The notes under the pieces are model-generated. The model saw only the letters and a list, made by a program, of their open reading frames with translations, did not search any database and was not told where the DNA came from. The position numbers were made by a program, and so were the translations under genes. Of a stretch of 32,000 nt of DNA, positions 1 to 32,000 are shown in pieces (the stretch's first letter is position 1; each line of letters opens with the position of its first letter). Source of the stretch: Edaphobacter aggregans (lineage in GTDB: Bacteria; Acidobacteriota; Terriglobia; Terriglobales; Acidobacteriaceae); the NCBI RefSeq assembly GCF_003945235.1, contig NZ_RSDW01000001.1, positions 1,800,001-1,832,000 on the forward strand, read 5' to 3'.

Positions 1-458
1 CAGAGTGCGCGCAACAATAGCTTGGCGATAGCTCCTGAGGCCACGCGCGCTGCGCTCTCTCGGGCACTGGCACGCTCGAGAACGTAACGGGCATCCTTGA
101 AGTCGTATTTGAGGCTGCCGGCCAGGTCTGCGTGGCCGGGGCGCGGTGAGGCTACGGCTTTATGTTTGGTTGGATCGCCCTCTTCGACGGGAAGAATTTC
201 GGTCCAATTCTTCCAATCGTTGTTGGCGAGCGTCATGGCAATGGGGGAGCCTATGGTTTTGCCGTGGCGTACGCCGCTGAGGATGTGCGCCGTATCCTTC
301 TCAATGCGCATGCGACCGCCGCGGCCGTAGCCCTTCTGGCGACGCCATAGCTCGCGATCGATGAAATCCTGTTCGACCGGCACTCCGGCCGGCATACCGC
401 TTACCAGGGCGACGAGACTCTCGCCGTGGCTCTCTCCCGCTGTCGAAAATCGAAGCAT
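1..458 (-). CDS. aroC: chorismate synthase, N-terminal ~152 aa (gene continues beyond window start)
   Basis: Hand translation of the minus strand from the ATG at 456-458 gives [82 protein letters not shown]... This is the canonical AroC N-terminus (TAGESHG and [15 protein letters not shown] motifs). It is absent from the ORF track because there is no stop inside the window. A GAGGGGA SD-like sequence lies just upstream. Confidence 0.85.
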
Positions 459-528
459 TCCCCTCACTCACATCAGCGCGTAAAGCGCATGGTTCCAAAG
501 GAGATTGTAACAACTCGGCGGGGGTGCA

Positions 529-1515
529 CTACTCCTGCTCATCTTTCAGGAAGGCGCGCGAGTCAAGTAATGGGCGTTCCATGCTGCGGACCCACTCGGT
601 CATCTCGCCGGCAGACTTGCCGGAAGCTGCAGCGGAGGCGAACTCGCTGCGCAAGGTCTGCATCTTGGCCTCGAGGTCATCAAGGGCGCTGAGCAGGATG
701 GCCTCGGGCGTCATTGGTAGCTTGGGGGAGCCAAACTCGTACTTGCCGTGGTGCGACAGGATCAGGTGTTCAACGAGCATGGATAGCTTCTCGGGGAAGG
801 GCGCGAGCGACAGCACCTTCTCGTGCAGCATGCGCTGGGCGATGCTGATGTGGCCGATCATCTGGCCCTCGAGGGTGTAACCGAAGCTGGACTTCCAGGA
901 GAGTTCGCGAATTTTGCCAATGTCGTGGAGGATGGCCCCCGTCACCAGAAGATCGGGGTCCACTTCGGGGTAGAAGGGGACGGTGGCGCGACAGACGCGC
1001 ACCAGCGTGAGGACGTGTTCGAGCAGGCCGCCGATCCAAGCGTGGTGGAGACGTTTGGCTGCAGGCGCGGTCTGGTAGGCGGCGGCGATCTGCGGGTCGT
1101 CGAGGAAGGCGAAGACGAGGCGGCGCAGGTCGGGGCTGCTGAACTGCTCGACATATCCGCGCAGTTCGTTCCACATCTCGTTGATATCGAAGCGAGTTAC
1201 TGGAAGATAATCAGTCGGGTCAATTTCGGACTCAGCGGCTGCGCGGAGTTTCTGGATCGTGATCTGGAACTTGCCCTGGTACTTCGAAATTTGTCCCTGG
1301 GCTTTGACGTAGCAGCCTTCGGCGCAGGTGGCGATGGGGTCGGCGACGTCGTCCCACATGCGGCCTTCGAAGGAACCGGTCTTGTCGGTCAGGGTTATCG
1401 CGAGGAACTGGCCTCCCATTTTCTTTTCTCTAACCTGGAAGGAGGACAGGACAAAGTAGGAAGTGATGATCTCGTTGTCGAACTTTGCTGCGTCTGCTAT
1501 GAAGAAGTCTTTCAT
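529..1515 (-). CDS. OB-fold + HD-domain phosphohydrolase, YhaM-like 3'-5' exoribonuclease family
   Basis: 328-aa ORF. The N-terminal OB-fold-like segment reads FLAITLTDKTGSFEGRMWDD...YVKAQGQISKYQGKFQITI. The HD domain has HHAWIGGLLEHVL and LVTGAILHDIGK motifs. Size and order match YhaM-type proteins. Confidence 0.8.
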   Translation of the reverse strand: MKDFFIADAAKFDNEIITSYFVLSSFQVREKKMGGQFLAITLTDKTGSFEGRMWDDVADPIATCAEGCYVKAQGQISKYQGKFQITIQKLRAAAESEIDPTDYLPVTRFDINEMWNELRGYVEQFSSPDLRRLVFAFLDDPQIAAAYQTAPAAKRLHHAWIGGLLEHVLTLVRVCRATVPFYPEVDPDLLVTGAILHDIGKIRELSWKSSFGYTLEGQMIGHISIAQRMLHEKVLSLAPFPEKLSMLVEHLILSHHGKYEFGSPKLPMTPEAILLSALDDLEAKMQTLRSEFASAAASGKSAGEMTEWVRSMERPLLDSRAFLKDEQE

Positions 1516-1636
1516 TGATTTCAGGATACCTTGTCAGAGTTTGCCGGCTCTTCTCTACCCCATCCCCTGACCAAAGTATCCAAAGTATTCATTACATTTG
1601 CTTTAGGTCTGGACTTGTATCGATTGCCTCAATAAG

Positions 1637-1675
1637 GAAAGCCCCGTCTGCTGCTGCGGACTGGGGCTTTCTTTT
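1637..1675 (+). terminator. orphan intrinsic-terminator-like hairpin in a divergent intergenic region
   Basis: GAAAGCCCCGTC (1637-1648) pairs with GACTGGGGCTTTC (1659-1671), about 12 bp with one bulge and a 10-nt loop, followed by TTTT. No + strand ORF ends upstream of it. Confidence 0.35.
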
Positions 1676-1822
1676 GACTCTATGACTAGTTTAGCAGGTT
1701 GGGTTGAATTGATTGGCACTGAGTATCTTATTTGTTTGCAATGGGTTACGGTTTTTTGCAGTTGACAGCCCTGTCCTCAAATATCTTGCCTCAACGTTCG
1801 GGCTCGATATGATTGGGGCACT

Positions 1823-2473
1823 ATGAAAAGCGCCCTTGTCCCTGTCATCGTTCTTCTCTCAGCCTTGCCCGTCGCAGCCCAAATTGCCATGCCAGCCACA
1901 GGGGCGACCCCCTTCAAAGACGCGTCCTCTCTCAAACCGCCTGCGGGTGCAAAGGTTGCCATTGTTGAGTTTGAAGATCTGGAATGCCCGCTCTGCGCGC
2001 AGGTTTCGCCTCTCGTTCGGGATGCGATGAGCCGTTACCATATTCCACGAGTTCATCACGACTTCATCATCCCAGGCCATATGTGGTCGCGTTCCGCCGC
2101 AATTTACGCCCGCTACCTCGAGGACAAAGTAGCTCCTCAGGTGGCCGAGGATTTCCGCCGGGATGTATTTGCCAACCAGCGCATGATCTCAAGCCAAGAT
2201 GACCTGCAGCAATTTGCTCGCAGATGGTTTCAGTCTCATGCTCAGCAGATGCCCTTCGTGATCGATCCATCTGGTCGTTGTGCGGCAGAGGTCGAGGCAG
2301 ACTGCACGCTTGGGATGCGCGTTGGTATCCGCCACACTCCCACAATCCTCGTTGTCACTTCGAAAGAATGGATTGAAGTTACTGATCCAGCTCAGCTTTA
2401 TGCTGCCATTGACCGCGCAGAGTCAGACGCAAGCGCATCAGTTGTCGCTCGGCCAAACATCGGCAGTAGGTGA
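1823..2473 (+). CDS. DsbA-family periplasmic thiol:disulfide oxidoreductase
   Basis: Signal peptide MKSALVPVIVLLSALPVAAQ. CxxC active site in EFEDLECPLCAQ. Late cis-Pro-type motif IRHTPTILVV. 216 aa. Confidence 0.8.
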   Translation: MKSALVPVIVLLSALPVAAQIAMPATGATPFKDASSLKPPAGAKVAIVEFEDLECPLCAQVSPLVRDAMSRYHIPRVHHDFIIPGHMWSRSAAIYARYLEDKVAPQVAEDFRRDVFANQRMISSQDDLQQFARRWFQSHAQQMPFVIDPSGRCAAEVEADCTLGMRVGIRHTPTILVVTSKEWIEVTDPAQLYAAIDRAESDASASVVARPNIGSR

Positions 2474-2525
2474 TGCCTTGAGTGGGTGTCCCCCTTCCGG
2501 AGGTCAGGTTTCAGATAGCAAAAGG

Positions 2526-2558
2526 AATGCCCGGCAGAAGATTTGGCTGCCGGGCATT
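2526..2558. terminator. hairpin between convergent genes (likely bidirectional terminator)
   Basis: AATGCCCGGCAG (2526-2537) pairs perfectly with CTGCCGGGCATT (2547-2558) around a 9-nt loop. T-rich tails on both strands (tcggttt on +, ccttttg on -). It sits between the dsbA-like stop (2473) and the SurA-like stop (2576). Confidence 0.55.
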
Positions 2559-2575
2559 TCGGTTTGGTGTCGGAA

Positions 2576-4531
2576 TTAGTTCTGCGGTGCGGCCGGAGGC
2601 GTCGCCGGCGGGGGAGTTGCGGGAGCGGGTGTGGGTGCTACCGGTGTCGTGCCGGGCGGGGTTGCGCCGAGGGCCGGGTTGACTGTGGGCTCAGGAGCAG
2701 GAGGTGGCGGCGGCGGACTGGTGTCCTTGTTTTGGAGACGCTCCTTGGGAGCACCCTTGACCTTGGCCGGTTTCGTCTTCTTGGCCGTGTCGCCGTTGAG
2801 ACCCAGTGGGGCGGCCTGAGTCTGGGTTGTGGCCTTCTCGTCGGCGGTTATCGGAGGCGGCGCGGCTGCAATCTTCTCCTTGGCTTTGGCTGCCTTGGTG
2901 GCTTCCTTAGTGGCGGCCTCGGTCGCGATGCGGTCGGTATAGCGGGTCTTTTTGCCTGCGACAACCTTAGGGGCTAGTGGATCGTCTGCGGAGCTGGCCA
3001 CTTGCGAGGTGCCCTCCGGCTGGGCCATGGCTTTGCCTGGGGCTTCGTTGCCCTGAGCCATCACACCGCCGGGGGTTATTGCTGCGGAAGCAGCGCCCTG
3101 GCCGACGTCGGTTCCCGTAGTTGCGGTCTCCTGCGAGCCTGCCGGGAGCGCGTTACGCGGGGCCTGCCCGTAACGGACTTTCTCTTTTTTGATCTTCTTT
3201 GGCTTGGCAGGAACTGCCTTGCCGGTCGTTGCAACTGCAGTGGTAGCGGTAGGTGTGGCCGCCGACGCTGTCGAGGTGACCGCAGAGACGGGAGTCGCTA
3301 CTGGCGGCTTGGCCGAGGCTTTCGCAGTGGAGCGGGTGCGCTCGAAGCGTTGCTTCTGCTGCTCCTCCTTCTTCTTCTTCTTGGGGACAGGAGCGGCATA
3401 AGCCGTGAAGACAGGCTTGGTCTGCTTGGCGCTGGCACCGGTGTCGACGAAGCCGGGCTTGATATCGATATAGGCGTCTTCGCGAAGCTTAGTCAGGTAG
3501 GTGCGAAGAGCGGGCTGCATCGCCTGGGAGTACATCGCGTCCTGAATCTGTGGCTCAACATCCTTGAGCGCAGGGACGCCGGCCGCCTGATGGTCGGTGA
3601 CCTTGAGGATCACGAAACCCTGGCGGGTGCGGATGGGCGAAGTTGCTTCACCGGCCTTGAGGCCGAAGGTCTGGTCTTCGAGGACCTTCGCGAGAGCGCC
3701 GCGCTTGAACTGGCCGAGGTCTCCGCCTTGCTCGGCAGTGGGTCCACCGGAGTAGGCCTTGGCAAGGTCGTCGAATTTGCCGCCAGCCTTAACCTTCGCA
3801 GCGATGTCATCGGCCTTGGCCTGAGCCTGGGCGATGGCTGCTTCGTTGGCGTCGGCAGGAAGGGGAACAAGAATCTCGCTGAGACGGACCTGTTCGGGCT
3901 GGGCAAACTCCTGCTTGTGGGCCTCGTAGAAGGCCTGTTCCTGAGCCTGGGTCAACTGCAGGTGGCGGCCTACCTCGTCGCGGACGACCTGCTGGGTGAT
4001 GACACCGTTCTTGATGTTGGCCTTGAAGTCCTCAAAGGAGACGCCCTGCTGACGGGCCGCCTTCTCGAGATCTTCCATGGAATCAAGGTGGTTCTGCTTG
4101 CGGATTTCGTCGAGGCGGCGAATGACCTCGGCGTCGGCGTTGAGACCGAGTTCCTTGCCGCGTGAGAGCAGGAGTTGCTGGTCGATCATGTCGCGGAGCA
4201 TGTTTTTCTGGCGATCTTCGGCCTCAGCGGGGCTGGCTCCGGTCTGCTGGAGTTCACTGGCGAGCTGTTGCTGGCTGCGCTCGAGGTCGCTCCGGCTGAT
4301 GATCTGGTCGTTAACGCGGACGATCACGTCCTCGACCACCGCACCATTGGGGGTGATGGCCTCAGGGGTGGGCAAAACCTGTGGCTGCGGCGTGGCTGGA
4401 ACACTCAACGGGCTCTGATACCGCGGGGCCTGGGCCTGCACCGATCCGGGCAGCGCGAGCAGGCTGAGCCCGCATAGTGCCGCAAACTGCGAAATTCTAA
4501 AGGTCATCGTCACTCGTATTGTTTTCAGCAT
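2576..4531 (-). CDS. SurA-like periplasmic chaperone / parvulin-type peptidyl-prolyl isomerase with ~260-aa low-complexity C-terminal tail
   Basis: Signal peptide ...LSLLALPGSVQAQA. SurA N-domain-like segment INDQIISRSDLERSQQQL. PpiC/parvulin motif GGDLGQFKRGALAKVLEDQTFGLKAGEATSPIRTRQGFVILKV. This is followed by a KKKKKEEQQKQ and Ala/Pro/Thr/Lys-rich tail ending PPPPPPAPEP...PPAAPQN. The start could instead be the Met at 4507. Confidence 0.8.
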   Translation of the reverse strand: MLKTIRVTMTFRISQFAALCGLSLLALPGSVQAQAPRYQSPLSVPATPQPQVLPTPEAITPNGAVVEDVIVRVNDQIISRSDLERSQQQLASELQQTGASPAEAEDRQKNMLRDMIDQQLLLSRGKELGLNADAEVIRRLDEIRKQNHLDSMEDLEKAARQQGVSFEDFKANIKNGVITQQVVRDEVGRHLQLTQAQEQAFYEAHKQEFAQPEQVRLSEILVPLPADANEAAIAQAQAKADDIAAKVKAGGKFDDLAKAYSGGPTAEQGGDLGQFKRGALAKVLEDQTFGLKAGEATSPIRTRQGFVILKVTDHQAAGVPALKDVEPQIQDAMYSQAMQPALRTYLTKLREDAYIDIKPGFVDTGASAKQTKPVFTAYAAPVPKKKKKEEQQKQRFERTRSTAKASAKPPVATPVSAVTSTASAATPTATTAVATTGKAVPAKPKKIKKEKVRYGQAPRNALPAGSQETATTGTDVGQGAASAAITPGGVMAQGNEAPGKAMAQPEGTSQVASSADDPLAPKVVAGKKTRYTDRIATEAATKEATKAAKAKEKIAAAPPPITADEKATTQTQAAPLGLNGDTAKKTKPAKVKGAPKERLQNKDTSPPPPPPAPEPTVNPALGATPPGTTPVAPTPAPATPPPATPPAAPQN

Positions 4532-4769
4532 CCGCGATTCAGAATCGATCGCCTGGAGCGTTTGCCTACCCCTTTTTGACTCCGGGAGATGGCGAACGGT
4601 ATCCGTTCACCATTCTAACCGCGTCGGACCGAACAAGCGAATCACCTTTCCGTCCGCGACTTCGCTTACCTGCCGATGCTATACTCCGTCCAAAGAGAGG
4701 ACCCATCCCTGGGATGGGCGCGCGGGAGTTTACGCGTTCTTTTGCCCCTTTTTCGAGGTTATACAGCCT

Positions 4770-6392
4770 ATGGCTCCCCGCACCCGCCGCGCCCTTTTCT
4801 CCGCTACCGTTTTTCTTGCCACCTGCGCCGTGGCTGGCTCATTCATCAACCAGCGTGTGGCAGCCCAGTCGGCCACCGATGAGTCGACGCTGCGCGACAG
4901 CCTGCACCAGTTTACGGATGTCTACTCGCTGGTGGAACAGAACTACGCCGAGAAGCTGAATTCGGACAAGACCGACAAGGCTATCTACGATGGAGCTATT
5001 CCGGGCATGCTGCATGTGCTGGATCCGCACTCGAATTTTTACGACCCGAAGGCCTATGCGCAGATGCGTGAGGACCAGCACGGCAAGTACTACGGCGTAG
5101 GCATGACGATCCAGCCGCAGCCTGATGCGACGGCCAAGGGCGGCACCAAAATCGTCGTGCTGTATCCGTTCGAAGGAACTCCTTCTTATAAGGCTGGCGT
5201 TCATCCGGGCGATGTGATTCTGTCGATCGACGGCAAGACCACGGAAGGTCTGGACTCGGCTGCCGTGGCTTCGATGTTGAAGGGGCCCAAGGGAACGCAT
5301 GTTTCGGTGACGATGAGCCGCGAGGGCGCGCCCAAGCTGCTGGTATTCGACCTGATCCGCGATGAGATCCCGCGCAACTCGGTCGATCTGGCGTTCATGA
5401 TTCGTCCCGGCATCGGGTATATCCACGTCACGAACTTTATGGAGACGACGAGCCGCGAGGTTGGCGATGCGTTGGACAAGTTCGGCGACATCAATGGCCT
5501 TGTAATCGATCTGCGGGGCAATCCGGGCGGACTGCTGAATGAAGCGGTCAACATGTCTGACAAGTTCCTGCAGAAGGGCCAGATTGTGGTCTCGCAACGT
5601 GGACGTGCCTTCCCGGATCAGGTGTATCGTGCGGCGCATGGGTCGGACACGAAGTATCCCATTGTGGTGCTGGTCAATCGGAATACGGCTTCGGCGGCTG
5701 AGATCGTATCGGGCGCATTGCAGGATCATGATCGCGCTCTGATTGTTGGTGAGACCACGTTCGGTAAGGGTCTGGTGCAGACGGTCTTCCAGATCACTGA
5801 GAATACGGGTCTGGCGCTGACGACGTATCACTATTACACGCCTTCTGGTCGTCTGATTCAGCGTAACTACAACAACGTTTCGCTGTACGACTACTACTAT
5901 GTGCGCGACTCGTCGACCCAGCCCAAAGACAAGTCAAACCTTGAGGTGAAGCTGACGGACTCGGGCCGCACGGTCTATGGTGGTGGCGGCATTACGCCGG
6001 ACGAGAAGATCGAGAACCCGAAGACGACCCGCTTCCAGGACTCGATGCTGCTGCATTATGCGTTCTTCAACTTCAGCAAGCACTACCTCGCTACGCACAC
6101 GGTCTCGAAGGACTTTGTGGTGGACGACAACGTGATGCAGCAGTTCAAGGACTTCCTGAAGTCGCAGAACCCTCCCATCGAGTACACCGACGCGGATATG
6201 GCCGACAAGCTGGACTGGGTGAAGGAGAGCATTAAGAGCGAGTTGTTCACGTCGCAGTTTGGACAACTTGAGGGCTTGAAGGTCCGGGCTATGTGGGATC
6301 CACAGATCGCCAAGGCCATTACGTTCCTGCCTGAGGCTCAGGCTCTTGAGGACCACTCGAAGGATCAGAAGACCACTACTGCCAGCCGCTAA
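4770..6392 (+). CDS. S41 family carboxy-terminal processing protease (Ctp/Prc-like) with PDZ domain
   Basis: Signal peptide. PDZ-like segment PGDVILSIDGKTTEGL. Motifs LVIDLRGNPGGLL, catalytic Ser context NRNTASAAEIVSGAL, and Lys context ETTFGKGLVQ. Confidence 0.85.
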   Translation: MAPRTRRALFSATVFLATCAVAGSFINQRVAAQSATDESTLRDSLHQFTDVYSLVEQNYAEKLNSDKTDKAIYDGAIPGMLHVLDPHSNFYDPKAYAQMREDQHGKYYGVGMTIQPQPDATAKGGTKIVVLYPFEGTPSYKAGVHPGDVILSIDGKTTEGLDSAAVASMLKGPKGTHVSVTMSREGAPKLLVFDLIRDEIPRNSVDLAFMIRPGIGYIHVTNFMETTSREVGDALDKFGDINGLVIDLRGNPGGLLNEAVNMSDKFLQKGQIVVSQRGRAFPDQVYRAAHGSDTKYPIVVLVNRNTASAAEIVSGALQDHDRALIVGETTFGKGLVQTVFQITENTGLALTTYHYYTPSGRLIQRNYNNVSLYDYYYVRDSSTQPKDKSNLEVKLTDSGRTVYGGGGITPDEKIENPKTTRFQDSMLLHYAFFNFSKHYLATHTVSKDFVVDDNVMQQFKDFLKSQNPPIEYTDADMADKLDWVKESIKSELFTSQFGQLEGLKVRAMWDPQIAKAITFLPEAQALEDHSKDQKTTTASR

Positions 6393-6412
6393 TTTCAGGC
6401 TGCGAGATGAAA

Positions 6413-6448
6413 GAACGCCCGCGATTTACACCGCGGGCGTTCTTTTTT
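6413..6448 (+). terminator. rho-independent terminator downstream of the protease gene
   Basis: Perfect 11-bp stem GAACGCCCGCG (6413-6423) / CGCGGGCGTTC (6432-6442), 8-nt loop, then TTTTTT (6443-6448), 21 nt after the stop at 6392. Confidence 0.8.
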
Positions 6449-6497
6449 GTGGGCTGAATACTGATGATCTCGATACGCTGCGTGGGCAAAAAAATGA

Positions 6498-6572
6498 TGG
6501 AGCGGGAGACCGGGATCGAACCGGCGACATTCAGCTTGGGAAGCTGACGTTCTGCCACTGAACTACTCCCGC
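6498..6572 (-). tRNA. tRNA-Gly (anticodon CCC), CCA encoded
   Basis: The reverse complement GCGGGAGTAGTTCAGTGGCAGAACGTCAGCTTCCCAAGCTGAATGTCGCCGGTTCGATCCCGGTCTCCCGCTCCA folds as a cloverleaf. The 7-bp acceptor is GCGGGAG/CTCCCGC, the anticodon stem TCAGC/GCTGA has loop TTCCCAA, and the T arm is GCCGG-TTCGATC-CCGGT. Length 75 nt. Confidence 0.92.
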
Positions 6573-6822
6573 TTAGCGCGTCTAACGGCAATTATATACG
6601 CACGCCGCAAGCGGTTTAGGCGAACGTGTGGTGGGCATGTGGAATTTAGTCGCGGCACGCTAGGCTACGCATGGGAGACAGTAGCAACGCGACTTTTTAG
6701 ACTGCTAACTGCTGGAGACAAGCATCTGACAGTACAATTCTCTTGAATCTCTTCGTTGGTCGAGCGCTGTCTACGATGCCGCGAAATGCTGCAACCTAGT
6801 AGGTGGGTCTTCGGAGTGAACC

Positions 6823-9168
6823 ATGACGGCATCACGGCATGCGCAATGGCTTCATGCGAGAGAACTGCTGGTCCTCCTGCTTGGCTATGCGTTGCCCGCA
6901 ATGGGCCAGGTCAACACCGGTGAGATTCGCCTGAAGGTCACTGATCCGGCTGGGCTCGGTCTCAAGGCTTCGGTTGAAATCGTCAGCAAAGGCAACCAAT
7001 ACAATTACGACTTCGCCACCGATAGTGAAGGCGCCATTCGCATCCAGACGCTGCCCTATGGGATTTATCGCCTAACCGTGCAGAGGCAAGGCTTCGCCGA
7101 TCTTACAAAGACTGTGGAGGTCCGCTCGGCGATCCCGGTGGGCTACGACCTGGCGCTCGGGGTTGCCCCGTTGAACACCGTCGTTAAGGTGAACACCAGT
7201 GACGGACTCCTCGATCCTTATCGAGCCTCATCGATATCGCAGATCGGCTCGCAACAGATTCAGGATCGGGTCGCCTCTCTTCCGGGCAGATCAATACAGG
7301 ATCTGGTGAACTTGCAGCCAGGGTGGCTCTATGAAGGAAACGCGGTACTGCACCCACGCGGTTCGGAGTACCAGACACAGTTTGTCGTCGACGGCGTTCC
7401 GCTGACCGACAATCGCTCGCCAAGCTTTGGCCCTGAGATCGAAGCTGACGATCTCGATTCGATGAGTGTCTACACCGCTGGCTTTCCAGCCGAGTACGGT
7501 AGAAAGATGGGCGGCGTTATCGAGCTCAACACAGCGAGAACGAGCGATCCCGGCCTCCACGGAAAGCTCATTCTCTCCGGAGGAAGTTACGACACAGCAG
7601 ATGGCTTCGCGCAGATACAAAACAACTGGGGGAAGAATGTGCTGGGCGCGACTGCATCGGGTAGCATGACGAGTCATTATCTCAACCCCGTTGTCCCGGA
7701 AAATTTCACCAACAAAGGCACCACGGGTGACTTCTCCGTGCGCTATGCACGCCAGTTGACGCAAAACGACTACCTCACGATGAGCGTGCGTCATGAGCTC
7801 GCCCGCTATGAAATCCCCAATGAACTGCTGCAGCAAGAAGCCGGGCAATTGCAGAATCGCGACAATATCGAGACGATGGGTTCAGTCAGTTATCAGCACC
7901 TCTTCTCGGCTGATATGGTTGGCAACTTCTCCGGCATGGTAAGGGACAATGCCAACAATCTCTACTCGAACGGCCAATCGACGCCGATCATCGCGTTCCA
8001 GAACAACAGTTTTCGCGAGGGCTACTTCAAAGGCACAATCTCGATCCATCACAAGAACCAGGAGTGGAAGGCTGGTATTGAATCAGATGCGACTTTTCTG
8101 CACGAGCGGTTTAATTACGACATTACCGATCCGGATCAGTTCGACGATGACACCCCACAGACATTTTCCTTCGCACAGAGCAAACCAGACCTTGAGCAAT
8201 CGGCGTTCGTCGAAAATCTTATTCGCCTGGACAAATGGACCGTCAGCGCTGGGCTTCGCTGGGACCACTATCAGCTCCTGCTGAACAAAAACGCATTCAG
8301 CCCGCGGCTCTCCGTCTCGCGGTTCTTTCCCGCGGCGAACATGGTCCTGCACGCATCGTACGATCGTGTCTTCCAGACGCCATCGAGCGAAAACATCCTC
8401 CTTTCGAGCTCTTCCCTGATCGGGCAACTCAGCCCTGAAGTTTTGCGCCTTCCGGTACAGCCGTCGATGGGTAACTACTTTGAGGGCGGCATGTCCAAGA
8501 CCGTCGCCAACAGCTTACGACTCGACGTGAATATCTTCCGCCGCAACTTCGACAACTACGCCGACGATGATCAATTGTTGAACACCGGCGTCAGCTATCC
8601 CATCTCTTTTGATAAAGGCATCCTCTACGGAGCGGAAGGCAAGCTTGAACTTGTACACCTTGGCAAGCTGACAGGCTTCGCCAGCTATTCCTACATCGTC
8701 GGCAACGTGTGGTTGCCCGTCACCGGGGGATTGTTTCTCGGCGATGATGTGGCAGCTGCACTCGCACAGACCGCCGGACACTTCCCCGATTCGCAGGACC
8801 AGCGCAACACGGTGCGGACGCGCTTTCAATATCAGTTAATGCCTCGCATCTGGTTCGCCGGCGGTCTCTCCTACGGTTCGGGCCTGCCTTTTGAATTTCA
8901 GGGCACCGAGGAAGATGCTCTGGAGCAGTACGGGCCGCAGGTTATTAGCCGCCTGAACTTCGACCGCGGCCGGGTCTTGCCCTCACTCGCGGTGAATGCC
9001 TCTCTTGGAGTCGACCTGTATACGAGTGAACGAGTCAACGTACGCTTTCAGGCAGATGGAGACAATCTCAACAACCGCCTGAACGTTATCGACTTTGGCG
9101 GACTCTTCTCCGGCAATGCAATCGGCCCGGCACGCAGCGGCTTCTTCCGCCTCAAAACGAGCTTCTAA
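6823..9168 (+). CDS. TonB-dependent outer-membrane receptor with N-terminal carboxypeptidase-regulatory-like domain
   Basis: Signal peptide. CarboxypepD_reg-like segment GEIRLKVTDPAGLGLKASVEIVS...YGIYRLTVQRQGF. Plug-like segment SLPGRSIQDLVNLQPGW...HPRGSEYQTQFVVDGVPL. Long beta-barrel ending in the OMP beta-signal FFRLKTSF. Confidence 0.85.
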   Translation: MTASRHAQWLHARELLVLLLGYALPAMGQVNTGEIRLKVTDPAGLGLKASVEIVSKGNQYNYDFATDSEGAIRIQTLPYGIYRLTVQRQGFADLTKTVEVRSAIPVGYDLALGVAPLNTVVKVNTSDGLLDPYRASSISQIGSQQIQDRVASLPGRSIQDLVNLQPGWLYEGNAVLHPRGSEYQTQFVVDGVPLTDNRSPSFGPEIEADDLDSMSVYTAGFPAEYGRKMGGVIELNTARTSDPGLHGKLILSGGSYDTADGFAQIQNNWGKNVLGATASGSMTSHYLNPVVPENFTNKGTTGDFSVRYARQLTQNDYLTMSVRHELARYEIPNELLQQEAGQLQNRDNIETMGSVSYQHLFSADMVGNFSGMVRDNANNLYSNGQSTPIIAFQNNSFREGYFKGTISIHHKNQEWKAGIESDATFLHERFNYDITDPDQFDDDTPQTFSFAQSKPDLEQSAFVENLIRLDKWTVSAGLRWDHYQLLLNKNAFSPRLSVSRFFPAANMVLHASYDRVFQTPSSENILLSSSSLIGQLSPEVLRLPVQPSMGNYFEGGMSKTVANSLRLDVNIFRRNFDNYADDDQLLNTGVSYPISFDKGILYGAEGKLELVHLGKLTGFASYSYIVGNVWLPVTGGLFLGDDVAAALAQTAGHFPDSQDQRNTVRTRFQYQLMPRIWFAGGLSYGSGLPFEFQGTEEDALEQYGPQVISRLNFDRGRVLPSLAVNASLGVDLYTSERVNVRFQADGDNLNNRLNVIDFGGLFSGNAIGPARSGFFRLKTSF

Positions 9169-9257
9169 CTACCTTGCGATGAGATTGTAAGGATGTACGG
9201 CGGGATGTTGTCGACAGATGACCCACCCGGCCATCGTCTTTACTCGACGACCTCTCG

Positions 9258-10049
9258 CTACTCAGCCAGCTTGAAGATGCGTATCTGTACCAGCTTGCTG
9301 ATTGTCAGGTTATTGAACCCCTTCGCCTGCATGCGCTGAATAAAGTCGGGCGTAACTTTGAAGATGCGCATCTGAATGAGTTCATCGACCGTTGGCTTAT
9401 AACCCATCGCCTGCACCTGCTTGATGTCGGTTGTATCCACCCCATGGATGCTCATTGCGATAAGTTTCTCCGCCGGGAGCTTCGGATATCCGAGCGCCGC
9501 CAGCCTTTCGGCATAGTCTGAATTGACCTTAAATATCTTCAGCGCGATCAGGTTGCTGGCGTCGATGCCAGTGACGCCAGCCTCCTGCAGCGACTTCACC
9601 CACGAGGCCTCGATGTGAAACAGCGTGTACGCCTCGAGCTTCTCCGAGTCGACACCGGTAATCCCCAGCTCTTTCATCCGGGCCACAAAGGCCCGGTTCG
9701 GTACGAATGTAAAGTCTCCCGTTAGCTTGGAGTCGTGGATGCTTCCCGAGCAAGTGAGACGGCCAGCCTCAGCTGTCAGTACCGCGTCGATGCGTGCTCC
9801 CTCTCGACGCAGATCGTCGATTGTCAATCCGGCGAAAGCATTCAGAGGCTGTTGCATGTTGCTCTCGTGGCAGTCTTTGTGATCTACGCACGTACCCCGA
9901 TCCAGTCTCAGGTCGAAGCGATCCGGCTCCGTTGAGACAGCGATACTGCATGTCCCTCTGAGCGTGTTGAGAATCTCATCTGCGCGCAGTGAGACGATAC
10001 CGAGCGCGATCAGCAACACGCCAAGAAATTGGTTGCGAAATCTCATCAT
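9258..10049 (-). CDS. secreted protein made largely of the same ~29-aa repeat found at the C-terminus of the upstream BlaR1-like sensor
   Basis: Signal peptide MMRFRNQFLGVLLIALGIVSLRA. There are 5 repeats of the type LIAMSIHGVDTTDIKQVQAMGYKPTVDE / LIQMRIFKVTPDFIQRMQAKGFNNLTISK. The start overlaps the BlaR1-like stop (ATGA at 10046-10049). Confidence 0.65.
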   Translation of the reverse strand: MMRFRNQFLGVLLIALGIVSLRADEILNTLRGTCSIAVSTEPDRFDLRLDRGTCVDHKDCHESNMQQPLNAFAGLTIDDLRREGARIDAVLTAEAGRLTCSGSIHDSKLTGDFTFVPNRAFVARMKELGITGVDSEKLEAYTLFHIEASWVKSLQEAGVTGIDASNLIALKIFKVNSDYAERLAALGYPKLPAEKLIAMSIHGVDTTDIKQVQAMGYKPTVDELIQMRIFKVTPDFIQRMQAKGFNNLTISKLVQIRIFKLAE

Positions 10050-11986
10050 CTCTTCTCCGATCTCTGGTTGTCGTCATCCAGAATGCCCGAAATACGAAGC
10101 TTTACGAGCTTCTCGATAGTTAGGTTGTCGAAGCCGTGGCTCTTTGCAGAAGCTACAAACGCATCATCGATGCGAAAGATGCGAAGCTGTACAAGCTGAT
10201 CGAGCGTCACGTCTGGGAACTGGCGCTTCGTTGTTTGAATAAACTCGGGCGTGACACCCTGAACGCGTAAGGCCACTAGCTTCTTCGGAGGAATCGAGCT
10301 GAATCCAGCAGCCTTCATTGCGGCAACAAACTCGGGCGTGACATTGAATATCTTGTAAGAGGTAAGGTCATGAAAGGAGGTCGGTTCAATACCCATTCCT
10401 TTCAGTTCTTTGACGTACTCCGGTGTTACACCAAAGATTTTCAGCGACACGAGCTCTTCGGCGGTCGGTTTACCGAATCCAACCTCGCTCATACTTCGTG
10501 CGTACTCTGGCGTGACGCCCTGTATCTTCATCGCCACATACTTGTCGAGATCGGCGTTGTAGCCAGCGGCACGCATCGCGGAGATGTAATCGACCTTTGG
10601 GGAGGCTGTGTTCACTGCATCCTGAGCTGCCACAAAGGCAAAGGCTGGCATAGCTTCAGGTGTCGGCAGTGAATCCAACGCTGGCCGAGGAACGACAATT
10701 GCCGCGGGCTGTACGAAGAAAGTCTTCATCGTCGGGGCGATAACTGGAACAACCGGCGGAACAGGACTCTCTACAGCAGCTACAACCGGAGTAGCTGGCG
10801 CTTTCTTATGAGCAAGTGCTTGCATGAAAGCAGTTTTTGGTTCGCACTTCACACCGTCCGGCACAAACACATGCATACCGTGGCCGGGATAGACCGTCGC
10901 AGCCGTCAGGACTGGCTTCTCAGCAGCAACGCGATCCGCGAAGACGTGGGGCAGCGGCAACAAGAACAAGCCAACCATCGCGCAAACTCCGACCAGTGAG
11001 AGTGGCGCAATCTCACGCCGCTTCTCTGGAGCATCGCCGAGGATACGAACGATGCGCTCCCGCAGGCTCATACCAGCGCGGTGGCCATCCAACGCCATGG
11101 CGAGATGCAAGTGCGAACTACGCTGCTCTTCCAGACGAAGCAGCGCAGTAGCGTAGACGACCGGATCGGAGCAGCACGCCAGCGCAACATCGTCGCAGCA
11201 TAGCTCTCGCTGCTGGCGAAGGTTATTGCTAACCCACCACACGGCCGGGTGGAAAAAGAAGAGCGTCTCAACCATGGTCTGAATCATGTTCCATAGGTAA
11301 TCACCGCGACGGATGTGCGCCAGCTCATGCGCGAGCACTACCTCCAACTGATCCGGGCTAAGCGCCGTCAGCGCTGACGCAGGCAGCAATACCAGCGAGC
11401 GAAACACACCCATCGCCAGCGGTCCAGAGATTCGTGGGCAGACATACAATTCGATTTGTCTCTTGATGCCGATGCGTTGGGACAAGCGCTCGAAGCTGTC
11501 GCGTACACGCTCGGGAATTTCGATGAGGCCTGCGTGACGCAACTGGCGAATCCGTCTCCACCCGCCAAGGGTGCGCACGGACAAGAGGAATACGCCCACG
11601 AGCCACATGGCATCGAGCCACGGCATCGCCTTCACTAAAGATGCTGATAGCGCTGAAAGATCGGGCCGCGTCATGGACTTTGCTGCTACTGCATCGGCTG
11701 TTACGGGCGCAGGATCTACATAGTTCATGACACCGTGAAGAGTCTCTGCAATGCTGACGGTTTGGGTGAGCGCTCCCTGTTGTCGTGTCTGTATCTCTTC
11801 ATAGCCGAGGGTCACCACGGCCGCCGCAAACATGCTCATCAGCGCGACCAACGCCAGGGTATAGCGGATGTGGCTGCGCGACTTCGCAAATGCGAGATCG
11901 ACCACGCGATAGAGCAGCGCAATCACTGCGGCCTGCCAGCAGAAGTGTACGAGTGTCCAGCCCAATGCTTCCATCGAGTAGTTCAT
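10046..11986 (-). CDS. BlaR1/MecR1-family M56 peptidase-type transmembrane signal transducer with non-canonical C-terminal repeat sensor domain
   Basis: N-terminal TM helices. Zinc-protease motif VLAHELAHIRRGDYLWN. Pro-rich linker. Six ~29-aa repeats (LVSLKIFGVTPEYVKELKGMGIEPTSFHD and similar) encoded at about 10046-10603. The ATGA overlap with the upstream BlaI-like gene is at 11983-11986. Confidence 0.85.
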   Translation of the reverse strand: MNYSMEALGWTLVHFCWQAAVIALLYRVVDLAFAKSRSHIRYTLALVALMSMFAAAVVTLGYEEIQTRQQGALTQTVSIAETLHGVMNYVDPAPVTADAVAAKSMTRPDLSALSASLVKAMPWLDAMWLVGVFLLSVRTLGGWRRIRQLRHAGLIEIPERVRDSFERLSQRIGIKRQIELYVCPRISGPLAMGVFRSLVLLPASALTALSPDQLEVVLAHELAHIRRGDYLWNMIQTMVETLFFFHPAVWWVSNNLRQQRELCCDDVALACCSDPVVYATALLRLEEQRSSHLHLAMALDGHRAGMSLRERIVRILGDAPEKRREIAPLSLVGVCAMVGLFLLPLPHVFADRVAAEKPVLTAATVYPGHGMHVFVPDGVKCEPKTAFMQALAHKKAPATPVVAAVESPVPPVVPVIAPTMKTFFVQPAAIVVPRPALDSLPTPEAMPAFAFVAAQDAVNTASPKVDYISAMRAAGYNADLDKYVAMKIQGVTPEYARSMSEVGFGKPTAEELVSLKIFGVTPEYVKELKGMGIEPTSFHDLTSYKIFNVTPEFVAAMKAAGFSSIPPKKLVALRVQGVTPEFIQTTKRQFPDVTLDQLVQLRIFRIDDAFVASAKSHGFDNLTIEKLVKLRISGILDDDNQRSEKR

Positions 11987-12372
11987 TGCCTCTCCCTTTT
12001 CTGCTTGATGATCTTCCGAATCTCTTCCAGTTCTTCCGCGCTGGCCGGCTGCATCGAAAGCGCATGCATGGCGAGTTGCGCCGCCGACCCCGCAAACAGC
12101 CGCTCGCTCAGATCGCGCAGCAGCTGGCTCTGGGTCTCCTCCTGGCTTGCCGCGGCGCGATAGATGTGAGCCTTGCCCGCCTCCTCGCGCTCCACCAGGC
12201 CCTTCTCCGTCATGATCTGCAGCGTCTTCAACACCGAGGTGTATCCCAATGTGCGCTGCTGACTGACGACTTCATACAATTCACGCACTGTAGCGGAGTC
12301 CTTTTCCCACAGCGCCCGCAGCAGTTCAAGTTCAACTTCCGTGGGCTTCGGCAAATGACGTTTCGTTTCCAT
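11983..12372 (-). CDS. BlaI/MecI/CopY-family winged-helix transcriptional repressor
   Basis: 129 aa. The N-terminus LPKPTEVELELLRALWEKDSATVRELYEVV...GYTSVLKTLQIMTEKGLVER is typical of the family. It lies directly upstream of, and is coupled to, an M56 sensor gene. Confidence 0.85.
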   Translation of the reverse strand: METKRHLPKPTEVELELLRALWEKDSATVRELYEVVSQQRTLGYTSVLKTLQIMTEKGLVEREEAGKAHIYRAAASQEETQSQLLRDLSERLFAGSAAQLAMHALSMQPASAEELEEIRKIIKQKRERQ

Positions 12373-12381
12373 GTCAGGAAC

Positions 12382-12423
12382 TCTATACGAAGGTATTCGT
12401 AGATGTCAACGAAAACCTTCGTA
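12382..12423 (-). promoter_or_regulatory. sigma70-like promoter with two tandem dyad operators upstream of the BlaI-like gene
   Basis: On the coding strand: TTGACA (12404-12409), a 16-nt spacer, TATAGA (12382-12387), 9 nt, then ATG. Dyad 1 is TACGAAggtaTTCGTA (12386-12401, inside the spacer). Dyad 2 is AACGAAaaccTTCGTA (12408-12423, over and upstream of the -35). The dyad centres are 22 bp apart. Confidence 0.5.
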
Positions 12424-12501
12424 GAACGATTAAATATTTTTGAACTCCGCTCCCATTCCTGAGTCGAGTGCAACGAGCAGATTGGCGAAGAGGAGGCGGC
12501 A

Positions 12502-12693
12502 TCAAAAAGAATAGTTTGCGCCGAAGTTGTTGTCCCAGAACGTGCTGCCGTTGACATTGTAGAAACGGCGAATTGGCCTCGCAGTTCCAACGAACGTAGA
12601 GATCTGCCAGCGTTCAGCATTGGGTTGATTTGGAGCGTTCAACCGTGGGAAGTTTCCTCCAATGTGCCTAGTTCGATGTGGACCGCCACCCAG
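12502..12693 (-). pseudogene. relic C-terminus of an outer-membrane beta-barrel (TonB-receptor/porin-type) gene
   Basis: The minus-strand frame ending in TGA at 12502-12504 reads ...GGNFPRLNAPNQPNAERWQISTFVGTARPIRRFYNVNGSTFWDNNFGANYSF*, which ends in an OMP beta-signal (YxF). Only 63 codons are open before an upstream in-frame stop, and there is no start or N-terminal part. Confidence 0.4.
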
Positions 12694-13136
12694 TTAAGTA
12701 GAAGATGCCAACCTGCTTGACGAAGGCGAGGTTCCTCACCAGGACGTCAACTATCAGTTGACCGCCATCGACCCTGCGACCTACAAACACTACGTTGGGG
12801 CGAGAATGGCGCTGCCGGCTCCGTCTTCTTCTTCGGCTGCACGTGTGTCAAGCAGGTAGTTGAATCCGGGAGTTGTTGTCCCACAACGTATTACCGAGAA
12901 CGAAGTACCGGATGACGAACTGATCAACCAAAACTAAATTTTGAAGCACTTAACAGTGCCGGCCTATCCATCACGCTCCCAGACGAGGTTGAGATTATCG
13001 GAGCTGCGTCGGGCATGTTGCCAATTTTCTGAGAGGACGGAACCCGAGAAATTCCGCCCTCACTCACTGGAACGACGTTAGTAAGCACACCTGAGCCGAG
13101 CATGTTTGCCTTGACTCTACTATGAGCCAACTCGCC

Positions 13137-13904
13137 TTATTCGTTGAGGTTCGCCGTTGCCACTGCGTTGTCCACCACCTTGACCCACTTCGGATCGGGC
13201 GAAGTGGAAGTGGCGTATTCGTCGTGCCAGTTCCACCACTTGTACGGTGCGGTTTGCGGATAGCCCTCCGGTGAGTCCTCCCACACCTCCTGGCGTCCGA
13301 GCGGAGTGAGATCGAGATAGTTCCAGGTGCTGCCCATCGCCTCGTCGCCGCGGTCGTGGATGAAGTAAGTACGGAAGATGCGGTTGTCGCTGTCGCGGAA
13401 GAAAACATTGTGGCCGTGCCACTCATCAACGCCGAAGTCTTTATCGAAGTCGTCGGTGATGGTGTACCAAGGCATCTCCCACTCCATCCGCGCCTTCAAG
13501 CGCTCGATGTCTGTCTGCGGCGCGCGCGAGACGTATGCGAGCGTGGTGTCGCGCGCGTTCAGATGTGAAAGGTGAGAGACCTGATCTGCACCCAGGGAAC
13601 AACCGCGGCAGGCATGATCAGGCCAGCCGAACACACCGGGCTCAAAAAACGCGCGGTAGACGATCAGCTGAGGGCGTTCCTCAAACAAGTCGAGCAGGCT
13701 GACCTTGCCATTTGGCCCATCGAAAACATACTCTTTCTCTACAACCATCCACGGCATCCGCCGACGCGCGGCGGCCATTGCATCACGGGCGCGGGTCAAT
13801 TCCTTCTCCTTCACCAGCAGTTGCTGGCGCGCCGCCTCCCACTCCTGCGGAGACACGATCGGTGGCGTCTTCATCTTTGTCTGAGTTTCCTTGTTCTCGT
13901 CCAT
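13137..13904 (-). CDS. DUF899 family thioredoxin-like protein
   Basis: MKTPPIVSPQEWEAARQQLLVKEKELTRARDAMAAARRRMPWMVVEKEYVFDGPNGKVSLLDLF...WPDHACRGCSL is the typical DUF899 sequence. The 300-aa track ORF is over-extended. The ATG at 13902-13904 has caAGGAGAaaac upstream. An alternative start at 13872-13874 overlaps the stop of the small upstream ORF (ATGA). Confidence 0.8.
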   Translation of the reverse strand: MDENKETQTKMKTPPIVSPQEWEAARQQLLVKEKELTRARDAMAAARRRMPWMVVEKEYVFDGPNGKVSLLDLFEERPQLIVYRAFFEPGVFGWPDHACRGCSLGADQVSHLSHLNARDTTLAYVSRAPQTDIERLKARMEWEMPWYTITDDFDKDFGVDEWHGHNVFFRDSDNRIFRTYFIHDRGDEAMGSTWNYLDLTPLGRQEVWEDSPEGYPQTAPYKWWNWHDEYATSTSPDPKWVKVVDNAVATANLNE

Positions 13905-14041
13905 GTTTTCTCCTTGTTCGTGGGTTCTGTTGCTGGTTCCTGATTCTTGCGGAGCCTCTTCATAACCAGCGCGGAGAGGCCGCCCGTCGAGGTCGTGCCC
14001 GCGGCGATCCAGGCCACGGTAGCGATACATATCGGGCACAT
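13871..14041 (-). CDS. candidate small (56 aa) single-pass membrane protein with N-terminal CPxC
   Basis: The ATG at 14039-14041 is preceded by gcgaaAAGGAGaacct (strong SD, 5-nt spacing), 17 nt after the SRPBCC stop. The product is MCPICIATVAWIAAGTTSTGGLSALVMKRLRKNQEPATEPTNKEKTWTRTRKLRQR, a hydrophobic helix followed by a basic tail. Its stop TGA overlaps an in-frame ATG of the DUF899 gene (ATGA at 13871-13874). Confidence 0.45.
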   Translation of the reverse strand: MCPICIATVAWIAAGTTSTGGLSALVMKRLRKNQEPATEPTNKEKTWTRTRKLRQR

Positions 14042-14057
14042 AGGTTCTCCTTTTCGC

Positions 14058-14513
14058 TCAACGCTTGCGGCCACGCTTCTCTGCCGCTGTGCGGATCCGC
14101 GTGATCAGGTCTGTCCATCCGACATCGACACCGCGATCTGCATCACCGACCCACCCCATCGCGCGGTGTACAAATCGGACCCGGGTCAATCCGTTCTCTT
14201 CGGTAAGGCGGTACTGAATATTCGAGACCGCCGGCGTCGACATAAACAGCGGCCCGCATATCTCCAGCAGTGACGGCGGCTTGATCGCCTGCACCACGCC
14301 CCAGAAGTGTCCCGTGTTTTCTCCCAGATCGCGAAACCAACGCCCACCCGGCCATGCCTCCAACTTCATAGGCATCGGTTTCTCCGGGGTCGAGTTCAGT
14401 GGGCCCATCTGCTCCAGAATCGTTTCGAACACGATGTCGATCGGCGCCGCAATCTCTTCCTGCTTCACAATCTCGAAAGCCTGAACCACCTGCTCCTGAA
14501 TCGTCGCTGCCAT
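14058..14513 (-). CDS. SRPBCC superfamily protein (AHSA1/activator-of-Hsp90-ATPase-like)
   Basis: 151 aa. ...EIAAPIDIVFETILEQMGP...WPGGRWFRDLGENTGHFWGVVQAIKPPSLLEICGPLFMS...YRLTEENGLTRVRFVH is typical of the ArsR-adjacent SRPBCC proteins. The start shares 1 nt with the ArsR stop (TAATG). Confidence 0.8.
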   Translation of the reverse strand: MAATIQEQVVQAFEIVKQEEIAAPIDIVFETILEQMGPLNSTPEKPMPMKLEAWPGGRWFRDLGENTGHFWGVVQAIKPPSLLEICGPLFMSTPAVSNIQYRLTEENGLTRVRFVHRAMGWVGDADRGVDVGWTDLITRIRTAAEKRGRKR

Positions 14514-14881
14514 TACTCCTCCTTTGTCCCGTTGTCGCTTGAAATCATCCGTTCCAGAGCCTTGCGCTCCGCCCGCTCCTTGATCTGCCCCAGTTGATGG
14601 GTCCAGTACCGCTCAAACATCTTCACCCAGTCGTGCACCGGTTTCAGCTCAGCCGCATTCAACCGGTACATGCGGTGCTGTCCGCGCTTGATCACCGATA
14701 CCACGCCAACCTTGCGCAAAACACCCAGGTGTTTCGAAACCGTCGGCTGCGACATGCGCAATCGAACCACTACCTCGCCGACCGCATACTCTCTGCCATC
14801 GGCAAGCACACCTATCACTTCGCGCCGCCGGGGCTCTGCGATTGCGTTGAAGACGTCCGTTGTTGTTGCCGCCCGTGCCAT
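14513..14881 (-). CDS. ArsR/SmtB-family metalloregulator-type transcriptional repressor
   Basis: VFNAIAEPRRREVIGVLADGREYAVGEVVVRLRMSQPTVSKHLGVLRKVGVVSVIKRGQHRMYRLN is the canonical ArsR winged-HTH. Confidence 0.85.
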   Translation of the reverse strand: MARAATTTDVFNAIAEPRRREVIGVLADGREYAVGEVVVRLRMSQPTVSKHLGVLRKVGVVSVIKRGQHRMYRLNAAELKPVHDWVKMFERYWTHQLGQIKERAERKALERMISSDNGTKEE

Positions 14882-14887
14882 GGTTTG

Positions 14888-14915
14888 AATATATTCCCAT
14901 ATAAGAATATGTCAA
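14888..14915 (-). promoter_or_regulatory. sigma70-like promoter predicting a leaderless ArsR-operon mRNA, overlapped by AT-rich palindromes
   Basis: On the coding strand: TTGACA (14910-14915), a 16-nt spacer, TATATT (14888-14893), 6 nt, then ATG (14879-14881). The palindromes GAATATATTC (14887-14896) and CATATaagaATATG (14898-14911) lie within it. Confidence 0.5.
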
Positions 14916-15154
14916 GTTAATTCCGATACAGGACGTAGAAAATCGTATGGTGTTTGGTAAGTTGTGTTTTCGGAATGTTTTGACGGATGAGGGGTTCGAA
15001 CTATCGCAGCTATCGGCGTGCCCAATCTACCGGTCGGAAGAGGTTGGCTGCAGCACATGTGACTCCGGACCTGCTGCAGAGACCGGAGTAAATGTTAAGA
15101 CTTCTTGCGTCCGCTGACGTGGATGATCCGACGGCGAGAAATCGAAATCTCTGT

Positions 15155-15568
15155 CTATGGCTTGTAGATGAGGCCGATAGCTGCGCCGACTATAACCCAC
15201 TGAACGAAGTAGGCGATGCCCTGATAGAGCGTGAGCGTGATACCGATATTCAGATTGACATAGTTGTGAATAACGAAGGTGCAGACCGAGAAAATGCCGA
15301 TGAGTGCGCCGAGGTATACGCCGGAGGCGATGCCACCGCCTGCAGGATAAATTTTTGCGTAGAGAACAGCGACGACCACGATGCTGATCAGGATTGCGAC
15401 CATGCCGTAGGGCATAACTTTCATTATGCCGTCATGCGAGCGGTAGACGTGGGGGTACTTCATGAACTCGGATTTCATGGCTGGCACGGCACCGAATATG
15501 GCGAAGCCGTATATGAAGTAGGCGACGGTCGCGACCAGAGACGCGAAGACGATGCGGGAGTAGTTCAC
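15155..15568 (-). CDS. small 4-TM integral membrane protein (DUF1761-like by size and topology)
   Basis: 137-aa ORF with four hydrophobic segments (IVFASLVATVAYFIYGFAIFGAV, YGMVAILISIVVVAVLYA, GVYLGALIGIFSVCTFVI, IAYFVQWVIVGAAIGLIY). The family assignment is tentative. Confidence 0.55.
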   Translation of the reverse strand: MNYSRIVFASLVATVAYFIYGFAIFGAVPAMKSEFMKYPHVYRSHDGIMKVMPYGMVAILISIVVVAVLYAKIYPAGGGIASGVYLGALIGIFSVCTFVIHNYVNLNIGITLTLYQGIAYFVQWVIVGAAIGLIYKP

Positions 15569-15876
15569 AGCATTCCTTTTGAAGCGGAACTGCGTTCGCG
15601 GAGAATTTTATATTGTCGGTGATCCAACTTTGAATAAAGTTGAGAATTTCACGATTGCCAAAGAGGCCTTGCCATTCACTTGGACCTACGCTGGACTACG
15701 ATCACTAACGTGGCATGATCGATAATCCAGCAACGGTCCGACCTGCCGCCGCAGATACCTTGCTCCCCTGTATGCTTCTGATGTGCAAATCACCAACGAG
15801 GAAAGTGCTGAGGGCTGGATTGACTCATCAACCTCCGCACTGCGTTACTATGGCAAGCATAAGGCGGGTCGAAAGC

Positions 15877-16989
15877 ATGGCCACAGAGAACTACGAACTT
15901 ACTTGCGTTGCATCACGCCTACTTCCTGCTCGGAAGATCGTTGTCTCAATCTTCTACTTTCTATTCATCGCGGTCCCCGGATGTCGAAAGCCACACGACT
16001 TTACTGTCATTGCCTCTGTCAACGGAGAAGCAATTCGGCGATCAGAACTCGACCGTCTCTTCAAAGCCCAGCGACAGAGCTTTGGAGGCTCGCAGATGGA
16101 ACGCCAGGATCAGGCTGACAGTTCTCGTTTGAATCTTCTTAATTACCTTATTGATCAAACAATTCTTCAGCAGCGTGCAGCCAGGATGAACCTGACGGCG
16201 AAAGATGAGGATGTGGACACCAGGCTCCTAGCAATCAGGGAGCAGTACTCACAGGCGGAATTCACCCAACTACTGCTGGAGAGTCATCAAACAATAGACG
16301 ATCTGCGCCGTGATGTACGCCGCTATCTTACATTGGACAGGCTTCTGAATAAGGAGATAAATAGTAAGATCAGGGTCACCGATGCAGATGTTGAGCAATA
16401 TTTCAATGCACATCAGGCTCAATACAATCTGGCGGAAAACCGATATCGAATTGCTCAGATCGTCGTGATGGACCTTCGTGGAAAAAGTACGTTTGTACCG
16501 CAAGCCGGAGACCCACGAAGTGATGCCGAAGCCAGAATGAGAATAGAGATTTTAAGAAATCGCCTCACCGCCGGAGAAGATTTTGGCACAGTCGCGATCA
16601 GATATTCCGAGGATCAATCGGCTCAGAATGGGGGAGATGTCGGTTTCTTTTCGGAGTCGCAACTTCGGTCAGATCCACAAATTTATGACACTGTGACCAA
16701 ATTGAAGGTCGGGCAGTTCAGCAACATCTTGCACGTGAGCCCCACCACACTTACGCAACCAGTCTGCTACAAAATACTTAAATTGATCGCTCGTGACGTG
16801 GCGGGACGTCGCAGTCTTGATCCTCTCGTGCAGCAGGAAATTCACGATGAAATCCTAAATGAACGTTCACAGCTTCTTCAGATTGCCTATTTTCAGACAT
16901 TGCGCGACGGATCTAATATCCAGAATCACCTAGCTGAAGAAATATTCGCACAAGGCACGAGTAATTCGGTTAGTCCCGGCAAGAACTGA
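15877..16989 (+). CDS. SurA/PpiC-type peptidyl-prolyl isomerase, probable lipoprotein
   Basis: Lipobox-like FLFIAVPGC. SurA-N-like VNGEAIRRSELDRLFK. Parvulin motif GGDVGFFSESQLRSDPQIYDTVTKLKVGQFSNIL. The track ORF starts at 15715, but the signal peptide fits starts at 15850 or 15877. Noticeably AT-richer than the core genes. Confidence 0.7.
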   Translation: MATENYELTCVASRLLPARKIVVSIFYFLFIAVPGCRKPHDFTVIASVNGEAIRRSELDRLFKAQRQSFGGSQMERQDQADSSRLNLLNYLIDQTILQQRAARMNLTAKDEDVDTRLLAIREQYSQAEFTQLLLESHQTIDDLRRDVRRYLTLDRLLNKEINSKIRVTDADVEQYFNAHQAQYNLAENRYRIAQIVVMDLRGKSTFVPQAGDPRSDAEARMRIEILRNRLTAGEDFGTVAIRYSEDQSAQNGGDVGFFSESQLRSDPQIYDTVTKLKVGQFSNILHVSPTTLTQPVCYKILKLIARDVAGRRSLDPLVQQEIHDEILNERSQLLQIAYFQTLRDGSNIQNHLAEEIFAQGTSNSVSPGKN

Positions 16990-17344
16990 TGTCCCCTGGC
17001 ATCGTCTGGAGATGCTAAGGACAATTATTCGCACTTCCATTGTCAGCCGAAGCGAAGTCACTGCGGATGATGTGGGTTCCAGGTTTGCAGTGGGCTTCAC
17101 TTGTACTGGAAGTAAGAGAGCAGCGTCGTTCGCGGATTATGGGGCAAGTCATTTTTCAATAACTTAGCTAGTACGCTGAAAAGCACAAAGTGATGTGTTG
17201 GCCCACCAGAAATGGAAACCGTCGGAAAAATTGCTGTGACTTCGACATGGACGGCACTTCAGCAAAATCCATTTCAATCTGGATCGCTGGCGGTAATGGC
17301 CATCTGCATGTCAAAATCACTAATTACCGGTAGTTGACTCGAAA

Positions 17345-20300
17345 ATGGCGCAGAAATCCTTCACCGTCTTTGTGTCCTCATCGCGCGACATGGCCGAGTG
17401 GGCTGCCCTGGCAGTTTCCAAGGTACGTGAATTTGCCGTAGACCACGGTCTTACTGATCTACAACCTTTTGATTACCGCGATATCGATCCAGCAGACGTA
17501 AATCATTCGACAACTTGGCAGGACAACGTGGGAGCCCCCTCGCGGATCGGATCCGCGCTGACACTAGTGCTCTTGGGGGAACGCCTTGGCACGCCGTTGC
17601 CTAACACCTTTATGCTTAAGCGTGACATTTATGAAAGGCTCCAGAGGGGTGGCTATGATTGGGTGCACGTAGCTGGCATGGAACCGCTTCCACTCCGGCC
17701 CGACCAAGTACCTCTCACCGGTGTGTTATTTGAGTTCTTCGACGCTTTTCTACCACGAGCAGACGGCTCCAACCCTGGACCACTGCGAGTGATTTTCAAG
17801 GGCACAATGGAAACCACAGGAGAACCTGATTTCGGCAACGGTGACTTCCGCGCACATATTGAGGCCTCATCCGAAAACGCCCAACGAAAACGGCAGCTGC
17901 GGAAGGAATACGACCAGCAACTGGACTGGTTGAATTTGTTCTGGAGCAGGCTTTATGGCCTTCAACAGCACGCCAGCGTATTCTGTCCGAACAAAAACTC
18001 GCTTCGGGAATATCTGCAGCGCACTCTTGCCGCAGAGTTCCTGGCCAAAGGAGGTCATGATCCAGCACCCTCGGTGAGGCGAACCGATGCCGTGAGTGTG
18101 GAGTTGCCAGGTCCGGCCCCATACGATATTGAACGAGCGTACCTTTTCTTTGGGCGTGGGCCACAACTCGCGGAACTCTCCCGCCGAGTTCTGCAGCAGG
18201 ATGCAGCCCGAAGGCTAGTTCCCGTCATCGGCGAAAGCGGCGCTGGAAAATCTTCTTTATTGCGTGCGGGATTATTAAATGACGCCCGTTCCCAATCGCG
18301 ACGTCGTCTCGGTTGGCGCGCTGCGTTCCTGTCTCTATCGGAACGCCCTGTCGATCAGCGACCCTTGACTTTTCTAGCCGCCGTTTTGACCGAGCCTTGC
18401 GTCTTGCCTGAACTAGGTCCTATGGATGCCATTCGCCAGAGACTAGACGGGGTGGATCCTCAGGAGGCTACGCGGCGCTTACTCGAAATCCTTGCTGCAA
18501 TAAATCCGACGCATCCGCCAGGGCTCGGTGCCCCAAGAATACTGCTCGTCGTAGATCAAGTTGAACTGGCGCTCGACGGAGCTCGGCTAGAGACATCTGA
18601 AGAAGCCTCAGAATGGAGGTTTTTTCTCCAAGCCCTCGCCGCACTAGGTGGCTCTCTTTCGGAACCAGAGATGCGCAAGGCGTTCCAGGAGCCAGCCGAA
18701 CGGATCTCGATGCGACTCCCTTTCACCGTTGTGCTCGGACTACCCGCAGACCGCTTCGATTTACTCAATGCCGCCATGTTGCCCGGTGAACACGTATTTT
18801 GGTTGCCGCGACTGATAGACGAAACGGCAGTGCGCGAAGTAGTCACTGGTACATTCGAGGCATTGGGTTTGAGCATCGACGCGAAGGCTCGCGAAACGCT
18901 TTGCAGCGAGGCCGTCAGATTGGCGGTAGACACTGAGGCGTCCATCCTCCCGCTATTGGCGGTGACCCTTGCAAACCTGCATGATGAATGGAAGCATCGC
19001 TGTTACCTCGAGGCTAAGTGGAAAGAGAGCGCGGAGCCAGGAGACACCCTCCCAAAAGCGTTGCGGTGGATAGGTCTCTTGCCCCCCGAAGACACACGTG
19101 TAGACATCGCATTGCAACACGTCAACGCTCAAGGTGAGATTGGCGAGTCGATCGCGCGCTTGGGAGAACTCGCATGGACCGAAGCCGAGACACGAGAAGA
19201 GGGCTTTAAGATAGCTGTTCAACGCCTTCCTATCAGCCTCCTGCAATCACGAGTGCAGTCGGGTGAGATCACAGGCCGAGATTTCGCATTAACGTGGCTG
19301 CTGCGGCGATTAGTGGTTGTGTCTGGTGAGGAAACGATTCCAGATCGCCTTGTCGGTCTGCGAGACAGCGCATTGGAGGAATTCGCCCGCCCGATGGCGG
19401 AATCGCTTCAGCGTCATCGGCTGTTGGCCCGGCGGGATGATGGGACCTGGTGGCTCGTGCATCAAGCGGTGCTGGACAGGTGGCCACGAGCGGCCGCATG
19501 GCGAAAAAACGAGATGCAGACTTACCGCACGATGGCAGCCATGGAGTTAGACAGGCGGCGCTGGGTCGAAGAGACCGCCGCCGGTGAACCGGACGCAGAT
19601 CGATGGCTATGGACGCGAGAGCGGCAGGTCGAACTCGCGTTCGATTGGATAATGGCGCGCGGCCTAACAGATAACCTGGCGCTCGCCTCCTTCGTGAAGG
19701 AAGGGACAATTGCAGCTGTTCGATCGGATGGCTTGCGTGCGGGTCGAATATTACGCGCCGCGACGTACTTCAATGATCTCGCTTGGGCTACTGAGATCTT
19801 GGCGGTAGCGGGTGCCCACGGAACTAGAGCCACCAACGAGACTTGGAAAAATGGCACCGGCTCACTATTGAGAAATGCCTGCTATCACAGAAATTTCAAT
19901 CTTGTCGATTTATTGCTGGAGAACGGCGCGGATCCTAATTTGACGGTTGCAAACGGGTGGACCCCGCTGATGTACGCAGCGCAAAATGGCAACGAGCCTA
20001 TTGTTTCTCGCCTGCTTGCTGCGAGGGCAGACGCCAATCACACCACTGAGGATGGGTGGACCGCACTGATCCTCGCAGCGGAGAATGGCAAGGAGGCTAT
20101 TGTTGCTCGCCTCCTTGCCGCAGGAGCCGAGATCAACCACTCCGCTAACAATGGGTGCACGGCACTGATGCTTGCAGCGAAGAATGGCCACGCGGCTATT
20201 GTTTCTCGCCTATTTACCGCAGGAGCCGAGATCGACCACTCCGCTAACGATGGGGAGACCGCGCTGATCATGGCAGCGGAGAATGACCACGAAGCCATTG

Positions 20301-21265
20301 TTTCTCGCCTCCTTGCCGCAGGGGCTGAGATTAACCACCCCACTCACGATGGGTGCACCGCCCTGATGATCGCGGCGCAAAATGGCCATGAGTCTATTGT
20401 TGCTCGCCTCCTTGCCGCAGGGGCCGAGATCAACCGCGCCACTCTCGTTGAGAATGCTCAGCCACCAGTGGAAGGGCTGAAGAGAATCGACATTGGCACG
20501 GCCATCGTTCCTTCAGGCGACCATCCCAAGAACACTGACCGGCGGACCGCGCTTATGCTCGCTGCGCAGAATGGACACAATTCCGTTGTTGCCCGATTAA
20601 TCGCCGCCGGCGCTGAAATCGACAGAGCTTCGACCAAAGCAAGGTGGACTGCTCTTACCTTGGCGGCGGAGGGCGGACACACCACAGTAGTTGACTGCCT
20701 GCTTAAGGCCGGCGCTGAGACAGACCACACTGCATACGGCCGGCGAACAGCCCTTATTCTTGCTGCGGAGAATGGCCATGAGGCTGTGGTCGATCGCCTG
20801 GTTAGTGCCGGAGCTAGGATCGATTTGGCAAAAAATGATGGAGAGACGCCTTTGATTGTCGCCGCTGCAGTCGGTCATGCCACTATAGTCGATCGTTTGC
20901 TTGCAGCGGGAGCCGCAGTTGATCTTGCAGATGAAAACGGGAACACCCCGCTAAGTCATGTCGCTGGATTCGGTAGTCTTCCCATCGCCACGCAACTGCT
21001 TTCGAAGGGGGCAAACGTGAATCCTGCAAATCATGACGGTAGCACGCCGCTGATGGAAGCTGTACGGGACCGAAACGAAGGGATGGTTCTATTGCTCTTG
21101 AGACATGGGGCCAATTCGGCATTGCGTGACAGCGATGGCCTATCCGCGCTAGATATTGCCCTTAAGATAAGGGCGAGAGCGATCACGAGGATACTCTCGA
21201 ACGCAGCCAAAGAGTTCGTCCCTGAAGGAGAATCTCAACTCAATTTTGAAAAGAGATCGGAATGA
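17345..21265 (+). CDS. NLR-like STAND protein: DUF4062/TIR-like N-domain + P-loop STAND NTPase + helical/winged-helix region + 13 ankyrin repeats
   Basis: N-terminus FTVFVSSSRDMAEW...LTLVLLGERLGTPLP...LTGVLFEF. PYDIERAYLFFGRGPQLAEL...VPVIGESGAGKSSLLRAGLL (Walker A at nt 18230-18256). ILLVVDQVELAL (Walker B). ...WWLVHQAVLDRWPRAAAW. Ankyrin repeats (GWTPLMYAAQNGNEPIVSRLLAARADANH and similar) span about nt 19850-21200. Confidence 0.85.
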   Translation: MAQKSFTVFVSSSRDMAEWAALAVSKVREFAVDHGLTDLQPFDYRDIDPADVNHSTTWQDNVGAPSRIGSALTLVLLGERLGTPLPNTFMLKRDIYERLQRGGYDWVHVAGMEPLPLRPDQVPLTGVLFEFFDAFLPRADGSNPGPLRVIFKGTMETTGEPDFGNGDFRAHIEASSENAQRKRQLRKEYDQQLDWLNLFWSRLYGLQQHASVFCPNKNSLREYLQRTLAAEFLAKGGHDPAPSVRRTDAVSVELPGPAPYDIERAYLFFGRGPQLAELSRRVLQQDAARRLVPVIGESGAGKSSLLRAGLLNDARSQSRRRLGWRAAFLSLSERPVDQRPLTFLAAVLTEPCVLPELGPMDAIRQRLDGVDPQEATRRLLEILAAINPTHPPGLGAPRILLVVDQVELALDGARLETSEEASEWRFFLQALAALGGSLSEPEMRKAFQEPAERISMRLPFTVVLGLPADRFDLLNAAMLPGEHVFWLPRLIDETAVREVVTGTFEALGLSIDAKARETLCSEAVRLAVDTEASILPLLAVTLANLHDEWKHRCYLEAKWKESAEPGDTLPKALRWIGLLPPEDTRVDIALQHVNAQGEIGESIARLGELAWTEAETREEGFKIAVQRLPISLLQSRVQSGEITGRDFALTWLLRRLVVVSGEETIPDRLVGLRDSALEEFARPMAESLQRHRLLARRDDGTWWLVHQAVLDRWPRAAAWRKNEMQTYRTMAAMELDRRRWVEETAAGEPDADRWLWTRERQVELAFDWIMARGLTDNLALASFVKEGTIAAVRSDGLRAGRILRAATYFNDLAWATEILAVAGAHGTRATNETWKNGTGSLLRNACYHRNFNLVDLLLENGADPNLTVANGWTPLMYAAQNGNEPIVSRLLAARADANHTTEDGWTALILAAENGKEAIVARLLAAGAEINHSANNGCTALMLAAKNGHAAIVSRLFTAGAEIDHSANDGETALIMAAENDHEAIVSRLLAAGAEINHPTHDGCTALMIAAQNGHESIVARLLAAGAEINRATLVENAQPPVEGLKRIDIGTAIVPSGDHPKNTDRRTALMLAAQNGHNSVVARLIAAGAEIDRASTKARWTALTLAAEGGHTTVVDCLLKAGAETDHTAYGRRTALILAAENGHEAVVDRLVSAGARIDLAKNDGETPLIVAAAVGHATIVDRLLAAGAAVDLADENGNTPLSHVAGFGSLPIATQLLSKGANVNPANHDGSTPLMEAVRDRNEGMVLLLLRHGANSALRDSDGLSALDIALKIRARAITRILSNAAKEFVPEGESQLNFEKRSE
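19950..20445 (+). repeat. five tandem 99-bp (33-codon) ankyrin-repeat units with high nucleotide identity
   Basis: The unit second halves are near-identical at the DNA level (attgtt[g/t]ctcgcctccttgccgcagg[a/g]gc[c/t]gagat[c/t]aaccac). The first halves differ at specific codons. Confidence 0.75.
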
Positions 21266-21975
21266 ACATAGGCCTGGTCGTGAATGCGCGCGGGAAGTTG
21301 TGTTTAGTCCATGATGAGAAATTTGAGGCCCCGCCCATTTTCGTCGGATATCATCTCGACAAAAGGCAGCTCGAGATCTTTTTCGAGACTGGCGCGAGCT
21401 ACCCTATCGATTGGGAAGCGACTGATGAGATGGACGCCTACTTACAGAAGAGTAACAAGATCTTGATCATCCTCATGCGTCGCAAAAAACCCGTGGAGGG
21501 TTATGACACCTCTTTATTACATCTCATTAAAGGCGAGGCGATAGAGATGTCAGAAGACTCAGGCGAATCTCTGCCGAGCCCGGACTCCGAAACAGACACT
21601 ATCGAGAAGCAGGAAGAATCTCATAAAGTTACAACTATAGATACTCCTGTAATTTCCTCGATCACATCCATCACTGACGCGACTTTTGAAAACGATGTCA
21701 TAAAAGCACTACACCCCGTCCTTGTGTATTTTTGGACCGAATGGTGCGGCTCCTGTCGCTCATTAGGCTCGGCACTCAATGAATTGTTCGCCGAACTGCA
21801 GGACCGGATTTCGATCTATTCGATCAACGCAGACGAATATCCTGGCTTGGCCTCCAAATATGGTATTCGCGACATTCCGACTCTCCTTCTTTTCAGGGGT
21901 GGCGAGGTCGCGGCAACAAGGATCGGCGCGCTGGGCAAACTGCCCCTGCGATCCTGGTTAGAAAAATTATTCTAA
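21262..21975 (+). CDS. orphan N-terminal domain fused through an acidic Ser/Thr-rich linker to a thioredoxin domain (WCGSC)
   Basis: The ATG overlaps the STAND gene stop (ATGA at 21262-21265). C-terminal sequence ITDATFENDVIKALHPVLVYFWTEWCGSCRSLGSALNELFAEL...YGIRDIPTLLLFRGGEVAATRIG is a complete Trx fold with CxxC and the cis-Pro IPT. I do not recognise the first ~100 aa. Confidence 0.8.
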   Translation: MNIGLVVNARGKLCLVHDEKFEAPPIFVGYHLDKRQLEIFFETGASYPIDWEATDEMDAYLQKSNKILIILMRRKKPVEGYDTSLLHLIKGEAIEMSEDSGESLPSPDSETDTIEKQEESHKVTTIDTPVISSITSITDATFENDVIKALHPVLVYFWTEWCGSCRSLGSALNELFAELQDRISIYSINADEYPGLASKYGIRDIPTLLLFRGGEVAATRIGALGKLPLRSWLEKLF

Positions 21976-22098
21976 GCCCCTCTATAACTAGAAGCACGTT
22001 CGCATTTTGACCATTGCCAGCCTTTAGGACGCCATTGAATGATCCATCAAAGGTGTCCGAGTTTACCATCGTCGCCACAGACCTAAAACGAGATGAGG

Positions 22099-22668
22099 TC
22101 AGGCCTCCGCAGGTAAAAAAGAACGTCGTTTTTGCAACACAACAAATATGGTCAATGAAACAGCCAAACAGATGAACGTAAAGATCCACAACGAAAGAAG
22201 CACGTTCTTTACGATGGCGATCGACTGTTCAGTCCAGACTTTCTGCGGATCATATTCACTATCTCTTAAGGCGTCCTCAACTCGATAGTTAGAGTTAAGG
22301 ACTGCAGCTACGTCTGGACGCACTCTGAAGCCTTCAATGATCCTGCCCTGACCGGAGCCGGGTGAAACTACAAACGACTGGTTAAGGAAGAGAAAGCAAA
22401 CAAGGCCCAAAGCAAAACTCAGAATTGCAATTTTCATTCGCCGTTCAAGCAAGGGCTCAGATGTCCTGTACCAAAACTGGAAAACCCAGATCGCCGCGAG
22501 CAGTTCAAGCGTTGACGTGCTTACAGATGTGACACTGACTGGTGGAGGCGCCACATTAAGCCAGATCGTGGCCATTGGGACGATAAAAACACCTTTCAGC
22601 ATCACGGAGCTTAGTTGTCGAAAGTCCGCGAGCACTTCGCCGAATTCACGCAATTGGCTAACGGCCAT
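22099..22668 (-). CDS. hypothetical 4-TM membrane protein
   Basis: 189-aa ORF 5 nt downstream of the preceding ORF. Hydrophobic segments GVFIVPMATIWLNV, LELLAAIWVFQFW, IAILSFALGLVCFLFL and LLSLWIFTFICLAVSLTIFVVL. AT-rich codon usage. No recognised family. Confidence 0.55.
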   Translation of the reverse strand: MAVSQLREFGEVLADFRQLSSVMLKGVFIVPMATIWLNVAPPPVSVTSVSTSTLELLAAIWVFQFWYRTSEPLLERRMKIAILSFALGLVCFLFLNQSFVVSPGSGQGRIIEGFRVRPDVAAVLNSNYRVEDALRDSEYDPQKVWTEQSIAIVKNVLLSLWIFTFICLAVSLTIFVVLQKRRSFLPAEA

Positions 22669-22673
22669 GGTCT

Positions 22674-23498
22674 TTAGTGTTTAGCATTGGGGCGAAAAGT
22701 TATTGCTCCTGGCTCTCGGATCTCAAAGTTACCTTCTTCGGGGCCGTTGAGTTCCGTGGGCCATTCAGCGAGATAATGATATCGACCGATCAGTTTGACA
22801 TCACCTTCAACCATGTCATTCCATTGATCAGTAAGTGGGGTATGCGAATTTATGCACTTTTTGTATTCCAATAAAGTCATAAATTTAACGCGTGCTCTTG
22901 GTGGCTCTATTGACACACGAACCTTATACCCAACTGCTGGACCGCGTTCGACAGGACGTTGGATAAGAGTAGACTTTCGGTCTTTGGCAAATGTCTGTAT
23001 CGCTAGGTCTAAATGATTGATCTGTTCCGCAATATCTGCCGAACAATCAGCTTCCTTCTTTTGTAGCGCCGAGTTGCCCTTTAGGTGAACCAACAAGTCT
23101 ACGCATTTCTTTATACTTCCTTGGACGTTTGCCAACGGTATGATCCAAAAATTCTCAGTCGGAACCGATTTTTGCAGGTCTCTTTTAAGAGCTTCCGTCC
23201 GTATCATTGCTTCCATTGGGATTGACAGAGGATCCGAATCGGAGAAAACCAGTCCAAGCGGCACAGGCGTCATGTCATAAAGAACGCTGTTGGCTTTTGA
23301 ATCAATGGCGAACCGGGTTTTACCTAAAAAACGGTCGTCAGATACTATTTCCTCATCAGCTAGCTTTCTGAGAAGCGACATCGTCTCTTCAGTATTTGCA
23401 CCAGGACTCGATTGTCCGTTCGCCCGGCACATCAGGCAGAATATTGTCGCAAGCGAGAAAGCCCAGGATATCCTCCGACTGCGGCTGAAATTGACCAT
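22674..23498 (-). CDS. hypothetical secreted protein
   Basis: 274-aa ORF with signal peptide MVNFSRSRRISWAFSLATIFCLMCRANGQ. The C-terminal beta-rich part (YKVRVSIEPPRARVKF...GRYHYLAEWP) is vaguely PEGA-like. No confident family. Confidence 0.5.
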   Translation of the reverse strand: MVNFSRSRRISWAFSLATIFCLMCRANGQSSPGANTEETMSLLRKLADEEIVSDDRFLGKTRFAIDSKANSVLYDMTPVPLGLVFSDSDPLSIPMEAMIRTEALKRDLQKSVPTENFWIIPLANVQGSIKKCVDLLVHLKGNSALQKKEADCSADIAEQINHLDLAIQTFAKDRKSTLIQRPVERGPAVGYKVRVSIEPPRARVKFMTLLEYKKCINSHTPLTDQWNDMVEGDVKLIGRYHYLAEWPTELNGPEEGNFEIREPGAITFRPNAKH

Positions 23499-23700
23499 CA
23501 GTACAAACAGGCCTCCTCGCGAGTATGACGAACGGAGTGGGAGCTTCCGGTTTAGTATAGAACGAATCGCAGGCTAGAAGTGCTGGGCCCCAATTCCACT
23601 TATTTCGGATGCTAGACCTCATATACCCGAAGATACCTTGGGTGCGTCAGTTGTCTTCCGAAGCACCATGCTGTGCATTCGGGACAAAGGGAGCGAAGGG

Positions 23701-24957
23701 ATGCATTTCGGTCTCCAGCGGCGAGCAATGTCCAGTGGTCTTCTTACAGCCACGCTACTGTTCGGCGCAGGATACTTGAGCGCTCAGTCTAAAGACCAGA
23801 CCCGAAGTGTCGAGATCGAAACAAAACCGTCTTCGACTCACAAGCCGGGTCAATACTTTGCTCTGATCGTCGGCATCAACGATTACCAGCACTTGCCACA
23901 CCTTTCGACGCCTGACAATGACGCGCAAGAACTCACGTCGATATTACGCGATCAATACGGATTCAAGACCGAACTACTACTGGAGGCCACGCGAGATCAA
24001 ATAATCGGGGCATTCGATCGGTATAGGCGCACCTTAAACGATACGGATAGCTTGTTGATCTACTATGCTGGGCACGGATACTTCGACGACGAGATGCACG
24101 AGGCCTACTGGGCTCCAGTTGACGCTGGAAAGGATACATTCGCCCGCTGGATCATTGCAGAGGACGTTACCGGAGCAGCGCAGGCGTTTCCCGCACGTCA
24201 TGTGTTGGTGATTTCCGATAGCTGTTACTCAGGAATGCTAACGCAGGACACGGAGCGATCCACAATATCGGATCGCGCGAACACCCTCGAGAAGATGCTT
24301 CAAACGAAATCCCGATATGTGATGTCAAGCGGCGGTAATGAGCCTGTTGCAGATAGCGATGCGCCAGGACACTTTTCAAAACATTCCGTATTCGCCAATG
24401 TTCTTTTACAGGATCTGAGCCAGTTCCAGGCAAGCGAATTCACGGCGGAGCAACTCTTCGGGCAGATCAGACAACAGGTTCGAGAGCGCGCTACTCAGAG
24501 GCCCATCTTCAGACCAATCCAAGGATCTGAGGAGGGAGGTGACTTCGTTTTTATACGTGTGCGAAGAGGAGAAGACGTCCATTCACGCGAAAAAGAACCT
24601 CTGCCACCTCCGATAAATCCAGACACAGAAGCAGTGCGCGCTGCATTAGATAACTACGAAGAGGCCTACGCCAGCATGAACGTGCGGGAATTGAAGAAAG
24701 TGTGGCCTTCGCTCTCTAAAGATCAAGAGAAGGCGATCAAGAGTGGCTTTGAGACACCAGGTCTGAAGGCAGTAAAAGTAGAACTGCGGAATCGTATAGT
24801 GCATATTGATGGAGGCACGGCCACCGCAACATGTGATCAATGGATGATCTATTCCCTTGGAGGACGGCGGCGGCCGCCCCAAACAAACTCCGTCGAGATT
24901 CTACTGAGCAAAAATAGCGTCGGAGACTGGGCCGTGAGTAGAGTTGAGGGAAAATAG
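23701..24957 (+). CDS. secreted caspase-like (peptidase C14) protein with NTF2/SnoaL-like C-terminal domain
   Basis: ATG at 23701 preceded by aaGGGAGcgaaggg. Signal peptide MHFGLQRRAMSSGLLTATLLFGAGYLSAQS. Caspase p20 hallmarks are YFALIVGINDY, the His in LLIYYAGHGY, and the Cys in HVLVISDSCYSG. C-terminus AVRAALDNYEEAYASMNVRELKKVWPS. Confidence 0.8.
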   Translation: MHFGLQRRAMSSGLLTATLLFGAGYLSAQSKDQTRSVEIETKPSSTHKPGQYFALIVGINDYQHLPHLSTPDNDAQELTSILRDQYGFKTELLLEATRDQIIGAFDRYRRTLNDTDSLLIYYAGHGYFDDEMHEAYWAPVDAGKDTFARWIIAEDVTGAAQAFPARHVLVISDSCYSGMLTQDTERSTISDRANTLEKMLQTKSRYVMSSGGNEPVADSDAPGHFSKHSVFANVLLQDLSQFQASEFTAEQLFGQIRQQVRERATQRPIFRPIQGSEEGGDFVFIRVRRGEDVHSREKEPLPPPINPDTEAVRAALDNYEEAYASMNVRELKKVWPSLSKDQEKAIKSGFETPGLKAVKVELRNRIVHIDGGTATATCDQWMIYSLGGRRRPPQTNSVEILLSKNSVGDWAVSRVEGK

Positions 24958-24986
24958 ATATTCTGCCAGATGTTCTAGACCGGAAA

Positions 24987-25004
24987 AGTGCGATGAATCG
25001 CACT
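24987..25004 (+). terminator. weak hairpin after the caspase-like gene
   Basis: AGTGCGA tgaa TCGCACT (7-bp stem) followed by gttatt, 30 nt after the stop. Confidence 0.3.
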
Positions 25005-25095
25005 GTTATTGAGCTGAATATTCATCGTTGACTCCAAGACGGTCGAAGGATACGCTTAGTGATCTCCCACGGCCCCTGTGTCTGAAGGCAGGTAA

Positions 25096-25351
25096 TATGC
25101 CCGGATTTGCCAGGGATTTCCGGAACTCTAATCAGCTAGTCCTTGTCGAGCGGCAACTATCGCCACGCTGGATAAAAGCCCGAACTGCGTGCTGGCTGTT
25201 GGCGCTATTCACGATTGTGGTAATGCTACCGTTGACTACCCCATGCGGTGGAGGATTTACTACTTCCAAGATTACGCAAATATCTACTCCAGCTGGAAAT
25301 TACCAGATACCTGTGGTTGACTGCTTGGTGGTTTTGTACAAACCACTTTGA
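25096..25351 (+). CDS. short lipoprotein-like ORF or gene fragment paralogous to the C-terminal module of the 27014-29653 protein
   Basis: ...RWIKARTACWLLALFTIVVMLPLTTPCGGGFTTSKITQISTPAGNYQIPVVDCL aligns with ...SRFLAILSVLLLLGPIVSCGGGFTAPKSVQTGTSAGSYQISVVDVL at 29440-29580. Confidence 0.3.
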
Positions 25352-25440
25352 TCATTCTCCTTGTCGTTGGCCCGACACAGTAGGCGGTGATGGTCGCAGG
25401 GCCCTTGCACTTGATGGCTACATCAGCTGAAGGAGAACTA

Positions 25441-26640
25441 ATGTTTAGTCGCGTTCTTAAGGTGATGCTTTGGGCTAGCCTGTTTGGCTCAATCAACATG
25501 TTGGCACAGACTACCTGTGGCAACACTAAACTCGCCTGCTTGTTACCGACCGTCCTGCACACGAACGCTCCAACCTTCAACTTCTTCAATGAGGCCTTTG
25601 CAACACAGATTGGCCAGCTTCCACTGGCGACTCCGGCTTCTGGATTCATCTATACCTTTGACAAGCAGAAAGGTGTTATGGTGCGTTCGGTCGAGAGCTT
25701 CGGACCTTTACTCGCCGAACGGGTAGAGACGATCGGGCGACATAGGGCATATATGGCTTTCACGTATCAGTGGTTCAACTTCACTGAAATAGATGGAAAC
25801 GACCTCAATCACGTACCCATATTGTTCTCGTTTCCCTCAGTAGAAGGCGCTCAGGTTGTGACCGAAACCGACAATCGCATCGAAACAAAGGTCAACCAGT
25901 TTGTAGTTTTCGGCACCTTGGGCCTTTCAGACCGCATAGACGTCTCAATTGCAATCCCCTTCCAAAGAATATCGATGGAAGTTACCACGCAAGGAACAGA
26001 ATTCAGCACGACCACTTCGTCGACTACATCGTTCACACAATATTTACCCGGGGAGGCCAGTGGCATCGGCGATGTCGTTATATCAAGCAAGGGCACACTG
26101 CTGAAGAGGGAGGAATATGGGTTAGCGATAGGCGGAGAATTGTATCTGCCCACAGGAGACGAACAGAACTTTCTCGGCACTGGTACGGTCGGCATTAAGC
26201 CATACCTTGTTCTGGCTCGCAATGGAAAGGTCGCACCCCACCTCAATCTAGGTTATCGATGGAATGGAAGTTCGGCTCTGGCGGTTGGTCAAGATGGAAG
26301 GGAGCAGCCTCTTCCTGGCTTCTTTTTCTATACACTTGGTGCCGATATAGGACTTTCGAAACATGTCACTATTGCGGCTGATTGGCTTGGCCAGCATTTC
26401 TTTAATGCACCCCAGATATCGACACCCATGAGTGTGACAGCAACGGTCAACGGCCAACCTACCGTCTTCTCAAGTGTTGTCCCGATTAACGGGGGATACA
26501 ACGTAAATAACCTATCCTTGGGAGTGAAAGCCAATCCATGGCGTCACCTGCTGTTGCTTGGAAACATAACAATCAAGTTAGATAGCGGGGGCCTTAGGTC
26601 TACCGTCGTGCCTTTGGGCGGAATCTCGTACTCTTTCTGA
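25441..26640 (+). CDS. outer-membrane beta-barrel protein (MetA/phenol-degradation-like transporter type)
   Basis: ATG at 25441 preceded by gAAGGAGaacta. Signal peptide MFSRVLKVMLWASLFGSINMLAQ. Alternating beta-strand pattern. C-terminal beta-signal GGISYSF. Confidence 0.65.
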   Translation: MFSRVLKVMLWASLFGSINMLAQTTCGNTKLACLLPTVLHTNAPTFNFFNEAFATQIGQLPLATPASGFIYTFDKQKGVMVRSVESFGPLLAERVETIGRHRAYMAFTYQWFNFTEIDGNDLNHVPILFSFPSVEGAQVVTETDNRIETKVNQFVVFGTLGLSDRIDVSIAIPFQRISMEVTTQGTEFSTTTSSTTSFTQYLPGEASGIGDVVISSKGTLLKREEYGLAIGGELYLPTGDEQNFLGTGTVGIKPYLVLARNGKVAPHLNLGYRWNGSSALAVGQDGREQPLPGFFFYTLGADIGLSKHVTIAADWLGQHFFNAPQISTPMSVTATVNGQPTVFSSVVPINGGYNVNNLSLGVKANPWRHLLLLGNITIKLDSGGLRSTVVPLGGISYSF

Positions 26641-27013
26641 AATCGATTGTGGCATTTGGTCAGACGAAGTGTGGAATTCCTACAAATTGAACAGACAGAT
26701 CTTCCAGGTCCCGGCCAAACTGAAAGTTACTCCTGTAGTACAGGTCTATCCGGAATGTATGGTCCGCCGCCGTGTGGTAAGCCAAGGGTGAGAGTGTGAC
26801 AGGTTGGTCTGAGCAAAGGTATACGTCACAGCACCCCACCATCCTCCCGGCGGAGCCTTGATTTCTCGGTCGTTCAGGACGTGCTATCTAACGCAGAGTT
26901 CCATCGGGGCCAAGGTGGATGTTGGAGATCGCCTTATGGGAGCTGATTTTTTCGTTGACTCTGAGTCTGCCCTAAGCTACGCTCTTGCCCCTAACATCGA
27001 GCGGGTCTTTCCC

Positions 27014-29653
27014 ATGTGCCAGTCTTTAGAACAGACCGTTTCACTTGGGCTCAGAAGGAACAGGCCAGCAGGCTTGCCTGCAGTTGTTCGCTCTGTCGTG
27101 CTTCGGTCGTTGGCAGCCGCGGTACTTTTGCTCGCCAGTAGCACATCGTTCGCCCAGCCTACCCCCCTTATCCCACCATGCGCACCCTATACGGCGATTT
27201 ATCCCTGCGTGTACCTGGTTGACGGGCCGACGGTTTCCGTCCTCAGTGCAACTAGCCGCGCGTTGGTTGGCGTTTCGACGATGTTTTCGTACTACCCTTC
27301 GGGGGGCTTAGCGGTAACTCCCGATAATGCGACAGTCTACGTCGCTGTCTCTGGCTCTAACTCTGGCTCTTCGTCCGGCTTTGCAGGAGTCATCAAAGTA
27401 ATTGACACTAAAACAGGCGTGAATTCGCTGCCGGATATTCCACTTCAGACAAACGTAGTCCCGTCGCAAGTTGCCATCAGTCCGGACGGTCGTTTTGTCT
27501 GGGTAGTAGAACCGCCATGCAGCGACGGTTGTGATCCTGGCGTAGAGGTAATTGACACAGCCAACAACAATATGCGCACTACCATCACAGATTCAAATTA
27601 CCCCGATCCAAATCACCCCTTTCCGGATCCAAGGTCGATCGCCTTGTCGCCGGATGGCAAACTCGCCTACGTCGCAGATGCCTGCACGGTCAATGGGAGT
27701 AACATCCCGTGCCTAGTAGTCGTTGACACCTCGACCAAGAACATTCTTAAGACTATCAATATCCCTAACTCAGTCAATATCCCTAGCCCGGAAGGCACTG
27801 CGCACTCTGTCGCCGTCACCCCCGATGGAAAATTGGTTTGCGTTTCCGTCACGATTCTGGACCCAACGAATAAAACTACCCCCCAGAGCCTTGGAGTTGC
27901 TTTCATCGATCCGGTGAGCGGGAATGTTAATCCTGTAACTGCGCTTGTGGATGCGGTTCCATCGGATTTCGGAATTGTCATCACGAGCACGGGTGAGCTA
28001 TATGCTGCAGCCCCCATGTCCAGTAATGCAGCATCGCTCAACCACGTCTATGTGTTCGACGTGAATAGCCAGACTTTCACAGGAACAGTAACTGTCGGCA
28101 GTGGTCCGACGGGTGTAGCTGTCGGTTCTGATGGACAAACCGTGTACGTAACCAACCTTGGAAATGGGAATCTTGGCTCCGTCTCAATAATTCGGTCGGG
28201 GGTGCTCCTCGCCAGCCCCCCGACGGCCAGTTCGTTCCCACAGGGTGTGGCCGCCATGCCCTCGATACCGCCGGCCATCACGACTCAGCCCTCCGGCCAA
28301 CAGATTCCGTACGGAGGTACCGCGACCGCGGCGATTCAGGCCACGGGTACGGCACCGCTCACCTACCAGTGGTATCAAGGTCAGAGTGGAGATACCAGTG
28401 ATCCAGTCCAGGGAGCTACTGGCTCATCCTTCACTACCCCTGTACTTATCGCAACCACCAGCTACTGGGTGCGCGTCACAAACATCGTAACGAATCAGGA
28501 CAGTACGGCACTAACAGTAACCGTCTCGCCTCCTCTTGCGCCAACCATTACAACTCAACCTGTAGCTCCGGTGATCGCTATTGGAGGCACGGCAACCCTC
28601 ACTGTACAGGCTGGCGGCACACTGCCCCTGTCCTATCAGTGGTTCCAGGGTACGAGCGGAGACACATCAATGCCACAACAGGGAGCCACCGGACCTTCGT
28701 TCACAACACCTCCGCTGAACGCAAACACAAGCTACTGGGTGCAAGTCAGCAACGTCGCAAGCAACGTGAACAGCATCGCCGTCACCATCAGTGTTTCGCC
28801 TGTCCCACAGTGTGCGCTGCAACTGCAGGCCGCGGGCATAACAGGTCCTACGATCTCTGCCACAGCAACCTGTAAAGATGTTACGAATCCACCACTGCAG
28901 TTGGCTACGACCTTGGATTGGGGAGACCAGACGCCAACAGTTACTATGAGTGGCGGGTCATTGACCCCGACGCATACTTACTTATCGGCCGATAATTATG
29001 TTTTGACTGTCAAAGGTGTAAATACACTTAATCTCGAAGGCGATAAGACAGCCTACCTCAATCTGAAACCATTAGTATTGAGTCCACCCTTGGTAGTTTT
29101 CCAGGGACAGTCTGCTAGCTTTGTCGCAGGTGTGAGCTCTCCGGGGCCAGTCCAGGTCAACTTTGAGTGCACTGTACTAGTATCCTCGAGTGGTGTCGTA
29201 AGTAAAGCTTCGGACCTTGGCATTTCCTGCTATGCAATGTCGCAGCCAATAACGTTGTCAGAGAGTCGTAGCAACCCAACTCAAGTCACCATCATCATCC
29301 AAACGACCGGTGGAGCACTGGCGAGGCTCTCCCCAGGCCCTGCACATCAGGGGATGCTTTATACATGCCTGCTGCCAGTATCGGGCGTGATAATTATGGT
29401 GGGAGGAGCTTTGTCCTCAAGACGGCGCAGAATATCGTCTAGGTTCTTAGCCATCCTTTCCGTGTTGTTGTTATTAGGCCCGATCGTCTCTTGTGGCGGT
29501 GGATTCACAGCACCGAAGAGCGTGCAGACCGGAACGTCTGCTGGCTCTTATCAGATTAGCGTGGTGGATGTGCTCACGAACACCTCGCCAAACGCCGGAG
29601 CTTTTGTGCAGACGACGCTGATCGTTCCACTACAGATTGTACCGTTCCAGTGA
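27014..29653 (+). CDS. large secreted surface protein: YVTN-type beta-propeller repeats + 2 Ig-like repeats + PKD-like domain + C-terminal TM/Arg-cluster/lipobox-like module
   Basis: Long signal peptide ...LRSLAAAVLLLASSTSFAQP. Propeller repeats (VYVAVSGSN, VWVVEPP, AYVADACT, VYVTNLGNGNLGSVSII). Two ~88-aa Ig-like repeats with QWYQGQSGDTS and QWFQGTSGDTS. PKD-like TLDWGDQTPTV...THTYLSADNYVLTV. The start could also be 26936 or 26858. Confidence 0.75.
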   Translation: MCQSLEQTVSLGLRRNRPAGLPAVVRSVVLRSLAAAVLLLASSTSFAQPTPLIPPCAPYTAIYPCVYLVDGPTVSVLSATSRALVGVSTMFSYYPSGGLAVTPDNATVYVAVSGSNSGSSSGFAGVIKVIDTKTGVNSLPDIPLQTNVVPSQVAISPDGRFVWVVEPPCSDGCDPGVEVIDTANNNMRTTITDSNYPDPNHPFPDPRSIALSPDGKLAYVADACTVNGSNIPCLVVVDTSTKNILKTINIPNSVNIPSPEGTAHSVAVTPDGKLVCVSVTILDPTNKTTPQSLGVAFIDPVSGNVNPVTALVDAVPSDFGIVITSTGELYAAAPMSSNAASLNHVYVFDVNSQTFTGTVTVGSGPTGVAVGSDGQTVYVTNLGNGNLGSVSIIRSGVLLASPPTASSFPQGVAAMPSIPPAITTQPSGQQIPYGGTATAAIQATGTAPLTYQWYQGQSGDTSDPVQGATGSSFTTPVLIATTSYWVRVTNIVTNQDSTALTVTVSPPLAPTITTQPVAPVIAIGGTATLTVQAGGTLPLSYQWFQGTSGDTSMPQQGATGPSFTTPPLNANTSYWVQVSNVASNVNSIAVTISVSPVPQCALQLQAAGITGPTISATATCKDVTNPPLQLATTLDWGDQTPTVTMSGGSLTPTHTYLSADNYVLTVKGVNTLNLEGDKTAYLNLKPLVLSPPLVVFQGQSASFVAGVSSPGPVQVNFECTVLVSSSGVVSKASDLGISCYAMSQPITLSESRSNPTQVTIIIQTTGGALARLSPGPAHQGMLYTCLLPVSGVIIMVGGALSSRRRRISSRFLAILSVLLLLGPIVSCGGGFTAPKSVQTGTSAGSYQISVVDVLTNTSPNAGAFVQTTLIVPLQIVPFQ
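28268..28800 (+). repeat. two tandem ~264-bp Ig-like domain repeats within the surface-protein gene
   Basis: PPAITTQPSGQQIPYGGTATAAIQATGTAPLTYQWYQGQSGDTSDPVQGATGSSFTTPVLIATTSYWVRVTN... aligns with APTITTQPVAPVIAIGGTATLTVQAGGTLPLSYQWFQGTSGDTSMPQQGATGPSFTTPPLNANTSYWVQVSN... Confidence 0.65.
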
Positions 29654-29942
29654 TGCAGTGCAGTTTGAGTGTAGTTACGGAACTTTTCGATTCGTCAGTG
29701 CACAATCAGTCGTCGCGAGCGGCAATCCGAAATTGTCACATCGCATCGATTGCTAAATTAGGCAATCTAGCACTGGCGACCGCTGCTCCCCTCGCACCGC
29801 TCCTGTTAACGGTCTTGTCTCTGGACAAACTCATCATGCGGCTCATCCAGGTCGTCTTTTGAGGCGTCGCGGGCCTGTACCTGCACAATTCATTTCTTCT
29901 CATCAGAACTCGATGTGAGCATCTCTTTGATTGCACGCTTAG

Positions 29943-30382
29943 CTGCCCATACCTCCGCCCGCGTTGGAAGCACTCAAGGCGTGGCACGAGAAGTCGCCCT
30001 ACAAGGGGTCCGACGATTGGGTGTTGCATCGGAGTTCCACTTCGGCAAGCAAACGCTCTGGCGTCGGAATGCTGCACCCGCGATCGACCGCGCCAAAGTG
30101 AACAAGCCGAAGCTAGGCTGGCATTCTCTGCGTCGGTCGTATGCTTCCCTTCTCTTGTCGAGCGGAGCAAGCCTTCGCGCGAGCATGGAGCTGATGCGGC
30201 ACTCTACACCAGAGATGATGCTAAGCACCTACGCTCAAGCATCGGCGATGAAAAGTGAGACGCGGGAGAGAAGGTTGCGCTGTTGTGTTGGAAGGCGGGA
30301 AAGCTGCCTAGCTGACCCTTATCTGACCCACGCGGCTGAAATCGCCTCTTTCGTGAACCAGATTTTCGAGGAAAACCCTTGA
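29943..30382 (+). pseudogene. tyrosine recombinase (phage-type integrase) remnant: N-terminal ~2/3 deleted and frameshifted
   Basis: Frame A (29943-30025) reads LPIPPPALEALKAWHEKSPYKGSDDWV. Frame B then continues ASEFHFGKQTLWRRNAAPAIDRAKVNKPKLGWHSLRRSYASLLLSSGASLRASMELMRHSTPEMMLSTYAQ, which contains the HxxR and H...Y catalytic motifs. An apparent 1-nt deletion lies near 30024. The stop is 6 nt from the tRNA-Ala 3' end. Confidence 0.7.
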
Positions 30383-30388
30383 ATTCTT

Positions 30389-30464
30389 TGGTGGAGCTGA
30401 GCGGGATCGAACCGCTGACCTCCTCGTTGCGAACGAGGCGCTCTCCCAGCTGAGCTACAGCCCC
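30389..30464 (-). tRNA. tRNA-Ala (anticodon CGC), CCA encoded
   Basis: The reverse complement GGGGCTGTAGCTCAGCTGGGAGAGCGCCTCGTTCGCAACGAGGAGGTCAGCGGTTCGATCCCGCTCAGCTCCACCA has the acceptor GGGGCTG/CAGCTCC with the G3:U70 Ala identity pair. The anticodon stem CCTCG/CGAGG has loop TTCGCAA. The T arm is AGCGG-TTCGATC-CCGCT. Length 76 nt. Confidence 0.92.
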
Positions 30465-30549
30465 CAACCAGACGCGCATCGCACACTGCTCACGCAGAAG
30501 CCACGCCGTCTAACGACTCCATTAAGTGTACCAGCAAGCGCCTCTACGC

Positions 30550-30834
30550 TCAAACCTCACGCGCGCCCACCCGTCCCGAAACCGCAGTCCCCGCAGCCAG
30601 CGGCTTCTCCACCACATGCCACACCTCGCCCGCCGCATCTATCTCTACGCCAAGCACCGGGACCTGCAACCGAGCTCCACTACGAGCGACAGCCTCCAAC
30701 TCCCCAACATCGCCGGCGCGAAACTCCGTGCGATCCAGCGCCATCTGCCATCGCTGCCGCCCCGCTACCCGAGACTCCTCGCGAATATCCGTCACGACTG
30801 CCATAAACGCAACACCCTCTATGCGACTCACCAC
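30550..30834 (-). pseudogene. possible truncated AlaX-like (alanyl-tRNA editing / AlaRS-related) N-terminal fragment
   Basis: The 94-aa ORF ...FMAVVTDIREE...QMALDRTEFRAGDVGELEAV...VLGVEIDAAGEVWHVVEKPLAAGTAVSGRV follows the pattern of COG2872-type proteins (F.A.V...LD.T.FYP.GGGQ...GE.WH...L..G..V.G.IDW). The FYPxGGGQ box is degenerate and the ORF stops where the HxxxH domain should begin. A shifted frame continues with W-A-R-V-R-F. Confidence 0.3.
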
Positions 30835-31832
30835 ACCGGCTCCGCTCGCAACGCTTCCATCTCGCGCTTGCTGCCCACGCAGAACGGCGTGCGCTGATGA
30901 ATCCCCTCTGGCTTAATGTCCAGAATCCTGCCAACACCAGTCGTGGCCACTCCACCCGCCTGCTCCGCAATAAACGCCAGCGGATTCGCCTCATACAGCA
31001 GCCGCAACTTGCCCTTCGGCTGCTTCGACGTAGGCGGATACAAAAACACCCCGCCCTTCAGTAGCGTCCGATGAAAGTCCGCGACCAGGCTGCCGATATA
31101 CCGCGAGCTGTACTCCCTACCCAGGCCACCCGTCCGCAACATCTCCAGATACGCGCGATACCCTTCCGGCCAGCTCGCCGCATTCGCCTCATTCACCGAG
31201 TAGTAGCTTCCCTGCTCCGGCATCTGCATCCGCTCGTTGCTCAGCACAAACGCGCCAATCGCAGGATCGAGCGTAAATCCATACACGCCATTGCCCGTCG
31301 TGTAAACCAGCACCGTCGAAGGCCCATACAACACATAGCCCGCCGCAACCTGCCGAAAGCCATGCTGCAAAATCGACTCCTCAAGCGTTCCATGTTCGGG
31401 CGGAAGCCTCCGCAGCACGCTGAAGATCGTGCCCACGTTCACATTCACATCAATATTGCTCGACCCATCCAGCGGATCGAAGACGATGATGTACTTTCCT
31501 GTCTCCGGATCGCGATTGAACGTCACCGGCTCTTCATCCTCTTCGCTCACTAGAGCAGCCACGCTGTCGCGCAATCCAAGGCAGTGCAGCAGCGCCTGAT
31601 TCGCGTACACATCCAGCTTCTGCTGTTGCTCACCCTGAACATTCTCCGCGCCAAACGCGCCCAGCACGTCGATCAGCCCCGCCGAGCGAATCTTCGCCTC
31701 CACCATCTTCGCGGCCAGCGTAATCCCGCTCAGCAACCAGCTGAATGTCCCTGTCGCCTCGCGCCCGGTCGCCTTCAACATGTCCTGCTGCTGTTGCAGA
31801 ATATGCTGTTGCACCGTCGTAATCATCGCCAT
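30828..31832 (-). CDS. fbp: class I fructose-1,6-bisphosphatase
   Basis: MAMITTVQQHILQQQ...ENVQGEQQQKLDVYANQ...VSEEDEEPV...IVFDPLDGSSNIDVNVNVGTIFSV...YIGSLVADFHRTLLKGGVFLYP...GKLRLLYEANPLAFIAEQAGG are canonical FBPase I motifs. The ATG at 31830-31832 is preceded by tGAAGGTGGattgcc. The track ORF start at 31913 is probably over-extended. Confidence 0.9.
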   Translation of the reverse strand: MAMITTVQQHILQQQQDMLKATGREATGTFSWLLSGITLAAKMVEAKIRSAGLIDVLGAFGAENVQGEQQQKLDVYANQALLHCLGLRDSVAALVSEEDEEPVTFNRDPETGKYIIVFDPLDGSSNIDVNVNVGTIFSVLRRLPPEHGTLEESILQHGFRQVAAGYVLYGPSTVLVYTTGNGVYGFTLDPAIGAFVLSNERMQMPEQGSYYSVNEANAASWPEGYRAYLEMLRTGGLGREYSSRYIGSLVADFHRTLLKGGVFLYPPTSKQPKGKLRLLYEANPLAFIAEQAGGVATTGVGRILDIKPEGIHQRTPFCVGSKREMEALRAEPVW

Positions 31833-31957
31833 TGGCAATCCACCTTCATAGGAAATTTTGTCGAGGCTCCAGAATCGAAGCCTACCATCCGTGCGAAATG
31901 GAATCCACTTCACCGATTACCGCCCATTTCGCACCACGCGCACGTTACAATCCACCC

Positions 31958-32000
31958 ATGCCATCCAGACGAAGCTTCCTCCTAGCCGCCACCGCAGCAG
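31958..32000 (+). CDS. 5' end of a gene encoding a protein with a twin-arginine (Tat)-like signal (partial)
   Basis: ATG at 31958 followed by MPSRRSFLLAATAA (S-R-R-x-F-L Tat motif). The ORF runs off the window end. Confidence 0.3.
   Translation, partial: MPSRRSFLLAATAA

Follow-up and report, generated by a model that had tools for sequence, protein, structure and literature searches.

The gene pair considered here, from Edaphobacter aggregans, raises the question of whether a large STAND NTPase-ankyrin protein and the small thioredoxin-containing protein encoded directly behind it act as one conflict system and, if so, what the second protein contributes. A sequence-only reading of the window, a 32,000-nucleotide stretch of contig NZ_RSDW01000001.1, had interpreted the pair as an NLR-like module in which a DUF4062/TIR-like head, a STAND switch and an ankyrin sensor are coupled to a thioredoxin partner. 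The two-ORF layout was reproduced in the present analysis, coordinates included, as was the ATGA sequence shared by the stop and start codons, which is indicative of probable translational coupling of the two genes; the same 4-nt overlap is present at loci L001, L004, L005, L009 and L010. From N to C terminus, ORF A encodes a head, an nSTAND1 NTPase and an ankyrin array, while ORF B encodes a domain of about 95 aa, here designated ND, an acidic linker and a TrxA-like thioredoxin domain, as follows:

17345..21265, + strand: ORF A, 1306 aa; same sequence as WP_125484682.1 / RSL16011.1 (E. aggregans, annotated "ankyrin repeat protein")
17345..18109, + strand: head domain (aa 1-255) with long helices after a three-layer alpha/beta core; candidate effector
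18110..19714, + strand: nSTAND1 STAND NTPase (PF20703) including its helical / winged-helix region, from aa 256 to approximately aa 790
18230..18253, + strand: Walker A, GESGAGKS, aa 296-303, including K302
18542..18559, + strand: Walker B, LLVVDQ, aa 400-405, including D404
19850..21214, + strand: ankyrin array, N-terminal cap and 12 canonical repeats
21262..21265, + strand: ATGA stop/start overlap of ORF A and ORF B
21262..21975, + strand: ORF B, 237 aa
21262..21546, + strand: ND, about 95 aa, beta-rich, eight strands and one helix (AF2 pLDDT 93-97)
21547..21660, + strand: acidic linker, disordered (pLDDT 25-41)
21661..21972, + strand: TrxA-like thioredoxin domain; PF00085 match at aa 135-234
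21742..21756, + strand: WCGSC, thioredoxin active site of ORF B
21874..21882, + strand: IPT, containing the cis-Pro of the ORF B thioredoxin domain

The 90% cluster of ORF B includes RSL16012.1 / WP_260472729.1, a "thioredoxin domain-containing protein" of E. aggregans. A scan for promoters and terminators gave signals at chance level, and no third gene conserved with the pair was found among the compared loci, an apparent nine-locus cluster of such genes having proved to be antisense ORFs over ND.

The central region of ORF A scored 115 bits against nSTAND1 over aa 256-552, compared to a Pfam gathering score of 27.1 bits, which served as the threshold for this call. The C-terminal part of the same profile (positions 278-375) matches again near aa 680-776, within the helical region, and the motifs LFFGRG and WWLVHQ are also present. 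With both Walker motifs located, the previous assignment to the "novel STAND" NTPases is upheld, and the module is predicted to function as an NTP-driven oligomerisation switch. The ankyrin array was likewise confirmed (Ank_2, E=4e-97; twelve Ank stretches according to Pfam), the thirteen repeats formerly counted being close to the 12 canonical repeats plus N-terminal cap identified here. A 30-aa insertion separates repeats 5 and 6, and the underlying DNA contains a 192-nt unit in four copies at 99-nt spacing (19955-20443) which are 77-80% identical.

The proposed DUF4062/TIR-like nature of aa 1 to about 130, in contrast, found no support in Pfam, PDB sequences, Foldseek or hhalign and is retained solely as a conjecture. 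PF13271 (DUF4062) matched neither the whole of ORF A (E<=1), nor the head alone (E<=10), nor any of 15 head homologues, and no Pfam family matched the head at E<=10, whether searched alone or within the whole protein. Of the TIR profiles (PF13676 and PF01582), TIR_2 alone recognised one of the 15 homologues, weakly (E=0.0015); hhalign comparison of the head alignment (A2) with three TIR domains (A4) returned a probability of 2%, with the first strand alone aligned. A search of PDB sequences lent no support to either identity, and Foldseek comparison of the head model (AF2 pLDDT 82, pTM 0.81) with the PDB yielded no match with an E-value under 0.01, TIR domains being absent from the top 50 as well. 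The invariant residues of the head include D46, D48, E79, R80, E130 and D133 (alignment A2), of which E79 and E130 are invariant across all 15 aligned heads. Since no enzymatic family is recognisable, it is from its position that the head is considered a candidate effector.

ND, which the sequence-only reading had regarded as an orphan domain of about 100 aa, did not match any entry in Pfam, NCBIfam, PADLOC, PHROGs or PDB sequences, and no relatives were found on viral contigs in IMG/VR, so that a direct connection with phage did not emerge. Foldseek searches of the PDB and BFVD with the ORF B model, thioredoxin included, returned thioredoxin matches and none for ND, while a weak similarity to ARPC4 (Pfam E=0.069, PDB E=0.31) was judged to be due to chance. 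As judged from these searches, ND is an undescribed domain, and it is very strongly conserved: its identity is 56-80% between carriers whose head and NTPase drop to 25-34%, and its invariant residues include C14, H17, D18, W51, P77 and G80 (alignments A1 and A3). A free-standing protein of about 95 aa (P0042), encoded after dnaX-ybaB-recR in alphaproteobacterial metagenome-assembled genomes (MAGs), is 71% identical to ND.

In most ORF A orthologues, ND is not encoded separately and represents a fused C-terminal domain. It follows the ankyrin array in frame in seven ORF A homologues (P0002, P0003, P0005, P0007, P0008, P0012 and P0013) and at L022 and L052, and P0158 combines ankyrin repeats, ND and thioredoxin in a single chain. 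Where the arrangement is split, the ND gene is the immediate neighbour, as observed at nine distinct loci (L001, L003, L004/5, L006-8, L009, L010, L011, L040 and L051). The claim that the two genes are functionally coupled is thus strengthened, with ND as the conserved element; the thioredoxin is not the conserved partner and occurs as a tail in only three clusters of the ND family. Furthermore, a "mix and match" of ND with other modules is evident. The unit of ankyrin repeats and ND is present behind three other, non-homologous NTPases, namely, a GPPGIGKSK type (L004 and L009), a TIR-like/GGAGKT type from Caballeronia (L038) and a NACHT NTPase with WD40 repeats (P0165), so that ND accompanies, fused or adjacent, at least three NTPase lineages besides nSTAND1; it also occurs in TPR proteins. 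A TIR-ND-tail architecture is found in P0161 and P0178, the former on contigs of about 2 kb, which are too short for gene context. At least four kinds of tail were observed behind ND: thioredoxin, a cold-shock domain (CSD), a short beta-rich module and a domain of approximately 260 aa, the latter two being undescribed. The possibility that the short beta-rich tail is a diverged ND copy was rejected (hhalign repeated the register seen by eye, at a probability of 0.55%). More distant proteins with the head, nSTAND1 and ankyrin repeats were found without ND in a metagenome census, indicating that the core machine can do without ND.

We propose, with a probability of roughly 0.5, that ORF A and ORF B represent a split NLR-like conflict receptor in which ND and its tail, placed after the ankyrin repeats, form the input or bait end. 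The domain order fits the NLR-like logic previously suggested for this locus, i.e., an N-terminal head, a STAND switch and a repeat array. According to this proposal, a single STAND receptor would be divided over two translationally coupled genes, with ORF A providing an output head, the nSTAND1 switch and an ankyrin scaffold, and ORF B providing what is normally the C-terminal module of that chain, ND, here extended by the acidic linker and the TrxA-like domain. The ND-thioredoxin protein would rejoin the ankyrin array non-covalently, and engagement of the ND-tail sensor or bait by an invader- or stress-derived ligand would free the NTPase, leading to oligomerisation and activation of the head.

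A more specific and decidedly tentative version of the proposal is that such proteins are bacterial counterparts of NLR-ID (integrated decoy/domain) receptors, in which ND, the TrxA-like thioredoxin or the CSD would be displayed behind the ankyrin array to lure phage proteins capable of hijacking such host factors, engagement of the bait tripping the nSTAND1 switch. Recruitment of thioredoxin by T7-type DNA polymerases is an example of such hijacking, and plant NLR-ID receptors include RRS1-WRKY and RGA5-HMA; to our knowledge, integrated baits have so far been demonstrated only in plant NLRs. As in these receptors, the chassis described here holds, at one position, alternative, non-canonical domains with homologues among cellular proteins (the TrxA-like and CSD tails as well as ND). 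Unlike the plant case, the bait role is deduced here from domain makeup, and the free-standing homologue of ND was seen only in alphaproteobacterial MAGs and not in the genomes which carry the STAND proteins. Under the bait reading, the conservation of ND would reflect mimicry of its cellular counterpart or binding of a conserved ligand. For bacteria, the integrated-decoy idea has been raised hypothetically for bNACHT11 (PMC11702601).

Several rival explanations were considered. The thioredoxin fold of ORF B is complete and is preceded by an acidic linker, as formerly described: PF00085 matches at E=4e-23 (81.7 bits against a cutoff of 23.5), and Foldseek returns E. coli TrxA entries with a probability of 1.0 and 39-51% identity. 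The retention of both CxxC cysteines and the cis-Pro in ORF B and P0026, together with 47% identity to E. coli TrxA (alignment A5), would be compatible with a catalytic redox gate or chaperone by which the oxidation state of cysteines in ORF A, or in a target, would govern the switch. This function is nevertheless very unlikely, as orthologues occur without thioredoxin, with ND alone or with other tails, the active site of ORF B is the non-canonical WCGSC rather than WCGPC, and the NCBIfam TrxA equivalog model gives 103.5 bits, below its cutoff of 138. The restriction of the thioredoxin to three clusters, in one of which (P0158, with WVGPC) the nucleophilic Cys is missing, weakens both the redox gate and the notion of a thioredoxin effector, and the tail more probably provides a surface for binding than redox catalysis. 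The idea of the thioredoxin as a guarded decoy, the most speculative one of the earlier reading, becomes somewhat more plausible in view of the cold-shock domain and other modules found at the corresponding position elsewhere. Alternatively, the signalling direction could be the reverse of that proposed, with ND as an adaptor which joins variable C-terminal effector or executor modules, such as thioredoxin, the CSD or the domain of about 260 aa, to various NTPase-repeat chassis and with the head in a regulatory or sensory role, for which the effector-associated domains described by Kaur et al. (PMC8195603) provide a model. The pairing of ND with many tails and many chassis is typical of adaptor-effector shuffling, tandem ND copies exist (L040 and P0171), and the head never shuffles, every complete head-bearing protein in the metagenome census also possessing nSTAND1 and ankyrin repeats, which is unusual for an effector. 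We nonetheless consider this reversal unlikely: the recognisable tails, thioredoxin and CSD, are binding or housekeeping folds rather than toxins, many carriers end at ND (L022, L038, P0163 and P0169), the TIR-ND-tail proteins already bear a classical N-terminal effector, and the STAND proteins are without a second ND for homotypic pairing.

A further alternative dispenses with immunity altogether and views the pair as a housekeeping or stress-signalling STAND regulator that is tied via ND to replication, repair or the nucleoid. A non-immune function is conceivable given the housekeeping setting of the free-standing ND gene, which follows dnaX-ybaB-recR in the distant relative L048 as well as at 21-30 loci of Alphaproteobacteria; the nucleic acid-binding nature of the CSD tail and the lack of a clear defence island in the window point in the same direction. 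However, the STAND-linked form of ND is patchy in its distribution (Acidobacteriota, Burkholderiales and Desulfovibrionaceae) and is without conserved flanks, split, fused, truncated or fragmented variants exist among close relatives, and the TIR, NACHT and nSTAND1 partner architectures are typical of conflict systems (PMC8195603), rendering the non-immune explanation distinctly unlikely.

The nSTAND1 clade was delineated in a study of counter-invader systems (Kaur, Iyer, Burroughs & Aravind 2021, eLife, PMC8195603), with which ORF A shares the NTPase, a variable N-terminal domain and C-terminal superstructure-forming repeats, while the Edaphobacter pair adds the post-repeat layer of ND and tail. 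The text of that paper mentions nSTAND1 once and neither DUF4062 nor thioredoxin, and it does not describe this head, the ankyrin-sensor version or ND. The overall layout is also shared with Avs (AVAST) proteins, which combine an effector head (a candidate effector in ORF A), a STAND NTPase and C-terminal sensor repeats. PsAvs2 is an Avs protein with a DUF4062 ("NIR") NADase head whose catalytic residue is E108 (bioRxiv 10.64898/2026.09.04.749371); the beta-strand motif VFVSSSRDM at the start of the ORF A head is reminiscent of TIR/NIR domains, and the head has invariant Glu residues, yet the DUF4062 and TIR profiles and Foldseek do not match it. ORF A differs further from Avs and PsAvs2 in that it matches no PADLOC Avs or NLR model, its repeats are ankyrin rather than TPR, and an extra post-repeat domain is encoded here by a second gene. 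In PADLOC-DB v2, no system (Avs, NLR-like, bNACHT, etc.) was matched by the head or NTPase beyond one weak P-loop match (mad3, E=0.012), and ORF B had zero matches. The strong matches of ORF A (PDC-M72A, "Ankyrin" and MzaA) were confined to the ankyrin repeats, with their best stretches within aa 909-1280, in agreement with the previous view that the pair is absent from catalogued systems. Membership in PDC-M72A (E=5.6e-70) was rejected, its best stretch being ankyrin repeats (aa 1136-1280; profile positions 233-382 of 392). Fungal NACHT/NB-ARC-ANK NLRs also possess a STAND NTPase followed by an array of highly similar ankyrin repeats, a feature resembled by the probably homogenised repeats of ORF A, which has a different NTPase clade and head; no terminal domain resembling ND is known to us from the fungal proteins.

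If the proposal is correct, an unnamed and very conserved domain joins the prokaryotic NLR-like toolkit, common to nSTAND1, NACHT, other P-loop and TIR architectures, and the post-repeat position represents a modular slot for thioredoxin, cold-shock and other domains, as expected of integrated baits. The relationship of ND to the gene by dnaX-ybaB-recR would also provide a way into the study of a housekeeping protein that has so far escaped characterisation. With a cultured host, E. aggregans DSM 19364, and its modest size, the pair lends itself to heterologous work. Should the proposal be wrong, what remains is an ordinary uncharacterised STAND-ankyrin protein, correctly parsed, with a lineage-specific thioredoxin neighbour.

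The location of the pair on a tRNA-linked island, as formerly suggested, was not borne out. Of the two tRNAs, one is located 10.8 kb upstream of the pair and the other 8.4 kb downstream, no att-like repeat was detected near it (the D4 repeat reflects the resemblance of the two tRNAs to each other), and no integrase family was matched among ten scanned neighbours in the window. Flanking genes differ at every locus of the family. Conflict-type genes are located near some of these loci, including patatin and PLD genes at L003 and L010 and a caspase-like gene in the window, while mobile genes elsewhere include an IS21 IstB gene (L005), a TnsA-like gene (L011) and, by our own reading, an integrase-like ORF near L022.

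The gene pair of Edaphobacter aggregans (Acidobacteriota, Acidobacteriaceae) is organized as the sequence-only reading described, including the ATGA overlap which joins the stop codon of ORF A to the start codon of ORF B. Three of the domains named in that reading were confirmed by Pfam, namely, nSTAND1 (PF20703; ORF A amino acids [aa] 256 to 552, 115 bits versus a cutoff of 27.1), a large ankyrin (Ank) array (Ank_2, E = 4e-97), and, in ORF B, thioredoxin (Trx; E = 4e-23), and its motif coordinates were correct. Database annotation of ORF A is limited to "ankyrin repeat protein," and RSL16012.1 is annotated as "thioredoxin."

17345 to 21265, plus strand: ORF A, 1306 aa, identical to WP_125484682.1/RSL16011.1
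18230 to 18253: Walker A, GESGAGKS, ORF A
18542 to 18559: Walker B, LLVVDQ, ORF A
21262 to 21975, plus strand: ORF B, 237 aa, in a cluster which includes RSL16012.1
21742 to 21756: WCGSC, ORF B thioredoxin
21874 to 21882: cis-Pro IPT, ORF B thioredoxin

The ankyrin array of ORF A comprises an N-terminal cap and 12 canonical repeats, the fifth and sixth of which are separated by an insertion of 30 aa. Across positions 19955 to 20443, a 192-nt unit occurs four times at a spacing of 99 nt, equivalent to one ankyrin repeat, with 77 to 80% DNA identity, which suggests recent repeat expansion or homogenization.

Searches with ORF B revealed that its conserved element is not the thioredoxin but the N-terminal domain of approximately 95 aa (ND), which ORF B relatives retain at 55 to 72% identity (best local alignment), their C-terminal halves being unrelated. 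A STAND-ankyrin gene adjoins the ND gene in all examined contexts of these relatives, encoding nSTAND1 and Ank at loci L001 (with a 4-nt overlap, as in the window), L003, and L011 and, in convergent orientation, at L006 to L008, or, at L004, L005, and L009, a P-loop NTPase of another type (GPPGIGKSK) that precedes Ank, in some cases with TPR; L010 carries a Trx-tailed orthologue. At L006 to L008, a 136-aa ND gene lies tail to tail with the nSTAND1-Ank gene across an 11-nt gap, such that adjacency is kept and translational coupling lost. The STAND-ankyrin gene upstream of ND in L001 (positions 4042 to 8004) is broken into three ORFs of 946, 154, and 178 aa, which points to a pseudogene or, alternatively, to a frameshift in the assembly.

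Within the ORF A family, ND is mostly fused in frame at the C terminus of the ankyrin array (P0002, P0003, P0005, P0007, P0008, P0012, P0013, and L052; P0005 matches in length the L022 ORF of an Acidobacteriaceae metagenome-assembled genome [MAG]), and the window pair therefore represents the split form of one polypeptide. The split itself is real, because it was seen again in independent assemblies (L051, 95%; P0001 with P0025; and L010). Ank, ND, and Trx are united in a single chain in P0158. In the Desulfovibrionaceae MAG OY762289 (L040, positions 3070 to 8932), two ND genes lie downstream of a head-nSTAND1-Ank gene, one encoding an ND-ND-tail protein of 424 aa and the other an ND-tail protein of 245 aa (where tail refers to the module C-terminal of ND); a single locus can, therefore, hold several copies of ND, including tandem duplicates.

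When 1.84 billion representatives were searched exhaustively with the ND profile (E ≤ 1e-3), only 111 clusters were recovered. No ND match, distant relatives included, was found in Pfam, NCBIfam, PADLOC, PHROGs, or PDB sequences, and none was present on the viral contigs of IMG/VR. The AF2 model of ND, comprising eight strands and one helix, was very confident (pLDDT 93 to 97); both Foldseek searches used the ND-Trx model, and their matches were dominated by Trx. Architectures included nSTAND1-Ank-ND, a 2330-aa NACHT/nSTAND1-WD40-ND-TPR protein, TPR-ND, AAA_16...ND, TIR-ND-tail (P0161 and P0178), Ank-ND-cold-shock domain (CSD; P0157), three ND-profile stretches from the N terminus with KTSC and pentapeptide repeats (P0171), and, in Caballeronia (L038), a protein in which a TIR-like head and another type of NTPase precede TPR-like repeats, Ank, and ND. 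ND is a promiscuous, undescribed domain, and its architectures are of the conflict-system type. At least four classes of tail, unrelated to one another, were distinguished, i.e., Trx, CSD, a short module rich in beta strands, and a domain of approximately 260 to 350 aa, the last of which also directly follows the ankyrin array in an ND-less head-nSTAND1-Ank protein (L053 versus P0164, E = 8e-16). This last domain, undescribed and C-terminal (approximately 260 aa; motif ...Y[VL]xF[FY]xx[FY]VRGxxGxF...; no Pfam match), is common to P0161, P0178, P0162, P0164, and the C terminus of L053:5929-10899, its carriers being TIR-ND-tail, ND-tail, and head-nSTAND1-Ank-tail proteins.

The ORF B thioredoxin is closely related to TrxA, aligning with 47% identity to that of E. 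coli (39 to 51% in Foldseek rows), but scored under the cutoff of the TrxA equivalog model. Its active site reads WCGSC, that of P0026 WCGPC, and that of P0158 WVGPC, lacking the nucleophilic Cys, P0158 being a contig-end fragment in which a sequencing error is possible. Because the active site is not uniform, the equivalog score is below cutoff, and the tail is replaceable, these data argue for a putative binding or display role over an obligatory redox-catalytic one; an unlikely rival explanation is that the thioredoxin would act as a redox gate.

The assignment of the head (ORF A aa 1 to 255) to a DUF4062/TIR-like family could not be confirmed by Pfam, PDB profile search, Foldseek, or hhalign. 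The head alone had no Pfam match at E ≤ 10; among 15 aligned homologues, TIR_2 was matched by one (E = 0.0015) and DUF4062 by none, and the head profile found nothing among PDB sequences. The AlphaFold2 model derived from this 15-sequence alignment was confident (pLDDT 82, pTM 0.81), long helices following a beta-alpha-beta core of three layers, and retrieved only generic flavodoxin/Rossmann-like folds from the PDB (E ≥ 0.01, TM ≤ 0.39), TIR being absent from the top 50 Foldseek rows. Against three genuine TIR domains, hhalign aligned the first strand only (2% probability). DUF4062 recently received the name NIR, which denotes a TIR-like NADase that carries a catalytic Glu (bioRxiv 10.64898/2026.09.04.749371). 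It is possible that the head is a very divergent NIR/TIR-like enzyme, since its homologues share invariant acidic residues (D46, D48, E79, E130, and D133) and its first strand reads VFVSSSRDM. The head-nSTAND1-Ank linkage is unbroken in every complete head-bearing protein (15 metagenome loci), with ankyrin arrays of up to about 1400 aa.

ND is 56 to 80% identical to the window copy, while the head and NTPase of its carriers are 25 to 34% identical or nonhomologous. Free-standing ND homologues (95 to 126 aa) are 42 to 74% identical to the ORF B domain (71% for proteins of approximately 95 aa), and 30 such genes (30 loci within L012 to L044) were recovered from the species representatives of GTDB, none with an Ank or STAND neighbour, the source MAGs bearing the labels Alphaproteobacteria, Rhodospirillaceae, Bdellovibrionales, or proteobacterium. 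In a neighbourhood conserved among these loci, ND (30 loci) is accompanied by a low-complexity protein of approximately 190 aa (27 loci) and by genes which, by eye from their sequences, we take to be recR (21), dnaX (15), ybaB (15), and ETF-QO (13). The same arrangement (dnaX-ybaB-recR, ND, ~190-aa protein, ETF-QO) surrounds a more distant free-standing relative (P0184; L048:3537-3887), for which DnaX, YbaB, and RecR were Pfam confirmed. Free-standing ND is apparently an uncharacterized core small protein of the lineage of those MAGs.

The best-supported reading, drawn like the whole picture of the pair entirely from comparative evidence, is that ORF A and ORF B would together make up one NLR-like receptor of the nSTAND1 type, whose gene has been split in two with translational coupling retained. 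An output head at the N terminus, an NTPase switch, and the ankyrin scaffold would precede a post-ankyrin ND-tail module, which would act as input or bait. The pair is placed among NLR-like STAND systems and contains an undescribed domain. The earlier observations were accurate except as to head family and genomic island, and the earlier interpretation holds in part, its centre shifting from the thioredoxin to ND. We infer a conflict or immune role from family precedent, nSTAND1 occurring in counter-invader systems (PMC8195603), and from the company of ND (TIR, NACHT, and STAND). The dnaX-ybaB-recR synteny of free-standing ND suggests instead a nonimmune role tied to DNA transactions, which we consider distinctly improbable for the pair, and it seems unlikely that the ND-tail module functions as an adaptor-effector output. 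A further, tentative and less likely reading is that of an integrated-decoy receptor whose displayed baits would be ND, Trx, or CSD; for bacterial NLRs, this idea is so far hypothetical (PMC11702601). A 2026 Nature survey of STAND proteins makes no mention of ankyrin or thioredoxin versions.

The STAND-linked loci share no conserved third gene, and their flanks differ at every locus; mobile or conflict-type genes sometimes occur nearby, such as IS21 IstB (L005), a TnsA-like gene (L011), patatin and PLD genes (L003 and L010), and what we read as an integrase-like ORF (L022). The window is no obvious defence island, and its supposed tRNA linkage found no support, the tRNAs being 8 to 11 kb away with no att-like repeat. 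Matches of ORF A to PADLOC models (PDC-M72A, Ankyrin, and MzaA) were confined to the ankyrin repeats, and ORF B had no match. Other genes of the window are as follows.

14513 to 14881, minus strand: 122-aa protein, PADLOC Csa3/CARF-associated winged-helix models (E = 1.8e-14)
22099 to 22668, minus strand: unannotated gene, hydrophobic-looking by eye
22674 to 23498, minus strand: unannotated gene
23638 to 24957, plus strand: Peptidase_C14 caspase-like gene (Pfam E = 1.8e-24; PADLOC "caspase" E = 8e-12)

The Peptidase_C14 gene, located 1.7 kb downstream of the pair and separated from it by the two unannotated genes, is not conserved in other loci. No CRISPR feature was seen adjoining the gene for the 122-aa protein, which is probably an ordinary wHTH regulator.
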